Shown one piece after another: positions 1 to 64,000 of a stretch of DNA of 64,000 nucleotides; position 1 is the stretch's first letter; each line of letters begins with the position of its first letter. The position numbers and the translations under genes were made by a program. The stretch lies in assembly GCA_000004985.1 (NCBI GenBank), contig GG738852.1, one strand, 5' to 3'. The DNA comes from Naegleria gruberi (Eukaryota). The notes under the pieces were generated by a model. The model did not search any database and was not told the origin of the DNA. It saw nothing but the letters and a program-made list of their open reading frames with translations.

Positions 1-285
1 TTGTTACCAGCTGATATTTCTGCTGAAAATGTTACTGTTCAACACTTGTTGGATGCAATGGCAAAGGAAATTGATTTTTCAGAAATTACAGCACTAGGTG
101 TTGGTAAACAAAAGAAGGCAGCAAATGAAACAGTATATATTGTTGTGGAATGGCCAAGCGCTTCTCACTTTTTGAAAAATGTTAATGCTGACACTAGAGA
201 TTTCCATATAACTTTAGGATTTAAGGATACAGATATTCATGGAGTTGCAAAAAATAGAATGACATTAGTAAAAAAATCAGAATAA
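1..285 (+). CDS. 3' end of a gene that starts upstream of the window (C-terminal 94 aa, stop TAA at 283-285). Hypothetical protein. The 'FHITLGF' segment resembles an HxT-type 2H-phosphoesterase motif.
   Basis: Open frame running in from the window edge and ending in TAA. The track's leading M is a TTG codon, not a true start. Composition looks protein-like. The motif call is weak. Confidence 0.4.
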   Translation: MLPADISAENVTVQHLLDAMAKEIDFSEITALGVGKQKKAANETVYIVVEWPSASHFLKNVNADTRDFHITLGFKDTDIHGVAKNRMTLVKKSE

Positions 286-286
286 T

Positions 287-2026
287 TTAATATTGAGGAG
301 CATAGGTGTTTGATTTTTGCATTTGACTTGGTCTTGAATTGTCGTCATCGTGTCTCTTTCGTTTGTTCTTATCATTTGATCGTGAACCAGAGTGTTTGGA
401 AGTTTGAGTATTTGGTAATCTCCATTCTTGTAAACATTGATCTCTAATCTTGTTTTGCTTTTCTTGTATTTCCAAATATTTATCTTCAACAGCATTCTTA
501 ATTCTTTGGAGTGAATTGATTTGAGATTTGGCAATCACAGTATTTGTATCACTCAAATACTTGTTAAACATTTCATCCTTCTCAATGACATTGCAATCGA
601 CCAATGATTTGATATTTTCACGGTTGGATAATCTAATATTAACGTCAAACAGATAATTTACAATTTGTGGTTGACGTTTTCTTAATCCCTTACAAATGAC
701 GTATCTTTCAGAGTTGGCAGGTCTAGATGAGAGTGGCTTTACAATCATTACTTTTTCATAATTTTGGTAAAGAATGTACATGAGAGAGGCAGAGAACCAA
801 GTATTCAAGTCAAACAATTTACAAACAAAAGAACCACCTCTTCTAGTAATCATCAATCCTGTCAAAATTTGACATAATACCAATTGATGAGTGAGGTATT
901 CTTGAGAATTTTCAACACCATGAACAGAGAAACCACCATCTGCAGTTACAAGAGCAACACCTCTTCCATTAGTTCCTTGGTCAATAGCCTTACTTAGAGC
1001 ACGAATATTTTCATTCTTAGTTATATCACCTGTTCCATCTTCACCATAGTTGACTTCAAAATTGTCATGAGGTGATTCTGGATTGAATCTATTTAATTTC
1101 CAGTCATCTTTCTTATTTTTCAAAGTAAATCCCCAACCCTTAGCTTTATCTGTCTTGAATCTATAATAGAGGTATTCTGTAAAACCTCCAGGTCCAGCAC
1201 AAATATCTGCAAAATAGAGAATACCATTTTCTTCAGGTAATCTGACAAGAGTTGTCAAGTCAGAAATTCTATCAATATTTGCCAATTTAATGGCAGCTCT
1301 ATTTTGGAAAATAGATCTACCAATTCTTTCATATGGATTCGATCTATATCTAGCATCAGTAAATATTTTTTCATCTACAGAATCGAATTGTGATTTCAAA
1401 TCAAAAATTTGTTGAACTTGTTGAACATTAACAAACGGAGATAAATTTCCTTCAACATATTTTTGTCCATTATTATTCATTGAAGCTGATAAATCCAATG
1501 TTGTATTATCAGGTCTTACAATGGAAAACTCTGGTGCATTTTCACTTAATGGTTCAATACAAGTCATCCACGATACATCTTCCTTGTATGGATAATCTGT
1601 CATATCAGGGTCATGTGTTTGAATAGTAAAATGTTCAGGAAGATTTGATGAATAATGAGCAGAAGTATTTGATCCTAAACCTGCTCTTCCTTGTTGTTGT
1701 TGTAATTCAATAGCACTTGCACTTCCTTGATTATTCTTTCCTAAACCTTCTCCAACTTTAAAACCCATCTTTTCCATCATCATCAATACTTTTTGTGAAG
1801 CATTCTTCTTGACCATACTAGTAAATGGATTAGAAATGTGTGATTTTGCAGAAACACGTTCAAAATCAGGATCGTTAGAAAATATATCATGATGATAATT
1901 AGATTCTTCTCCGGAATTATCATACATGGAATTATCTTCTTCTTGATGATCATCATCGTCCTCATCATTGTCGACAAGAGGATTAGAACGTGATGGTGCA
2001 TACATTGATTGCATTGGATCAAACAT
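287..2026 (-). CDS. CMTR1: Cap-specific mRNA (nucleoside-2'-O)-methyltransferase 1-like protein: N-terminal acidic region, G-patch, FtsJ/RrmJ methyltransferase domain
   Basis: Real ATG at 2024-2026 and TAA stop. G-patch 'MMEKMGFKVGEGLGKNNQGSASAI'. RrmJ-type fold with the K-D-K triad context 'NRAAIKLANID', 'VTADGG', 'FVCKLFD' and SAM-site 'ADICAGPGGF'. Single exon. Confidence 0.8.
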   Translation of the reverse strand: MFDPMQSMYAPSRSNPLVDNDEDDDDHQEEDNSMYDNSGEESNYHHDIFSNDPDFERVSAKSHISNPFTSMVKKNASQKVLMMMEKMGFKVGEGLGKNNQGSASAIELQQQQGRAGLGSNTSAHYSSNLPEHFTIQTHDPDMTDYPYKEDVSWMTCIEPLSENAPEFSIVRPDNTTLDLSASMNNNGQKYVEGNLSPFVNVQQVQQIFDLKSQFDSVDEKIFTDARYRSNPYERIGRSIFQNRAAIKLANIDRISDLTTLVRLPEENGILYFADICAGPGGFTEYLYYRFKTDKAKGWGFTLKNKKDDWKLNRFNPESPHDNFEVNYGEDGTGDITKNENIRALSKAIDQGTNGRGVALVTADGGFSVHGVENSQEYLTHQLVLCQILTGLMITRRGGSFVCKLFDLNTWFSASLMYILYQNYEKVMIVKPLSSRPANSERYVICKGLRKRQPQIVNYLFDVNIRLSNRENIKSLVDCNVIEKDEMFNKYLSDTNTVIAKSQINSLQRIKNAVEDKYLEIQEKQNKIRDQCLQEWRLPNTQTSKHSGSRSNDKNKRKRHDDDNSRPSQMQKSNTYAPQY

Positions 2027-2383
2027 TTTTTTGTTGTTGGTTTTATTTTAAGTTTTTTTGTTTTGCCTTTGTTACAACCACACAAGGTCAATGAATGGAG
2101 TGAATTAATTCAAGGGTCATTCAAAAGAATAATCATGTAGCTACAGAAACTACTAGATAAAGAGCCATTGTCGGTTCAAATAATCATATTCCTATCAAAC
2201 CCACTCAGAGTGGTTGAGTCTGTACTCGGTCAGATACCTTTGAAGATGAAGGGTTCAATCAACTTGTTCCCTTAACTGAATCAACACTAACGTTCATTGC
2301 AAAAGAATTATCGGGAATGTTTGAACACCTTAATCTCTGCTTAGAAATGGAAAAATTCGCAGAAAAAATACCTTATTTTCATC

Positions 2384-3814
2384 ATGAGTGAATTGACGAA
2401 ACTCTTTGAGGATGAGAACTTGAAGAAGAACATTTCATCCCTCCTTTTCTTTATGAGTGAAGTCGAGAAGATAGTAGAAAATCCCACTAGTTATGACCTT
2501 CATATCGCTCTGTATATGGGTGTTGAAAAATTGAAAGATTTTCGATTAAGAACCAAACAGTATAAATTCTGGAAATTCGAGAATGTTATTCCTTTGGATG
2601 TCTATACTGTTACTTCGAAGGAGTGTATTTTAGATGCAAAGCTAACTAAGAATGTTATTTGTACAGAATTGATGGAAGAAGAAAGTGAGAAAGCCAGGGC
2701 TGAGCTCTTGCAAAATGAAGACAGCAAGCAAAAGAACTCGGGCAAAAATAAGAAGAATTCACTTACTAGCAAGGAAAGGAAGAAAACAAGTTCAACAGAC
2801 AACTCAAAGTTAGCTACTCCAGAAAGAAGAGAAGATGTCTCAAAGGAATCAAGGTCTAACTCCAAAGAGAAAAAGGAAAAAGAGTGTTCGAAACCAAATG
2901 TCTCAACAACAATTGTTCCAGTGAGAGAGAATGAAAGTATTCCCAAAACCGACAGTGTTAGAAAGGAAATAACAGGGTCTTTACATACCAATGAACAAGA
3001 AGGTAATCCTTTACCTCTTGCTACAACTTCCATTGATACTCAACTAATATTAAAAGTCATGAATAGAAGATTTGATGCTATTGAAGGAGAATTTGGTGCC
3101 TTCAAAACTGGGTTTGATGAATTAGAAAAAAGATTTGGTGCTTTAGAAGAAAGATTTGGTGTTTTAGAAGAAAGATTTGATGTATTAGAAGAAAGATTTG
3201 ATGTATTAGAAGAAAAATTTGATGTATTAGAAAAAAGATTTGATACAATGGAAAATAGAATCTCTTCTGCAATTGGTATGCTTTATGAAATGAGTTTAGA
3301 GCAGATGTTAAAAGATGAAGGCTTTGAGGTCGAATGCAACGTTGTTTATGACGAGAAAAAATTTGGCCCTCAATTTGACAAGTTAAAGAAAGCCAAGACT
3401 TTAAAAAATACCTGGAATAATTGTTTGCGCAATTTAGAACAACAAAAGAGAATTTCTACAACTCAAAGGTATTCCCTTTCTTTCTACTCTCCATCAATTG
3501 AGTTTAACTTTATTGTTAGAGATAATGAAAGAGTTACAACCCTAGTTGTTGAGGCATCCACTAACAACTTGACAGGAAATGCTCTTATTGTTAAGATGCT
3601 CCAATTGGAACGACAAGTAAGATTCTTCCAGGCTTGTAATTGTAATAATTTAGATTACGTAGCATTTATATCCCCAAGCTTGTTTACTAACACAAATGCT
3701 GAAATGTCAAAACTAATAACTGAGTTTCCAGGAGTATTTGAGAATTTAAAAAACTACAAAGCAAAAGGCAGGCTGTTCTTCAACAGAAAAGGAGCAAGGC
3801 TAAAAATTGAATAA
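2384..3814 (+). CDS. Hypothetical Lys/Ser-rich protein with a central coiled-coil built from tandem heptads (RFDVLEE) and a conserved-looking C-terminal globular region
   Basis: ATG at 2384, TAA stop. Long uninterrupted ORF. Internal 21-nt tandem repeat array (3067-3256). Confidence 0.7.
   Translation: MSELTKLFEDENLKKNISSLLFFMSEVEKIVENPTSYDLHIALYMGVEKLKDFRLRTKQYKFWKFENVIPLDVYTVTSKECILDAKLTKNVICTELMEEESEKARAELLQNEDSKQKNSGKNKKNSLTSKERKKTSSTDNSKLATPERREDVSKESRSNSKEKKEKECSKPNVSTTIVPVRENESIPKTDSVRKEITGSLHTNEQEGNPLPLATTSIDTQLILKVMNRRFDAIEGEFGAFKTGFDELEKRFGALEERFGVLEERFDVLEERFDVLEEKFDVLEKRFDTMENRISSAIGMLYEMSLEQMLKDEGFEVECNVVYDEKKFGPQFDKLKKAKTLKNTWNNCLRNLEQQKRISTTQRYSLSFYSPSIEFNFIVRDNERVTTLVVEASTNNLTGNALIVKMLQLERQVRFFQACNCNNLDYVAFISPSLFTNTNAEMSKLITEFPGVFENLKNYKAKGRLFFNRKGARLKIE
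3067..3256 (+). repeat. Nine tandem copies of a 21-nt unit (consensus agatttgatgtattagaagaa) encoding heptads R/K-F-D/G-x-L-E-E/K. Copies 3131-3235 are near-perfect.
   Basis: Direct reading of the sequence. Units stay in frame with the CDS 2384..3814. Confidence 0.85.
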
Positions 3815-3931
3815 GCTAAAATTTAGATTTATTTAGTTTATTTTTGGTAAATTATGAAAGAAATTGGATTAAGGATAAAGATCAAAATTATACAATAAAC
3901 TTAGAATTTCTTATGCTTTTTAACAAATGGT
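3775..3931. repeat. Copy 1 of a ~157-bp diverged direct repeat (its partner is 5337-5494). It contains the true 3' end of gene 2384..3814 ('...FFNRKGARLKIE*') and, on the minus strand, a relic copy of the helicase C-terminus ('...PFVKKHKKF*').
   Basis: By-eye alignment to 5337-5494 at roughly 85% identity. The 40-nt core acaataaacttagaatttcttatgctttttaacaaatgg is identical in both copies. Confidence 0.75.
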
Positions 3932-4003
3932 GATTAAATGAATTGATTGTTAGCAGAATAAGAGTAAACTTATTGGATTAGATGTTTCAGATCTTCCAAG
4001 AAA

Positions 4004-5245
4004 TTAATATTGTGCATCTTGGTTTTGAACATTTATGGGCTTAGTATTAAATTCTAACAATTGCTTATTTACAACCAAGAGTGTCTTCTCTACAAGTTCT
4101 CTTAATTCTTTAATTTCAAGTTCTACTATTTGCTTTGCGTCATTGAGATATGCTAGAGAGGCTTCATACTGATTTGAGGTGAAGAACAAGGATCTATTAT
4201 TTCTCACTGTATGAATAATTGCATAGCAATATAAATAAATGAACTTTGCACACCTTGTCGTGTGGCAACTAATCTCTAAATTACTACCATTTTTCAAACA
4301 ATCAACATGAATTCCATGAAAATACCCAGTTTTTTCCTTACTCAACAAACTCTCAGAAATGTTACTATACTGATCATCTCCAGGAAGCGATAGTATTTCT
4401 CCTTCCTCAACAAATCTAACCATACTTCCAGAAAGGCCAACTGTTGCACAGCCATGTTGCTGTTTTCCTGTATTCGAGAGAGTTGTTTCTCCAAAAGAGG
4501 CTATCATTTCACTATGACCAGACAATACACCTTGGAGCTTACTAGACACTTCACTGATTACAGCTTCCTTCTCATCTTCAATCAATACAACTTCTCCATT
4601 TTCCATAATTCTTTTGACAACACTTTCAGTAACAAACAAGTCCATGACACAAGAAGGTACACCTCCAATTACAGCACAATTATATGGACATGTTGCAAGT
4701 TTCTTTGGCAACTTGGGCACAACAATGTTTCCTACCAATTCAGGAGGCACACAAACCAGTGCTAAATCAACCTGCGAATACTCCTTATTTAAATCTCTTG
4801 TTTCACGAGTGAGTATTTGCCTAGACCTGAACAAACCAGTTTGAAAGTCAACTTTTTGTGCTCTTCCAACAATATGATCAGCTGATAAACCAAAGCAAGT
4901 AGTGATAAAGTTAACATTTCCTTCTAAATCTCCAGCTATTCGAGCAGTTGTTCCAATATAGGCTGTAAAATCAAAGCTAGACTTTACATGTACAAGTGTA
5001 TTATCATTTCTATTCTCAAGCATAATAGGTGTTCGGGAAACTGTTGAAACTCTGGGAAGCAGAAGAGTAAGATTTTCTTCCCACGAAGGAGGTTTGCTAG
5101 ATACCAAACCAGAGTCATCCACTAGGATTGATAGTCTTGAGAGCTTGGATACCTTTGGAACTATTGGAGTCTCTGATTTGAATTTAACAAGAATACCTTC
5201 TTTTGTTCTTGTAGCCTTTCTTGGGGGTTTTTTGAGTGAGGTCAT
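4004..5245 (-). CDS. Hypothetical intronless 413-aa protein. It has a possible chymotrypsin-fold (S1-like) peptidase signature: His 'LSADHIVG', Asp 'VDLALVCV', Ser 'GLSGSMV'.
   Basis: ATG at 5243-5245 and a TAA stop. The ORF is uninterrupted. Both ~157-bp direct repeat copies (R1 3775-3931, R2 5337-5494) lie downstream of its 3' end and upstream of its 5' end respectively. The peptidase assignment rests on motif order and spacing only. Confidence 0.6.
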   Translation of the reverse strand: MTSLKKPPRKATRTKEGILVKFKSETPIVPKVSKLSRLSILVDDSGLVSSKPPSWEENLTLLLPRVSTVSRTPIMLENRNDNTLVHVKSSFDFTAYIGTTARIAGDLEGNVNFITTCFGLSADHIVGRAQKVDFQTGLFRSRQILTRETRDLNKEYSQVDLALVCVPPELVGNIVVPKLPKKLATCPYNCAVIGGVPSCVMDLFVTESVVKRIMENGEVVLIEDEKEAVISEVSSKLQGVLSGHSEMIASFGETTLSNTGKQQHGCATVGLSGSMVRFVEEGEILSLPGDDQYSNISESLLSKEKTGYFHGIHVDCLKNGSNLEISCHTTRCAKFIYLYCYAIIHTVRNNRSLFFTSNQYEASLAYLNDAKQIVELEIKELRELVEKTLLVVNKQLLEFNTKPINVQNQDAQY

Positions 5246-5336
5246 GAAGAATTTTTTTTAGCTTATTCGATACTTGATTAAAATATCATCAGCATCTCTT
5301 AATAAAACAAAATGATTTTAAAAACAAAACACAAGT

Positions 5337-5494
5337 TGTTCTTCAATAGAAAAGGAACAATATCAAAAATTGAATAAGATTAATTTAGATTTAATTTAGT
5401 TTGTTTTTTTGGTAAATTGGGAAGGAGATTGGATTAAGGAATGATCAAAATTATACAATAAACTTAGAATTTCTTATGCTTTTTAACAAATGGT
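5337..5494. repeat. Copy 2 of the ~157-bp direct repeat. It contains a decayed copy of the 2384..3814 C-terminus ('FFNRKGTISKIE*', 5340-5378, + strand) and the true C-terminus and stop of the DEAD-box helicase (5464-5494, - strand).
   Basis: Alignment with 3775-3931 (see that entry). Confidence 0.75.
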
Positions 5495-7437
5495 TTGCTT
5501 TCACCACCATTGTTATCATTATTCCATGACGATGATCCACCATTGTTATTATCATTATTCCAGTTATTATTGTAACCACCACGGCCACCACCTCTACCAC
5601 CACGACCTCCTCTGAAGCCACCTCTTCCGCCTCTTCCACCTCTACCACCACGACCTCCTCTAAAGTCATCCTTTTCAGTATTGGCATCTAAGAATTCCAT
5701 CAAGCCTCTCTTCTTTGGATTGGCATCTTCAGTGGATTCTTCTTGATTCGATTCTTCTGCTTGTGGAGTTTCTTCTTCCTTATTAAATCTGTTGAATTTC
5801 TTATCGTTATTGAATGATGGTTTGTTGTCATTGTACTTGTCAAAGTTCTTCTTGAAACCACCTCCATTATTATTATTTTGGAAGCCACCTCTGCTCTTCA
5901 AACCAAATGATGATTTCAAACCTTCTTCATCAAAATCATTCATCTTGAAACCCAACTTTCTAGCAAACATATTGAAAACACTACCATAAGTATTAACAAG
6001 TTTGAAAGCATCTCTATTCAATTGATTATTTTGGACAATTGAACAAACTTCTCTTTGAATTTCATCCAATTCTCTATCAGTAACCTTATTATCAAGTTCA
6101 CCAAGCTTTTCCCAATCTTTTTCATCTTCCTTATCACTATTCAACATCATGTTAAAGTATTGGAGAGCAACTTCCTTTTCTCTTGGAGTCAAGAAGAGAA
6201 CTGAGAGACCCTTCTTACCAGCTCTAGCAGTTCTACCTGCTCTGTGGAAATAATCGGCAGGTTGTTCTGGAATATCAAATTGAACAATCAAATCGACATT
6301 AGGGAAATCGAGACCTCTGGCAGCAACGTTAGTAGCAACCAAAATACCAGGATTTCTATCTTCCATAAATTGGAAGAAAATTTCACTTCTCTTTTCTTGT
6401 GTCATATTTCCGCTCAATTGAACAACATTTCCAACTCCTGATGCATTTTGTAAAACAGTTGTTGCAAATTCTACTGACAATTTTGTACTGACGAAAGTAA
6501 TAATCTTCTTATCTACATTATTTCTCAAAACTGAAACGAGAGCAGCCATCTTTTTATCATTTGGAACTTCATAATATCTTTGTTCCAAAGTAGAAACTCT
6601 CTTTGAACCTCCATTATCAAGACCAAGTTTCATAATATCATTCTTTAAAGAAATATGAGCCAAATCATCAACCTTATCAGTCATTGTGGCAGAGAAGAGA
6701 TAGGTTTGACGTTGTTTTGGTAATTGCATAACAATCTTTTTCAAAGTTTCTTCAAAACCAGAATCCAACAAACGATCAGCTTCATCCAAAATAAAGAATT
6801 TAAGATGAGTGCAATCAAGACTTTCTCTTTGAATGTGATCCAAACATTTACCTGGTGAGGCAATTAAAACTCTAACAGTTGGATCAGCTAATTGAGCTTG
6901 TTCAACAGAAACCTTGTTACCTCCGATAACACAAGCAGCCTTATAATTAGTATGTTTTAACAACTTGTCAGCAACAGTTTGAATTTGCAAAGCCAATTCT
7001 CTTGTTGGAGCCAAAACCATAATATAAATACCATGAACATTCTTTTCATTTTCCATCATACAGGACAATGATGGAACCAAGAAGGCAAGAGTTTTACCTT
7101 GACCTGTAGCTGCTTGAGCAATAATATCCTTTCCCTTACCCTTTTCTCCGAGAGCATTTGGAATTGTTAAATGTTGGATAGCAGTCATGTATTCAAATCC
7201 GAACTCCTTCTTTAAAGATTTTAATAATTGTGGATGAATTCCTTCGACTTCTTCAAATTTCATTTTAGAAGCAACAGCATTACCTTCGGCATCTTCAGTG
7301 ACTGGAAGCACGATAGTTTCAACAGATTGCTTCTTTCTGAGTTGAACATTTTCAGAAGCATCAAGTGTTGAGACGTTACCACTGGCATCCTTCAATGTCT
7401 TGGTACCATTCTTGTTAAATTTGATGTGAGCAGGCAT
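5464..7437 (-). CDS. DEAD-box ATP-dependent RNA helicase with a C-terminal Asn-rich/RGG-repeat tail (nucleolar rRNA-processing type)
   Basis: ATG at 7435-7437. Walker A 'AQAATGQGKTLAF'. 'PTRELA', 'DEAD' (LDEADRLL), 'SAT', 'ARGLDFPNVDLIVQFD', 'HRAGRTARAG'. Tail (RGG)n 'GRGGRGGRGGRGGFRGGRGGRGGGRGG'. Confidence 0.9.
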   Translation of the reverse strand: MPAHIKFNKNGTKTLKDASGNVSTLDASENVQLRKKQSVETIVLPVTEDAEGNAVASKMKFEEVEGIHPQLLKSLKKEFGFEYMTAIQHLTIPNALGEKGKGKDIIAQAATGQGKTLAFLVPSLSCMMENEKNVHGIYIMVLAPTRELALQIQTVADKLLKHTNYKAACVIGGNKVSVEQAQLADPTVRVLIASPGKCLDHIQRESLDCTHLKFFILDEADRLLDSGFEETLKKIVMQLPKQRQTYLFSATMTDKVDDLAHISLKNDIMKLGLDNGGSKRVSTLEQRYYEVPNDKKMAALVSVLRNNVDKKIITFVSTKLSVEFATTVLQNASGVGNVVQLSGNMTQEKRSEIFFQFMEDRNPGILVATNVAARGLDFPNVDLIVQFDIPEQPADYFHRAGRTARAGKKGLSVLFLTPREKEVALQYFNMMLNSDKEDEKDWEKLGELDNKVTDRELDEIQREVCSIVQNNQLNRDAFKLVNTYGSVFNMFARKLGFKMNDFDEEGLKSSFGLKSRGGFQNNNNGGGFKKNFDKYNDNKPSFNNDKKFNRFNKEEETPQAEESNQEESTEDANPKKRGLMEFLDANTEKDDFRGGRGGRGGRGGRGGFRGGRGGRGGGRGGYNNNWNNDNNNGGSSSWNNDNNGGESKPFVKKHKKF

Positions 7438-7583
7438 GTTTAGGTTGCTGTTTTTTTTTCAAAGCAAAATGTTCAACAATTTTGTTGTTTGAATTTTTGA
7501 CCTCATTGATCGTCTTGTTAAATATTCAAATCATAACTCATATTGATATTCTATTGTTACGACTTTTGTTGTGGGGTAAATGA

Positions 7584-8576
7584 TTAATATCTTCTTTTAT
7601 TGTGAGGAGGTTGATAATTACTGTTATTGTTATAATACCTCTTTTGGGCTCCTCCACTATTGTTATTAGAATAATTACGATTATTGCTAGTATTGGAATA
7701 GGAATTATTAGAATGTTCATTTGATCCCCCAACATTTCGTCTAGATTCTCTGGATTCTTCATTGGAACGTTGCTGTTTGTTTTTTCTAATGGTATTCTCA
7801 ATGTCACTCAATCCAACCAGTGAAGATGAATTATCATTGAGAACATTGAGATAAACTGCCTTTGGTCGTTTGTACATTTCCTTAATGTGTTTTTCAACAA
7901 ATTCCAATTCATCTCTTGTTGTATTGAATAAGAGCCACCAAGCAGGATTCTCAGGTAAGACTCGGGAATGTTCCTTTGCTGACATGTAAACAGCTCCACA
8001 AGCAATCACTTGAGGTTTTGCACTCAGACTTAAAACAGAACATCTCAAAGCATCATTACAATAATTCCAAGCAGTTTGTGTTAAATCCTCATGTCCTTCA
8101 AGGATGTGCATGACAAACAAAATGTATTGATGAGGCAATTCAATATTATAGAATGTAAATCCTAATTCAATGAGAATGTATCTCTCCGTTCTTATTAAAT
8201 GTGATTTTAAAAGTTCCACAATATCTGGTGAAATGTAATACAATTCCGGATAGATAATATCGATAAAAACTTGTAAAAAGTGAAAAATTGATCGGTGTGT
8301 TTCTTGAATTTTACAACTAATAAAAAGACTAGCCATAGCAACATGTCTCACACAAAATTCCTTCATTGACTTTTTCATATAAAATCGATGAAAAATTATT
8401 TGTGCATGAGAAATGGTTGTTTGAGGTAATTCCAACAATATTCCGGCATCTTGAATTAGTTGGCATGCATATAACTGCAAATTGGTTTCATCATTTTCCG
8501 AGAGTTGATCTTTCCGTGATGGAGTTTCATTTTTAATAAATTCGAGAGGGATAAGTGGTGGAGAGGTGTCTTTCAT
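7584..8576 (-). CDS. Transcription-type cyclin of the cyclin L/K family, with an Arg/Ser/Asn-rich C-terminal tail
   Basis: ATG at 8574-8576. Cyclin box 'ISHAQIIFHRFYMKKSMKEFCVRHVAMASLFISCKIQE' plus a second cyclin fold. The RS-like tail fits cyclin L. Confidence 0.75.
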   Translation of the reverse strand: MKDTSPPLIPLEFIKNETPSRKDQLSENDETNLQLYACQLIQDAGILLELPQTTISHAQIIFHRFYMKKSMKEFCVRHVAMASLFISCKIQETHRSIFHFLQVFIDIIYPELYYISPDIVELLKSHLIRTERYILIELGFTFYNIELPHQYILFVMHILEGHEDLTQTAWNYCNDALRCSVLSLSAKPQVIACGAVYMSAKEHSRVLPENPAWWLLFNTTRDELEFVEKHIKEMYKRPKAVYLNVLNDNSSSLVGLSDIENTIRKNKQQRSNEESRESRRNVGGSNEHSNNSYSNTSNNRNYSNNNSGGAQKRYYNNNSNYQPPHNKRRY

Positions 8577-8695
8577 TTTTTTTTAATCAAATATGTTTTT
8601 ATTTTATCAAAATTATATGTGTTGGCCATAGATTAATACTAGTTTTTTTGAATTGAGTACTCTTTCATCAGTTTAAAAGCTTGATGGAAGCTCAA

Positions 8696-9247
8696 TTAAT
8701 TTAATTCCAATTCTACAAGGCAAAGAGCAATGAATCTATTGGAATCCACATTGAATAAATCTGAAACATGACACAAATCTCTTGATGTGTATCCTCGTTG
8801 TTCTTTTCCTTCAAATTTCAACTTTTTCACAATTCTCAAGGTAAGGTAAAATTCTCCTAATTCAGTGTCATCCTCCTCGTTAAGGATTTTTATTAGAATA
8901 GCCACAAACTTTGCTTTCTTTCCCATATTCTTTCCAATATTCTTGTATTTGAGATTGAGTTGTTTCTGTTGTTTGATGGCTGTTCCAACAGATTTGCAAG
9001 ATTTAGTCGATAGTTTTTGTAGAACATTAACAGGTAATCCTTCTGGAATGATAGGTCCTCGATCACTGACTTGCTCATCACAACAACAACAACTGTATGC
9101 ACCATGATAGTGCAATCGAAAATGAGAAATTTCAATAATGAGTGTATTCATTCGCAAATTGTGGAAAGGTGTAGCAAAGGTAACTGTGAGAGTGGTATTA
9201 ATTCCTGATATGTTGAATATCTTTGTCTGAGTGTTTGAGCTGCTCAT
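8696..9247 (-). CDS. Hypothetical 183-aa protein (CCCC cluster, C-terminal winged-helix-like region)
   Basis: ATG at 9245-9247. Clean ORF transcribed divergently from TFIIA-gamma. No family recognised. Confidence 0.5.
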   Translation of the reverse strand: MSSSNTQTKIFNISGINTTLTVTFATPFHNLRMNTLIIEISHFRLHYHGAYSCCCCDEQVSDRGPIIPEGLPVNVLQKLSTKSCKSVGTAIKQQKQLNLKYKNIGKNMGKKAKFVAILIKILNEEDDTELGEFYLTLRIVKKLKFEGKEQRGYTSRDLCHVSDLFNVDSNRFIALCLVELELN

Positions 9248-9799
9248 GACTTTCTTTTTTCAAAACGTGAAATTGAAACGTGACAATGGGCAGTATTACC
9301 AATCTGCACAATTATAAATCACGATCTTAATCTAATTCTATTTATAACAATTCTCTATTTTTGTTCACTGGTCACATTAAGCGAGAAGTTGTTGAGACCT
9401 TTCCAATAGGCACTCGAGTCACAACTTTTTTATTTCTTTATTGTTGAGTCTAATTTTTTTAATACTGATACTAATATGTGTAATATAGCTGATTCTCTAT
9501 TATTTTATTTTAAAATATTGAATCCATTGAGAAAATACTCTCAGATTAGGATCTGGTTTTTCCTTTAAAAAAATCCTTGAGGCAATTTGAAATAAGCTGG
9601 TTCAACATTTAATATCAGCAGCTAAAGACCTTGGGTCATGGATTACCATTGCTGACTGGACAGCATGATACTGCTTGTTTATGCCCAAGGTGACCATTTT
9701 AATTTAATATTGATAAACTTGTGAATGAAATTTGTGAAACTCAAAAATCAAATAAAAGCATAAAATGTTGAGTTAAATTTAGAATCAAACAACAAAAAA

Positions 9800-10192
9800 A
9801 TGTCCAAAGACACATCAAAGAATAATGCAAATAACAATGCAAGACTCATAAATTTATATCGTCATTGTACTTTAGGATTAAAATTGAATGAAAGTTTACA
9901 AGACTTGAAAGAACAAGATAAAATCTCGGAAGACGTTATTGAAAGGGTGATGAAGGTATATGATAAATGTGTCTGTAATGCCCTCAGCAATAAATTGAGC
10001 AACAAGGTTTCCTTCAAAGCCGGATGTACAACTTTTAATTTCAACAATAATGTCTATGTATGGATGCTAAATGATGTGAATTTAAAGATGGGAAATACAA
10101 AACTTGATACATTAGATTTTGTCAAGGTTGTGGCTTGTGAAGGAACTACAACAACAACGAAAAAGACAAAAAAGAGAAAGAGTCAAGATTAA
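9800..10192 (+). CDS. GTF2A2: Transcription initiation factor IIA small (gamma) subunit
   Basis: ATG at 9800. 'LYRHCTLGLKLNESLQDLKEQDKISEDVIERVMKVYDKCV' matches the N-terminal four-helix region of TFIIA-gamma. 'NNNVYVWMLNDVNLKM...LDFVKVVACEG' matches the C-terminal beta-barrel region ('WTFVLNDVEF...VKIVAC'). Confidence 0.85.
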   Translation: MSKDTSKNNANNNARLINLYRHCTLGLKLNESLQDLKEQDKISEDVIERVMKVYDKCVCNALSNKLSNKVSFKAGCTTFNFNNNVYVWMLNDVNLKMGNTKLDTLDFVKVVACEGTTTTTKKTKKRKSQD

Positions 10193-10390
10193 TCATCTCT
10201 ATACTCTAAGAGTCTTGTAAATATTGTTAATTATTATTTATTATTCACCACAAGATTTAATCCGCCACTTTGTGATGGTGATGCAAATTATTTTCAATTC
10301 AAAATTTCTATTAGCTTCCTAACTTGTTTTCTCCTTTCCCAATCTGTATTGATCATTCAATTATTATTAATTCATACAATGTAATTAAAC

Positions 10391-10702
10391 TTAATCGGTC
10401 TTTGATGATTTTTGTTGTTCAGCTTCATGTTGCTTTTTTATCAATTTCAATCTTTGAATTTCTGTTTGCACTGCTCTATCACTTTGAACAGTACGCAATC
10501 CTTGTTCCTCCAATTTATTGTAGCACATTTTGAGGCCGTAAACTTCCTTTTGACAAGCTACCCAACGATGATTGTTAGATTCCAAACATTGATCCATATC
10601 CCAGTATTGTTTAGCACAAGGTCCGAGACCTGCAACAATATTATCAATATCGTTCATGTCTACTTCATTGGATGATGTTGATTCGTTGGTCTTGTTGGTC
10701 AT
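10391..10702 (-). CDS. Twin Cx9C (CHCH) mitochondrial intermembrane-space protein (COX23/CMC-like)
   Basis: ATG at 10700-10702. Two C-x9-C pairs 'CAKQYWDMDQC' and 'CQKEVYGLKMC'. Only 43 bp lie between the upstream gene's stop and this ATG. Confidence 0.65.
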   Translation of the reverse strand: MTNKTNESTSSNEVDMNDIDNIVAGLGPCAKQYWDMDQCLESNNHRWVACQKEVYGLKMCYNKLEEQGLRTVQSDRAVQTEIQRLKLIKKQHEAEQQKSSKTD

Positions 10703-10745
10703 TTTTAAAATAAATTATTATTAAAATTAAATAATCAAAAAAGGT

Positions 10746-12857
10746 TTAATTTGTATTTTTATTCTTTTGGAATGAGCTATTTACCAATTGTTTACAATCA
10801 AAAATAAATACACGTAATAATTGAGAAAAGAATGTCACTTCGTTTGGATTTTCCACATATTCGTCAACCTCTTCAAGTGTTTGGAAATCATTGAGTTTCA
10901 GTTTTGGATATGATTCTCTAATAATAGTAAAAACTTGGTCCTCTGATGGGTAATTTCCGTACTTAGAGTAAATTTCCTCTCCTATTTCACTAATAATCAT
11001 TGAAACGTTTGTAAGTAATTGTCTATTAGTATTGACCTTTTTCAAATTTCTCTCCATCCAATCCAATAGCTCATCAAATACAGCACTTTGTCTTACAAAA
11101 TGATAAATCATTTGTTCATGATGTTTTCTTGTTGGTAAGAAGGCCTCTCCTTTAAGAATACCAAGATTAAACAATTTCAAAACCTTTTCCAATAGTTGAG
11201 ATGCCTTTTCCTTATCCTTACTACAATTATCCTTGGCAATAATATCACAAATCATTGTGAGAGCCTTCCATAGTGTATCCCAATCAACAGCAAATCTGAC
11301 ACGATACTTTCTACTTTGACAAATCAGTAAATGGATTGCAGAGAGGGCTCTCATTGCTAAATCGACTGGAAAATGTTTTCTCTGAAGGTGATGGAATATG
11401 AAATCAATTAGTAATTCCATAAGTACCTTGGCAAGTGTGCCGTATCCATTATATTGATTCTTAACAAAGACTGCCTTTTCCTTTTTGAATAGGAAAAAAT
11501 CAAGTTTCGTATTAATATCAAAAATGTACTTTCTAAAAACTTTCTTTTCAATTAAACATAATATCACTAATAAACAAAAATGTGTATAGTACTGGCTGGT
11601 AATATCTTCTGAAGTCTTTGAGAGTGTGCTATTGTTATTGACATGTTTGGTGGTATAGAATGGTTCTTGGAATAGAATTGAGGTAAATTTCAAAAATTCT
11701 TGGAAAATGAGAGGGCACAATTTAGTTGTTTTGGTTTTTTGCAATTCATCGAGTTGATCCTTGATATTTCTCTTTGGAGAGTCGGTTTTTTCATCAGATA
11801 TTTGAGCAAGTGATCTTGTCATTGAGCCTACAAAATCCTTATTATGATTGGCAAGTTCATAGAGCAAGAGTAGGGATCCTGAGATTTCATTAACACTTCT
11901 TGCTTTCTTACTAACTTGTTCAGTTGAGGAGCCAAATATACTAGACCATACATAATTTACAATTCCTGGTTGTTCTATTGATTTTTCAAAATCCTCATTC
12001 CAAACCAATAAAAATTTGGTAATAACATCTGCAAGTGCTATCATTGAAGATGGTTTTTGAATAGAGCCAATGTGAGCAATATACTTGTTATCAGTTTCGT
12101 ATTTTCTATAGTTGCAAAGTAGTGAAAGACAAATAATGGCATTCTTTTTCATCTTTCCTGAAAATGAAGGGTCTTCAATAACAAAGAGTAGTGGCTCAAA
12201 CACATCAACTAGAGTAAAGTAATCTATAATAGCATTTTGATTGGCATTATCTGCTCCTGTTAGTAAAATAATAAATAAAGCAAGAGTCATTTGTTTAACC
12301 TTTTTAACATCTTTTAACAGTAATTGACAACTCTTGGAAAGGAGGATTTTAAAAAATTCATCAGCACTTTGGAATCCACAAACCAAACTCATTATTCTCA
12401 CACTAAAATTATTCCACTTTTTCGAAAATAATCCTTTAAATATTATACAAAGTGTTTGAATGGCATTGGCCCTTCTAATTTGTGAATCATCATTCAAGTA
12501 AAATAGGCACTTCAAACAAAATGGATTCAATATCGTTTGTTCTATATTCATCAATTCCTCCTCAGTTTGTAGTACAATGGTATTTTCCAAAAATCCTATA
12601 TTAATTTTCAACAAGAACAGTTCATCCCAATAAGAATCTGGCTTTTCGAAAGGTTTGTTAGTTTCATCCCGATAGTTAAAGATTGTCTCGATCATGGCTA
12701 TATACTTCTCTCGGAACACTCCCGATGATCCATTAGTGCTAGTTATTTGTTGTAAAGAGGAGATTTGATTTTTTGGTGTGAGAGAGCCACTAGATGAAGA
12801 TGCGCTCATTTTTTTTAAGTGAATCTTCTTACCAACCACGTAATTGGCACGTGTCAT
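10746..12857 (-). CDS. Hypothetical conserved ~700-aa alpha-helical (armadillo-like) protein
   Basis: ATG at 12855-12857, with an alternative ATG at 12809. Single long ORF. No confident family assignment. Confidence 0.65.
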   Translation of the reverse strand: MTRANYVVGKKIHLKKMSASSSSGSLTPKNQISSLQQITSTNGSSGVFREKYIAMIETIFNYRDETNKPFEKPDSYWDELFLLKINIGFLENTIVLQTEEELMNIEQTILNPFCLKCLFYLNDDSQIRRANAIQTLCIIFKGLFSKKWNNFSVRIMSLVCGFQSADEFFKILLSKSCQLLLKDVKKVKQMTLALFIILLTGADNANQNAIIDYFTLVDVFEPLLFVIEDPSFSGKMKKNAIICLSLLCNYRKYETDNKYIAHIGSIQKPSSMIALADVITKFLLVWNEDFEKSIEQPGIVNYVWSSIFGSSTEQVSKKARSVNEISGSLLLLYELANHNKDFVGSMTRSLAQISDEKTDSPKRNIKDQLDELQKTKTTKLCPLIFQEFLKFTSILFQEPFYTTKHVNNNSTLSKTSEDITSQYYTHFCLLVILCLIEKKVFRKYIFDINTKLDFFLFKKEKAVFVKNQYNGYGTLAKVLMELLIDFIFHHLQRKHFPVDLAMRALSAIHLLICQSRKYRVRFAVDWDTLWKALTMICDIIAKDNCSKDKEKASQLLEKVLKLFNLGILKGEAFLPTRKHHEQMIYHFVRQSAVFDELLDWMERNLKKVNTNRQLLTNVSMIISEIGEEIYSKYGNYPSEDQVFTIIRESYPKLKLNDFQTLEEVDEYVENPNEVTFFSQLLRVFIFDCKQLVNSSFQKNKNTN

Positions 12858-13022
12858 TCAGATTGTAATGCATCACATTCAATTATTAATTCGTAGAATT
12901 GAAAATAAAACTGTTATCTGTTTTATTCAGAATAAAGAAACTTTTTTTAAAACAAGGTAAAAGAAGAATCAGAGTCCAGATATTTAGTTTGGCAAATGTC
13001 TTCCACTGGTAAAGTTCAGTTA

Positions 13023-14331
13023 CTACTTTTGAATATTCAGCGTTTTGCTGGATACAAACGGAATAGTAGAATTATCAAAAACACCCGACCTTGATTCGGT
13101 AGGTTTGAAAGGGTAACTTAATTGTTTTTCCTTTGCATCTTTTCTTGTGATGGATCTAACTGGATCAATAAACTTCTCAGAGGCAAGAATAGTCTCTACA
13201 GGAATAACATCCTTCTTTTTCTTACATGGTACATAATTCTTTTTGGAGACTAGAGTAATTAGTTTCAATGTTGTTATTGTTATTCATTAGGTTAATTAAG
13301 CATTACTTACTTCTTGTATCTTTTTCAATCATATTCTCAAACCTAATGACTTCCTTATCTGTATCGTATTTACAAGAGTTTTGAATTGATCTTTCATAAG
13401 TCTTTTCTTTGATTGATACAACCTCTTCTGGTGGTTTGAAAGGGCCATGTCTTTTATCCTTATATCTCATTTTGTCCTTATCATTAATCGGTGGTAGAGG
13501 TTTATCCCTTTCTTGAAGATTTCCTTTAATTTGATCTGGATACAGGTAGGCAAGGGATGGATGTGTTTTCAGTTCCGAATTGTTGGATCTCATCAGAGTT
13601 GAATTTACAGGAACAACCTTCTTATTTTGAAGACTGTTAATATATTCAGTTTTTGCAACGTATCTCAATTGGTCTTCTACTGGAATTCCATATACAGTAT
13701 CCTCGGAAATATATCTATGATTTGGTTTGTAAACACCAGGAATGGCCTTTGTACTGACAAGGTGATGAAGGGACTTTGAATATTCTTGAAATTTTTCGTA
13801 GTCTTTCTTTTCCTTTTCATCTTGCATTTCCTCAGTTCTTTGTTGCTTGTATTGTTGTACATATTCGTTTGTGAGAGAACTTTGATGTTCAACAAAGGCC
13901 AAATACTCCTTTCTCTTATAATAATTATGTACATATTTTCTCACCCAAAATCCTCTGAATATCCTTTGAATTTGAGCTGCACAATAGTGATAGAGTTGAA
14001 TTCGCTCCTGTTTTTCTCGTTCCTCTTGCAGAAGTCTTTTCAATTTCCTTCCATAAAGATGTCCTCTAAATACTCTCTGAATTGTAATTACTTTATGTCT
14101 GAATTTAAGGAATGCACTTCTTACAATCCATCTTCTGTATGTTTTTTGAATTGAGAGCGCAGCCTTGTTTTCCTTATCTCTATTTGATTCCGCCTCCCTT
14201 TAAAATTTGTCAATTAATTATTCAATCCAATTTATATAATGATCGTACCTTCTGGCTTGAAAGAAACTCTCCATCACAATATCGGGAGAGAGTTCTAAGA
14301 AGATTTTAGGTCTATTTGTTCCTACAGACAT
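13023..14331 (-). CDS. IQ-motif protein, three exons (14249-14331, 13311-14197, 13023-13249). At least three IQ motifs ('AALSIQKTYRRW', 'VITIQRVFRGHLYGRK', 'AAQIQRIFRGFWVRKYV').
   Basis: ATG at 14329-14331 (MSVGTNRPKIF...). Intron 1 is 14198-14248 (51 nt, GTACGA...AAAG). Intron 2 is 13250-13310 (61 nt, GTAAGT...CTAG). Both are phase-compatible and merge the track ORFs 13303..14043 and 13023..13268. Confidence 0.75.
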
Positions 14332-14714
14332 TTTTTTCAAGTTGTTTGACCAGTAAATTAAATGGCGGGAAATCATCTTCCATCACCTTTTACTTACCTT
14401 GAATCAAACGAAGCCTATTCTATTTCTGACAAATTGATAAATAGAATAATCTTCTATTGTTTTAACTATTAATTATGAAAATAAATCCTTTCGATAACAT
14501 CGCTTTATTCTCTCTAAATACCATATTTATTCAAATAGTACGCAGTTGAGTGACTCATCTATTTTTCTAAGGAATGAAAATTGTAGTTTTTTAGCGCCAA
14601 ATTTCATTCCACTCTTTCACACCTGTTAAGGCTTTTTCATTGTTATTAAAATAACACTCTTAAAAAAACATTCAAAGTCAACTATCCTCACATACTAAAT
14701 GAAACTCATCAACA

Positions 14715-16156
14715 ATGGACAGAAGTGACTACGACAGTGAAGATGATCAGCAAAACTGGACAATCCCTGATACACAGGAGCAAGAAGAAGATACCACACC
14801 TCTCTTTGAGAATGTTTCACCTCAACCAAAATCTAGCGAAAGAGATTCGGTTCATCTTCATCAACTATATTACATTGACCAAGGTGAATGGAATGATTTC
14901 CAGAATAATCAGCAATCAAATCAACTCTCTCCAACATTGGATAATGTATCACCTAGCCTTGACTCTTCTCAATACCATCTTCAAGATAATCTTCTTCTAG
15001 GTATTAAGCAAGAGCCACCAACAACAACATTAGACAAGGCTCTTCTCATTGGAACCTCTCTTCCTAGCTTTATCAGAAAGAAACTTCCCAAAGAGGAGCA
15101 AGAAAAATTTGCCAACACCCGACTGCTCATGTTCAACAGAGATTATTTCTTTGCAGTGATGGACGAGGAGAACGACGAATTGGATCGCTTGGTATGCATT
15201 GATAAGGCTGACCTTACTCTCAATCCAAAAGATGATAATTATTCTGTAAAGAGAAGGCGAACATTTGCAACTTCCGATGATGAAGAAGAATCGATTGATA
15301 GTGAGTGTGACCTGTATGTTGATGAGGCAGAATCAGACGAATCAGCAGACTATAAAGAATATGAAGAATATGTGGATTTTGAAGAAGAGGATGTAGCAGA
15401 GGAAGAAATAGAAAAACCCAAACCTGTGAAACCTAAAAGAACAAGAGCTTCATCCTCAAAAGAAAATAGAGTTTCATCTTTATCATCCCAAATTGCTTCA
15501 TCTTCCTCCTCCGCAGAAAACTCATCCTCCACTGTACATAGAGTTTCATCAACATCAGATACAATACTTGTTCACTTCTTTGCAGATAAGATTGAGGAAG
15601 GAAGATACCTATCCTCCACTATTTATGCTCCGTGCAGAACTAAAACAGGAGCAAAAGCAGTCAAACCAAATGCCTATGTAAATAAGAGAACCACCATCAA
15701 ACAAACCGACAAGACACTGCTGCTAACAATTAGTAATCCATTTGGGAATTTAAATAGACATGATTTTGAAATTTGCATCATTGTGGATGATAGTTTCCAT
15801 GGAGAGGAATTAAAAGTGAGGGATCAGTTGAATGATAAGGAAATGCTTGTGAAAAAATTGATAAAAGACCCAGAAGAAGAAGACCTACTAACAATTGTAC
15901 ATCAGAAAAAGGTTGAAGAAGGATGGGAAATTGGTTGTCAAGTTAGCACTTCAAATAATTTTGGATGGAAATCAAAGCACAAGTATTACAAATTTCTAAT
16001 TCTATCCAACATTCAAAATGTCCACTCATGTGTTTCCGAAGAATTTAGAGTCTCTCAAAATGTAAGTTTTGTCTAATTCCATGAATGCTTAATCTTAATA
16101 TTCCTCTCCTTCATCAGTGTGCTCAAAACATGAGACAGTCCAATAAGAAAAAGTAA
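14715..16156 (+). CDS. Hypothetical acidic Ser/Glu-rich protein. Two exons are likely (14715-16061, 16118-16156).
   Basis: ATG at 14715. GTAAGT at 16062 and a CAG acceptor at 16115-16117 give a 56-nt phase-0 intron, then 'CAQNMRQSNKKK*'. A second downstream intron is possible but unsupported. Confidence 0.55.
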
Positions 16157-16267
16157 GTCAATTGTTCAATGCCTTATTTCTTTACATTATTTTTAAAAAG
16201 AAAAAAGCAAAAGAAGAGAAAAAAACATATTTCCTAGATTGATTTTTTAATAAATTAGATCAATATG

Positions 16268-18679
16268 TTACTGAGTTGTAGCTCCAATAAATAAATCTTC
16301 TTCTTCGTCTCTCATTTCATCATCAGTTAAGGTGGCTTCTGTTTGAGTAGCTTCTCTATTTTCTGTTTGAGTTACTTCTTGTCTTTCTGGCTCATTCTCA
16401 TCTTCGGTATCTGAGAGAATTTCATTATCATTCTCTTCACCAATCTCAAGCCATTCCTCAATCTTCTTCTTCATAATGTGACGAACTTGTTCAAGTGCAT
16501 GATGGGAGTACCAACCTGATTTTGGATCACATTCTGCATTTTGATTCCACACATACTCTCTCAATCCTAGTTCTTCACCTGATTTGATGCCCAAAAGTAC
16601 ACCATAGGTTATTGGTATCTTTTCGTCCTTTTCTGCCATAATAATATTTTGTGCAGATGATAATCTAATATCACACAATTGATAAAACACTTGAATTTGT
16701 GTTGGTACTGAATTAAATTCATATGAAGCATTGTCATCATTTTCACCTTGATTCGTGTTTGCATTGGTACTCAAAACTGAAGAGGTTGCATTTGGTGCCA
16801 CGTTTTCATTTTCATTGTTTGGCTGGTCCTTATTTTGTCCTGAATACAAGTAATCATGCAAGTCAATGTGTAAATCAGTTCTTCTCTTTGGAAGACGTCT
16901 GAATTTGTTTGTTTCCATTTCGTCATCCTTCTTTTTACCTGCCAATGCATTGATTTTTGGTCTCAACTCTTGAGGAATTCTAAAATCTAACATTTGATAA
17001 TAGGCAGCACCCACATCTTTTTTAGGGTCGTAACCATATCGCACCCATAACATTCTCCAAGGACCACTCTTGTAGTGATAGGCAATTCTTGGAAGTACCA
17101 TTCTGAGTTTCCATCTATCCTTTCTACCTTCAAACTTACTTGTAATGGCACTTCTGGACCACATTGGTCTGATTTTTCTACTCTTTGAATCAGATAAATT
17201 GTCAATTGCTGATTCTTCATTTTCATTGTCAGGATAACCAAATAATTTTCTCAATTTCTTTTCCATATCAGTGTACAATTCCTTATCTTTAGCATTGACA
17301 ATATCTGGAGGTGGACCTGTTGGAACTTCATCTTCAAAGTTAATTTCAACACAATGAGGAACGTATTGCTTATTTTTCTTAATTAATCTCTTAAAATTGG
17401 AGCTACCATCGTGAGAAACGATTGGTACGACCTCTGAAAGTGGATTTTGCTTAAAGGCATAATCCATTGGCATGTCAAAACGTGAGAATATTGGTGGAGG
17501 TAAATCTAGCATTGCCTTATGATGTTTGGTATTCTTTCCTGTATGAGGATGCTCCAATGATGCTCTAGAAAGAAAAACCGTCGAGGTGGCTTCTGACAAT
17601 TCATCAGAATAATAAATACTTCTTTGTTGTGAGTTACGTGCATCTTGGTTTAAAGCTGTCGATGACTTGTTAGAATTGACATCATCTGTGTGCATTTCAT
17701 CTCCTTCATCTCCAATATTCGAAAAATTATTGCTAGCAGCATTTTCAGTTCCATTTTGATCATCATCCATAGATTGATCCAAATCGACATATTTTGGTTG
17801 AATATATTGAAAATCAGACATTCCTTTAAAATTCACAGTTTTTGAAATAGTTCCAATAACACTAATTTCCGAATTTGATGAGTCATACCTCGTGACTACC
17901 TTATCTCCAATAACTTTTTTAACTTTCTTTCTTCTGATTCGAACGAGTAAATTATTTGTTGAAGTGGCATCACCATAAACTGGATGACAACTCATAAAAT
18001 TGCCAGGTCTAAATCTACATTCCAAAAATTTAGAATCAGAATTTGGTGCTTCTTGTTCTTTCGAATTTTTACCATTTGCTATTGTTTGAGATGGTGGAGG
18101 TGGTGACTTTTTGTGTAATTTCTGAATACTTTTCATTCCTCCGAGCATTTGAATGGCATTCGAAACATTTTTCACTCTTCCAGGAAATAATACCATTGTA
18201 TATTTAGTTTCTGGTATTGAATAAATTGGAGCCTTTTCATAATTCATAGCTGGTGCCAGATATGAAATGATAGAAGCTTGCTGAGGTGTTACTACAGGGA
18301 CAGGTTGTCCAACCATCATGGAAGGAGATGTTGCATCATAGATAGGAATTGCTGAACCCAAATGTATTGATGGTGGTGGTATTAATGGTACTTCGGAATT
18401 GTTAATTGTGACTGGTTGTGTTCCTCCTTCTTCATTCTGTATTTGTGTTGGTTGATAGGAGGAGGAGAAGGATGAATTATTGTCATCATTGTCCACTATC
18501 ATCATGACTCCAACATTGCTGTTATTAGTTTCATGATTATTATTATTATTATTAAAATTATTTTCTTGTTGTTCCTGATTAACTACTACTACTTCCGAAT
18601 GGGGTGGTGTATTGTTTGTTCCATCTTCTTGTTGACTGTTTCGTTGTCGCCACAGTTGGTATTCTTGTTGGCTTATCAT
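16268..18679 (-). CDS. GTF3C5: RNA polymerase III transcription factor TFIIIC subunit 5 (tau95/Sfc1 family) with long low-complexity N- and C-terminal extensions
   Basis: ATG at 18677-18679. Tau95 blocks: 'KGMSDFQYIQ', 'PPPIFSRFDMPMDYAF', 'EINFEDEVP', 'LRKLF...IRPMWSRSAI', 'GPWRMLWVRYGYDPKKD', 'QMLDFRIP', 'QVFYQLCDIRL'. Confidence 0.75.
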   Translation of the reverse strand: MISQQEYQLWRQRNSQQEDGTNNTPPHSEVVVVNQEQQENNFNNNNNNHETNNSNVGVMMIVDNDDNNSSFSSSYQPTQIQNEEGGTQPVTINNSEVPLIPPPSIHLGSAIPIYDATSPSMMVGQPVPVVTPQQASIISYLAPAMNYEKAPIYSIPETKYTMVLFPGRVKNVSNAIQMLGGMKSIQKLHKKSPPPPSQTIANGKNSKEQEAPNSDSKFLECRFRPGNFMSCHPVYGDATSTNNLLVRIRRKKVKKVIGDKVVTRYDSSNSEISVIGTISKTVNFKGMSDFQYIQPKYVDLDQSMDDDQNGTENAASNNFSNIGDEGDEMHTDDVNSNKSSTALNQDARNSQQRSIYYSDELSEATSTVFLSRASLEHPHTGKNTKHHKAMLDLPPPIFSRFDMPMDYAFKQNPLSEVVPIVSHDGSSNFKRLIKKNKQYVPHCVEINFEDEVPTGPPPDIVNAKDKELYTDMEKKLRKLFGYPDNENEESAIDNLSDSKSRKIRPMWSRSAITSKFEGRKDRWKLRMVLPRIAYHYKSGPWRMLWVRYGYDPKKDVGAAYYQMLDFRIPQELRPKINALAGKKKDDEMETNKFRRLPKRRTDLHIDLHDYLYSGQNKDQPNNENENVAPNATSSVLSTNANTNQGENDDNASYEFNSVPTQIQVFYQLCDIRLSSAQNIIMAEKDEKIPITYGVLLGIKSGEELGLREYVWNQNAECDPKSGWYSHHALEQVRHIMKKKIEEWLEIGEENDNEILSDTEDENEPERQEVTQTENREATQTEATLTDDEMRDEEEDLFIGATTQ

Positions 18680-18738
18680 TTTTTTAATGTTGTGGAAACT
18701 TTAAACTGACACTTTTTAATTGTTGTTGAAAATTATTA

Positions 18739-19944
18739 CTATTTATTTTCTCTTCTTTCTTTGATTTCTCCCAAGAGCTTGTCCTTTTTAAGCGAGAATT
18801 CAGTTTTAATTCTTTCCATTTCTTCCATGAGTGCCTTTTTGTAATTTTCAACAATTTCATTGTTTGCATTGGAGTATTCTTGTCTGGTATGTTTTTGAAC
18901 TTGCAGTTCATTTTCAATATGTACCTCATTTACACTATCATTCGAGTCATCAGAGGTAGCAGATTTGTTAAGGAGTTCCATTCCTGACTGAGATGATCTC
19001 ATTTTAGTTAAGGTTGACCTGTCAAAAGGAAGCTTTTCTTCCGTTACAAACTCTTCATTAAGGTATTCCCTCATGTTGTATTGCACTAGGTTTGGAAGTT
19101 GCTCCTTAACGGAATCTTCTTCTAATACTAGAGGGTTTTGGTCAATGTTGAATATGATAAGGCTCTTTGGTAAGTTTTCCAAATCACAATATTCAATTAC
19201 ATTATTGGATAAGTCAAGGTATTGAAGTTTGTGGTTATCTGCCAATTCATTTTCCACACGTTTAATCTTGTTATCAAATAATGCTAAAAATACAAGGTGT
19301 GGCAAATATCTAAACTCATCAGATAACTCTGTAATAAAATTCTATTCTATGGTCAATAAATTTCATTCACTAAAACTTACACATTGCAGATAAATATGAG
19401 TCAAATGGCCATACAAATCCAAATTTTCAATTACATGAATATTACTACGATCCAAATTTAACTTTTTAAGCTCGAATAATGAAGTGTACAACTCGTCCTC
19501 ATCAGTTGGAATCTCAGTGAGACACTTGTCTGCCACTAACTTGGGTGTTATCTTTGTTGGTTTTTTGACTACTGTAGATTGAGTACGTTCCTTTTTCAAG
19601 TCATTTTCCATGTCCTTTATTGAATAAAATCCTTCACCAAGACCATCAGATTCATCATTATTCAGGTCAATATTTTCCGATAGAGTGCTTGATGTATCAT
19701 TGATCTCCACTTCTTGTTTCTCCTGTTCTTGTTGTTGCTTGGAGGGAGTAGAAGATTTTGATTCAGTCTTTTTTGCCACCTTTGGTTGTTGAGATGTTAC
19801 TACTGCACTTTTTGTAGTATTATTATTACGTTGTGGTTGTACAGTGTTTGGTGTTCTTTCCGATAAGGATTTGTTACTAGCCGAAGAGGTTGTAGTTTTT
19901 GTTGTTTTTGCACCTGTTGTTGTACTAGTTTTGGCGCCAATCAT
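18739..19944 (-). CDS. Leucine-rich-repeat (SDS22-like) protein with a Ser/Thr-rich N-terminus and a C-terminal coiled-coil. Two exons (19381-19944, 18739-19326).
   Basis: ATG at 19942-19944. Intron 19327-19380 (54 nt, GTAAGT...ACAG) is phase 0. It joins 'HIYLQC' to 'LSDEFRYLPHLVFLALFDNKIKRVENEL' and the LRR periodicity carries across the junction. Confidence 0.75.
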
Positions 19945-20012
19945 TTTTTTTTGTAGTTGAAAGTAATTTAAGGAAGCAACTCAAGCAACCAACCCAACCT
20001 GGTATCGGAAAA

Positions 20013-21162
20013 CTAATTATTTTCCCTTGTTGTGGGAGTGATTACTGGGTTTTTGCATGAGAGTTCTTCATTGAGGAAGGTAAATATATCGATCATACTC
20101 TTCATTAAGAATGCAAAGCAATTGGTATGAGTAAAATTGGCCGCCAAACAACCTAAAGGAACATAAAAAGCATTGGTCTGTAGAAGAAATTCAAAGAGAC
20201 TCTCATTCTCTTCACAAACATCCCAAGCAGCTGACCACTCTAAAAAGTATTCATAATAATACCTAAAGGTACCATGCTCATCAATGTTCCACACTGGTTT
20301 GCATGAAAGGAGTGACTCAGAGTGATCTCTTCTCACTCCATTAATTCCAACTAATTCCATCTTTAAAAGATTACTTAAAATTTTGTTCATGTCGGCAGAA
20401 ATTAAATATACAGTGGTTTGGTACTGTTCTCCAGAAAAAGATATTTCTATTTGCTTTTTTTCAAAATATGGATTTAGGGATTGGGTAGGAAGCCTAAGTG
20501 GAATTGAAAGCTTAGTCAATGTTCTCGTATAATCATTCACTGACTCTCCATTTACAGTAACACTCACTTGTCCAATAGTTTGTGTATCAAAATTGATTTG
20601 TACATATTCTCTTGGATTTCCAAAGTAAAAAGTTCTAAATAAATTGATCGTCAAATCCTTGTTATTTCTTCCTCTAACAACTTCATGAGAATTGGCAATT
20701 TTACGTAAAACATCATCGCTCAACAATTGCAACAACCTGTCAGACACGATACTGAACACCAATTTTTTCTGAAGTGGATTGAGTGTATTATCTGCAATTT
20801 GTTTGTTAAAATTATCTACATTGGTTGGATTTCTAATTAGATACTTGATGACTTTGTATCGAAGACTATTCTTTCCTCTAGCATCAATATCATAGGCATC
20901 TAGTGTTAATCTTCCGATCAGACTTTGATTGGTAATCTTCACCCTAGTTGCATTTCTAGATCGTTTATGAATATTAATTTCATTATTTGTGATGGTTTTA
21001 ATAACACTCTTTGTTTTCGTAATGTACACTAGTGTACGCACATTGTCGAGTGATAAATCCTCATCATATAGAGCACTTCCAGACTTGGACTCTATAAGTG
21101 ATGAAGAATTATAATCCTCTGATGATGTTGTTTTTCCACCTTCTTCTTCGTTCGTTTCCATC
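20013..21162 (-). CDS. Hypothetical 383-aa protein
   Basis: The first true ATG is at 21160-21162 (METNEEEGG). The track start at 21167 is a GTG. Clean ORF with TAA stop. Confidence 0.55.
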
Positions 21163-21314
21163 AACACACAGATTGTTTAAAAATTTGAGTATCCTTGACA
21201 ACAGGGTTTTGGCTGTATGGCAATATTTTTTGTTTGATGAATTTTATTATTTTTAAATTGTAGGCTGAAGAATGGAAAATTTAATTGTATTGGAAATATG
21301 ACTTCACTAATATT

Positions 21315-24113
21315 TTATTGTAAAAATTGAGAAATCCATTGACAAATATTGGCAGAGGCTAACCTGGCTTCTTTAGAATAATCAATCATATTCAGATAAC
21401 CATGACCAAGAGCATCATATAATTGGATCTTGACTCTACCTCCATTGTTTTTGGCAATACGTTTGGCCATATAAATTCCATCATCAAAGAGAGGATCCAA
21501 AGCACCCATATCAAAATAGGTTGGAGGGAACTTTTTCAACACTTCCTCGTCAATCATAGCAGGAGAAACGAATGGATTTTCAAAGGCATTATCAGAATCC
21601 TTACAGTAAAGCTCTCCACACAATCTCAAAAAGTTAATATTTACAAGTGGTTCAATAACAGAGATTTGACGTGAAGGTGAAGGTGAAAAATCAAGATATG
21701 TCACTGGATAACTCAAAACCAAAGCATCTGGTAATCTGATACCGTCTCTGATTGCTCTTTGAGCAACAGCCAAAGTCAAATTACCTCCAGCACTATCACC
21801 TGCTATAACAATTCGTTTCAGAGGTGCTCCTAATACCTTCTCGCAATTGGCTAATAGCCATTGATAGGCTGCATAACATTCCTCAATTTGAACCGGGAAT
21901 TTCTCTTGAGGAGATCTTCTATAATCTACAGAAATTATTGGAATGTGCATTTCAGAGCACCATCTTCTCAAGTAAATTTCATGACTGAAACTTTCCATGG
22001 CAATAAAACCACCACCATGAATGTGTAAAATGATAGAACCATCGAATGTATTCTTTCCTGCTTCTTCCTGTTTGGTTTTAATGGAATTAATGGCTTTCAT
22101 AATTTGTGAAAGGTATGGGAACTCTTGTTGCTGGCTTGTGATGTACTCTGGAGCTTCGCTGAGTGGTTTAGTTGATAAGAGTCTGAGCCCAATTTCTTGG
22201 AAGTTGTGATTCTTCATGGATTCCTCCATCGCACCATAGTAGAATTCCATGGCTGAACTTCCCTCTTTAACATCCTCAAATCCTTCCATATTTGGGTACA
22301 TATTTGTAGTAGAACTGTTAAACTCAATTGGTGTCTTGGTAGTATCTGTTTTTTCCTCTTCAGACAATTCATCTTCATCCTCAGAGTAGTAGACTTGTAA
22401 CTTTTCAGTTTGATCGTTTTCGTTATTATTACCAAATAGAATGATGGAACTGTTTTGTGGAGCCTCCTTAGAGACACTAACATATTCAAATTCATCACCA
22501 TCAATATCTAATCCAACACTATCAACAATTTTTCTATTTGGGAATGGTATATTAAACTTTTGACTTGTTTCAATGTAAGGATATCCTAAATAAGTAAAAG
22601 TCTTGATGAATTTGTTGTTATCTTGAATATTCCAAAACTCACTACTGGCAATTGGATTCTTATTAAATAAATCTACACAATTTTCGGCTGCAGTCTTTGG
22701 ATTCACCAAATAGTAAGCACTAGCTGCATAGAATATCAAATCTTTTTTCAACTTGCTTGGAATATCTTGAGTATGACCGAAACTAGCAGTTGCTTTTACA
22801 ATCAATGCCAAGAACCAGGCAACTTCAGAATCATAGAATGATCCAATATGCTCCATAAATGCAGATGGTTTTACATTTTTCAATTCTTCCATGTCCCCAA
22901 TTTTAATACTTTGAGAGAATGGAATGAATGAAGAGTTATTGGTATCAATCTTGTCAATTCTTTCCTGTAGAAGAGTATTTGAAACAGTAACCATAGTTTT
23001 TAAAACTTGGAATTTTTGTTGATAAATATCAAGCCACTTTTCATACTTTCCATCACTGACAGAGAAGAAGAATGATCCTCTATTTTTGATTACCTTATTG
23101 ATATCATTGATACATTCCTTGAAAGTGTAAATTATAACTAGAAAACATCCTCTGAAATGGAATGCAGAATCTATAAAATTAAGATCAAATGAGGCCATAT
23201 TTTTAGAATGAGAGGTACAATAAGTTTCTTCCAATTTCGATTGATTTGGATACCTATCATTTTTCAATAATTCTAGTTGGACTAGCTTGTTTTTCAATTG
23301 TTTTAAATATCCTTCAATTTCCTTTGAAAGTTCTAAAATGCATTTCAACAATAAATAAATATTGCCATTGGATAAATTATTTTCATATTTCTTTGCTTCT
23401 GAAAGGAATAGGCTCTTTGATGACATGACTATTTCCAAAGTATTATCAATCAATGTAAATCTATCTTCAGGTCCTTCAATAGAAAATAAACTATTCTGAT
23501 GATAGAAAATGTCCAAACCATACAAATCTTGATTTTCGGGTTGATATTTTAAAATTGGTTCTTCTTGATCGACTTGAGAAAATTTAGAAAAATCAACATT
23601 TTGCACATTATCGGTATCAAAGTAGGAAGAAGGTGACGAAGATGAAGTATTGGCAAATTGTTCTACCATAGATGATTGATCCGTTATTAATTTACCATCA
23701 TGATCGTTGCTATTCTCATTTACGAGAGGAACTTTTGGTGGTGAACTCATTTTTTCTATTGTTTGTTCGATATTACTTCTCTCTTCTATTGAGGATCTCT
23801 TGTGGTGTGAAGATTTTATTTTTGGGTGAATATTAGCTTTGATAATATTGTGATCTCCAAGCAATGAAGGAATCCATTTCAAAAATCGAAGGGATTTGGA
23901 AGCATGTTTATCCACAACGCTTTCAATATTTTCAGTATCTTGCGAATGATAAGATGATTCTAATTGAGAGGTTGAACGAGATCTTGTAGATGGAAGTACT
24001 GATAAATTTTTAGAATTACCAAGAGAAAGATGGGGAAGAAAGGTTCCGAAATGAAATCCAGGCATTTTGTAATGGAGAGTGGTTGAGTGATTTTTCAATA
24101 ATACTTTTTTCAT
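21315..24113 (-). CDS. Hormone-sensitive-lipase-like alpha/beta-hydrolase: large N-terminal region plus a C-terminal esterase domain
   Basis: Oxyanion 'HIHGGGF', nucleophile 'GDSAGGNL', and a C-terminal His 'LGHGY'. The first ATG downstream of the upstream gene's stop is at 24111-24113. The track ORF reaches 24347 only because the frame stays open into the neighbouring gene. Confidence 0.8.
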   Translation of the reverse strand: MKKVLLKNHSTTLHYKMPGFHFGTFLPHLSLGNSKNLSVLPSTRSRSTSQLESSYHSQDTENIESVVDKHASKSLRFLKWIPSLLGDHNIIKANIHPKIKSSHHKRSSIEERSNIEQTIEKMSSPPKVPLVNENSNDHDGKLITDQSSMVEQFANTSSSSPSSYFDTDNVQNVDFSKFSQVDQEEPILKYQPENQDLYGLDIFYHQNSLFSIEGPEDRFTLIDNTLEIVMSSKSLFLSEAKKYENNLSNGNIYLLLKCILELSKEIEGYLKQLKNKLVQLELLKNDRYPNQSKLEETYCTSHSKNMASFDLNFIDSAFHFRGCFLVIIYTFKECINDINKVIKNRGSFFFSVSDGKYEKWLDIYQQKFQVLKTMVTVSNTLLQERIDKIDTNNSSFIPFSQSIKIGDMEELKNVKPSAFMEHIGSFYDSEVAWFLALIVKATASFGHTQDIPSKLKKDLIFYAASAYYLVNPKTAAENCVDLFNKNPIASSEFWNIQDNNKFIKTFTYLGYPYIETSQKFNIPFPNRKIVDSVGLDIDGDEFEYVSVSKEAPQNSSIILFGNNNENDQTEKLQVYYSEDEDELSEEEKTDTTKTPIEFNSSTTNMYPNMEGFEDVKEGSSAMEFYYGAMEESMKNHNFQEIGLRLLSTKPLSEAPEYITSQQQEFPYLSQIMKAINSIKTKQEEAGKNTFDGSIILHIHGGGFIAMESFSHEIYLRRWCSEMHIPIISVDYRRSPQEKFPVQIEECYAAYQWLLANCEKVLGAPLKRIVIAGDSAGGNLTLAVAQRAIRDGIRLPDALVLSYPVTYLDFSPSPSRQISVIEPLVNINFLRLCGELYCKDSDNAFENPFVSPAMIDEEVLKKFPPTYFDMGALDPLFDDGIYMAKRIAKNNGGRVKIQLYDALGHGYLNMIDYSKEARLASANICQWISQFLQ

Positions 24114-24177
24114 TTTTGTGGTTTCAAAAAGAAAAGATATTAGAATGGAAATAACACAAAATGTAACAATACGAATT

Positions 24178-25587
24178 TTATTTGAAGGAATCGTAAAACT
24201 CTTCTTCGACATTGAAGAAATCCATATCTCCATCTTCTTGCTCTGGTTTTCCACTGAAGATTGATTCCTGGTAGGTATCATCACTATCAAGACGGAAAAT
24301 GTTTTCCACCAGTAAGGGCTGCTTCTCTTTACTTTGATATTCATCATCTATTACTAATTCTTCCTCATGCTCTGGAATCTTTTGACTTTTGATTTGCTTT
24401 GAATTATCATTCCTTCTCAATTCTTCCACCTCATGTTTTAATGTTTCATTTTCTCGAGTAAATTCATGGTTTATCTTTCTCAGTTTAGAGTTGATTTCTA
24501 TTAATTTCTTTCCCTCAGTCTTTAATAGATTATTTTGTTTGACCTGATCCTCCAATTGACGATACAATCCTTGAAACATTAGATTGGAGTAATAGAAGGA
24601 TGGATCCCAAAGCTGGTGTTGAAAGTTTACAGGTATTTGGGTGTTATCTGTAGTAATTGGTGGAGGTATTAAACTTTCAACATTCGAGCTTGTAAGTGGA
24701 GTTTGTTGATTCAAAAGGGCAATCATTGATTCCTGTGAAAGTGCAGATGGGTCATCTGTGGTATATGCCTCACTGGTTGCAAATGGCAGAGCTGCTTCCA
24801 TATCTTCGTCTGTTGTGCTTGCAGCAGCAGCAGTAGCAAATGATGTTGTTTTTTCTAAATCATTTGCAAGAGCTTGATAACTTTCCCTCTCAAAAGAACT
24901 GATTTCACCAAACGAAGACGATGCCAATCCACTTGGGCTAGCTTGAGTTTTTTTCGTAGATTCTTGTTGATCCTCTTCCTTTCGTTTCCTCTTCTTCTTT
25001 CCGTCGACACTTTCTGTGCTATTCTCTTTAGATGAAGAGCTACCCTTCACATTACTCAACACTGGAAATCCCTTCATTGACATGTAGAGATCAACCTTGG
25101 TATCGCTATAATTTGTGAAAGCTAATAGGATTTTAAAATCGCCTGTTCTCTCCTCACCATCACACAAGTAACTCTTCTGACAAAAACATTGGGACTGATA
25201 GCAAGTTCCCTTCTTCTCCAACTTGGACATGGTTGTGACTTTTCTCATCTTATCAAAGAAAGCAAACGAATAAATGCCAGGATAATTGGTACCATCAATT
25301 CCATCAATCAAAAAAGCCTTTCGGGAAAAATTGGTTGCACTCAATCTACATTCTATTGTATTTCTATCTTTAGGGTTTAATACATTGTGCTGTTGGAGAA
25401 AGCCATCAAGAATTGTTTTTAATTTTACAATTGTGCCATGTACTTCATCCGATGTTATTTTACTCTTTGATTTGGTAATGACTTGTTCATTCAGTTGTGC
25501 AAGATTTTCTGCGGTTAGAGTGAGCGGTCTATTGTCTCCACTGTCATCAACCAACAACTGATAAAAAGTCTCACTATAATTGGCCAT
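24178..25587 (-). CDS. Hypothetical protein with a C-terminal coiled-coil/leucine-zipper-like region
   Basis: ATGs at 25585-25587 (MANYSETF) and further upstream at 25795-25797. The segment between them translates to low-quality sequence and is partly duplicated at 26071-26158, so the downstream ATG is preferred. Confidence 0.55.
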   Translation of the reverse strand: MANYSETFYQLLVDDSGDNRPLTLTAENLAQLNEQVITKSKSKITSDEVHGTIVKLKTILDGFLQQHNVLNPKDRNTIECRLSATNFSRKAFLIDGIDGTNYPGIYSFAFFDKMRKVTTMSKLEKKGTCYQSQCFCQKSYLCDGEERTGDFKILLAFTNYSDTKVDLYMSMKGFPVLSNVKGSSSSKENSTESVDGKKKRKRKEEDQQESTKKTQASPSGLASSSFGEISSFERESYQALANDLEKTTSFATAAAASTTDEDMEAALPFATSEAYTTDDPSALSQESMIALLNQQTPLTSSNVESLIPPPITTDNTQIPVNFQHQLWDPSFYYSNLMFQGLYRQLEDQVKQNNLLKTEGKKLIEINSKLRKINHEFTRENETLKHEVEELRRNDNSKQIKSQKIPEHEEELVIDDEYQSKEKQPLLVENIFRLDSDDTYQESIFSGKPEQEDGDMDFFNVEEEFYDSFK

Positions 25588-25602
25588 TTTTTCTTGTTGA
25601 TT

Positions 25603-25690
25603 TGATTCGGAGAACAAACATATTAGTTTACTTGTGTTGAAACACAACCTTTCTTGTTGCAATACACAAGTTGGAATTTGGCAATAATTA
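25603..25690. repeat. ~88-bp segment immediately 5' of the MANYSE start. It is duplicated as a direct repeat at 26071-26158.
   Basis: Direct comparison: 'ggagaacaaac[a/g]tatta[g/a]tttacttgt[g/a]ttgaaacacaa[c/t]ctttcttgttgcaatacacaagttggaatttgg'. Confidence 0.7.
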
Positions 25691-26070
25691 TCATAGTAGT
25701 ATGAGCATAGATATAAGAATAATTGTGGCTTGCTGAAATACTGAAAGTCACTTGAATTCAATTTTCGGAAGGAAAATGCTCTATCTGATTCTTTCATTAG
25801 TTCATCATCATTTAATAATTAATGGGCTATTTTCGGATTGTGATTGGAATGAACGTCTTTAACAAAATTTAGGAAAATAATTGGAAAATTATATGTGGAT
25901 TAGAACAATTAAATTTGGATTTTTGAATATTTAATTTAATAACGTTTATTTTAACAATACCTGGAAAGATATGTAAGCTTGTTGCCAACTCGGAGTCTAC
26001 TAAGATCACTAAACTGTTACATTTTCAAATTGCTTATATAATCAACATATTCCTACTTGATCAAAATCGA

Positions 26071-26158
26071 GACACAACAATGGAGAACAAACGTATTAAT
26101 TTACTTGTATTGAAACACAATCTTTCTTGTTGCAATACACAAGTTGGAATTTGGATTC
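26071..26158. repeat. Second, intergenic copy of the 5'-proximal repeat
   Basis: See 25603-25690. Confidence 0.7.
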
Positions 26159-26408
26159 TATAATGTGCTGACAGGTTGGAGAAATATTTTTGATTTCCAC
26201 TATCCCCTTAAGAATGTAATGGCTTTCGTATTTGAATAATATTTTAGGTTTTGTGATTTATTGTAGATTCCTACTCTTTCTCAAGTATCGTTGAAAAAAA
26301 AGTGTAAATGAATCATTCCTTGAGAGTCAAGGCTTAATTTCCTGACAATCATAATCTTCTTCTCACTAACAATATGAGCTATTAATGAGTATTCAATAGG
26401 AATGAGAT

Positions 26409-27074
26409 TTACTTTCTGTCTAAAATTGTTGCAACACCAGGCAATTCCCACTTCTTTTCTAACCATACTTTCTTAATGTACATGTAGAAAAAGTCAGCAT
26501 ACAATACAGTTTGAATCAATCCGGCTAACCAAGCATTATAAGGTGAATAACCTTCACCAAAATATCTATAAACCCAATTCAAAATGTAAAAGACACGATA
26601 TCCTCCCAAAGTGAAAACATAATGTGAAGTAATAGCTTCAGCTCCTCCTTTCTTTGTCAATAAGAATAATTGTGGCATGATGGCAAGACTTTCTAAAAAG
26701 ATACTAAAAGTCCACAATAATTCGAATACAGAATAATCATCAGTAAAGATAATACCCAAAATAATAGAAGGAACAATGAGGAAATAAAGTGGGAATGTAT
26801 CACTTTGTGTATCATAGGTTGCACGATATTTAGTTCTCATCAAGTAAACAATAGCAATAGATGAAGCAAGGAAGAAAATCTTCATAAGAGTATTATAAAG
26901 AGAAATGAAGGAAGTAAATAAATCAATTCCGTATCTACAAATAAAAACAATAACATATAAAAATTGTGTTCTTAAAGACACTCCAGCACAATTTTTCAAC
27001 ATGATCATCTTGTAGAGAAGTAAGCAAATTGATCCAAGGTGAAGAAAATCACCAAATAAACGGAAAATATTCAT
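26409..27074 (-). CDS. KDELR: ER lumen protein-retaining receptor (KDEL receptor, ERD2)
   Basis: ATG at 27072-27074. Near-collinear with the KDELR consensus: 'MNIFRLFGDFLHLGSICLLLYK', 'CAGVSLRTQ', 'YNTLMKIFFL', 'LWTFSIFLESLAIMPQLFLL', 'GGAEAITSHYVFTLGGYRVFYILNWVYRY'. Confidence 0.92.
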   Translation of the reverse strand: MNIFRLFGDFLHLGSICLLLYKMIMLKNCAGVSLRTQFLYVIVFICRYGIDLFTSFISLYNTLMKIFFLASSIAIVYLMRTKYRATYDTQSDTFPLYFLIVPSIILGIIFTDDYSVFELLWTFSIFLESLAIMPQLFLLTKKGGAEAITSHYVFTLGGYRVFYILNWVYRYFGEGYSPYNAWLAGLIQTVLYADFFYMYIKKVWLEKKWELPGVATILDRK

Positions 27075-27339
27075 CTTCTTGTCCTCCGATTAAATAATTT
27101 TTTTTTAAAATAAATAAGCTGCAAAAAGTACAATAACGTAATGCCACGTATTTGGCTCTTTGAACTTTCATACGTCTGACTATGCTTGCTATTGTAGTAC
27201 TATTATAAATTCTCTTTCCATTCAATATACATCATCATCAGGTAGGAAAAGAGGAATTTCTTCTTTCACAAGTTGAAAATGAATTTATAGTTCGACCGCG
27301 CCAAAATTTGAAAAAGAAAAAAAAGAAAATTAAAATTTG

Positions 27340-28485
27340 ATGATCATGGCCAATAAATCAGCGAGCAAGAAGAAGGCAGAAAAGAGTGAAGCTGATGCCC
27401 TACCATCAGATAATCACCTACCAGCAGAAGACTATCTTGTAAAATTTATTAATTTTAAACCAAATGAGAAAGGAGAAGTTAAATTACCTCCAAATTCGAG
27501 TTATCTGAGAAAGAGTAAAAGGCTTGCTAAACTTTTGGAAGAAAATTCGTGGAAATTAGTGGAGAGTGATCGTCTCAATTCTAAAAAACATGTGTATAAT
27601 AAGAGTCAATTTGTAGAGAGTGCATCTATTGATGAAATTGTCAAATTGTCATCTAGTCAATCAACTTTAAATATTGGTGCCACGAGCAATTCGAAGAGTT
27701 CACAAAAATCATCATCAAAATCATCATCTTCAAAATCTTCGTCATCGACAACAACCAAGAGAAAGGCTCCAGCCACTAAATCATCATCAAAATCATCAAA
27801 AAAGAAAAAGAAGGAAGAATCTGAAGAAGAAATTGATTATGAGAGTGACGATTCGAGTGAGGAGGATATTATTTTAGAGGATAGTGACGAAGATGAAGAA
27901 GTAAAACCAAAAGTTTACAATACCAGAAGTAGAAAAGGTGCTGCTACCACCACAACAGCTGCAACAAGTAAACCAACAACAACGAGCACTGGATCAAAGA
28001 GTTCAGAATCCAAAGAAGAAAAGCCCACTAAATCAAAGAGCTCAGAATCATCCTCTTTGAATAAAACCGAAACCAAATCCAAGACAAAAACCGAAACCAA
28101 AACTATTTCCAAACCAACAGGAAAGACAACAACAGCTTCAACAAAAACTATTGATTCATTCTTTAAGGCAGCACCAAAGAAGAAACAGGAAGAGGAACCA
28201 GTAGTAAATGAAAAAAGTGAGGAAGAAGAGGAAGAAAAGAAAACAACCCCAAGAAAATTCAATAGAGTTGGTCGATCTGCCACCACTCCAGAGAAATCAT
28301 CACCATCTACAAATACCAAGACCACTACTACATCTCAAGAGCCTACCAAAAAGATTGAGCCTACCAGGACAGAAAATGGAAAGATTGATTTTTCTCAATT
28401 CATGAATACCAACACTAATGTTTCCCAATCTCCATTCTCTCCTTCAAAAAATTTGACAAACAAACGAGTTGCATCAACCAAGTAA
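27340..28485 (+). CDS. Hypothetical Lys/Ser/Thr/Glu-rich low-complexity (probably nuclear) protein
   Basis: The first true ATG is at 27340. The track start at 27337 is TTG. Acidic DEE-rich stretch and K/S runs. Confidence 0.5.
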   Translation: MIMANKSASKKKAEKSEADALPSDNHLPAEDYLVKFINFKPNEKGEVKLPPNSSYLRKSKRLAKLLEENSWKLVESDRLNSKKHVYNKSQFVESASIDEIVKLSSSQSTLNIGATSNSKSSQKSSSKSSSSKSSSSTTTKRKAPATKSSSKSSKKKKKEESEEEIDYESDDSSEEDIILEDSDEDEEVKPKVYNTRSRKGAATTTTAATSKPTTTSTGSKSSESKEEKPTKSKSSESSSLNKTETKSKTKTETKTISKPTGKTTTASTKTIDSFFKAAPKKKQEEEPVVNEKSEEEEEEKKTTPRKFNRVGRSATTPEKSSPSTNTKTTTTSQEPTKKIEPTRTENGKIDFSQFMNTNTNVSQSPFSPSKNLTNKRVASTK

Positions 28486-28775
28486 ATTAATTTATTTTCA
28501 TTTCAAATCTTAATCTTATCAAAAACAACCACTTGTCAACAAGACTCAGTCCACAGAGACTGTGAGTGACAGCAAAATGAATTGAAATAAACCAAGATTA
28601 TTGTTAAATGAAGGTATGCAATTCAGGTACACCAACAATCAAATCGTGTTCAGAAAGTTTTCAAAATTTTATTGGGTAGGCAAGTTCGTAAGAACAATCA
28701 AAAATTAGAGGGAATTCGCATTAAGGGGTCTATAGGGTTTTAAATCTAGGTTGTGAGTTTGAGAATTTAATTCAT

Positions 28776-30494
28776 TTAGAACATTCCACCTCCCATTCCT
28801 CCCATACCTCCCATACCGCCCATTGGTGGCATATCAGAGTCCTTCTTTGGAGTCAAAACAACCATAGCTTCAGTGGTGGTCATGAGGGAAGCAACAGAGG
28901 CAGCATCGACCAAAGCAGTCTTGACGACCTTAGTTGGATCAATAATACCTTGTTCGAACATGTTAACAAAGACTCCCTTAGAAGCATCGAAACCTTGGGT
29001 TGGTTCAGTATAACCCAAAACACGTTCAGAAATGACAGCACCTTCCAAACCAGCATTTTGAGCAATCATCTTGAGTGGCATACGGATAGCATTTTGAACA
29101 ATCTTGACACCAACCTTTTGATCTTCAACAGTCAATTCGGAAATCAACTTGTCCAAAGTCTTGGAGGCAAAAGTCAAAGCAGTACCACCACCAGCGACAA
29201 TACCTTCAGCAACAGCAGCCTTAGTGGCGTTCAAAGCATCAGTAACACGATCCTTCTTTTCACCAACTTCAACTTCTGAGGAACCACCAATCTTCAACAA
29301 GGCAACACCACCAGACAATTTACCTAATCTTTCTCTGAACTTTTCAGCTTCGAATGAAGAAACATCAGCTCTTTGCAATTGTTCACGAATAGCGTCACAT
29401 CTTTCAGCAATAGCTTCCTTAGCACCAGAACCATTCATAATGACAGTTTCATCCTTAGTGATGGTAATCTTTTCAGCACTACCATACCATTCAATTTCTG
29501 GATTTTCAATCTTCATACCCAAATCCTTGCTGACCAAAGTAGCACCAGTCAAAACAGCAATATCTTGCAAATTGTTCTTTCTATTGTCACCGAAACCTGG
29601 AGCCTTGACAGCACAAACTTGAGAACCAGCCTTGATTCTGTTCAAAATCAAAGTGTTCAAAGCTTCACCTTCAACATCTTCAGCAATAATCAACAATGGT
29701 CTCTTATTGTTGAGGGCATATTGCAATGGCTTGATAATATCAACAATTGATGAAATCTTTGAATCATAAACCAAAATAACTGGCTTTTCCAAAACACAAG
29801 TTTGAGTCTTTGTTTCAGTCATAAAGTATGGAGAAATGTATCCTCTATCAAATCTCATACCTTCAACAACTTCCAAAACGTTATCCATAGTATGACCATC
29901 TTCAACAGTGATGACACCTTCTTGACCAACTTTTTCCATAGCATTGGCAATCAATTCACCAATATCTCTATCACCGTTAGCAGAAATAGTAGCAACTTGA
30001 GTAATTTCTTCCTTTGATGTAATTTCCTTGGTTTGTTTCTTTAAACTTTCAATAACTTGCTTGACAGCCAAATCAATACCTCTCTTCAAATCCATTGGAT
30101 TCATACCAGAAGCAGCAGCCTTACAACCTTCAGAGAAGATACCATAAGTAAGAACAGTAGCAGTGGTAGTACCATCACCAGCAGCATCGTTGGCCTTTGA
30201 GGCAACATCTTTAATGAGTTGAGCACCGAGATTTTCCATATTATCTTCCAATTCAATGTGTTTAGCAACAGTAACACCATCCTTGGTGATCTTTGGTGAA
30301 CCATATGATTGTTGCAAGACAACATTTCTACCCTTTGGACCGAGAGTGGTAGCAACAGCCTTGTAGAGTTTTTCAACACCAGCCAAGAGCTTTCTTCTAC
30401 CAGCATCAGCGTAGAAAATATCCTTGCTAACATTTCTTTGTTGGTTGTTCAACAATTGAATGACTGCTCTATGATTGATTCTTCTATTCAACAT
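28776..30494 (-). CDS. HSP60: Mitochondrial chaperonin Hsp60 (GroEL homolog) with a presequence and a C-terminal GGM repeat
   Basis: True ATG at 30492-30494 ([11 protein letters not shown]..., presequence-like). The track's upstream extension begins at a TTG. '[11 protein letters not shown]', 'GGGTAL', terminal '[17 protein letters not shown]'. Confidence 0.95.
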
Positions 30495-31357
30495 TGTGAG
30501 GATGTATGTGTTTGTTGTTGTGTTATTTTTTGTGTGGTTTTTTGCGTTTTTCAATTGATTGATAAAAAGCTTGTGGAATGCGTTGTTGTTCAATCAAAAT
30601 TTGAAGTCACCCAAGCAAGCAAGGAATGAAAATTGTTTTAAATCCGATAAACTCAACCATGGCGAAACGATTCCGATAATTAATTTAATTGCATTGTTAA
30701 TATTTGTTAGTAATGCAAGAGTGGAAGTAAAATGTTTATTGATCATTAATATTTTAATGAATGGGTAACAAGGTACATAAAAGCACTTTGGCTTGCAAAT
30801 AAATGACGGAATTTCGTAAATTCCATTTCTTCCGATAAATTACAAAATTAAAAATGAAATAGCCGTTACACAGTGCTCGGAATTGGTATTGGCTTACAGT
30901 CATAAACACATTACCATTAACTTATGGTTTTGACATACCAAACATTATTAGAATCAAAACAGCCAACCTCATCAACTACAAAAAGTCCTCAGAAATATAT
31001 AATAGTTTGGAACAACTCAAAGGAAGAAACTTTACGATAATGTTGCTGAACTTATAGCATAGCAATCCCATGAAGAGGCTTCCAAAATCCAAAGCTTCAA
31101 TCAACACTGTAGTACGAAATCTCCATACATATTCTTCAAAACTATGATGGACCAATTGCTTCAGATTACAATATCAACAATTAATCAAAAACACCAACTA
31201 AATATTCAACTTAACAAAGTCAAATAAAAATATTAAAATAAATAATTAATTGAATGAAAGAATAATAATATATTGAATAATTAATTTAATTCCATTATTA
31301 TTATTCAAAATTTTAATATAAATTATTAATAATATTTAAAAAATTTGTCATAAAAAA

Positions 31358-32611
31358 ATGCCATCAAAACCCATAATTCTTTCCGATGAGGATTTGGCAC
31401 ACCCAGAACTTTCAAATTATGAAGTAAATGATATTTCTGCTTTGGAATTTGAAGTTGTGGCAAAATGTGGTCCAAAGGCTCGTGTTGGTAAATTAAAATT
31501 ACCACATCACATGGCAAATACACCAATTTTCATGCCTGTCGGTACTCAAGGAACAGTGAAAGGATTAACTTGCAAACAATTAGAAGACCTAGGATGTGAA
31601 ATTATTCTCGGAAATACATATCACTTGGGTTTAAGACCTGGACCACAAATTTTAGAAGATGCTGGAGGTCTTCACAAATTTATGAATTGGAAGAGGAATA
31701 TTCTTACTGATAGTGGAGGTTTTCAAATGGTTTCCTTGTTGGATTTGGCCGATATTACAGAAGAAGGTGTCACTTTCCAATCTCCTCATGATGGTTCACA
31801 AATGTTATTAACACCTGAACAATCCATGTCTATTCAAAATAATATTGGAGGTGATATTATGATGGCACTTGATGATGTTATTAGTACTGTTTCGACAGAT
31901 ATGCAACGATTTGAAGAAGCCACATGGAGAACTCTAAGATGGATTGACAGATGTATCAAAAGTCACAAAAGACCAACTCAACAAAATTTGTTTGGTATTG
32001 TTCAAGGAGGATTGGATGAGAGATTGAGAAAGATTTGTTTGGATGGTTTGATTAAAAGAAATTTACCTGGTTATGCTATTGGTGGATTGAGTGGAGGTGA
32101 GGAAAAGGATAAATTTTGGCGTGTGGTTTCACTTTGTACAGATTATTTACCTGAAAATAAGCCACGTTATTGTATGGGTGTTGGTTATCCAGAAGATTTA
32201 GTTGTTTGTGTTGCATTGGGTGTTGACATGTTTGATTGTGTCTACCCAAGTAGAACTGCAAGATTTGGTACAGCCCTAGTTCATGATGGTGGTACTATGA
32301 AAGTTAAATCAAATGCATACAGAGATGACTTTACCTCTCTTGATCCTCAATTGGAAGAGTCATGCATGGTTGATGAATGCTATACGAGATCATTCTTACA
32401 CAATTTGTGCAAGGTTGAACAAACTGGTTCTCAACTTCTTACCTATCACAATATTGCATTCCAAATGCACTTGATGAAACATGTGAGAGAGTCCATTGTT
32501 GATGGTTCATTCGAAAAGTTTGTCAAGGACTTTATGTTCAACTATTTCCCAAAACAAAAATACCCAGAATGGATTGTTAACGCCCTCTCATCTGTTGGAA
32601 TTAACTTATAA
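31358..32611 (+). CDS. QTRT1: Queuine tRNA-ribosyltransferase catalytic subunit
   Basis: ATG at 31358. TGT motifs: 'TDSGGFQMVSL', 'LFGIVQGG', 'GYAIGGLSGGE', 'YCMGVGYPEDLV', 'DMFDCVYPSRTARFG'. Zn site 'CMVDECYTRSFLHNLC...YHN'. Confidence 0.9.
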   Translation: MPSKPIILSDEDLAHPELSNYEVNDISALEFEVVAKCGPKARVGKLKLPHHMANTPIFMPVGTQGTVKGLTCKQLEDLGCEIILGNTYHLGLRPGPQILEDAGGLHKFMNWKRNILTDSGGFQMVSLLDLADITEEGVTFQSPHDGSQMLLTPEQSMSIQNNIGGDIMMALDDVISTVSTDMQRFEEATWRTLRWIDRCIKSHKRPTQQNLFGIVQGGLDERLRKICLDGLIKRNLPGYAIGGLSGGEEKDKFWRVVSLCTDYLPENKPRYCMGVGYPEDLVVCVALGVDMFDCVYPSRTARFGTALVHDGGTMKVKSNAYRDDFTSLDPQLEESCMVDECYTRSFLHNLCKVEQTGSQLLTYHNIAFQMHLMKHVRESIVDGSFEKFVKDFMFNYFPKQKYPEWIVNALSSVGINL

Positions 32612-32964
32612 ACACTTTGCTACTATTTTACAATCTGTATCCTTGACAATATGACCAACACGCTGCAAAGCCACAGAAGACTGTGAACTTGTATGACTCA
32701 TGAGGTTGTGCAAAAAACCCGCAAGTTCAAATCATCTGAACCTTACTGTAATTTCAACAAAAAAAACAACCAATAACGCATCCTTAATTTAATTCGAGTC
32801 TAGGCAGCATTTGAACTAACAACTGTCTCAAAACAACATTTTATTAAGAATCTATAACTGTTTTCACAACATTATACGACCACTCCTCTTTAAAAGTGAA
32901 GAGTAAGAATCCATCGGAAGCCTCATCATCTGGGGTCTCACTAACTGATAGTCAATCCATTGCC

Positions 32965-35900
32965 ATGCCTTCGTCCGTAAAACCAGAAATGATCCAATCA
33001 CAACAACAATATTTACCTGGAGGTGAAGAAATTGAACTCCAACATGTGTACACACCCTCCAATAATCCAAGCAAATCTCCAAGAGATCGAAATGACAGTG
33101 TCGCTTCCCATACTTTTGTAAATAACAATATTCCCTCATCGGATGATTTAAGGGAAGAACAAGTTGTTGATTTTAAAAAGAAGGAAAAAAAGAAAGACAA
33201 GAAAAAGGAAAGCGAGAGTGGATCAGATTCTTCTGAAGACTCAAAATCCAGTAAATCCGATAAAAAGGCAGCAAAAAAGAAAAAGAAGAAACTAAGAAAG
33301 AAGGTTGCTAAGGGTTATGAATTCATGATTGGTTTTTTGGATGGTTTTGGAGAAAGTGTTGATGGACCAGTAAGTAGTAATAATTAGTATTATACTAATA
33401 CAAGAATGATCGTGCATCATGTAGGGTTTAAGAAAGAAGACTTTCATGGGTGCATTCCTTACAACAATAATGAGAATTGCATGTATAATTTTAATAGCAT
33501 ACAGATTGTATGTGTTAATCATTGATAACAAATCTCAATCAACTGGATCTATTATTAATATAAATTATGCCAAGACATCAAATGTGAGATATATGGATGT
33601 TCCAACATTGCAGTTGAGATTATCAAATAATATTACATTTTATGAGAATGAGGAGGATGGGCCATCTCTTCAAAGAATTGATATCTTTGATAATTATGGT
33701 TATGAAAAGACATATTCAACAAGAAGAGACATCAAAGATGTGCAAGTGCCTGTTCCAGTTACCAAGTCAATTTTTGGATCTAGTACTGTTAATTTGAATA
33801 GCTTTTATCCTTCAACTTCACCACCTTATCAAGCTGTTGAAGTGGAAAGAGCTGCCAATTCATCTGCAACATTGTTTGGAACTGAACAAAATACAATTTC
33901 AGTTCTCGCCAGTATGATTGATGACCCTCTCAAGATTATTTATTTGATGAATGGAGTTTTTGATACTAGTTATGGGAGTTTGGATTTTGTTAATCACACT
34001 GTTCATTTATATTTGAGATTTGTTGATGACATGACTCATATTAAACCTTGTCAACTGCATGTTGGATTGGTCAACTCTGGAGTTTTCAAATTGATTCAAG
34101 ATACCACTACTGAAGGAAAGAGTTATATTAAGAAGGAGTTACAAAGTGTGGATGAAATTTACATGACAACTGAGGATTCATTGTGGGATATTAATTTGAC
34201 AAAAACACAAGGGGAGGGAACCACATCTTCAATTTCGACTAATGGTTTACCTTATAACGTTCTCTACCTGTCAAACGAATTCACAACAAATGAATTATAC
34301 TCTTTCTTAAATAAGAAAGATATTGGGGGTCTGTCAAGAGATGTTTCAAAATTATTTGTCTCAAGAAACATGACAGCCTCTTCCTTCATGGATTGGTCTT
34401 TCTTGATCAGCTATGTCAATAACTTTTTGTACACTGAAAATACTCTTTTATGTGATGATTTTGAAACTACCGTTACAGATATTTCAACTCTATATGATAA
34501 GACTACCATGAGTGTTAAAGATTTATTCCCACAAGAAATTAGAGTAATTGCTGATCTTGTCGATGGAACAACCGAGACAATGTATGCTAGAGTTCCAACT
34601 GATTCATTCTCACCAAAGTCTTCAGATTTTTACCTTCTTCTCTTTGGTATTACTGGTAGGGCAGAAACTGTCAGAGTGAATAGTTTTCAGCTTGCCACTG
34701 GTGTAGGAACAAATAGATACAACTACATCAAGATGAGCATGAAACGATCAGGTAATAGACCAGTCAACTTTAAAAATGTAGAACCTCAAGACACAATATT
34801 TGCCTCTACAGTTATTAATTATAGTGCGGTTCAACTTCCAAATACTCTTCCTCAAAAGTGGATAAGTCAAGGATTGTGGAATTGCCCAACATCCAAGTAT
34901 GGTGATGGTTTTTGTGATTGTGAATGTGGCTTTGTCAACGATACGCTCACAGTAAGAGATATTGATTGTAACAATATGTTACCAACTCTCTTTAGTGGTA
35001 ATAACTTAATGACAAAATTCCACAAAACCTCATGTGCCAGCAAGGGACAATTTTGCTCCTCACAAGGAACGTGTTTAGAGGCAAATTATTTGAAATCAAG
35101 TAAGCCATGTTATCATAGAGCATCAGTTTTGGGAGATTCACAAATTATTGGATATTTTGGAAGTAATTCAGATTATAACAACTCTGGAGCATCTAAGAAA
35201 TGTGTTTCTTGTCTTGGCGATACATTCCTTTCAGAGAAATCATCCTTATCCATTTCAAAGAGTAAATACATGTGTCAAATCACACCTATTGGATACATAT
35301 TTGGAAAGGATTTCTTTTCAATGAATAGTACTGGTTTAATTAGTGTTTGGAAAGAAGCTCCAGGACACTTGTATGGAAAATGTCTCAATATTCCAATTAG
35401 AGTTAAGGTTGGTGAGCTAATGTTTCCAACTATCAATCCTGGTGAATATTACACTCTTCAAGTGGGTGACGCTTCATCCAATCAATACTCACAAACAGCA
35501 TATTTGGCTAGTGTTGGACCAACATCTCGATCAATCAAAAAGATTTCTCCAAAAGGAGATTTAATTGGTGAATCTCAATACGACTTTCAAACAGTGTGTG
35601 TCTCAACAACAGAACCATCTTTGAGTTTCCTTGAAATGGCTGGTTTTGGTCAAGTCATTTCTTCTGTGTCTGCCTATTCAAATATTATCATTGTTGATCC
35701 AGTAACTATTAATTCACCTGATCCTAACAATACTTTGAGTTTTATTGGTCGTTTCCCTACAGCAGGCGCTTTCAAGGCAACTTTTTATTCTGGAGATGGT
35801 TACTCTGAAGGGATTACTGATACAGTAACTCATCAACCAATCTCTGTTGATGTTCTGGGTGTAACTGATGTTAATGGATATCAAATATTACAATTGAAAG

Positions 35901-37678
35901 CTGCTCCTTCTTACTCTATTGGTTTAGCCTTCAACGTTTTACAATATGTTGATTCTGGAAGAACTATTGTTAATATTGAACAATTCAAACTCACCACCGA
36001 TCTCTCCAATTCTAACTTGATTAAGAGAGTGAACGATTGGAAGTCTCAACCGTCCAAATTTAAGCAACCAAGATTGTTGATCAGAAAATCTATCGATGAT
36101 TATACCTACCTTCAATATGTTTTAATTACAGATATCACCGAAATTTCTGTAATACCACTCAAATACAGAGTTTCTTTGAATTCCAAGGTTACAGAAGTGT
36201 TTGATGTTGGATCAGTGGTTGAATATACTGCTGATATGACAATTGGTTCTATCAGTATTCCAATAACGTTATCATCTTCCTATGACAGAAAGGAATTCCT
36301 TCCAGTAAATAGTGCACAAACAGTTGGTATTCCAACACCTAGTAGTCTCAGAGTTCAATATGCCATGTTTATTGTACCAAACAAGAAGAAATTCCCAAAT
36401 TTGGATTATTCTGAAACAAAGAGTAATCAACCAGATTACCAATCTCAAAATTTCCTTAATCTATGTCCTCGTGAATATGGGGTTGATAAGGTTTCAATTC
36501 CATATGATGGTGATATGTGGAAACATTTTTCTATTGATCCTTCAAGAGGTCACAATGTTGAATCATGCAAAATATCCAAGTGGACAACATCCTTTGTCAA
36601 TCAAGCATGTTCAGATGTAAAGAACTTACCAAAGAATCAATTTAACAAGAATTGTATCAAGCAAATGCCTCCAACGTACTCTCTCAAGTATGATCACGTT
36701 ATTCAATTGAACAATAAGTGGTCAAACCTTACTGACAGTGATGCGGCTGAAGTTTCAACAGGAGGAGCTAGTCTACCAGAATTCAAGTACACTTTCAAAC
36801 ATGTCTATACATTCCAACATGACAAGTATGCAGATGAGGTAGATTCTAGTTTTTCTACAGGAGCTCCAAAGACTGGAGACTTTACACAAAATATGTCCTC
36901 TATTTATTATAATGGTAAATTGAATTATCAAGGTAGATCAAAGGATGTTTTCCTTCCAGCCAATTCACCTATACTTGACATGGATGCATCCATTGAATTA
37001 TCTCCAAACTTTATTATTGATGTACTTAATCATTATGATGATTTGACAGTCAATTATGGATGGAATATTGTCTACGAATCAGGTACTTGGAAAAAGCTAA
37101 AAAACAAAACAATTGAAGCAATCCAAGAATTTGGAGATACAATCTTTGATGACATCAAGGTTGTTTGGGATCTTTCTTCTTTAGCAAAAGGTTCTAACAA
37201 TAATAAGCTCACTTTAACACCAGGTCATCAATATAACTTTTTTGCCTCCCTCAAGATTACAACCCTCTATTCAACAGATACTTTGGGAAATTCAGAAATT
37301 ACTCAAGTTAAGATTTTAATTCAGAGTACATCTGTTACTGAATATGCGTTAGATTTCTTAGATAGACAAAAGTGCATCCTGAACTTTGCTATTTCCTTTG
37401 ATTTACCTCAAAGTTATCAAGTATTTATTCAATCCGATTATACTATTCTCGCGTTTTTCACAGATGTTGGTGGGGCTATTGGAATTATTTCAATTGGAGC
37501 TATTGCTTTGGAGTTATGGCAGAGTTACATTAGGCAACCAGAAATGTTTTTACATGATGCTATTAAGGAAGAAAAGAAAAAGAGAAAGAATGCCAAAAAA
37601 GCTGCCCAAAAAGGAGTTGTGCCAGAGATTACCATACAAACCAATGTAGTTTCAACATTAGCTACAAATATCAATTAA
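32965..37678 (+). CDS. Large (~1.5k aa) two-TM membrane glycoprotein. It has an N-terminal Ser/Lys-rich cytosolic region, a huge Cys-containing and N-glycosylation-rich ectodomain with one LNR-like 'GDGFCDCECG' motif, and a C-terminal TM with a Lys-rich tail. Two exons are likely (32965-33369, 33425-37678).
   Basis: Exon 2 is the long ORF 33446..37678, which is robust. Exon 1 (true ATG at 32965; the track start at 32896 is GTG) joins through a 55-nt GTAAGT...TAG intron (33370-33424) in a compatible phase. That join is moderately supported. Confidence 0.6.
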
Positions 37679-37688
37679 TAAATTATTT

Positions 37689-40122
37689 TTAATCACCAGA
37701 TTTTGCTTTTTTAAACAGCATGTCAGAGTTTTGTTTTGATGAACCCTTGTCGAGCGAATTAAGTGAATGCATGATAAAATCAAACATTACACTATCCCAC
37801 ACTTCGTCCACAAGTTTCATCTTTTCTTGAACAATGTATGTATGGTTGAGTACTGATTTGATGTATGGATTGATAATTCCAGAATATCTATCCAAAACGT
37901 TATTTGCTACAGGTATCGGTATTTGCTTGGCTACGGCTTGTCTTTTACCAAAAATCTTTTCTGAATTGGATTTATCAGTGGATGAAATGGGTTTTCCGTT
38001 CATTTCAACTAATTGTGGGAGAACATATATACAGTAGGGTTTTAAAATTCTTTTTAGGGAAGAGCAGACAGGGTTGTCTTTGAATGAAATCTTGGTCACT
38101 ACAAAATCTAACTTGGAGAGTAGTGATAATTGTTTCAGACTCGAAATGTTATTATTACTGAATGTCAAGCTTGAGGCCATTATCTTTTTTGTGAATAAGA
38201 ATGTTTCACAAATCTTTTCAAGTCCCAAATTATGAAAATGAACATTATAGTCTCCATAATTAATTGGTGTAATGAAAGGTTCTCCGTAAATATGAAGCAT
38301 TTCTCCTTCAATTTGTGTGTATGATGATATTGCAACTTCTGGCATGTGGTTTTCTTCCTTTTCCTTAGCAAATGCTGTTATTATGTCCAAGTTAGGAGTT
38401 GGAGGTGTAGGTGAAATATCTTGAGCATCTGGAGGATGAGAGCTTGCCAGATTAATTTCTATGTTTAGATCTTGCCCGTACTCCAAAGGACTTGGTATTA
38501 GGTCAGTGAAAGGGAATATTGAGGAAACATTAACATTGGCAAGATATTTGAGAGATACATCTCGTTCGGATTCAACAACTTTAGTCGAGTCCAGTATTAC
38601 TAATTTTCTCATTGATGCCAAAGTTATGACTCTATATTTTTGTCCTAGATTTTGTTGTAGAGGGTTATCATCCATAGACAGTTCTGTTAGAGATGTACTT
38701 CTGAGCACACTTTCAACAGAGGCAAACAGTTGAATATTATTCGAAGATAAGAATAGACGTTTTAAATTGGGAAGCTCATCTATTTCTTCTACTTTTTCAA
38801 TCTTTTAAATTTTAGTTTATGAGTCCAGTAAAAATTAACATACCATATTTTTCCTAAGGTTCAATTCATTCAAGGATTGTAATCCTCTAACATTTGAAAC
38901 ATTGGATATTAAATTTCCAGCTAAATTTAATACTCGAACCTCCTTCAAGGATGAAAGATTGGATATTTCCCTAATCTTATTTCCATGAAGATCCAATACA
39001 TCCAATTTGTGTAAATATTCCAACCCTTCAATTTTCTCGATCATGTTTTTCCCCAACATTAAAACTCTGAGAGATAATAAAGAATCCAAATTTGATATTT
39101 TCTTAATCTTATTTCCATATAAATCCAAAAATACCAAGCTCGTCAGATTATTTAAATTGCTTATACTTCTGATTTCGTTATATTGTAAATTCAATAATTT
39201 AAGATTTGTATCACCTGTAATGATTGGGCATTTTGTTAGATTTCTTCGATCAAGATTCAGCCTCTCGTTACTCACTGTTTCCTCAATTTTTGATTCCACA
39301 GTCTTTTCCTTCACCTGTGGAGTATTTTGAGACATTAGATAATTAATTTTTGGAGAGTTTCCTCTTGTAAATCTATTAGGAACTCTTTCATCTGGTTGAT
39401 TATTTCCATTCATCACGGCTGAATTTTGACCTTCTTGAGGTGTTGATGAATATTTAAAGTACATTATGTTGGAAGAATTATTTGAAGGAGAGGCAGAGAC
39501 GGCATTGGGACCATTTTGTAATCGGGGAGTAGTGGCACTTTGAGGTCTTTTGCCTCCCACGCTTGATGTTGTAGTTGTTGTCCTTTTAGAGGAAGCAACA
39601 AGTGTTGACCTCTTTGCTGTCACAGTATTTGAATTTGTTTGATTTTGAGGCGTTATATTTGAAGTAAAATTGGATGTAGGTGTTGAATGTATGCTTTTGA
39701 ATCGTCTGTGTTGATTGAAAAACTCTCTCTATTTTGTATTTGAAGGAATCAAAATCAAACATTTTTAAATACAAATCTATAAAACAACTTACTCCCAACG
39801 AATTCAATGCTGCTTTTCCATTATTATTATTAGTATTATTTGAAACTGAAAAGTATGGTCTTGTATTCGAATTTCCAGCAGTGACAAAAGTATTTGAATT
39901 ATTTCCCGATGATGTACTAGGCAATAGAGAAGTTCCTCCGAGAATACCCAGAGGTCCTTGTTGATTATTGTTCATCATATTGCTATTGAGGTTATTGCTG
40001 AATGGTCGAACTGATGAAGTTGTAAGGAAATTGGCGGAATTGTTTGATAGACTTTGAGCAACACTTTGGCTCATTTTTTTGTAGATGATGCTCAAGGAGG
40101 GAAAAAGAGCAGCAATTTGCAT
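37689..40122 (-). CDS. Leucine-rich-repeat protein (seven or more SDS22-type LRRs) with an N-terminal Asn/Ser-rich region and a large C-terminal domain. Three exons (39793-40122, 38844-39728, 37689-38801).
   Basis: ATG at 40120-40122, with an alternative at 40072-40074. Intron 39729-39792 (64 nt, GTAAGT...ATAG) and intron 38802-38843 (42 nt, GTATGT...AAAG) are both phase 0. The LRR periodicity is continuous across both junctions ('LRKNM|IEKVEEIDELPNLKRLFLSSNNI'). Merges three track ORFs. Confidence 0.75.
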
Positions 40123-40291
40123 GAGCTCGTTTTTTTCCTTTTATGCCAGTCTTACTTTCCATACCAATGAACTTTTAATGAAGTCAATGCCCATCGCTTA
40201 ATTCCCAATATATTTGCTTTCTTTACATTTGCAAATAAGTTGTTTGTTTGACACTTACTATTGGGAATGAAAGAGAGAATTAATAGAAAAA

Positions 40292-40636
40292 ATGTCTCAA
40301 ATCGTTCCATCTTCTTCCTCAAATAATTCATCGTCGCCGTGGTTGGTCACTACAGGAAGTGGTTTTGATAAATCAAGTGATATGACTGCTGTCATTCCTA
40401 TTAGCAATGATATTTACGAATTGGAAAAACAAAAAGTTAGATTTGTCTGTGAAAAGTGTAAAGGATCGGAATATAGATTGGGAGAGGTTAGAAGTTGTGG
40501 TTCTCTGATGGCCAAAATATTCAATGTACAAAATAGAAGATTCATCACTGTGACTTGTTCAACTTGTGGGCATACACAATTCTTTGAATCGACGCAATCT
40601 GCTCTGGCTAATATTTTGGATATTCTCATCAGATAG
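40292..40636 (+). CDS. Small Zn-ribbon protein (CxxC...CxxCGHT) resembling the bacterial/archaeal DUF2082-type zinc-ribbon family, with an N-terminal Ser-rich extension
   Basis: ATG at 40292, stop TAG. 'FVCEKCKGSEYRLGEVRSCGSLMAKIFNVQNRRFITVTCSTCGHTQFF' has a bipartite C2-C2 ribbon with a conserved KIFNVQN spacer. Confidence 0.55.
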   Translation: MSQIVPSSSSNNSSSPWLVTTGSGFDKSSDMTAVIPISNDIYELEKQKVRFVCEKCKGSEYRLGEVRSCGSLMAKIFNVQNRRFITVTCSTCGHTQFFESTQSALANILDILIR

Positions 40637-41024
40637 ATGAAATTATTATGATTGAATAATATTGGAAATTGACTATATTACAACAACATAGAAAGAGATT
40701 AATTTCAAGAACATTGGCCATTTGATGAAATTTGTATTGTTGTTTAACATTAAGTTGAGTATTTGATTGGTTGATGAAATATTGACTTGCTTTCCCGCTC
40801 TCAACACCTCACAACAAATCAATATCATTCTTAAAATAAACGTAGAGTATTCGAATTTGATTAGCTTGGTGACAAATTTTCATCATCAATAATCCATCAT
40901 TAGAACTGATTGTAAGAGTGTTCATCACAACATTGATCTCGTCAAAGTTTCCAACCAAGCAGAGAAGATTTTGCACATCAAAAAAATTTTACTCAAGGTA
41001 ATCATCCTACTTGCTTGATAAGAT

Positions 41025-42900
41025 ATGTCTGCCTACTTGGTTTATCCTCCTTCAAATAATTATTATTCATATCAAACACAAGCTTATCCATCTTCTTATG
41101 GTAATCAATACTATGAAAACAATACTAATCGTGGTTCTCCACAGCAGTGGATGATGAATCAATATGGTGGTGTAGTTTCTGATCGGTATCATCAAAACTC
41201 TCAACCATCACATCATACACAACAACAACACACAGCTATATCTTCCGATTATAATTCTTTCATCTCCATTGACTATTATAATGAAGAGGACTTGGAGAGA
41301 GACAATACCTCACAACATAGTAGCAAAACAAGTACATTATGTTGCTACAACTACTCAACAAGCAAATCTTTCCAGACAAAGACACAACAGACAACCTTCA
41401 CATGATTCCTCTGTCATGTCCACAGCCTCTGTGGCATCTTCGGTAAGATCATCAAGGCAACCACAACCAACAACAGCCCAAATACAACAACAGGCACAAT
41501 TTGTAAATAACACAAGAGCAAGCCCAATTGCTTCCATCTCTAACCAAAATTATAATAATAATTATCACAATAATTATCAGTTTCCAACTAGTAATAATAA
41601 TAATAGCTATAGTAATAATAATAATAATTATAATTACAACACCACAAACATAAATTATAGTAAACCTAACAACCTTCAACAAGTAATACCACCACCACAA
41701 ACAAACTATGTACAACAACAACAAATACCACCTCTCTCATTTGCTAATGCAACAAATCATATCACTCATCAAACTTACTCCTCCTTGGAAACAGACTCTT
41801 CTGTTGATATTTGTACAGTAAAGGATGATCATATTTGGATGATTGATAATTTAGTAACTATTGAAGAAGCAGAACAATTAATCGATATCTATCAAGATAT
41901 TTCAAGAAGAACTCAAGAAGCCTTAATACAACAACAAATTCTCCAACAACAACGACGAAATGCCATGTCTGTCAAGTCCATGAGAAGAGGAACCTACTCT
42001 ACTTATGGTGATGAAATGCTAGGTACTCCTTCAGTTATTTCTTCCTCCCAACACAACACAATATCAGACAGAATTCAACATATAGATTATACAAATGACG
42101 AGTTTGCCAACTTTATATTTGAACAATTAAAGGATGTTCTACCACCAGACCAATCCAAGTTGTATGGTGAAAAAGTTGGCAAAACATTCGAATTGAGTGG
42201 AATTTATGAAAAATTCACAGTTTATGAACTAAGGCCTGGTGAAAAAATTGAAAAATCCAAAGGTGAAGACAAGTGTAGAATAATAGAAGTGGAATCTGAT
42301 AATTTAAACAATAAGCTCACTAATGAGCAATACCATGAAAAGAGTTTTTTGACATGTTTAATTTGCTTGAAAGGAGTTGTTGACTACAATGAGCCAAAAC
42401 AACCTAACGGACAACAGTTATTTGGTGTAAATTTCTATGACATGTCTAAGGAAAGACCAGAACATTTCATTGTTTTAGACCACGTTGGCAAGAGCTGCCT
42501 TTTCAGTAATAACACACAATTATTTGAAGTGGTTGAAAATCATGGAACAGAGAATGTTTATTTATTGGCTGTTAATGTAATGTATAGGTCTGTTATTACA
42601 AATTCTCCACTCAGAGCTAATTCTCTAACCAACCAAACTGAGGACAGAGAAAGATCACTCTCAGTATCTTCTACTGCTAGTAATATCTCAATTGATGATA
42701 ATGAAAACATGCACCAATACAGAGAAATACTGCAACAACAACAACAGAAAAAGTCAAACGGGGGAGGTAAATATTTAATGTGGGCCTTTGGAACGAGTTT
42801 CATAGTGTTGACAAGTTTCTTCCTTCAAACTGGAATTAAAGTCAACAAGCCAATCATTTCCAAACTCTTGTCAATACTATCCAAACAATTAAATATATAA
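41025..42900 (+). CDS. Asn/Tyr/Gln-rich (prion-like) protein with a conserved C-terminal globular domain and a C-terminal tail-anchor TM. The reading frame breaks between 41269 and 41405.
   Basis: ATG at 41025 (frame 0) opens a 126-aa N/Q/Y-rich ORF. The main ORF (frame +1, to 42900) has no true start codon and overlaps it. A 31-nt GTACAT...ACAAG segment (41335-41365) would restore the frame, or a 1-nt indel may be present. Confidence 0.5.
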
Positions 42901-43014
42901 TTAAATTTACTTTATTCTCCAAATTGCACAATGATCTCAATAATTATTATCTTCGTTGATTCAAAACAAACTTGAAAATGCACAACGGAAAATGCATAAT
43001 ACTTTGCAAAAAAA

Positions 43015-46000
43015 ATGAGAAACCTCCAATTAATTCATCATCAAGAAATTTCTCTTGTTGAAGCTCTGATTGCCAACAATGATGAAGTTGTTTCTTGTAC
43101 CTCCACCGACAGTGATGTCTTGTTCGGATTATCAAAGAATGGTATTCTCTTTCAAGTGGATATTAAAGAGGGTGCTATAGTAAAGACGGTTAATCTTGGA
43201 GATATTGATGGAATTACACCACAAGCAGAAATGATTGATATTCAATATGTTGCAGAATTGGAATCACTTATTATTATTTCTCAATTTGATATTATTACTT
43301 TTAATATTTCTAATGATACTAGTGAAATTACAGCTTCTATTGAAGAGGGTATCAACGCAATGTCTTGGAGTCCTGATCAAGAAATTGTCATCTTCTCAAC
43401 AGGTAATGGAAATTTACTTACCATGTCCAAACATTTTGAAACTCTCACAGAAGCTCCTTCCGATTTAATACCAACAAAATCCAATACTAGTACAAATACT
43501 GCTGTTAAACAACAAGCAAAACTTACAGAGGAAGTTTCCTCTCGTTTCATAAATAGACCTTTACCAGTTGAAATTAGTTGGAGAAATGATGGTCAATACT
43601 TTGTTTTAAATAGTATGGATCCATCCGATGGAAAGAGATGGTTAAGAGTTTGGGAAAGAAATGGAAATTTAGTTTCAAAGTCGGAACCAATTGATGGTTT
43701 ATTGGGTAATGTTGTTCATTATAGACCTGATGGTAGTATTATTGGTACACACCAATACCATCCTGGTAAAAAGGAAACTACTATTGCTTTCTTTGAAAGA
43801 AATGGTTTGCAACATTATGATTTTGTTTTAGAAAAGGGAATGAGTGATATTTATTCACTTCAATGGAATTCCACTTCAGATGTTTTGTGTGTCACATTCA
43901 AATCAGCTAGTAGAGAAAATACAGTCCTTGTTCAATTGTGGTACAGAGGAAATTATCATTGGTATCTCAAACAAGAATATTCATTCAATGAAAGTGAACA
44001 AGCTCCAACTCATATTACTTGGGATTCAGAATCAGCATATAGACTTCACATTTTCTGTAAGAATGCTAATTATTATTGTTATGATTTATGCTGGGATCAC
44101 AACATGTCACATGGAATGACATCAGAAAATCCATGTTTCATGGCCGTGATTAATGGATTGAAATTGAATTTGACACCACTCAGATATGCTGTCATTCCTC
44201 CTCCAATGTGTGCTGAAAGTATTACATTTGATTTACCAATTAATTGTGTTTCATTCAGTGATTCTTCAAGATGTCTTGCTCAGTTATCTGATGGATCATT
44301 CCACCTCTATCAATTTTCCACCTCTAACAAACCACCAAAATTTGGTTTACCACCAAGCAAACTAGGATCTATCAAACCACTTTCAAATAATCCAGTTAGA
44401 CTTTTGACCATGATTAATGAGAATACTTTCTGTTTTGTTCCACTTACAATTCCAGGTAAATCAGATGCCTTGGTTATTTGTACTATTAATGAAGATTTCA
44501 CGTGTGAAACAAGAGAAGTCTCCTATCCTGAATCCATTCTCAGAATTGCTTACCATTCATATACCGGTAATTTGTTCATTGAAGGAGAATCTGGTGCTCT
44601 CTTTAAACAAAAGATTAATGAAGATATTCCAGAAGAATTAGAAGAAAGATTCGAATATCCATGTCAAATTATTGCTCCAACCATGATGGGCGAGGAAGAA
44701 GTTGTTGTTGGTTTGAATCATAGAGGTATTTTATTTATTGGTTCACACAATGTTGTTTCCAATTGTTCCTCATTCTCTCTCACTGATCAATTCTTACTTT
44801 TCACAACCATGTCACACAAGTTGAGAATTATCAATCTCCATCTTTCAGTTTATGATGCTGTTGATATTGCTGCTAGTGGCCCAACTTCAAAGTACGATGA
44901 AACCTTTAGAGAAATTGAAAGAGGTGCCAGATTAGTTTGTGCAGTTCCATCAGATCTTAACGTTATTCTTCAAATGCCAAGAGGTAACTTGGAAGGTATT
45001 ACCCCTAAGGCTCTTGTACTCTCTAGAGTTAGATCATTATTGAATAACTTTGAATATGGAAAGGCTGTTGTTGCAACTAGAAAGTACAGAATTGATATGA
45101 ATATTATTTATGACCACAACCCAGAATCATTCATTAACAATGCAAAGAAGTTCGTTGAAGATGTTGATAATGCAGACTATATCAACTTGTTCATTTCAAC
45201 CTTGACCAATGAAGACATTACCAAGACTAAATTTGCTGGTTATCATTCTGATGGTAAAACAGTAAAGGGCGAACATCAAACCACAATCACTGAAGTTAAC
45301 AAGATTAACAGAATTTGCGACAAGCTCAGAGAAGTCCTTAATGAAGTTGATAAGAAGAAGTTTATTTCCTCTATTCTGACAACCTATGCTAAATATCAAG
45401 CACCAATGTTAGAAGAAGCTTTGCAATTAATTAGAGAGCTCAAAGCTGCTAATGAAAGAAAGCATTCAGAAGCTGATGAAGCTTTGAGTTATTTGGTATT
45501 CTTGATTGATGTCAATATTCTTTATGATATTGCTTTGGGAATGTACGACTTTGATTTAGTTTTGATGGTTGCTCAAAAATCTCAAAAGGATCCAAAAGAG
45601 TACCTTCCATTCTTGGCTAATCTCAAGAAAATGGAACAATATTATAGACAATACAGTATAGATATGCATCTGTCAAGATTTGAAAAGGCTTTGGAAAATA
45701 TTTCCAAGGCAGGTGCTGAACATTTCCCTGAAGCTGTTGCTCTCATTAGAGAAAAGGGTCTCTTTAAATTGGGTATGCAATTATATGAAAGTGACAAGGA
45801 TAAGCTTTTAGTTATTTTTGAAGCTTATGGTGATTATTTGGTTTCTGTTGGCAATCACAAACAAGCTGCCTTCTCTTTCCTCAAATGCAAAAAGTTCGAA
45901 AAGGCTCAACAATCATTCTTGGAAGCTGGTGAATATGAATTTGTATTCTCACTTACCAAAACTTTGAATCAACAAGCTCAAGACATTAAGAAGATTGCTA

Positions 46001-46830
46001 AGAGTGCTATGATTATCATGGAAGCTAAGAAGAACTATATTGCCTCCTCAAATATTTGTCGTGATTACCTCAATGATAATGAAGAGGCTGTTCTTAGATT
46101 GGTTGCTGGTAAGGAATGGAAGGAAGCAATCAGAGTTGCCATTTCAACTGGAAGAAGCGATCTTATTGAAACCCACATCAAACAAGGAGTTTTTGATTCT
46201 GCTAAGGAAATTACCAATGACTTGGCCGAAAATGAGACTAAATTGTCCAAATATATTAGTCGTCTTAAGGAATTGAGAGAGGAAAAGGAAAGAATATTGA
46301 GAGAACAATTATTATTACAACAACATAATGATGGAGAATTTGGTGAAGATATGCCACACAATTTTGATGCTCTCTCAGAGGCTAGTAGTATGCAAAGTGG
46401 TATCAGTGGTTATTCTGGTGTCTCAGTTTTATCTACAAGATCATCTGTTTCATCAGTCGTTTCAAAGAGAACAATTTCAAGAAAGAAGAAGAATAGAGAA
46501 AAACTGAAGAAGGGTTCACCATTTGAAGAAGGTACTTTGGTTTCAAGAATTGAATCCCTTATACCATCATCAGTGTCTATTTCTTCCGTTTCTTCACTTT
46601 TGGAAGTTCTTATTTACTTTGACAAATTCGAGGAGGCTAAAGCTTTACAAGTTGGTCTCGAAACCCTTATCAAGACTTGTCGTGACAATGCCGAATTGAT
46701 TGAAGAACCATTCCAACCTCCACAAATTGAAAATGAACCAGTTCCTCCAACAAGATATCCAAGAAAAGTTGCTGAAATTATTGGTGGTGATTTGGACAAG
46801 TTATCTTGGAAATTGAATTTACTTGAATAA
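43015..46830 (+). CDS. ELP1: Elongator complex protein 1 (IKI3/IKAP family)
   Basis: ATG at 43015. Collinear conserved blocks: '[15 protein letters not shown]', '[16 protein letters not shown]', 'VIPPPMCAE', 'LQMPRGNLE', '[29 protein letters not shown]', the basic '[20 protein letters not shown]' region, and a terminal 'WKLNLLE*'. Confidence 0.92.
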   Translation: [1271 protein letters not shown]

Positions 46831-46842
46831 AGATCTTATTTA

Positions 46843-49221
46843 TTATCTTCTCTGATTGTAAATAGTTTCAATAGTTTCGTTAAATCGTTCTCTTGCATTT
46901 CGTCCAAGTTGCGTATCAATCTTTTCTATTGCCTCCTTGGTTTCTTTCTTTAATTGTTCTGTTTGAGCAAGCAAATAGTCTGCATTTTTCATATACTCTG
47001 TTTCTACAAGGGAAGTCAATTTCTTATATTCTTCAATTTCTGCAATGTGGATATTTTTCTTATTAAGCAATGCAGTGTCAACATTTGCTTCTTTCAACTT
47101 TTCCAGTTTTGATTTGATCTTGGAGTTTTTAAGAATGTTTCTTAGTGCCTTTTCAATTGTTTCTGTTTGGGAGGGACCAACATCTTCTTCTCTATTGACC
47201 TTGTCTGAATTTTCTGTATCAACTTTGGTTGATTTTATAGTGTCTCTCATTAATGTGGAAGCAAGAGTACTCATTAAATTGTCATCAAAATCACTTGGCA
47301 ATAATAAGCTTCCTCTGGAAAAGTTGAGAGAATTCCTTGTGGAGATGGCAAGTTGCATTTCCAATTTTCTTCTAACAGCCTCAGAAGAAAATGGCATATT
47401 ATCAATATCAATACCAATTCGTTGCAGATAGTCTTGGTAGGTTTCTTGGCTTCCAATTGTGGATACACTAATATTATCATCATAGTCAACCTGATGAATG
47501 TCTTCTTCTTTTGGATCCTCTCTCCCAATATGTATCACTCGTTCTTCATAGTAAGGTATTTCAACTGGTGTCATATCAATGGTTGATTCTGGTTGTTTTG
47601 GACTATCCTTCTTCCTCAAATCATCAATATAAATAATTTTATCCAAGTACACGGGAGGGACGTAAGGTTTGTGAAGAGTTTCTTCTGGTTGTTCTTCTTT
47701 CTTTTCTTCTCCTAGAATTATCACCCTCTCTTCGAATGGTGGTGGTTTTGGTTCTTCATCCTCAATAACCGGCTCTGATTTCACAACAGTTTCTATCTTT
47801 GCAGGTAAAATCTCGACGGGTTTCTTTGGTTCTGCTTTTTTAGGAGTTTCTTCAATTATTCTTTTTGGGATGGCTGGCTCGACTGGTTTCTCAAGTTGTG
47901 GTATTAATTCCTTGGCAATAGATTCTTTCTGTATTGGATATGATTGTTCAGTAACAGAATGGATAGGCATATTGGCAATGGATTGTTGAACTGGTTGAAT
48001 TTTAGTGTTGGAATAGGTCAAAATTGTTGGTTTGTCTGAAATTGTTACTGATTTTCTCAATGAATTTGAAAGGGTAGTTGGCATGTAATCTTCCAATTCA
48101 TAGACAATATGAACTTCATTGGATTTGGGTATTTTCTGCTCATTGGAATTGAAGAGAGGAATGTTGCTTACGTTATGAATTGGAATATCAGCCTGAAAAG
48201 CAGGAATTTGGGAAGAAGCAGCTTGTGGTGGCTTTTCTGGAAATAGATTTGTATTGTTTAAAATGGCAATGTCTAGAAGAGAGTTATCATTCCCCTCGCG
48301 CTCTTGCTTTTCAAGAATTTGAAAATATGTTTCCAGGTCAATAATCCTAGAATGCAAATGCCCCGAATGTCTAAAGGCATCGAATAGGTGATCCTTACAA
48401 TCCTTTGGTTCCTCCTTCTTTGGTTCAATTTTTACAGGTGGGGATGTTTGTTTTGTTTGGATTGGTTTTTCTTGTGTTTTTAAATCAATTTGAACACCCT
48501 TATCACTGGTGTCAATTATTGAAGATTCCTCAACTGTTGACTCCTCAACATATGTTGGTAATATTTGCTTTTGATTGTACTGTGGAAAGTTTGATTTCAA
48601 AAGTTGAATAGAAATATTGTCAGCAACAGAGTTTTCTTTCGAATCGAATCGTTTGTAGAGTAGCCTTTGCTTTTTCTTTTGATCTTTTTTGAGATCTTCT
48701 GTTTGAATAATATTATGTGAAGGATTGAATGGATCCAATAATAGTTTTTCTCTGTTTTTTGATTTCTTTTCCTTCTTTTTGAGTTTTCCATCTGGGTTCA
48801 ATAACTTAGGTTGTGGTGGAGGTACGTAAGGATGATAGGGATGATAAGGAACTTGTTGATGTTGAGGGAATGGGAAAGGGACTGGATGGAAGGGGATCTG
48901 ATTATTAGTATGATAGTACAAATCTTGATGTAAACGATGAGTATCCCTATCTAAATACTCATCGGAAGGTACTTCACGATCAGTGATTGTACGGTTAGGG
49001 TTGAGAAGAACACTTTCATCATATCTGGATTGTCTAGGAGGGGGTGGAGGTCGATTAATGTATGGATTATTTACATGATGATGAGGTGGATAAATATTTG
49101 GTAATTGTGGTTGGTGAGGATAATAAGGTGGTAATTGTTGTTGAGTAGGTCTTTGAAAAGGTCTTCTATCTTGAATCCGAAGCAGTCTTACACCAGCTTC
49201 ACTATCTGCCACACCCAACAT
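46843..49221 (-). CDS. Hypothetical 792-aa Pro/Tyr/His-rich protein with Lys-rich and C-terminal coiled-coil regions
   Basis: ATG at 49219-49221. Single ORF. Its stop lies 12 bp from the ELP1 stop (convergent). Confidence 0.55.
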   Translation of the reverse strand: MLGVADSEAGVRLLRIQDRRPFQRPTQQQLPPYYPHQPQLPNIYPPHHHVNNPYINRPPPPPRQSRYDESVLLNPNRTITDREVPSDEYLDRDTHRLHQDLYYHTNNQIPFHPVPFPFPQHQQVPYHPYHPYVPPPQPKLLNPDGKLKKKEKKSKNREKLLLDPFNPSHNIIQTEDLKKDQKKKQRLLYKRFDSKENSVADNISIQLLKSNFPQYNQKQILPTYVEESTVEESSIIDTSDKGVQIDLKTQEKPIQTKQTSPPVKIEPKKEEPKDCKDHLFDAFRHSGHLHSRIIDLETYFQILEKQEREGNDNSLLDIAILNNTNLFPEKPPQAASSQIPAFQADIPIHNVSNIPLFNSNEQKIPKSNEVHIVYELEDYMPTTLSNSLRKSVTISDKPTILTYSNTKIQPVQQSIANMPIHSVTEQSYPIQKESIAKELIPQLEKPVEPAIPKRIIEETPKKAEPKKPVEILPAKIETVVKSEPVIEDEEPKPPPFEERVIILGEEKKEEQPEETLHKPYVPPVYLDKIIYIDDLRKKDSPKQPESTIDMTPVEIPYYEERVIHIGREDPKEEDIHQVDYDDNISVSTIGSQETYQDYLQRIGIDIDNMPFSSEAVRRKLEMQLAISTRNSLNFSRGSLLLPSDFDDNLMSTLASTLMRDTIKSTKVDTENSDKVNREEDVGPSQTETIEKALRNILKNSKIKSKLEKLKEANVDTALLNKKNIHIAEIEEYKKLTSLVETEYMKNADYLLAQTEQLKKETKEAIEKIDTQLGRNARERFNETIETIYNQRR

Positions 49222-49455
49222 TGAAGAATTATTCAGATGAGCAGTGGTGTATTCTTCAAATATATATTCTATAAACTTTGATGATGAATTACAAGTATTG
49301 TTGTTTTAATAACCATTAATTTTTTTTTGTACTCAAAATGGCGGGAAGTTTTCAAAGTTTTAAGAAATAATGTTATTCCTACGAATATTTTCTATGAGAT
49401 ATTCATTAGCTTTCAATGTAGAGTCGATGAATTGGATAAGCAGTATTGATTTTTC

Positions 49456-49710
49456 CTATTTCCACTCACGTTCTTCTAGTTTTGCTCTTTCTGAGAGTAA
49501 ACTTTCCGATCTCAAATTAAAAACATCCAGCGTATAAACAATAGCCAATGTCAAGACTAAACCAAAACCTAAATAATAATTTTGAGCGAAAAATCTCATG
49601 GAACCTCGCAAGATATTTGCCAAAATTTCTGTGAATGACTTGTTGGCATACTGGATGGAGTCCTTTTTCTTTTCCTTCAAGGAATCGGATTCATCATCAG
49701 GTTTGTTCAT
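49456..49710 (-). CDS. Small single-TM protein (~84 aa from the first true ATG): 'RFFAQNYYLGFGLVLTLAIVYTL' TM followed by a short coiled C-terminus
   Basis: The track start at 49806 is TTG. The first ATG is at 49708-49710. Could be a tail of a larger spliced gene. Weak. Confidence 0.35.
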   Translation of the reverse strand: MNKPDDESDSLKEKKKDSIQYANKSFTEILANILRGSMRFFAQNYYLGFGLVLTLAIVYTLDVFNLRSESLLSERAKLEEREWK

Positions 49711-50434
49711 GGCATTGACTCTTTTACGAATGGATTCTGCCTTTTCAGCTCTTGATAATTCCTCTTGCTCTTTACTATTATTGTGTGTAATTAATATATT
49801 CTTCAACTATTTACTAATTTTAAAAACATACTCTCCTCTCAAAAGTGAATATCTTCGTTCCGTAATGCTATTTATATTATTTTTGATTGGATTTTGTTGA
49901 GGGATTAATTTCCGAAGGTTTAAAACATTTCCGAATTGAATATTAAATGATTTAGTCGACCTAGAAATAAGCCCTTGATGTTTTAACATTTTTTTAAAAT
50001 TAATATTGAATAAAAATAAAATCATTTATTTATTGAATTCAATTCTTTTCTTTCATTTTTTAAATAATTATTAATAAATTACAATAAGTTAAAACTAATT
50101 GTCATAAAATAGGAGATATCGTTGATTTTCATCACAGCATAGGTAATATGGATCACCTTCTCAAATCAGGATACAGAAACAAAAACAGAAGAGAAAATAA
50201 ATTATTTTTAAAAAAAATGAAACGTTCACCCAATCCAGAGGGAAACAACAATGAGTAATAAACGTTTCCTCACCATCAGCATCAGCAACATCTCATACAG
50301 TTCCAAATTATGGAACACCAACCTCGGAAGGAAATCAACAATTTAGAAGTGTTTATGGACATGAATCACCAAGCCCTTCCTTTAACAAACCAGGAAGAAA
50401 ACTAAAACTTCACGAATTTGCTGGTGTACAACAA

Positions 50435-52501
50435 TTGGATGAGGGTGATGTTGAATTGGGTGACAATAATACATCCTTTGAAAAACAAAGACATATTCAT
50501 CATGGTACTGACGACTATGAATATACAGCCACACAAGGTGATTCTCATGTAATCACAATTGGAGGCAATGATGATGTTAGTGAAATGGTAGTTGATCACA
50601 ATGGTTCATTCTTTGCAAGAGAGGATGATTATAGGCCTCAACACGGTCTCTACATGTCAGCAGGTAATACTTCTGCATCTTCAATAGATTCGATAGCAAG
50701 TTTTGCCAGTTCTACAGATTTGGATGCTTTAGCAATTTTGAATGACGAAGATATTAAAGGTTTTGTTGCCGAACAATTAGTACCAATCGGAGAAAAACAA
50801 ACAATAGTAGATAGTATCAAACATAGTCATTCACATCTTCGTCCAGCTCTCAATGTAAAAAATCCACAAGGACATCACCATGAAATGATGAATCAATACG
50901 ATCAACAACCAATTGAACCAAGTAATAAGGGTGAGGAAAAAATGGGACTTGTTTCTGCAGCTTCTTCATTCAAAGAAAAGGTAGTAGATTTATTCTCTGC
51001 TGCCAAAACAAGAATCATGCAAAAGGATCAACCAGTTCTTCTACCATCACAAAAAAGAAAACTCAGAGGATGGTTTATGAAAAAGTACAAGAGAGCAAGA
51101 AAAAAGGAGGCTGCTCTTGAAGAAGAAGAAGAAGAAGAGGAGGAGGAAGAAAAGAAACCATCTGATAAAGGAATAATAGAAAAAATTATTAGTTGTTTTA
51201 GATCTGAAAGATCTGAAAGCAGAGTTTTATATACTGAATTGAGTGAAGAAGACAAGATGAAGGTACAATCTTTAATTTTGGATTTAGGGTATGCTCTGAC
51301 TCTTTATGGTATCAGTGCTAACAGAACTGAATATCACTTGACACTTGTCTGTACCTATTTTGGTATAGATGCTTATTTCAATATTACACCAGTTGGTATT
51401 TGGTTTGCTTTTGGTCAAAAGATGAGAGAAGCAGAAAATAGAACATTTTATGTTAAGGTTGAAACACAAATGTTGAACTTGGACAAACTTTCCAAGTTAG
51501 ATAATGTTGCCATGAATATTGCTCGTGGTCGTTTGGGAGTTGACGAAGCAAGAAAAGAAATTGCTAGAATTGTTTCTGCTCCAAATGTATATGAACATCC
51601 AGTTTTCCACATTTTCATGCACTTTATATGTCCAGGTCTTTTTGGCCTATTGTGGAGTGGTAACGTGGCTGAGCTATTAACTTGTCTTTCATCTGGTTTG
51701 GCTATTGCATTAATGCAAATGTTCTTCCAGAGGTTTGCATTTTATAGGAATGTCCAACAAATTATGGCTACAGTTACTGCTGGTATTGTTGGTATAATTA
51801 TGAAAGCTATATTTTATGGAAAATTTGAAGTTTCTGTTTCTTTGGTTGCATTGGCTGCAACGTGGCAATTTTTACCTGGTCAACCTATGGCTGTTGCTTG
51901 TTACGAAATTGCTACTGGTGCTTTATTGAGTGGTATTTGTCGTTTTGTTGTCTCTTTTGTGGTTATCCTAAAATTAGGTTTTGGCTTCCTCATTACTAAT
52001 GTCATTGTTACTAACATTCCTCATTTGGGAGAAAGTGAAATCAACCCGCCAGAAAGAGAAGCCATTCCACTGTGGTTCAGATTCATTATCATGATTGGAT
52101 TGGCCCTTAATATTGTATTTACCAGAAGAGTTCCAAAACATGCATTCTCAATCATTTACATTACCTTGTCTACTGTTAGTGCCCACATTGTTGCCTTCTA
52201 TCTTTCGAGTGTCATGCACAACACTGAAGCAGGTACAATTATTGGTGGTATCTTGATTGGTATTATGGGTAATATTTTCACACTCATTTCCAAAAAGCCG
52301 TCCATTATGGTCGTTGGTATTGGTGCTCTTCTTTTAGGTCCTGGTTCAATGTCTTTCAGAGGTATTGCTGCCTTTGTTTTCAAGGAAACAACAGAGGGTT
52401 TGAATTTGTTATTTGAAATTTTCTGGGTTGGTTTGGCTCTCTTCTTTGGTTTCACAGTTGCTAATATTGTCGTTCCAATCAAACAAAACATTAACGTTTA
52501 A
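50435..52501 (+). CDS. ThrE/PRM10-family (DUF1212 + DUF3815) multi-pass membrane protein with a long hydrophilic N-terminal region and a poly-Glu tract
   Basis: ThrE core 'LILDLGYALTLYGISANRTEYHLTLVCTYFGIDAYFNITPVGIWFAFG' followed by 9 or more TM helices. The track start at 50435 is TTG. The frame is open back to 50255 with no in-frame ATG until ~50583, so the true 5' end is unresolved. Confidence 0.7.
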   Translation: MDEGDVELGDNNTSFEKQRHIHHGTDDYEYTATQGDSHVITIGGNDDVSEMVVDHNGSFFAREDDYRPQHGLYMSAGNTSASSIDSIASFASSTDLDALAILNDEDIKGFVAEQLVPIGEKQTIVDSIKHSHSHLRPALNVKNPQGHHHEMMNQYDQQPIEPSNKGEEKMGLVSAASSFKEKVVDLFSAAKTRIMQKDQPVLLPSQKRKLRGWFMKKYKRARKKEAALEEEEEEEEEEEKKPSDKGIIEKIISCFRSERSESRVLYTELSEEDKMKVQSLILDLGYALTLYGISANRTEYHLTLVCTYFGIDAYFNITPVGIWFAFGQKMREAENRTFYVKVETQMLNLDKLSKLDNVAMNIARGRLGVDEARKEIARIVSAPNVYEHPVFHIFMHFICPGLFGLLWSGNVAELLTCLSSGLAIALMQMFFQRFAFYRNVQQIMATVTAGIVGIIMKAIFYGKFEVSVSLVALAATWQFLPGQPMAVACYEIATGALLSGICRFVVSFVVILKLGFGFLITNVIVTNIPHLGESEINPPEREAIPLWFRFIIMIGLALNIVFTRRVPKHAFSIIYITLSTVSAHIVAFYLSSVMHNTEAGTIIGGILIGIMGNIFTLISKKPSIMVVGIGALLLGPGSMSFRGIAAFVFKETTEGLNLLFEIFWVGLALFFGFTVANIVVPIKQNINV

Positions 52502-52710
52502 GCAGCTAACTAGTTGGTAAAGTTGCTTCTAAGATTTTAATTTATTCGAGTTTATTAAAACAAATTTTTATTTCAAACTAGTTCAATATGCTACATGTAC
52601 CCTTACAAGATCAAACTTTTAACACAACATTGAAAAATTCGTAAAAATTAAAAGCCTTTATAAAAATGAATAGCAAAAAAATTATTTGCAAAATATTATT
52701 ATTATAAAAA

Positions 52711-53814
52711 ATGCTCAAACGCGCTACCCGTCAATTACTTGTTCGTCCATCATCAACACACCTCAAGTTTATTCAACCAGCATCCGGTTATCATGTCTCT
52801 TTGAATAACAACATTGGTTCCATATTCGATGTTAAGGACTCCAACGACAATGATATTTTCAAATCTCTTACTCAAGCCTTTGAAGAGGACAATAACAACA
52901 ACAACAAGCGCCCAAATAAGAAACAACAACAACAACCACAAAAGGATTCATCATCTGTTCTCATGAGAAGTATTTTCGAAGAATTGAAGAGCACTGACTC
53001 TAACACATCATCACAAAAAGCAACACCTACCACTACCGATGCCTCCAAGTTTGCTTTTGATACATTCTTGTTTGGTGATACCAAGATGGATACCTTGACT
53101 CTTCAATCAGCCACACAAACTGGAGCTTCTAAACAATCTCAAGAGTCCTATTATTTGGGACAAAAAGTTGTTCATGAAGATCCTATTACATTTGAAGTTT
53201 TTGTTGAAGGTCAAGTTAAATTAATTTCTAAAGCTCTCCAAAGAGTTTCAAGTGAACGTGTCGATACATTGTCGAAGGAAACCAGTAAAATGGTGCAATT
53301 ATTGAGAACCGAACAAGCCAAGCTTGAAGATGTTGAATCAACTTTCCTTTCAATTGAAAAGCCAACAGCAGCTGATTTTTCATTGATGGCTAAGGCCTAT
53401 TCCAAAGATATTAGTACTCGTATTGGTGTCAATAACACATACAAGCAATTACATGATCCACAAGCATTTGGTACCATACTCTTACAAACCTATGCTAAAT
53501 TGGGTCAAAAGGATAACATGAATCAAATTTTGGAACACGTCAGCAAGGACTCTTTGGTTTATATCTCTTTACTTAAGAATTTGAAGGAAATGAGAGCCTC
53601 GTTCGATTTGTTGAAGAACTTTTATGATTCAATTCCAGAAAATATGAAGGAAGAAGGATCATTCATTAGAGAAACTTTGAAGAGAGAAGAAAAGGTCAAT
53701 GACATGGAAAATATTCTGTTGAAGGAAGGTGCTCCAATTCAAGGTACTTACTTTAATGCTTTTGTTACCCCAATTTTGGGTTACAATAGGCCACATCCAC
53801 CAGAACACAAATAA
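52711..53814 (+). CDS. Hypothetical protein with an N-terminal mitochondrial-presequence-like segment (MLKRATRQLLVRPSS...)
   Basis: ATG at 52711, TAA stop. Amphipathic Arg-rich N-terminus. No family recognised. Confidence 0.55.
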   Translation: MLKRATRQLLVRPSSTHLKFIQPASGYHVSLNNNIGSIFDVKDSNDNDIFKSLTQAFEEDNNNNNKRPNKKQQQQPQKDSSSVLMRSIFEELKSTDSNTSSQKATPTTTDASKFAFDTFLFGDTKMDTLTLQSATQTGASKQSQESYYLGQKVVHEDPITFEVFVEGQVKLISKALQRVSSERVDTLSKETSKMVQLLRTEQAKLEDVESTFLSIEKPTAADFSLMAKAYSKDISTRIGVNNTYKQLHDPQAFGTILLQTYAKLGQKDNMNQILEHVSKDSLVYISLLKNLKEMRASFDLLKNFYDSIPENMKEEGSFIRETLKREEKVNDMENILLKEGAPIQGTYFNAFVTPILGYNRPHPPEHK

Positions 53815-54078
53815 ACCATACACAACCACGGTAAAACACATTAAAATAAAGGAACTATTATCACAATTGGATTATTCATTTTTCTGATTTGAGTTATTAA
53901 TATAACAGAGATTCTGATATTCTATAACAACCAACTTTCCCGCTCAATGTACTGAAAGCATTACGATTTTGTGGTTGAGGTGTTTCTCAACTTTAAAAAA
54001 AAATATTAAAAAGCCGTGAGAAAGCTTTTGTATTACTTATCTAAATAACCTCTTCGGCTTTGTATAATTGATATCAAA

Positions 54079-56448
54079 ATGCCTCCAGCAACAGCTGTTT
54101 CAGCAAAAACAGAATCTGTGAGGGTCTGTGTCAGATGTAGGCCATTCAACACAAGAGAAACGGAAAGGAAATCCAAAAAATGTGTGGAAATAGATAAAAA
54201 CGCAAACCAGGTTATTTTAACAAAGAATGAAAATGAACCTCCAAAACCTCCATTCACCTTTGATGCTGTTTTTGACATGGAGTAAGTAGTAATTGAAATT
54301 GGCAGAATACTTAATTAAAATAGTGCAACACAGGGTGAAGTCTTTCAAGCAACTGCAAAACCGATCGTTGAGAGCGTCATGGATGGTTATAATGGAACAG
54401 TATTTTGTTATGGTCAAACAGGAAGTGGTACGTACTATTTAATTTAATACACTAATTTACTAATTTAATATTACAGGTAAGACACACACGTAAGTTTCTA
54501 ATAGTGAATTGAGGATTTAAATGAAAACAATAGTATGGAAGGTAAACCTGAACCATTGGAATTGAGAGGTCTTATTTTTAACTCAGTTTGTAGAGTATTT
54601 GAACTTATTGATGATGCACCAAAGAATATCACATACCTTGTAAATATATCAATGATCGAAATTTACAATGAAGAAATCAGAGATTTGCTAGTTCCTAAAT
54701 CTGAAGTTGGAAAAAAGCTCGATTTGAAAGAAACAAAGGACGGTATTACACTCAATGCCTCCTCAGTGTTGGTAAAAGAATTAAAGGAGGTCAATAAGAT
54801 TTTAGCTATCGGTTCTAAAAATAGAGTTAAGGGAGAAACTAATATGAATAAGGACTCAAGTAGATCTCACTCTATTTTCATGATCACAATTGATATGTTG
54901 GACGACACCAAACAAGAGAAGAAAGGTAAATTGAAACAAGGTAAATTGAACTTGGTAGATCTTGCTGGTTCTGAAAGAGCTGAAAAAACAGGTGCCACTG
55001 GTGACAGATTGAAGGAAGGTTGTAAAATTAACTTGTCTCTCAGTGCTCTTGGTAACGTTATTTCAGCTCTCGTTGAAGGTAAAGGAAAACACGTTCCATA
55101 CAGAGATTCCAAACTTACAAGACTTTTACAAGATTCACTTGGTGGTAATACAAAAACTGTAATGGTTGCAAACTTTTCACCAGCAGATTTCAACTATGAA
55201 GAAACTTTGTCCACATTGAGATATGCTGACAGAGCCAAACATATCCAAAACAAACCAAGAATCAATGAAGATCCAAAGGATGCTCTTCTTAGACAATTAC
55301 AAGAACAAATTGAGGCTTTGAGAGCTCAATTAACACAATCACAAGCTGTCTCTGCATCTTCAATGGTGGTGGGAAGCTCAACTACCACTGTTATTGTTAA
55401 CGATGCAAATGACAAACAAATCAACTTATCTTCGGCAGCTGTTAACGAAGAGCAATTACACAAACTCAAAGAAGAAAAGGAAAAGGAGAAACAACAAATT
55501 ATCGAGGCTATGAAGCAAAAATCAGACGAAGAAAAGAAGGGTTTGGTTGAGCAACAAAAGAGAATTGAAGAAGAAAAAGCTAAAATCGAACATGAACTTA
55601 AAATTCGTCATGATGCTCTTGAGCAAGAACGAAAGAATAAGGAAAAGATTCAAAACAAGCTTATGGAGCTCCAATCCAAATTGGTGCATGGTGGTCAGCT
55701 AGAACAAGTCAATGCTGAACAAAGAGAACAAATTTTAAAGCAAAAACAAGAAATTGAAGATAAGGAACGTGTAGCTATGCAATTAAAGAGAGAAATGGAA
55801 GAACAACAAGAAAAGAATATCATGATGGAAGAAAGATACAGCAGTATTCAAGAAGAAGTTCAGGTTAAGACTAAAAAGCTCAAAAAATTGTGGTCCAAGT
55901 TTGAAGCAGCAAAAGCTGAAATTTCGGATCTCCAAAAAGAATTCCAACAAGAAAGAGAAGATTACCTGTATACTATCAGACAACTTGAAAGAGATCTAAA
56001 GTTGAGAATGAAGATTATGGAACATTTCATTCCTCCTGAAGAGGTCAAGAAGATTGAGGAGAGGGCTGTCTGGGTTGATGAAGAAGATGAATGGAAGATT
56101 CAATCAGTTTTTTTGGCTGGTAATCATCAACGAAAAGGAAGACCTATTTCAGCTTCAGGACTAAAGAGAGCTGTAGCTTACTCTGTTATTGGAAACTCTA
56201 ATCCAAGATATAAGAGTGAAAATGTTATAGACCTCTCAATGGAAATGCCAGAAAGAACAACAGAAGACTACCGTTTCGCAAACGAACAACCACAAGTCCA
56301 CACAAGCTATGAATCCCAAGACTCTAACGCATCAATGAGAAAATCGAGACCTTCTTCATCTAATCCAGCTAAAACAAGCAGGCCAAAAACAGATAAATCA
56401 GATTCTGGTCAACCTTTCCCTGCCTCCAGAGGGTTAGTGAGGAAATAA
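54079..56448 (+). CDS. KIF3: Kinesin-2 (KIF3-like, heterotrimeric kinesin-II motor subunit). Four exons: 54079-54281, 54324-54427, 54477-54489 (13-nt micro-exon), 54534-56448.
   Basis: ATG at 54079. Introns 54282-54323 (42 nt), 54428-54476 (49 nt) and 54490-54533 (44 nt) all use GTAAGT or GTACGT donors and TAG or CAG acceptors. The spliced product reads '[17 protein letters not shown]...[35 protein letters not shown]', with 'SSRSHSIF', '[11 protein letters not shown]', '[20 protein letters not shown]' and the KIF3-type neck '[21 protein letters not shown]'. Confidence 0.9.
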
Positions 56449-56490
56449 AGATTTTGTAAATACCTAATAAAATTATAATTAGATTAAAAA

Positions 56491-57747
56491 ATGAAACAAC
56501 TGTTGCTCGCGGTTGCTCTTGTTAAACCTCCCAAAAATATAGCATTTGAATACGATCCAAATCAACATGCAACCTTCTCGGATCTTGCCAAATATTTGAA
56601 TATTGCTTTCGAATTAAAAAGATTGGCATGCATCGGAGTAACCTATGTGGATAATGATAAAGATACAATCACTGTTTCCAGTGATGAAGAATGGGCTCTT
56701 GCTCTAGAAACCTCAACAACATGTGGAAATAACAAATTTGAACTTGTAATGATTACTCGAGTAAAATCCGATGATGAAAGACGAATGGAAAAGGAAAATA
56801 AGAGACAAGAAAAATTAAAAGAAAAACAAACGAAAAAACTGGAAAAGATTCAGCACAAATTGGAAAGAAAAGAAAGAAAAATTATGGACAAGATTAGTAA
56901 ACATCATGTTATGGAAGGTTTTGGAGGATCATCACCAATTGCTCTTGAAGGTACACCTCCTTCTGTTATGGTAGCAAGTCCAATACAGTTGACAAGTGGT
57001 TCTGAACCAAGTGCACCACCTCTTCCTCCAAAGCTTACTAGGAAAGTGGAAAAACTTGCCAAAAAGATGGATAAGATACAAGAACGGCTAGAAGACAAAC
57101 AAGCCAAAATGGTAAAGAGAGAAATGAAACAGAAAGCTCAAACAGAGCACAAAAATATACTCAAAGATGAAAATGAAAAGCTTGCACGAGATGATATTGA
57201 ACTATACGATGCTACCACACAAGAATTTCAACATAATTTGCCTCAGCACATACAGTACATTTACATCGATGCCAATAACATGTTGTACATTACATATGCA
57301 TTGAGAACAATAGTATTATTCAATAAGGACAAGGCTAAGGGAGAAAATCTCTTAATTTACATTGCCAAACTTTTCCAAGGTCATTTACAAGTAATGCTAG
57401 GTAGACCCAATATTCGTTTCCACATTTGCTTTGATTCCTCCACAACAAACAATGGAATGTTGAATGGAGATGACACATTTGTTGTGTCGTCAGCACAGGA
57501 TTTTGGATTTGAAATTGCAGATGATATGCTTGCTGATTTGGCAAACAAACAGAATATTGCTGGGAATGCGGAGAGTTGTTTGTTTGTTACTAGTGATCGT
57601 GGATTGAGAAAGAGACTGAAAGAAATGAATGCTCAATGTGTTGGATCAGGTCAATGGCTCAAATTTTGCTATTTTCACCTGTGTGGAGAAACAGCCAATA
57701 TAGATATAAATCAGTGGATGATGCAATTACAAAGTGAAATGCAATAA
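56491..57747 (+). CDS. Protein with an N-terminal PB1 domain (OPCA-type 'VTYVDNDKDTITVSSDEEWALAL'), a central charged coiled-coil and a C-terminal NYN/PIN-like nuclease-fold domain ('YIYIDANNMLY', 'ICFDSS', 'LFVTSDRGLRKRL')
   Basis: ATG at 56491, only 42 bp after the kinesin stop. The domain calls are motif-based. Confidence 0.6.
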   Translation: MKQLLLAVALVKPPKNIAFEYDPNQHATFSDLAKYLNIAFELKRLACIGVTYVDNDKDTITVSSDEEWALALETSTTCGNNKFELVMITRVKSDDERRMEKENKRQEKLKEKQTKKLEKIQHKLERKERKIMDKISKHHVMEGFGGSSPIALEGTPPSVMVASPIQLTSGSEPSAPPLPPKLTRKVEKLAKKMDKIQERLEDKQAKMVKREMKQKAQTEHKNILKDENEKLARDDIELYDATTQEFQHNLPQHIQYIYIDANNMLYITYALRTIVLFNKDKAKGENLLIYIAKLFQGHLQVMLGRPNIRFHICFDSSTTNNGMLNGDDTFVVSSAQDFGFEIADDMLADLANKQNIAGNAESCLFVTSDRGLRKRLKEMNAQCVGSGQWLKFCYFHLCGETANIDINQWMMQLQSEMQ

Positions 57748-57751
57748 ATAT

Positions 57752-59017
57752 TTATTTACTTCTTGATTGAGGTCTACTTGGAGGATTATTGACAGGTAAT
57801 TTAGGTGAATTTAGAGTAATGTCTTCAGTTGCCTTAACCTTACTTTCCACTACTGAAACCTTCTCTTCAATTTTGGTCATTACCTCATGTTTCAAATATT
57901 CGGCAATTTCCTTCAAATTTTCATCAGTCAATTTGGGAGCGTTTCTTTCAGCCTTTTCTCTCTCATACCTTTCACGAGCTTCATGTTCGAGACGAATACG
58001 TTCCTGTTCTTCTTCCTCGCGTTTCTTTTGCTCAGCCTCTTCCTTTGCTTTCTTTTCGTCTTCTTTCTTTTGCGTATAGGCAGCTTCTTGAAGCATGGAT
58101 GAAAGAGGATAGACACATTCAAGCATGATTGTATCCACATCCACTTGATAAAGTGATTCCCTTAATGGTTGTTCCTCCTCGAATATATATCTATACAGGT
58201 TGTAGTGTTGAACAACAGTTTTTAAAATGAAATCAATAATGACTGCAACGTCATCAATATTGAATAAAGGGATCTTGCTTCTATATTCATCTTTTCTTTG
58301 TTTTTCAACTCTAGCTCTTTCAATGGCTTGTTGTTGCTCCTCCTCTTGTCTTCTCTTTTCTTCTTCTTCCTCTTCTTTTGAGAGTTGTTTTTTCTTTGTT
58401 GAGGCTGATGAGGAAGGTTTCTTTTTCTTATCCTTTTCTTGTTTGGATTTTTCCTCTTCCAACCTTTTTTCTTCATCTATAATTTGCTTTTCAATTTCGA
58501 CCAATGTCTCTTCTGAAAGAGGCTTGCTCATTTCAAATAATGTTGTCCTTGCAAATTCTTGCATTTCAACTTCTGTTGGAAATTGAGGAGAATTATTTTC
58601 AGATTGGAGTATTCCTTTCCTTAATATTTCCAATAATTTTACAAGCTCCAATGTTTGTCTTGTTGAAAATGAATGCTCCTTACAAAATGCAATAATATTA
58701 CAAAACCAATCCAACAATATTGATGATCTTAATTTTACAAGATAATCCGTAACTCCCAACGCTTTACTAAAATGTTCCAACAAATCCACTTCATTCATTT
58801 CCAAACAACCATTAATAAACATGTAATCTGATAGTGGTACAAAATTAGGTATGACAATATCCTTTTCAAAGTGAGAAATCATCTCCTCTCGACTTGTAAA
58901 CCCTCCCATTGCCACATTTTGTTGACTATTTCCTCTCACTGTATGTGGTGCAATATTCTTAGTAGGCGATAGCAAGGATGTTACGCTCGATCGGGTACTC
59001 TTAGCTGATTGAGACAT
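57752..59017 (-). CDS. Hypothetical coiled-coil protein with Glu/Lys-rich charged blocks (possibly cilium- or flagellum-associated)
   Basis: ATG at 59015-59017. Its stop lies 4 bp from the convergent upstream gene's stop. Confidence 0.55.
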   Translation of the reverse strand: MSQSAKSTRSSVTSLLSPTKNIAPHTVRGNSQQNVAMGGFTSREEMISHFEKDIVIPNFVPLSDYMFINGCLEMNEVDLLEHFSKALGVTDYLVKLRSSILLDWFCNIIAFCKEHSFSTRQTLELVKLLEILRKGILQSENNSPQFPTEVEMQEFARTTLFEMSKPLSEETLVEIEKQIIDEEKRLEEEKSKQEKDKKKKPSSSASTKKKQLSKEEEEEEKRRQEEEQQQAIERARVEKQRKDEYRSKIPLFNIDDVAVIIDFILKTVVQHYNLYRYIFEEEQPLRESLYQVDVDTIMLECVYPLSSMLQEAAYTQKKEDEKKAKEEAEQKKREEEEQERIRLEHEARERYEREKAERNAPKLTDENLKEIAEYLKHEVMTKIEEKVSVVESKVKATEDITLNSPKLPVNNPPSRPQSRSK

Positions 59018-59162
59018 TTTTTTGTAGTTTTGCTTGGCGCCAAAAACTAAAATTAGTGTTTGTCATGAAATAAGAATATTGGTGGCCATCTATCAAACTT
59101 TCAGCAGATCGCACACCTTCAAGGAATGGATATTAAAAAATTGAATTAAAATCAAATTCTGA

Positions 59163-60290
59163 ATGTCTGCATCGGAATTGAAAAATTCTCATCACAGAAG
59201 GGATGAATCTCCTCCTTTCATTCGAATTTCAACCACACCTCCCTCACCTAACACTGCTGCTGCGGCCTATAATAATATTTTGAATCGTTCCAATTCCTCC
59301 AATAATAATAATAATCAAAATTCTAATAATGCAAGTGGTAATATTGGAGGTGAATTTGATGTTAATCATTTACACTCTCCTGAAGATCTACAACCAAAAC
59401 GGATACCTCAGGAGCATCACTTTAGAATAGATTCCAAGACGAGAAATTTACACCATCAATCGAGAGTATTTAGTCCATTAATTCCTCCAGTTTTTAGAGA
59501 GGTTTCATCATGGTCTTCGTTTATTATTCAAGCCATGTTTGGATTAGTTTCAGCATGGTTGATAGTTGATTGGATTTTATTTCCATCCTCTATGAGAGGA
59601 TATGAAAATTCGAAAGAATCTAATTTAGAACACACAACAGAGGAAGAAGAGACAAAATTGCTTCTCAGAAAATCTTTCGAATGGGTCATAATTTTTCATG
59701 TACTGATTGAAAGTTTATTGAATTGTTTAATGCCCACTCTATTAAGGTTTACACTTGCTGAGCATACATTCAGAAATTTGAAGAGCAACATTGTAAACAC
59801 GAATCAATTTTTGAGTTTTCAATACCCAAGGACAATTATACAAATTTTTCTTCGTCCATTTTGGATATTCTACTGTTTGTTGGCGATGCCAGTGGAAAGT
59901 GGAAGCCTATTAAGGATGATTGTATTTCTAATTGCATCTATCGTGGGATTTTATGATGTGCAACAGTTTTCAAGATCGGTCCTCTATCTTCAATACAAAT
60001 CGGACGAGATTTCCAAGTTTATTTATGTGGATGTTGAATATAAGGAGAATTGCAAAGAATCACCACTAAAATCAACATTAATTTTGACAACTTTACTGCC
60101 ATTACTCTTGATTGTACAAGTTTTGAGTTTACTTTCCATTAAGAATATTATAATATTTGGATTTTCTTGTGTTGCATTTATTGGTGTAGATAATTCTAAA
60201 AGTTGGCCAGAGGCTATTAGGTACAATATCAGATATCTTGCATATGGTATTTCTCAAATTGGATTGATTTGGGCTATACACCAACTCTAA
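59163..60290 (+). CDS. Hypothetical multi-pass membrane protein (~7 predicted TM helices) with an Asn-rich N-terminus
   Basis: ATG at 59163. Hydrophobic periodicity. No family recognised. Confidence 0.55.
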   Translation: MSASELKNSHHRRDESPPFIRISTTPPSPNTAAAAYNNILNRSNSSNNNNNQNSNNASGNIGGEFDVNHLHSPEDLQPKRIPQEHHFRIDSKTRNLHHQSRVFSPLIPPVFREVSSWSSFIIQAMFGLVSAWLIVDWILFPSSMRGYENSKESNLEHTTEEEETKLLLRKSFEWVIIFHVLIESLLNCLMPTLLRFTLAEHTFRNLKSNIVNTNQFLSFQYPRTIIQIFLRPFWIFYCLLAMPVESGSLLRMIVFLIASIVGFYDVQQFSRSVLYLQYKSDEISKFIYVDVEYKENCKESPLKSTLILTTLLPLLLIVQVLSLLSIKNIIIFGFSCVAFIGVDNSKSWPEAIRYNIRYLAYGISQIGLIWAIHQL

Positions 60291-60502
60291 ACCCTACTCA
60301 TACATATGTGATCTTATACACAGCTATAATTGGCCATATGCGTTAAAATATCCTCATTTAACACTGAAATAACAAATTGCTATTACGCTGCAATATTTGC
60401 CTATGTAAATTTTGTTCCTATTAACAGACCACTTTTTTACAGTCGGTATCTTATGTTAATTATCAATATTTGGAGGCTTTTCTTTAATGAGAACTTGCAT
60501 GT

Positions 60503-61570
60503 TTATTTCACTCGAATCATTTGCTTGGATGGTTCATCCAATTCCTTAGACTTGAGACGATTTGGAGTAGAATGCATTTGTATTTTTTGGAAGAGAGGAG
60601 GTAAACTGGCCTGTGACATCATGATGGCAGCACTCGATGCTGCCTGTTTCTTTTTCAATTCCAAAGTCTTTTTCTTTTTCTCTCTCTTTTCTCTTTTAGC
60701 CAATCTCATTTCACTATCTATTGATCGAATGGTGAGAGAGTTTGATGGACTCATATATTCATGAGGGGAAGCTGGAGGTGTCACAAGAATTTGCAATTCA
60801 TCCATGTCTTTTGATTCACTCACAAAACATGTAATGGAGTTTCGTTTAGAAACTTGTCTAGTATCAGAATTGATTGAATCAATTGGGACAGATTGTGACC
60901 TAGATCTAAAATTTTCCACACTCTCAACTCTTCGTATTGGTATAGATGGAGAAGGTACTGGATTGAATGAAGAAAAATCAGTTGTAGATGTACAGTGATG
61001 AGAAGGAGATACTTGATTTCCTTTTGGAGGTGGTGGAGTGGTTTGTGCTGATGAATTTTTCAGTACACTAGTCAGTAAGCTTGGTCTTTGTCGAGGAGGT
61101 GTTGAAAATAATAGTGGAGATGAATTGGAATGTGTTGGTGAGGGTGGGGAATCTTGCCTGTGCAATTTTTGATAGCTGGTGCTTTTTTTAGGAGGTGGTG
61201 AATTGGTGTTAGCCTCTTCCCGGTTGTTGGATGATGTGCTATCCATCACTAAGGATCGAGTCTTTTTGAGAGAACCTCTCCTACTTCCCAAAGATCCATT
61301 ATAATTGCTCGAGTAGAACCACACAGGAAGCTCCCTATCGAACATGTATTCGCTGCTCGTATAGAGAACCTCATCTGCATTATCATCCTCTTCATCGGGC
61401 ACTGTACTATTAGGAGGAGGAAGAGGTGTAAATGATTTCCTTAAAGAATTATTGGATGATTTTGGAGAGGATTGTTGGGAAACCATTGTTGATTGGGAAT
61501 TAGTCGATGACATTTGGTATTTATCTGCTTGGGATGACCCTTTGTTCATTACAGAATTTGAGCCGCCCAT
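60503..61570 (-). CDS. Hypothetical Ser/Pro-rich low-complexity protein with an N-terminal N-myristoylation consensus (MGGSNSV)
   Basis: ATG at 61568-61570. Gly2 and Ser6 fit the NMT substrate consensus. A basic C-terminal 'KREKREKKKK' region. Confidence 0.5.
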   Translation of the reverse strand: MGGSNSVMNKGSSQADKYQMSSTNSQSTMVSQQSSPKSSNNSLRKSFTPLPPPNSTVPDEEDDNADEVLYTSSEYMFDRELPVWFYSSNYNGSLGSRRGSLKKTRSLVMDSTSSNNREEANTNSPPPKKSTSYQKLHRQDSPPSPTHSNSSPLLFSTPPRQRPSLLTSVLKNSSAQTTPPPPKGNQVSPSHHCTSTTDFSSFNPVPSPSIPIRRVESVENFRSRSQSVPIDSINSDTRQVSKRNSITCFVSESKDMDELQILVTPPASPHEYMSPSNSLTIRSIDSEMRLAKREKREKKKKTLELKKKQAASSAAIMMSQASLPPLFQKIQMHSTPNRLKSKELDEPSKQMIRVK

Positions 61571-63133
61571 ATTTCTTAAGGATTGTTGAGAAGGTATTAT
61601 TTAGTAGCGTAGTAGCAGTTGTGAAATAATGTTATAACATGTATGTGTAGAGTTATGAATGTGAAACACACAAATAATTAGTATTGATATCAATCTTAAA
61701 CAAAGCTCCGTTTCCTACCAAAATAGATCAGCCATTCAGTGGTTAGGTTAATTGCCTTAGTGACTGTTGCTAATGGTCGCACAGTATGTGATTGTCGTGA
61801 GCTAGTATTAGGTGGGGCAGTGTTATCTTGCCAATCAATGTTGTTGCAATCTTTTTGTTTTTTCTCCTCTTGGATAGCTGTATCTTCCCAAATAAAAATG
61901 TTGGGTTTTACTGTACTGTAATCAAAAGTTTTTCAATCGTCCGCTCAACATCGCTCACCACGCAACAAAGTTTGAGGCATGATATCGATGCCTGTTGTTT
62001 GGGTGCCTTATTAAATACTTTGAACAAACAGAAATCCATTTTAGGTTGTTTAAATATGCCATTTGTTAAGGAGATCAGAGTGTTAAGAATAAGATGAACA
62101 AGTGAAAATACAATTGTCCTCAGAAAATACCGTTGATACTTTGATCATTGTCATCAAAAATCTGAAAACATTGAGGAATATTGAGGAAGACGATATTAAG
62201 GACCTGTATGAATGGAATGATGAAGGTAATCATCTTTACTGTTATCCTATTTGGGCAAGGTTTACCAATTCTTACAATGGTCCTTTGGTAAACTAAGGAT
62301 GCTTATTCCAAAAATTTTGAGTCATGTTCATGACCAAACAGCCAGTTTCAGCGACATTGTTATGTGGTCTCTACTACGTACCTAAAAAGGACATATACTA
62401 TAATGCTGCTTATGCAGTGTGCTGATGGATTTATACAATGTATAAGATGATCTTGGTTATGGACTTGGGTCGACCTTGTTAATGAGTAACCCTGGTAATT
62501 TTACAGACCAGGAGTAAGTTTACTAGTTGGAATGGATTTTTATGCTGCATAGTATCGCTAAACCTTTTCCAATAATCATTGCAACACTTAATAAATATAA
62601 ATTAGTAAAATAAGTGTTATTTAGCATGCGCTGCAGACAGTTCTTTACAAGAATACACTATTTTCTAAACATTGAATCTGTCCTACTGAACGATTTCAAA
62701 TAATTAAAAGTTGAACAGTTATTGAGATTAGCTCACTTTCTCAAAATTTCTTTCGAACAGTATTCTTCTTTATTAGATCCATTTCAATAGTTTATGAATT
62801 ATCCATTCTTTCTCACAAATACACATTCTATTATCCAGTTACCAAAACCTTTCTCAATAGATCGCATTCAAATGTCGTTCCTTTTATCTAAAGTCTTGAC
62901 AATCGTCCTCAAATGTATGAATTGGAACGTTCTAAGAGGAGACGTTATTTTTAAAGGGCCGAACTGATTTTTCTTCGTTTTTCTGTTGCCGTCTTCTAAT
63001 TCATTTTTAAAAAATTCATCATCCTATTCTACCGCGCCTCTTTCTTTGCCACCACAACAAGAAAAACGATTTTTGATTTTGGTATTGACAAGAAATTTTA
63101 ATAATAGGGAAGAGTTTTTGAAGAATATATATA

Positions 63134-64000
63134 ATGCCAGAAGAAGTTAAAAAGTCTAAAAAGCCAAGAGGTTTGTTTTATTTATATTGTTGTGATGATT
63201 CTAAAGAGAATATTTAAATCGTTAATACGCTGCTGAAATTGATGACCACATCATAATATTATTATTAATTTGGATGGAATTTTGATTATTATTTTGCGGA
63301 AAATCTACACCAATGTTTGCCCATCAATTACTTCTTATCAAATTATTGATACAATTAATTACTTACTACAACAACAAATTATCGAAAAACAATAGATTTG
63401 GCTTTTACTCAACAAAAGTTACCAGCTTGGCAACCAATCCTTTCACCTCCTTGGGTGATTATGTGTTTTGTTGTCATTACTATTGTTTTTATTCCAATAG
63501 GTGTGGCAATTCTCGTAACTACACAAAACGTACAAGAATATAGAGAAAGATACGACCAAGATTGTACTCTTGACTATACACCATCAAATCTTCCAGGTAG
63601 AGGACCATATTGTGAAAGTGTAACATCTATCACTGTTACTAAGAGAATGGAACCACCAATTTATATGTATTATAGTTTGGAAAACTTTTATCAAAACCAT
63701 CGTCGTTATACTCAATCACGTTCGGATTCTCAATTAGCTGGTGACAATACGATAACACCAACAAGTGCCAACTCTGATTGTTATCCTATTGTCTTTTATG
63801 GTCCAGATCAAGCTAACTTGACTGGTCTTTCTACAAATGCCAACATGACTTATAGTCCTTGTGGTTTGATTGCTTGGAGTATGTTCAACGATACTATCAG
63901 TTTGTATGGTCCAAATAATTCTTTGGTTTGTGATGGTCTTCGTCACTCTGAAGTTTCAAATTGTACCAAGAAGGGTATTGCTTGGTCTTCTGATGTTGAC
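63134..64000 (+). CDS. CDC50: CDC50/LEM3-family P4-ATPase (flippase) beta subunit, partial: it continues past the window end. Two exons so far (63134-63170, 63396-64000+).
   Basis: ATG at 63134 (MPEEVKKSKKPR). The intron 63171-63395 is 225 nt, from GTTTGT to CAATAG, and is phase 1. Exon 2 reads 'DLAFTQQKLPAWQPILSP...TM...YMYYSLENFYQNHRRY' (the CDC50 signature), followed by Cys- and N-glycosylation-rich ectodomain sequence. Confidence 0.85.

Follow-up and report, generated by a model that had tools for sequence, protein, structure and literature searches.

The locus lies within a 64-kb window of Naegleria gruberi DNA (the window being the whole stretch that was analysed) and contains an orphan gene on the plus strand, a second gene, here called X, and a DEAD-box helicase, both on the minus strand, together with a direct repeat whose two copies bracket X (Table 1). 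The helicase matches the Pfam domains DEAD (1.6e-43) and Helicase_C (1.5e-26) and, going by the names of its best named relatives, is of the DDX18/HAS1 type. The + gene encodes seven-residue coiled-coil repeats (21-nt tandem units, 3046-3280). No orthologue of it was found in searches, and two metagenome scans returned, respectively, no relatives of its C-terminal domain and no match (0) to the helicase coding end. A single-sequence structure model of the same C-terminal domain reached a pLDDT of 34, too poor to place the last 19 residues in a fold.

Table 1. Features of the locus, with positions in the window (copy A, left-hand copy of the repeat; copy B, right-hand copy).
Feature	Position	Strand	Description
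+ gene	2384..3814	+	476 aa; annotated 'predicted protein [Naegleria gruberi]'; species-restricted orphan
Repeat copy A	3758..3931		Real + gene end (stop 3812-3814), 86 nt between stops, minus-strand helicase-end relic
Exact core, copy A	3880..3931		AATAAA on + strand (3894-3899), helicase-end relic
Helicase C-terminus relic, PFVKKHKKF and stop	3901..3930	-	By translation; polarity from helicase orthologues
Segment between copies	3932..5320	-	1389 nt: 72 nt 3' flank, X coding sequence, 75 nt 5' flank
Gene X	4004..5245	-	413 aa; small family found only in Heterolobosea; candidate triad H124/D160/S272 (GLSGS)
Repeat copy B	5321..5494		Decayed + gene end relic, helicase 3' flank, real helicase stop and last 9 codons
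+ gene C-terminus relic, LFFNRKGTISKIE and stop	5337..5378	+	By translation
Exact core, copy B	5443..5494		AATAAA 5457-5462; helicase stop 5464-5466; PFVKKHKKF codons 5467-5493
DEAD-box RNA helicase	5464..7437	-	657 aa; closest named relatives DDX18/HAS1; Gly/Arg-rich (RGG-type) tail

BLASTN of the window against itself recovered the repeat as an alignment of 177 columns with 85.9% identity and 4 gap openings (E 4e-52 in one run, 1.4e-49 in another), which ranks first among dispersed repeats in the 64 kb. The same self-search gave no third copy, the module being otherwise single-copy and non-repetitive there, and an Rfam scan of the window gave no match. The initial annotation had described a diverged direct repeat of about 157 bp. 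The repeat is real, but it is 174 nt long, its left edge lying 17 nt beyond 3775/5337, and the identical core, for which 40 nt had been expected, measures 52 nt. The right boundary is sharp (ending AAATGGT) and the left one fuzzy, in A/T-rich sequence. Both copies directly abut the intervening segment. When the flanks (3600-3757 and 5495-5700) were locally aligned with the ends of the segment, the result was no better than with shuffled sequences, so that no extension of the repeat was detected in these intervals. An inverted 16-mer (3806-3821 versus 5256-5271) was marginal, matched by 8 of 300 shuffles, and was taken as chance.

The repeat region is A/T-rich (about 20-28% G+C), which would favor chance similarity or an assembly artefact as its origin. 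Its E value and exact core, however, are not those of A/T-rich chance similarity. Moreover, an independent assembly (Logan contig ERR1078381) is 99.5% identical to window positions 3917-6321 and spans the junctions 5494/5495, 5320/5321 and 3931/3932, indicating that the arrangement is not an assembly artefact. That contig begins inside copy A and shows an apparent 2-bp deletion in X. Divergence between the two copies is 14%, whereas the assemblies differ from each other by about 0.5%, and the copies are thus not collapsed alleles. We regard this explanation as refuted, with a negligible residual probability.

Translation of the two copies revealed that each carries the termini of both flanking genes, in agreement with the initial annotation. 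In the plus frame, copy B reads KHKLFFNRKGTISKIE and a stop, against KAKGRLFFNRKGARLKIE and a stop at the real end of the + gene. On the minus strand, copy A reads SPFVKKHKKF and a stop, against SKPFVKKHKKF and a stop in the helicase itself; this relic is preceded by an in-frame stop and is therefore non-coding. As both gene ends occur with the same spacing in each copy, a sequence with the two ends 86 nt apart must once have existed. Convergent genes in the window are separated by 4-290 nt, so such a stop-to-stop distance is normal here.

The polarity of the duplication is indicated by the helicase orthologues, which end in KPAHKKHKKF in N. lovaniensis as well as in N. fowleri, and in KKKKF in Willaertia. 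The end KHKKF followed by a stop is conserved across Naegleria at both the protein and the DNA level. It is thus ancestral to the helicase, and the comparison of orthologous sequences implies that the helicase-end copy next to the + gene must be the derived duplicate. The + gene and X are both absent from the helicase locus in N. lovaniensis, N. fowleri and Willaertia. In the two Naegleria species TrmO comes after the helicase, and in Willaertia the neighbors are different again. Because the neighbors differ, synteny is uninformative about the ancestral arrangement.

Divergence between the copies is uneven. The aligned + gene coding end (3758-3814 versus 5321-5377) shows 11 differences in 57 nt, with every codon position affected, as a coding relic in decay would show, whereas the helicase relic shows none in 31, and the right-hand 55 nt are near-identical overall (left versus right part of the repeat, Fisher p = 0.0016). 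In the left part, G+C content is 19% in copy B versus 28% in copy A. Between the copies, G or C in copy A faces A or T in copy B at 10 sites, the reverse holding at 5. The suggestion that the relic ends would make good internal clocks for dating the event does not survive this contrast between 0/31 and 11/57, which makes them poor ones.

Gene X has no entry in the database's set of N. gruberi proteins. It had been described as having no recognisable family, but relatives were detected in Willaertia magna, in N. gruberi itself (one paralogue) and among environmental sequences, the nearest being 25-36% identical. X displays His, Asp and Ser in that order, at H124 (SADHIV), D160 (VDLAL) and S272, the last within a GxSG-type nucleophile motif. 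Apart from the N. gruberi paralogue, which is without His and Ser, all relatives covering the region have the Ser motif, and all but one have the His and Asp. X gave no Pfam match, one relative matching Trypsin_2 at E 0.25 only, and no protease was matched when PDB chain sequences were searched by sequence and by profile. The structure model of X is poor (mean pLDDT 44.6, with only residues 100-175 reaching 57-76). A Foldseek search of the PDB with this model returned PA-clan proteases for all of the top 50 hits, although these matches were weak (E about 1e-3, 90-115 columns). From the His/Asp/Ser pattern and these fold matches, X looks like a putative chymotrypsin-fold (PA clan) protease. Its GC3 (26%) is close to that of the helicase (27%). 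This neighbor-like codon composition, together with the heterolobosean relatives, points to a native gene that moved rather than to a foreign one.

X resembles neither the helicase nor the + gene in sequence, and TBLASTN of all three against the window gave self matches only; a simple tandem duplication of either gene is therefore ruled out. The segment carrying X (3932-5320) has no terminal inverted repeats and no similarity between its ends in either orientation, encodes no transposase or reverse transcriptase, and has no other copy within the window. Flanking repeats were not found around X homologues elsewhere. X does lack introns, as first described, but this is not distinctive, all neighboring genes in this region of the window being single ORFs.

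Altogether, a local genome rearrangement has left its scar at this locus, a real and fairly ordinary one. We favor a history, at a probability of about 0.5, in which the 1389-nt one-gene segment was placed between the convergent pair at a staggered break, with fill-in duplicating their shared 3' module. The ancestral state would have had the orphan + gene and the helicase of the DDX18/HAS1 type standing tail to tail, with stops 86 nt apart and overlapping 3' regions. The segment with X would have joined in at a break with single-strand cuts about 174 nt apart, both within coding sequence, 57 nt from the coding end of the + gene and 28 nt from that of the helicase. Fill-in of the overhangs would have duplicated the whole shared module, leaving each gene with a complete end. 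Later, the + gene end in copy B, being dispensable, would have drifted towards A/T. The right-hand 55 nt would have stayed near-identical; they hold the helicase coding end in copy B and, in copy A, lie downstream of both the + gene and X, where they may serve as a 3'-end signal. Several points weigh against this history. No empty site was seen among the sequenced relatives, so that the ancestor is a reconstruction, nor is any donor copy of X known, the family members cited above being its nearest relatives. The near-perfect right part also requires an added assumption, either selection or gene conversion.

The same relics can be read in the opposite direction. X would then be a resident gene, and templated break repair would have transferred a duplicate of copy B, the 174 nt of the helicase 3' region, to a site 1389 nt away at the very end of the + gene. 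Reading into this insert would have given the + gene a new tail of 19 residues, the apparent + gene relic in copy B being its non-coding parent. This also takes a single event, fits equally well and needs no donor locus for X. Indeed, when copy A is removed in silico, 3757 joins 3932 to read AAC TAC/GAT TAA, and the + gene would end in NY/D and a stop, only one codon later, so that damage would have been minimal; a stop so near the 3757/3932 joint is predicted by this alternative and would have a chance of ~0.17 under insertion, by the analyst's estimate. The + gene is, moreover, a young orphan without orthologues, for which a recently acquired tail is plausible. However, mostly A/T-to-G/C changes would be needed in copy A (the 10 versus 5 sites), against the trend of an A/T-rich genome, and the start of the copied piece 28 nt inside the helicase coding sequence is left unexplained. 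Templated patches of ~174 nt are also uncommon. We consider this alternative possible but unlikely. Its main corollary, that the + gene captured its last 19 codons from the duplicated antisense strand of the helicase 3' untranslated region, is accordingly doubtful. In a related reading, the near-identical 55-nt core may have been kept in both copies as a two-way 3'-end signal, now for three genes.

Two further histories are less probable still. Local repeats arise most often by tandem duplication and subsequent loss of one gene copy, and with X already in place the unit 3932-5494, comprising X and copy B, could have been duplicated in this way, a deletion then removing the first X and the old + gene end and fusing the remaining 174-nt module copy to the + gene. 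The duplication junction would then correspond to the sharp boundary at 3931/3932, and the end of the deletion to the fuzzy left one. This scheme is improbable: it requires two events, the deletion must leave an open and tolerated reading frame, and TBLASTN detected no trace of a second X copy in the window. The dimensions of the segment, about those of a transcript (75 nt, coding sequence, 72 nt) and without intron, would also suit a processed retrocopy inserted by non-LTR retrotransposon machinery, which is capable of long target duplications. Such elements exist in Naegleria, one of them immediately following the helicase orthologue of N. fowleri. However, the 3' junction shows no A-rich tract (there is no A-run on the minus strand at 3932-3960, and 3932-3945 reads ...CATTTAATC on that strand), no parent gene is known, a close one being absent from protein databases, and intron loss cannot be argued, as the Willaertia homologue and the N. 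gruberi paralogue are also intronless. We judge a retrocopy very improbable.

Insertion at a staggered break has close parallels. At rearrangement breakpoints in Drosophila, staggered-break fill-in generated duplications of 46 bp-1.9 kb, one of them at a place where two genes overlap at their ends (Ranz et al. 2007, PMC1885836). As at these inversion breakpoints (PMC1885836; Guillén & Ruiz 2012, PMC3355041), single-copy sequence including gene ends is duplicated at the segment edges in N. gruberi, and the 174 nt fall within the Drosophila size range (PMC1885836). The fate of the copies is also alike, one staying functional while the other decays. However, in Drosophila the copies lie in inverted orientation on either side of an inversion, whereas those described here are direct and flank an inserted 1.4-kb one-gene segment; N. 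gruberi is also a heterolobosean amoeba, and the ancestral state is not seen in any outgroup. The target-site duplications of transposable elements likewise place a direct repeat of target sequence on either side of an inserted segment. They usually measure 2-20 nt, and 174 nt is far longer; unlike a transposable element, moreover, the N. gruberi segment is without terminal repeats, transposase, reverse transcriptase or other copies in the window. Finally, gene relics in yeasts are decayed coding fragments in intergenic DNA, and the remnants described here resemble them in being short, recognisable coding ends in non-coding DNA beside intact genes. They differ from them in their size of 9-17 codons and in forming a reciprocal pair inside one duplicated module.

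The duplicated module is thus a new instance of a known phenomenon and involves no new mechanism. If the 19-codon capture were true, it would represent a dated, sequence-resolved birth of coding sequence from non-coding DNA. Under the favored insertion history, the locus would provide a small, clean example of how a compact eukaryotic genome gains a gene between a tail-to-tail pair, with neither neighbor damaged, through duplication of their overlapping 3' module. It also offers a PCR-sized marker for strain comparison in the N. gruberi complex, and draws attention to a protease-like gene family that lacks annotation and is confined to Heterolobosea.

Comparison of the window with itself by BLASTN returned copies A and B as a direct repeat of 85.9% identity over 177 columns (E 4e-52). 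This is the strongest dispersed repeat of the 64-kb window, in which no third copy of the 174-nt module was found. The repeat proposed in the initial annotation is thus confirmed, including an identical core formed by the terminal 52 nt of each copy, but its true start lies 17 nt further left than was described. The right edge is sharp (ending in AAATGGT) and the left edge fades gradually into A/T-rich sequence; beyond the edges, neither flank matched better than shuffles. Since the junctions 3931/3932, 5320/5321 and 5494/5495 are all spanned by an independently assembled Logan contig of sample ERR1078381 (99.5% identity to window 3917-6321), the layout does not stem from misassembly. Another dispersed direct repeat, of 73 nt (25609-25681 and 26082-26154, 94.5% identical, 473 nt apart), apparently lies between large ORFs; it matches no Rfam family, and its folding energy is unremarkable.

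Features of the repeat locus, in window coordinates
Feature	Position	Strand	Remarks
Plus-strand gene	2384..3814	+	ends inside copy A in ...KAKGRLFFNRKGARLKIE and a stop
Tandem 21-nt units (at least 8)	3046-3280	+	inside the plus-strand gene; heptads such as RFDVLEE
Copy A	3758-3931		
Helicase relic in copy A		-	PFVKKHKKF and a stop; preceded by an in-frame stop
AATAAA, right part of copy A	3894-3899	+	
Segment between the copies	3932-5320		1389 nt
Gene X	4004..5245	-	413 aa
Copy B	5321-5494		
Plus-strand gene relic in copy B		+	KHKLFFNRKGTISKIE and a stop
AATAAA, right part of copy B	5457-5462	+	
Identical terminal 52 nt	3880-3931 and 5443-5494		
DEAD-box helicase gene	5464..7437	-	657 aa; ends inside copy B in ...SKPFVKKHKKF and a stop

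Each copy carries one real gene end and a relic, that is, a leftover copy of the other gene's end, and translation bore out both relics as they had been described. The helicase C-terminus is conserved in orthologues (...KPAHKKHKKF in N. lovaniensis and N. fowleri, ...KKKKF in Willaertia), and for its coding end, AAGCATAAGAAGTTCTAA, the conservation extends to the DNA sequence. The helicase end is therefore ancient in its helicase context, and its counterpart in copy A is a derived duplicate. Only for this step is the polarity shown; the others we infer.

The copies have diverged unevenly. In a gapped alignment, 73/91 columns match in the left 88 nt of the repeat and 54/55 in the right 55 nt (Fisher p = 0.0016). 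The plus-strand gene relic differs at 11/57 sites, spread across all codon positions, and the helicase relic at 0/31. The ages of the two relics thus contradict each other, and they make poor clocks for dating the event, contrary to the initial annotation. G/C in copy A faces A/T in copy B at 10 sites, with the reverse at 5, and the left part of copy A has a G+C content of 28%, against 19% for that of copy B. The left part of copy B has the appearance of sequence drifting neutrally towards A/T. The right part must be kept alike by one of two forces, selection acting on both copies or gene conversion; this part has an AATAAA in each copy, and in copy A it lies downstream of the plus-strand gene and also of gene X.

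Because both gene ends occur with the same spacing in each copy, a sequence with stops 86 nt apart must once have existed. Such spacing is ordinary, as convergent gaps in the window span 4-290 nt. Convergent ORF pairs with stops just 4-12 nt apart were also observed (37679-37688, 46831-46842 and 57748-57751); in the N. gruberi genome, genes whose 3' ends overlap thus seem to be commonplace. The simplest history is the one originally proposed, insertion between an ancestral convergent pair, which is plausible with a probability of about 0.5. The segment carrying gene X would have entered at a break whose two cuts were 174 nt apart, and the module would have been duplicated when the staggered ends were filled in. 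Such a history would also account for the survival of both genes, whose overlapping ends were the insertion site. The same fill-in process is documented in Drosophila, where rearrangement breakpoints carry duplications of 46 bp to 1.9 kb (PMC1885836, PMC3355041).

A resident gene X would fit equally well in one event, if the helicase 3' region had been copied into the end of the plus-strand gene, which then read into the copy. Indeed, joining 3757 to 3932 gives ...TAC/GAT TAA, with a stop one codon past the junction. However, this history needs mostly A/T to G/C change in copy A, and we consider it distinctly less probable than staggered-break insertion. Tandem duplication followed by deletion would leave the same structure in two steps and seems more doubtful still. 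Simple tandem duplication of the plus-strand gene or the helicase is excluded, gene X being similar to neither. Retroposition of gene X is very unlikely, since a poly(A) remnant is absent.

Gene X is not in the database's N. gruberi protein set, and its sole word-index match was the Logan contig of ERR1078381. An exhaustive HMMER search gave seven further matches, of which a mollusc cadherin-repeat protein ('dachsous-like') was taken as spurious. The other six are relatives: Willaertia magna KAL9642786 (34% identity, E 6e-30) and KAL9654252, environmental sequences, and an environmental cluster with the N. gruberi paralogue NAEGRDRAFT_48741. Gene X was thus wrongly regarded as lacking a family; it is intronless as described, but this is not distinctive, as all neighbouring genes are single ORFs. 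The relatives lie in unrelated genomic contexts, and no repeats were found flanking them. In composition gene X is like its neighbours, with a GC3 of 26% against 27% in the helicase; it is native rather than foreign. A 16-nt inverted match (15/16) between the plus-strand gene stop region (3806-3821) and 5256-5271, 10 nt upstream of the gene X start codon, is probably due to chance (8/300 shuffles as good, a marginal result).

The alignment of gene X conserves H124 (in SADHIV), D160 and a GxSGS motif (S272), which follow the His/Asp/Ser order of chymotrypsin-fold proteases. The His and the Ser have been lost from the N. gruberi paralogue. Support from the fold is weaker. No protease match was found in Pfam or in sequence searches of PDB chains. 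The AlphaFold model, built from eight input sequences, is poor (mean pLDDT 44.6, with only residues 100-175 at 57-76). With this model, the top 50 Foldseek hits in the PDB were all chymotrypsin-fold proteases, though with E about 1e-3 and alignments of 90-115 columns. Gene X probably encodes a protease-like protein.

The N. gruberi-like sample ERR1078381 differs from the window by about 0.5%. In its gene X, three changes are synonymous and one is non-synonymous, and a 2-bp deletion (4476-4477) shifts the frame at residue 257, ahead of Ser272; its copy B has a 2-bp deletion at 5329-5330. NAEGRDRAFT_48741 is also frameshifted in this sample relative to the NEG-M protein (632-633 of its contig). 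As both family members are affected in one sample, the indels may be assembly errors; alternatively, both are real pseudogenes.

The helicase is 76% identical to its N. lovaniensis, 74% to its N. fowleri and 62% to its Willaertia magna counterpart, and remoter relatives carry the names DDX18/HAS1. The plus-strand gene product is 100% identical to a 'predicted protein [Naegleria gruberi]', and no orthologue was found among 5.8 billion proteins and metagenome contigs. Most database matches of this orphan are accounted for by a coiled coil encoded by the 21-nt units. The protein database holds no identical or near-identical N. gruberi entry for the helicase or gene X, unlike the plus-strand gene; both appear absent from the public N. 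gruberi annotation.

The synteny analysis of a published pangenome study (PMC9928731) omitted N. gruberi as too distant. [quoted passage not shown] A non-LTR retrotransposon (endonuclease and reverse transcriptase) lies directly after the N. fowleri orthologue (12141-15959 of the N. fowleri sequence), but N. lovaniensis has none at this position; insertions have thus struck the 3' flank of the helicase independently.

Altogether, the locus adds a new example to a known class of rearrangement scars, and its significance is modest. To our knowledge, such scars have been little described in Naegleria gruberi.

What the first reader, a model, noticed from the sequence alone, without database searches (positions are those of the whole stretch)
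40292..40636. Bacterial-type C2-C2 Zn-ribbon mini-protein encoded as a stand-alone eukaryotic gene
The core 'FVCEKCKGSEYRLGEVRSCGSLMAKIFNVQNRRFITVTCSTCGHTQFF' matches the architecture of small prokaryotic Zn-ribbon (DUF2082-like) nucleic-acid-binding proteins: CxxC, then ~15 aa, then G, then a 'K(I/F)F(D/N)VQN(R/K)(K/R)F' spacer, then CxxCG(H/Y)T. Here it is fused to a Ser-rich eukaryote-style N-terminal extension. It is also one of the few genes in the window ending in TAG. It could be a horizontally acquired gene or an unrecognised conserved eukaryotic family.
Basis: partly seen in the sequence, partly recalled or inferred. Interest (0 to 1): 0.5.

Follow-up and report, generated by a model that had tools for sequence, protein, structure and literature searches.

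The report
Old bacterial-type zinc-ribbon gene in Naegleria
This is a real, strongly conserved Naegleria gruberi gene for a small zinc-ribbon protein of the uncharacterised, mostly prokaryotic DUF2082/YpzJ family; it belongs to an old protist-specific branch of that family and is not a recent bacterial import, and what it does is still unknown.

Summary
The ORF at 40292-40636 (+) is real: 114 aa, ATG to TAG. It matches Pfam PF09855 (Zn_ribbon_13/DUF2082) over the full model (E=5e-25, 87.9 bits, cut-off 23). The window is Naegleria gruberi nuclear DNA, and the protein is identical to an NCBI 'predicted protein'.

Orthologs exist in N. fowleri (sharing an LRR neighbour gene) and Willaertia. dN/dS is 0.03-0.11 and composition matches the host.

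An exhaustive HMMER search shows the nearest relatives are other protist proteins, not bacterial ones: Acrasis (four sequences on record), Pharyngomonas, the jakobid Andalucia (2), Malawimonas, and a second divergent Naegleria/Willaertia paralog.

All eukaryote-type sequences share three features:
- an N-terminal extension;
- a tail ending exactly 22 residues after the second CxxC in Arg/Lys;
- Glu where the prokaryotic forms examined have mostly Lys/Arg.

The prokaryotic forms (about 70 aa, many phyla) are uniformly 30-43% identical, so no donor stands out. Viruses essentially lack the family.

Recent HGT is therefore rejected. An ancient prokaryote-derived, patchily retained protist family fits best, although NJ bootstrap support is weak.

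Function is unknown for every family member. The fold is a three-stranded Cys4 zinc ribbon with an amphipathic C-terminal helix, so I infer a small zinc-stabilised binding/adaptor protein. Interest is modest.

The parts
40292..40636 (+). Complete intron-less coding sequence, 114 codons plus TAG stop. It is the N. gruberi 'subclade A' member of the eukaryote-type Zn_ribbon_13 family.
   Evidence: ORF listing and sequence. 100% identical to NCBI 'predicted protein [Naegleria gruberi]'. dN/dS 0.03-0.11 against orthologs.
40292..40390 (+). Residues 1-33: variable, hydrophilic Ser/Asn/Thr-rich N-terminal extension, predicted disordered. Prokaryotic family members have no equivalent.
   Evidence: Alignment A1 shows no conservation here apart from two Asn. 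pLDDT is below 50. It has 1 basic and 2 acidic residues in the first 30 and no hydrophobic segment.
40394..40429 (+). Residues 35-46, 'IPISNDIYELEK': a short conserved motif just upstream of the ribbon. IPISND is invariant in Naegleria and Willaertia, and part of it is predicted helical.
   Evidence: Invariant columns I35-D40. Helix at model residues 7-13, which are protein residues 40-46. A related [ILVM][IV]P motif is enriched in the N-extensions of subclades A and C, but I defined that motif after seeing the data.
40445..40630 (+). Residues 52-113: Zn_ribbon_13 (PF09855/DUF2082) domain.
   Evidence: Pfam E=5e-25, profile 1-62/63. AF2 model shows a three-stranded sheet plus a C-terminal helix.
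40448..40459 (+). First zinc knuckle, C53-E-K-C56.
   Evidence: Read directly from the sequence. The Cys columns are invariant in alignments A1, A3 and A4.
40514..40543 (+). Residues 75-84, 'KIFNVQNRRF': the most conserved non-Cys motif of the family and the presumed interaction surface.
   Evidence: K, F, V, Q, N and F are invariant in alignment A4. K75, Q80 and F84 are nearly invariant in A3.
40556..40576 (+). Second zinc knuckle with its conserved extension, C89-S-T-C92-G-H-T95.
   Evidence: Sequence. C, C, G and T are invariant.
40598..40633 (+). Residues 103-114, 'SALANILDILIR': amphipathic C-terminal helix ending in the terminal Arg that marks the eukaryote-type subfamily.
   Evidence: Helix in the AF2 model. 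Hydrophobic moment 0.59. The last residue is R or K in 30 of 30 eukaryote-type sequences and R in 2 of 80 prokaryotic loci.
40123..40291 (.). Short intergenic region shared with the divergently transcribed LRR gene (37689..40122, minus strand). Presumed bidirectional promoter region; this is inference only.
   Evidence: ORF map. LRR Pfam hits. The LRR gene is also the near neighbour of the ortholog in N. fowleri.

Best explanation
The ORF is a genuine, vertically inherited nuclear gene of Naegleria gruberi. It encodes a 114-aa protein made of a disordered Ser/Asn-rich N-terminus, a short conserved motif (IPISND..ELEK) and a C-terminal Cys4 zinc ribbon of Pfam family PF09855 (Zn_ribbon_13/DUF2082; Bacillus subtilis YpzJ is the named prokaryotic member).

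It is one paralog ('A') of a eukaryote-type branch of this otherwise prokaryotic family. The branch is found in Heterolobosea (Naegleria, Willaertia, Acrasis, Pharyngomonas), the jakobid Andalucia and Malawimonas, with two or more copies per genome in the species sampled. It is marked by an N-terminal extension, a C-terminus that stops at an Arg/Lys exactly 22 residues after the second CxxC, and a Lys/Arg-to-Glu change after the second knuckle. The gene is ultimately of prokaryotic ancestry, but it was acquired anciently, at the latest in the Naegleria-Willaertia ancestor and probably much earlier.

Mechanism (inferred, not shown): four Cys bind one structural Zn and hold a three-stranded ribbon. 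The invariant K-x-F-N-V-Q-N-R/K-R/K-F loop and the amphipathic C-terminal helix form a binding surface for a conserved partner, either a nucleic acid or a protein of a housekeeping machine. The protein has no catalytic domain, so it would act as a small binder or adaptor. The eukaryotic N-terminal extension would add localisation or partner specificity: hydrophilic and presumably soluble in this paralog, hydrophobic and basic (anchor- or presequence-like) in paralog B.
For: - Family membership: Pfam match E=5e-25 over the full model.
- Identity and context: identical to a Naegleria gruberi protein on a 939-kb scaffold. ELP1 and LRR genes flank it. GC 0.365 and GC3 0.30, against 0.32-0.38 for the window.
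- Orthologs: N. fowleri 76%, Willaertia 60%, with the domain nearly invariant. The LRR gene is a shared neighbour in N. fowleri. dN/dS is 0.029-0.11 with saturated dS.
- Nearest relatives: in an exhaustive phmmer search the closest hits are protist proteins with N-extensions, namely Acrasis kona (four sequences), Pharyngomonas, Malawimonas, Andalucia (2), and paralog B in N. fowleri, N. gruberi and Willaertia. Two unnamed members sit on clearly eukaryotic contigs.
- Phylogeny and signature: the NJ tree puts all eukaryote-type sequences in one clade. Terminal R/K is 30/30, against R in 2/80 prokaryotic loci; the tail length is fixed at 22; Glu at +7 is 28/30, against mostly K/R in prokaryotes.
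- No donor: prokaryotic relatives from more than 10 phyla are uniformly 30-43% identical. Only 1 of 2.9 million viral contigs has a relative.
- Structure: the AF2 model (pLDDT 67) has three strands plus a C-terminal helix. The best compact superpositions are the RPB9/TFIIS and NrdR zinc ribbons. C-terminal helix µH is 0.59.
Against: - Strict monophyly of the eukaryote-type set has only 3% NJ bootstrap support (median best-split Jaccard 0.87). Two long-branch sequences of unknown origin intrude.
- Eukaryote-eukaryote identities between subclades (36-47%) barely exceed eukaryote-prokaryote identities, so more than one acquisition cannot be excluded.
- I defined the eukaryote set partly by its tail. 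However, the 18 sequences recognised independently, by name or by contig context, all carry it.
- Only the best 150 of 332 hits were visible, so weaker eukaryotic members may have been missed.
- No member of PF09855 has an experimentally known function.
- Expression of this particular gene was not checked. Only homologs from Pharyngomonas and Malawimonas come from transcript data.
Confidence: 0.75

Rival explanations
1. Recent horizontal transfer: a bacterial ypzJ-like gene entered the Naegleria gruberi lineage recently and gained an N-terminal extension.
For: The family is overwhelmingly prokaryotic: more than 582 confirmed hits in bacterial and archaeal genomes from one pattern. Naegleria is a bacterivore. 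The gene has no intron.
Against: Orthologs occur in N. fowleri and Willaertia with a shared neighbour gene. Synonymous sites are saturated between the Naegleria species. Composition matches the host. The best bacterial identity is only about 50%, and it is flat across phyla. The closest relatives are other protists.
Confidence: 0.03
2. Several independent ancient acquisitions, or eukaryote-to-eukaryote transfers among bacterivorous protists, produced the patchy distribution and the subclades A, B and C. On this reading there was no single early acquisition followed by duplication and loss.
For: Bootstrap support for one eukaryotic clade is weak. Subclade B is no closer to A (41%) than A is to some prokaryotic groups (up to 43% mean). 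The distribution is limited to Heterolobosea, one jakobid and one malawimonad.
Against: All three subclades share the exact stop position, the terminal Arg/Lys and the Glu at +7. These features are rare or absent in the prokaryotic forms examined. The point-estimate NJ tree unites them.
Confidence: 0.2
3. Functional rival: the Cys4 site is a redox-sensitive zinc switch or thiol partner working with thioredoxin-fold proteins, not a purely structural zinc in a nucleic-acid or protein binder.
For: At least ten distinct 50%-identity clusters fuse an N-terminal AhpC/TSA (peroxiredoxin-like) domain to a C-terminal Zn_ribbon_13. Eight were confirmed by Pfam and two more are aligned over their full length.
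Against: All fusions fall in a single NJ clade, implying one fusion event. Most fused AhpC/TSA-like domains lack the peroxidatic Cys, judged by eye in alignment A5, so a thiol relay is unlikely. Neither Naegleria nor the 80 prokaryotic loci show a conserved redox neighbour.
Confidence: 0.12
4. Artefact: a spurious ORF, or bacterial contamination of the assembly.
For: The ORF is short (114 aa), and an antisense ORF of 71 aa overlaps it.
Against: Pfam E=5e-25. Purifying selection acts in this frame. The gene is embedded between eukaryotic genes (LRR, ELP1) on a scaffold of uniform composition. The same locus is found in two independent N. fowleri assemblies.
Confidence: 0.01

Closest known systems
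Pfam PF09855 Zn_ribbon_13 (DUF2082), e.g. Bacillus subtilis YpzJ (UniProt C0H447, BSU23328)
   Same: Full-length domain match. Two CxxC knuckles about 32 residues apart, the K-x-F-[ND]-[VI]-Q-N-[KR]-[KR]-F loop, C-x2-C-G-[YH]-T, and a C-terminal N-x-x-D amphipathic helix.
   Different: Prokaryotic members are about 70-aa stand-alone domains ending mostly in N or G, with K/R after the second knuckle. The Naegleria protein has a 52-aa N-terminal extension, ends in Arg and has Glu at that position. No function is known for YpzJ: it is listed as 'Unknown', though the protein was detected in a sporulation proteome.
Eukaryote-type paralogs B and C of the same family (N. fowleri FDP41_011374, Willaertia ABK040_002820, Acrasis kona KAL0489778, Andalucia ANDGO_00704, Malawimonas EC723130)
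   Same: The same domain at the extreme C-terminus, the same tail length and terminal basic residue, and an N-terminal extension.
   Different: Only 41-46% identical to this gene's subclade in the domain. Subclade B has a hydrophobic and basic N-terminus (anchor- or presequence-like), whereas this gene's is hydrophilic. In one metagenomic contig, and probably in one EukProt species, subclade C sits head-to-head with RPS4e.
TFIIS domain III / RPB9 C-terminal zinc ribbon (PF01096) and the NrdR N-terminal zinc ribbon
AhpC/TSA-Zn_ribbon_13 fusion proteins (unnamed prokaryotic clusters P0075, P0083, P0085, P0097 and others)
   Same: They carry the same Zn_ribbon_13 domain at the C-terminus (E 1e-19 to 1e-22).
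   Different: They are about 250 aa with a thioredoxin-fold N-domain that mostly lacks the peroxidatic Cys. They form a separate NJ clade from the eukaryotic proteins.

Membership tests
Pfam PF09855 Zn_ribbon_13 / DUF2082 | Score above the curated gathering threshold, with the match covering the whole model | tested here: met
   87.9 bits against a cut-off of 23. E=5e-25. Profile positions 1-62 of 63, residues 52-113.
Pfam PF09855 Zn_ribbon_13 / DUF2082 | Four Cys in two CxxC knuckles separated by about 30-34 residues | tested here: met
   C53/C56 and C89/C92, 32 residues apart. These columns are invariant across alignments A3 and A4.
Pfam PF09855 Zn_ribbon_13 / DUF2082 | Conserved inter-knuckle motif K-x-F-[ND]-[VI]-Q-N-[KR]-[KR]-F and the C-x2-C-G-[YH]-T extension | tested here: met
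   K75-IFNVQNRR-F84 and C89-STC-GHT95.
Pfam PF09855 Zn_ribbon_13 / DUF2082 | C-terminal helix with conserved N-x-x-D | tested here: met
   N107 and D110 are conserved (D invariant, N nearly invariant in A3). The helix is predicted in the model.
Pfam PF09855 Zn_ribbon_13 / DUF2082 | Typical architecture: a stand-alone domain of about 70 aa | tested here: not met
   The median prokaryotic ORF is 70 aa. This protein is 114 aa with a 52-aa N-extension. It is a variant architecture and does not exclude domain membership.
Pfam PF09855 Zn_ribbon_13 / DUF2082 | Zinc binding and nucleic-acid binding, as implied by the family name | not testable with these tools
   No experimental data were found for any member. 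There is no solved structure.
TFIIS/RPB9-type zinc ribbon (PF01096, PF02150) | Significant sequence match to the family model | tested here: not met
   PF01096 E=0.98 (9.7 bits against 21). PF02150 E=0.045 (14.1 bits against 25.2).
TFIIS/RPB9-type zinc ribbon (PF01096, PF02150) | Fold similarity | tested here: inconclusive
Recent bacterium-to-Naegleria HGT | Absent from sister taxa, nested in a bacterial clade, atypical composition | tested here: not met
   Present in N. fowleri, Willaertia and Acrasis. It clusters with protist sequences. GC and GC3 are host-like.
Mitochondrial endosymbiont-derived (EGT) gene | Alphaproteobacterial sister group | not tested
   No Proteobacteria appear among the best 80 prokaryotic loci, but that list was chosen by one pattern and by similarity. 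A resolved tree could not be obtained with the tools available.
Mitochondrial endosymbiont-derived (EGT) gene | Mitochondrial targeting presequence on the product | tested here: not met
   This paralog's N-terminus is hydrophilic, with 2 acidic and 1 basic residues in the first 30. Only subclade B has presequence- or anchor-like N-termini. This was judged by composition only; no targeting predictor was available.

The most novel reading that the evidence does not exclude
The eukaryote-type Zn_ribbon_13 family may be a relic of a very early prokaryote-derived acquisition, at or near LECA and possibly from the mitochondrial endosymbiont. On this reading it duplicated into soluble forms (A, C) and membrane- or organelle-directed forms (B), and survives only in 'excavate' lineages that keep gene-rich, bacteria-like mitochondria (Heterolobosea, jakobids, malawimonads). 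It would then be a marker for an ancestral cellular function lost in all well-studied eukaryotes, and a rare shared character linking Discoba and malawimonads.
Probability: 0.15. Interest if true: 0.55.

Novelty: new member of a known kind. Interest (0 to 1): 0.3.

Why it matters
In itself the gene is a database-annotated member of a known domain family with no known function. What this analysis adds is threefold. The eukaryotic copies form a distinct, old, multi-paralog branch. That branch is confined, as far as visible, to Heterolobosea, a jakobid and Malawimonas. It carries clear sequence signatures and has no identifiable bacterial donor. Patchy 'excavate-only' genes of prokaryotic type bear on what early eukaryotes contained and on how often apparent HGT candidates in protist genomes turn out to be old residents. 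Practically, the strict conservation (dN/dS about 0.03) in Naegleria, including the pathogen N. fowleri, and the absence of any human sequence among the hits seen make it a cheap target for a first functional study of DUF2082. If nothing beyond a generic zinc-ribbon binder emerges, it is ordinary.

Tried and rejected
- COG3478 as the COG equivalent of DUF2082 was a wrong recollection of mine. In the one paper found it refers to the PuuD urate oxidase.
- Full-text searches for DUF2082, PF09855, Zn_ribbon_13 and IPR018652 found no papers. Papers mentioning YpzJ only list it as unknown.
- The first AF2 run, with 4 sequences, was unusable (pLDDT 47).
- The afdb50 fold library was not available.
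- Prokaryotic gene neighbourhoods (80 loci): there is no neighbour conserved across phyla, only lineage-specific synteny. Flavobacteriaceae have GlnRS-like and FolB-like neighbours; Bacteroidales have GlyRS-like, OTCase-like and SPFH-like neighbours. These identities were judged by eye and not scanned.
- The upstream ~70-aa ORFs in Latescibacterota are not paralogs.
- Viral route: 1 relative in 2.9 million viral contigs and no PHROG for the Naegleria protein.
- Defence system: no PADLOC hit.
- Andalucia predicted mitoproteome: ANDGO_00704 and ANDGO_00387 were not found, but the main table is truncated in the stored copy, so this is inconclusive.
- Placing the unnamed EukProt organism by RPS4e identity was ambiguous.
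- Synteny beyond the LRR gene: the N. fowleri downstream gene is not in the window, and Willaertia shares no neighbour.
- The exact N. gruberi protein is not indexed in the encoding-contig collection.
- No Rfam family or tRNA occurs in the window.

Full report
**Observation.** The quoted core peptide is residues 51-98, and the described layout is exact: C53-x2-C56, G70, K75-IFNVQNRR-F84, C89-x2-C92-G-H-T95. The N-terminal third is Ser/Asn-rich. Among 38 large ATG-to-stop ORFs in the window (not curated gene models), 32 end in TAA, 4 in TAG and 2 in TGA. The TAG remark is therefore correct but carries no information. No second copy exists in the window.

**What it is.** Pfam scores the protein at 87.9 bits (E=5e-25, cut-off 23) against PF09855, Zn_ribbon_13 / DUF2082, covering profile positions 1-62 of 63. 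NCBIfam, PHROGs and PADLOC give nothing meaningful. The protein is 100% identical to an NCBI 'predicted protein' of Naegleria gruberi on a 939-kb scaffold. The surroundings are plainly eukaryotic and nuclear:
- a multi-exon LRR gene is transcribed divergently, starting about 170 bp upstream;
- an unknown N/Q-rich ORF lies downstream;
- a complete five-domain ELP1 (Elongator) gene sits at 43015-46830.

GC is uniform along the window (0.32-0.38). The gene's GC (0.365) and GC3 (0.30) match the host. Contamination and a spurious ORF are excluded.

**Orthologs and selection.** N. fowleri (141 aa, 76% identity), a Naegleria-like metagenome contig (110 aa) and Willaertia magna (149 aa, 60%) have orthologs. 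In these the last ~65 residues are almost invariant, the N-terminus is variable, and a short IPISND motif is invariant. In N. fowleri the same LRR gene lies within 2 kb of the ortholog, but in a different arrangement. No other neighbour is shared, and Willaertia shares none. Nei-Gojobori dN/dS over the conserved 81 codons is 0.029 (N. gruberi vs N. fowleri; dS about 2.8, effectively saturated) and 0.043 (vs the metagenomic ortholog). Over the last 66 codons it is 0.11 (vs Willaertia). This is an old gene under strong purifying selection.

**Wider family.** I ran an exhaustive phmmer search of 1.84 billion cluster representatives with residues 34-114. It gave 332 hits at E<=1e-3, of which the best 150 are visible. 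The top hits are not typical bacterial proteins. They are 83-280-aa proteins with the domain at the extreme C-terminus. Source look-ups and a profile search identify them as follows:
- Acrasis kona: four sequences on record, two of which share one 90% cluster;
- Pharyngomonas kirbyi: a transcript;
- Malawimonas jakobiformis: an EST;
- Andalucia godoyi: two proteins, labelled 'YpzJ' by EukProt;
- an unnamed EukProt species;
- a second, divergent paralog in N. fowleri (FDP41_011374), N. gruberi (EFC36844, partial) and Willaertia (ABK040_002820).

Two unnamed members lie on contigs whose other genes are unmistakably eukaryotic: RPS4e, Vps26, Ras and F-box on one, and ATG8, INTS2 and BTB on the other. 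The RPS4e of one of these contigs is closest to Naegleria and Willaertia (65-66%). No animal, fungal, plant or SAR sequence appears in the visible list.

**Prokaryotic side.** One back-translated pattern found more than 582 confirmed relatives in a one-genome-per-species collection. They come from Bacteroidota, Chloroflexota, Latescibacterota, Cloacimonadota, Marinimicrobia, Firmicutes, Bifidobacterium, Spirochaetes, Planctomycetes and a Methanobacteriota MAG. All are ORFs of about 70 aa. Mean identity of every prokaryotic group to each eukaryotic subclade is flat at 30-43%, so no donor lineage is visible. Only one of 2.9 million viral contigs carries a relative.

**Single branch or several?** A BLOSUM62-distance NJ tree of 167 domains puts all eukaryote-type sequences in one clade, with two long-branch intruders at its base. 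Within it are subclade A (this gene), B, C and a small basal pair. B mixes Heterolobosea with Andalucia and Malawimonas. A bootstrap with Kimura distances supports strict monophyly in only 3% of replicates, although the set stays largely together (median best-split Jaccard 0.87). The Naegleria+Willaertia A group gets 66%. With 67 columns this question is unresolved.

Discrete characters are more telling. All 30 eukaryote-type sequences stop exactly 22 residues after the second CxxC, on Arg (28) or Lys (2). In 28 of 30 the residue at +7 is Glu, usually as 'ER'. In the 80 named prokaryotic loci the last residue is N (42) or G (24), with R in only 2, and +7 is mostly Lys/Arg. The 18 sequences I could call eukaryotic independently of these characters, by name or by contig context, all have them. 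I therefore favour one old acquisition followed by duplication and loss, and give about 0.2 to multiple or eukaryote-to-eukaryote transfers.

**Clues to function.**
- Literature: full-text searches find nothing on DUF2082 or PF09855. B. subtilis YpzJ is listed as 'Unknown', although the protein was detected by proteomics.
- Prokaryotic neighbourhoods show only lineage-specific synteny and no conserved partner.
- One recurrent fusion exists: an N-terminal AhpC/TSA (thioredoxin-fold) domain plus Zn_ribbon_13, in at least ten 50%-identity clusters. All of them form a single NJ clade, and most lack the peroxidatic Cys. This is a weak pointer to a Trx-fold partner and not evidence for a redox relay.
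- The domain's net charge is only +3, so the Pfam 'nucleic-acid-binding' label is a prediction with little support.
- The eukaryotic N-extensions differ by subclade. A and C are hydrophilic. B is hydrophobic and basic with no acidic residues, for example Malawimonas +5/-0 and N. fowleri B with a KD-19 maximum of 1.95, so it resembles an anchor or a presequence.
- A check of the Andalucia predicted mitoproteome was inconclusive because the stored table is truncated.

**Most likely mechanism (inferred).** One structural Zn is held by C53, C56, C89 and C92 and stabilises the ribbon. The invariant K-x-F-N-V-Q-N-R/K-R/K-F loop, the G-[HY]-T after the second knuckle and the amphipathic C-terminal helix (N107, D110) form a binding surface. 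The protein has no catalytic domain, so it would act as a small binder or adaptor of a conserved housekeeping component, either a nucleic acid or a protein. The N-terminal extension would tune localisation or partners. I put about 0.75 on the identity and evolutionary statement, and only about 0.3-0.4 on the binder mechanism as stated.

**Comparison and verdict.** The gene is a bona fide member of PF09855. All sequence-defined features are met. The ~70-aa stand-alone architecture is not met, and zinc and nucleic-acid binding cannot be tested here. It is not a TFIIS/RPB9 family member (sequence test not met, fold similarity inconclusive). The criteria for recent HGT are not met.

Of its two readings, 'unrecognised conserved eukaryotic family' fits better, with the qualification that the family is confined to a few protist lineages and is ultimately prokaryotic in type. 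Databases already tag these proteins with the Pfam domain, so this is a new member, or a mildly distinct eukaryotic branch, of a known uncharacterised family. Interest is modest (0.3). The most novel reading still open is a LECA-era or endosymbiont-derived relic surviving only in 'excavates' with bacteria-like mitochondria. I give that about 0.15.

Noticed in passing
L086 8863-10366; EukProt proteins P0156 and P0222: The subclade-C Zn_ribbon_13 gene sits head-to-head with the 40S ribosomal protein S4e gene on a heterolobosean-like metagenome contig. In an unnamed EukProt species the two genes have consecutive numbers (gene10470 and gene10471), which suggests the same adjacency. On another contig (L087) the gene lies next to ATG8, a class-II aminoacyl-tRNA synthetase and a peptidyl-tRNA hydrolase. 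In Bacteroidota the neighbours include GlnRS-like or GlyRS-like genes. This gives the neighbourhoods a weak 'translation' flavour that I did not test statistically.
   Followed up: partly
proteins P0075, P0083, P0085, P0097, P0107, P0109, P0114, P0132, P0134, P0151 (alignment A5): A clade of ~250-aa prokaryotic proteins fuses an AhpC/TSA (peroxiredoxin-like) domain to Zn_ribbon_13 through a Pro-rich linker. By eye, most lack the peroxidatic Cys of the canonical motif, so they would be pseudo-peroxiredoxins. Their source organisms were not identified.
   Followed up: partly
proteins P0028 (N. fowleri FDP41_011374), P0050 (N. gruberi EFC36844.1, partial), P0077 (Willaertia ABK040_002820); elsewhere in those genomes, not in this window: There is a second, divergent Naegleria/Willaertia paralog of the family. 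It has a hydrophobic, basic N-terminus (signal-anchor- or presequence-like), a conserved '(F/Y)P(K/N/R)Q..(V/I)L' motif before the ribbon, and a tail ending in K or R.
   Followed up: partly
window 40394-40411 and the N-extensions of P0005, P0006, P0012, P0018, P0026, P0156: A short hydrophobic-Pro motif ([ILVM][IV]P, e.g. VIPISND, LVPWNP, IVPYRG) recurs in the otherwise unconserved N-terminal extensions. It occurs in 10 of 16 subclade A and C proteins, against a mean of 1.5 in shuffles. I defined the motif after seeing the data, and related sequences are not independent.
   Followed up: partly
proteins P0010 (251 aa) and P0121 (238 aa): These proteins have three matched stretches of Zn_ribbon_13 each (confirmed by Pfam for P0010). 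Their origin is unknown. P0121 intrudes at the base of the eukaryote-type clade in the NJ tree.
   Followed up: no
window 43015-46830 (+): A complete ELP1 (Elongator subunit 1) gene in a single ORF, with all five ELP1 Pfam domains.
   Followed up: partly
window 37689-40122 (-); L001 12198-14861 (-): A multi-exon leucine-rich-repeat gene is the only neighbour shared between the N. gruberi and N. fowleri loci. It is divergent from the Zn-ribbon gene in N. gruberi, and convergent with one gene in between in N. fowleri, which implies a local rearrangement.
   Followed up: partly
window 41025-42900 (+): An Asn/Gln-rich ORF, or pair of ORFs (126 aa and 543 aa in different frames, probably joined by an intron), with no Pfam match and no counterpart next to the N. 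fowleri ortholog.
   Followed up: no
protein P0115 (223 aa): An ABC_tran fragment plus an ABC2_membrane_7 fragment, followed by a prokaryote-type Zn_ribbon_13. It is probably a chimeric or frameshifted gene call.
   Followed up: no
L085 (GCA_900089805.1, FLOH01000191.1) 3001-3213: P0159 is one of the 70-aa forms that are sister to the eukaryote-type clade in the NJ tree. It lies next to a TraG/TrwB-like coupling-protein gene. The organism was not identified.
   Followed up: no
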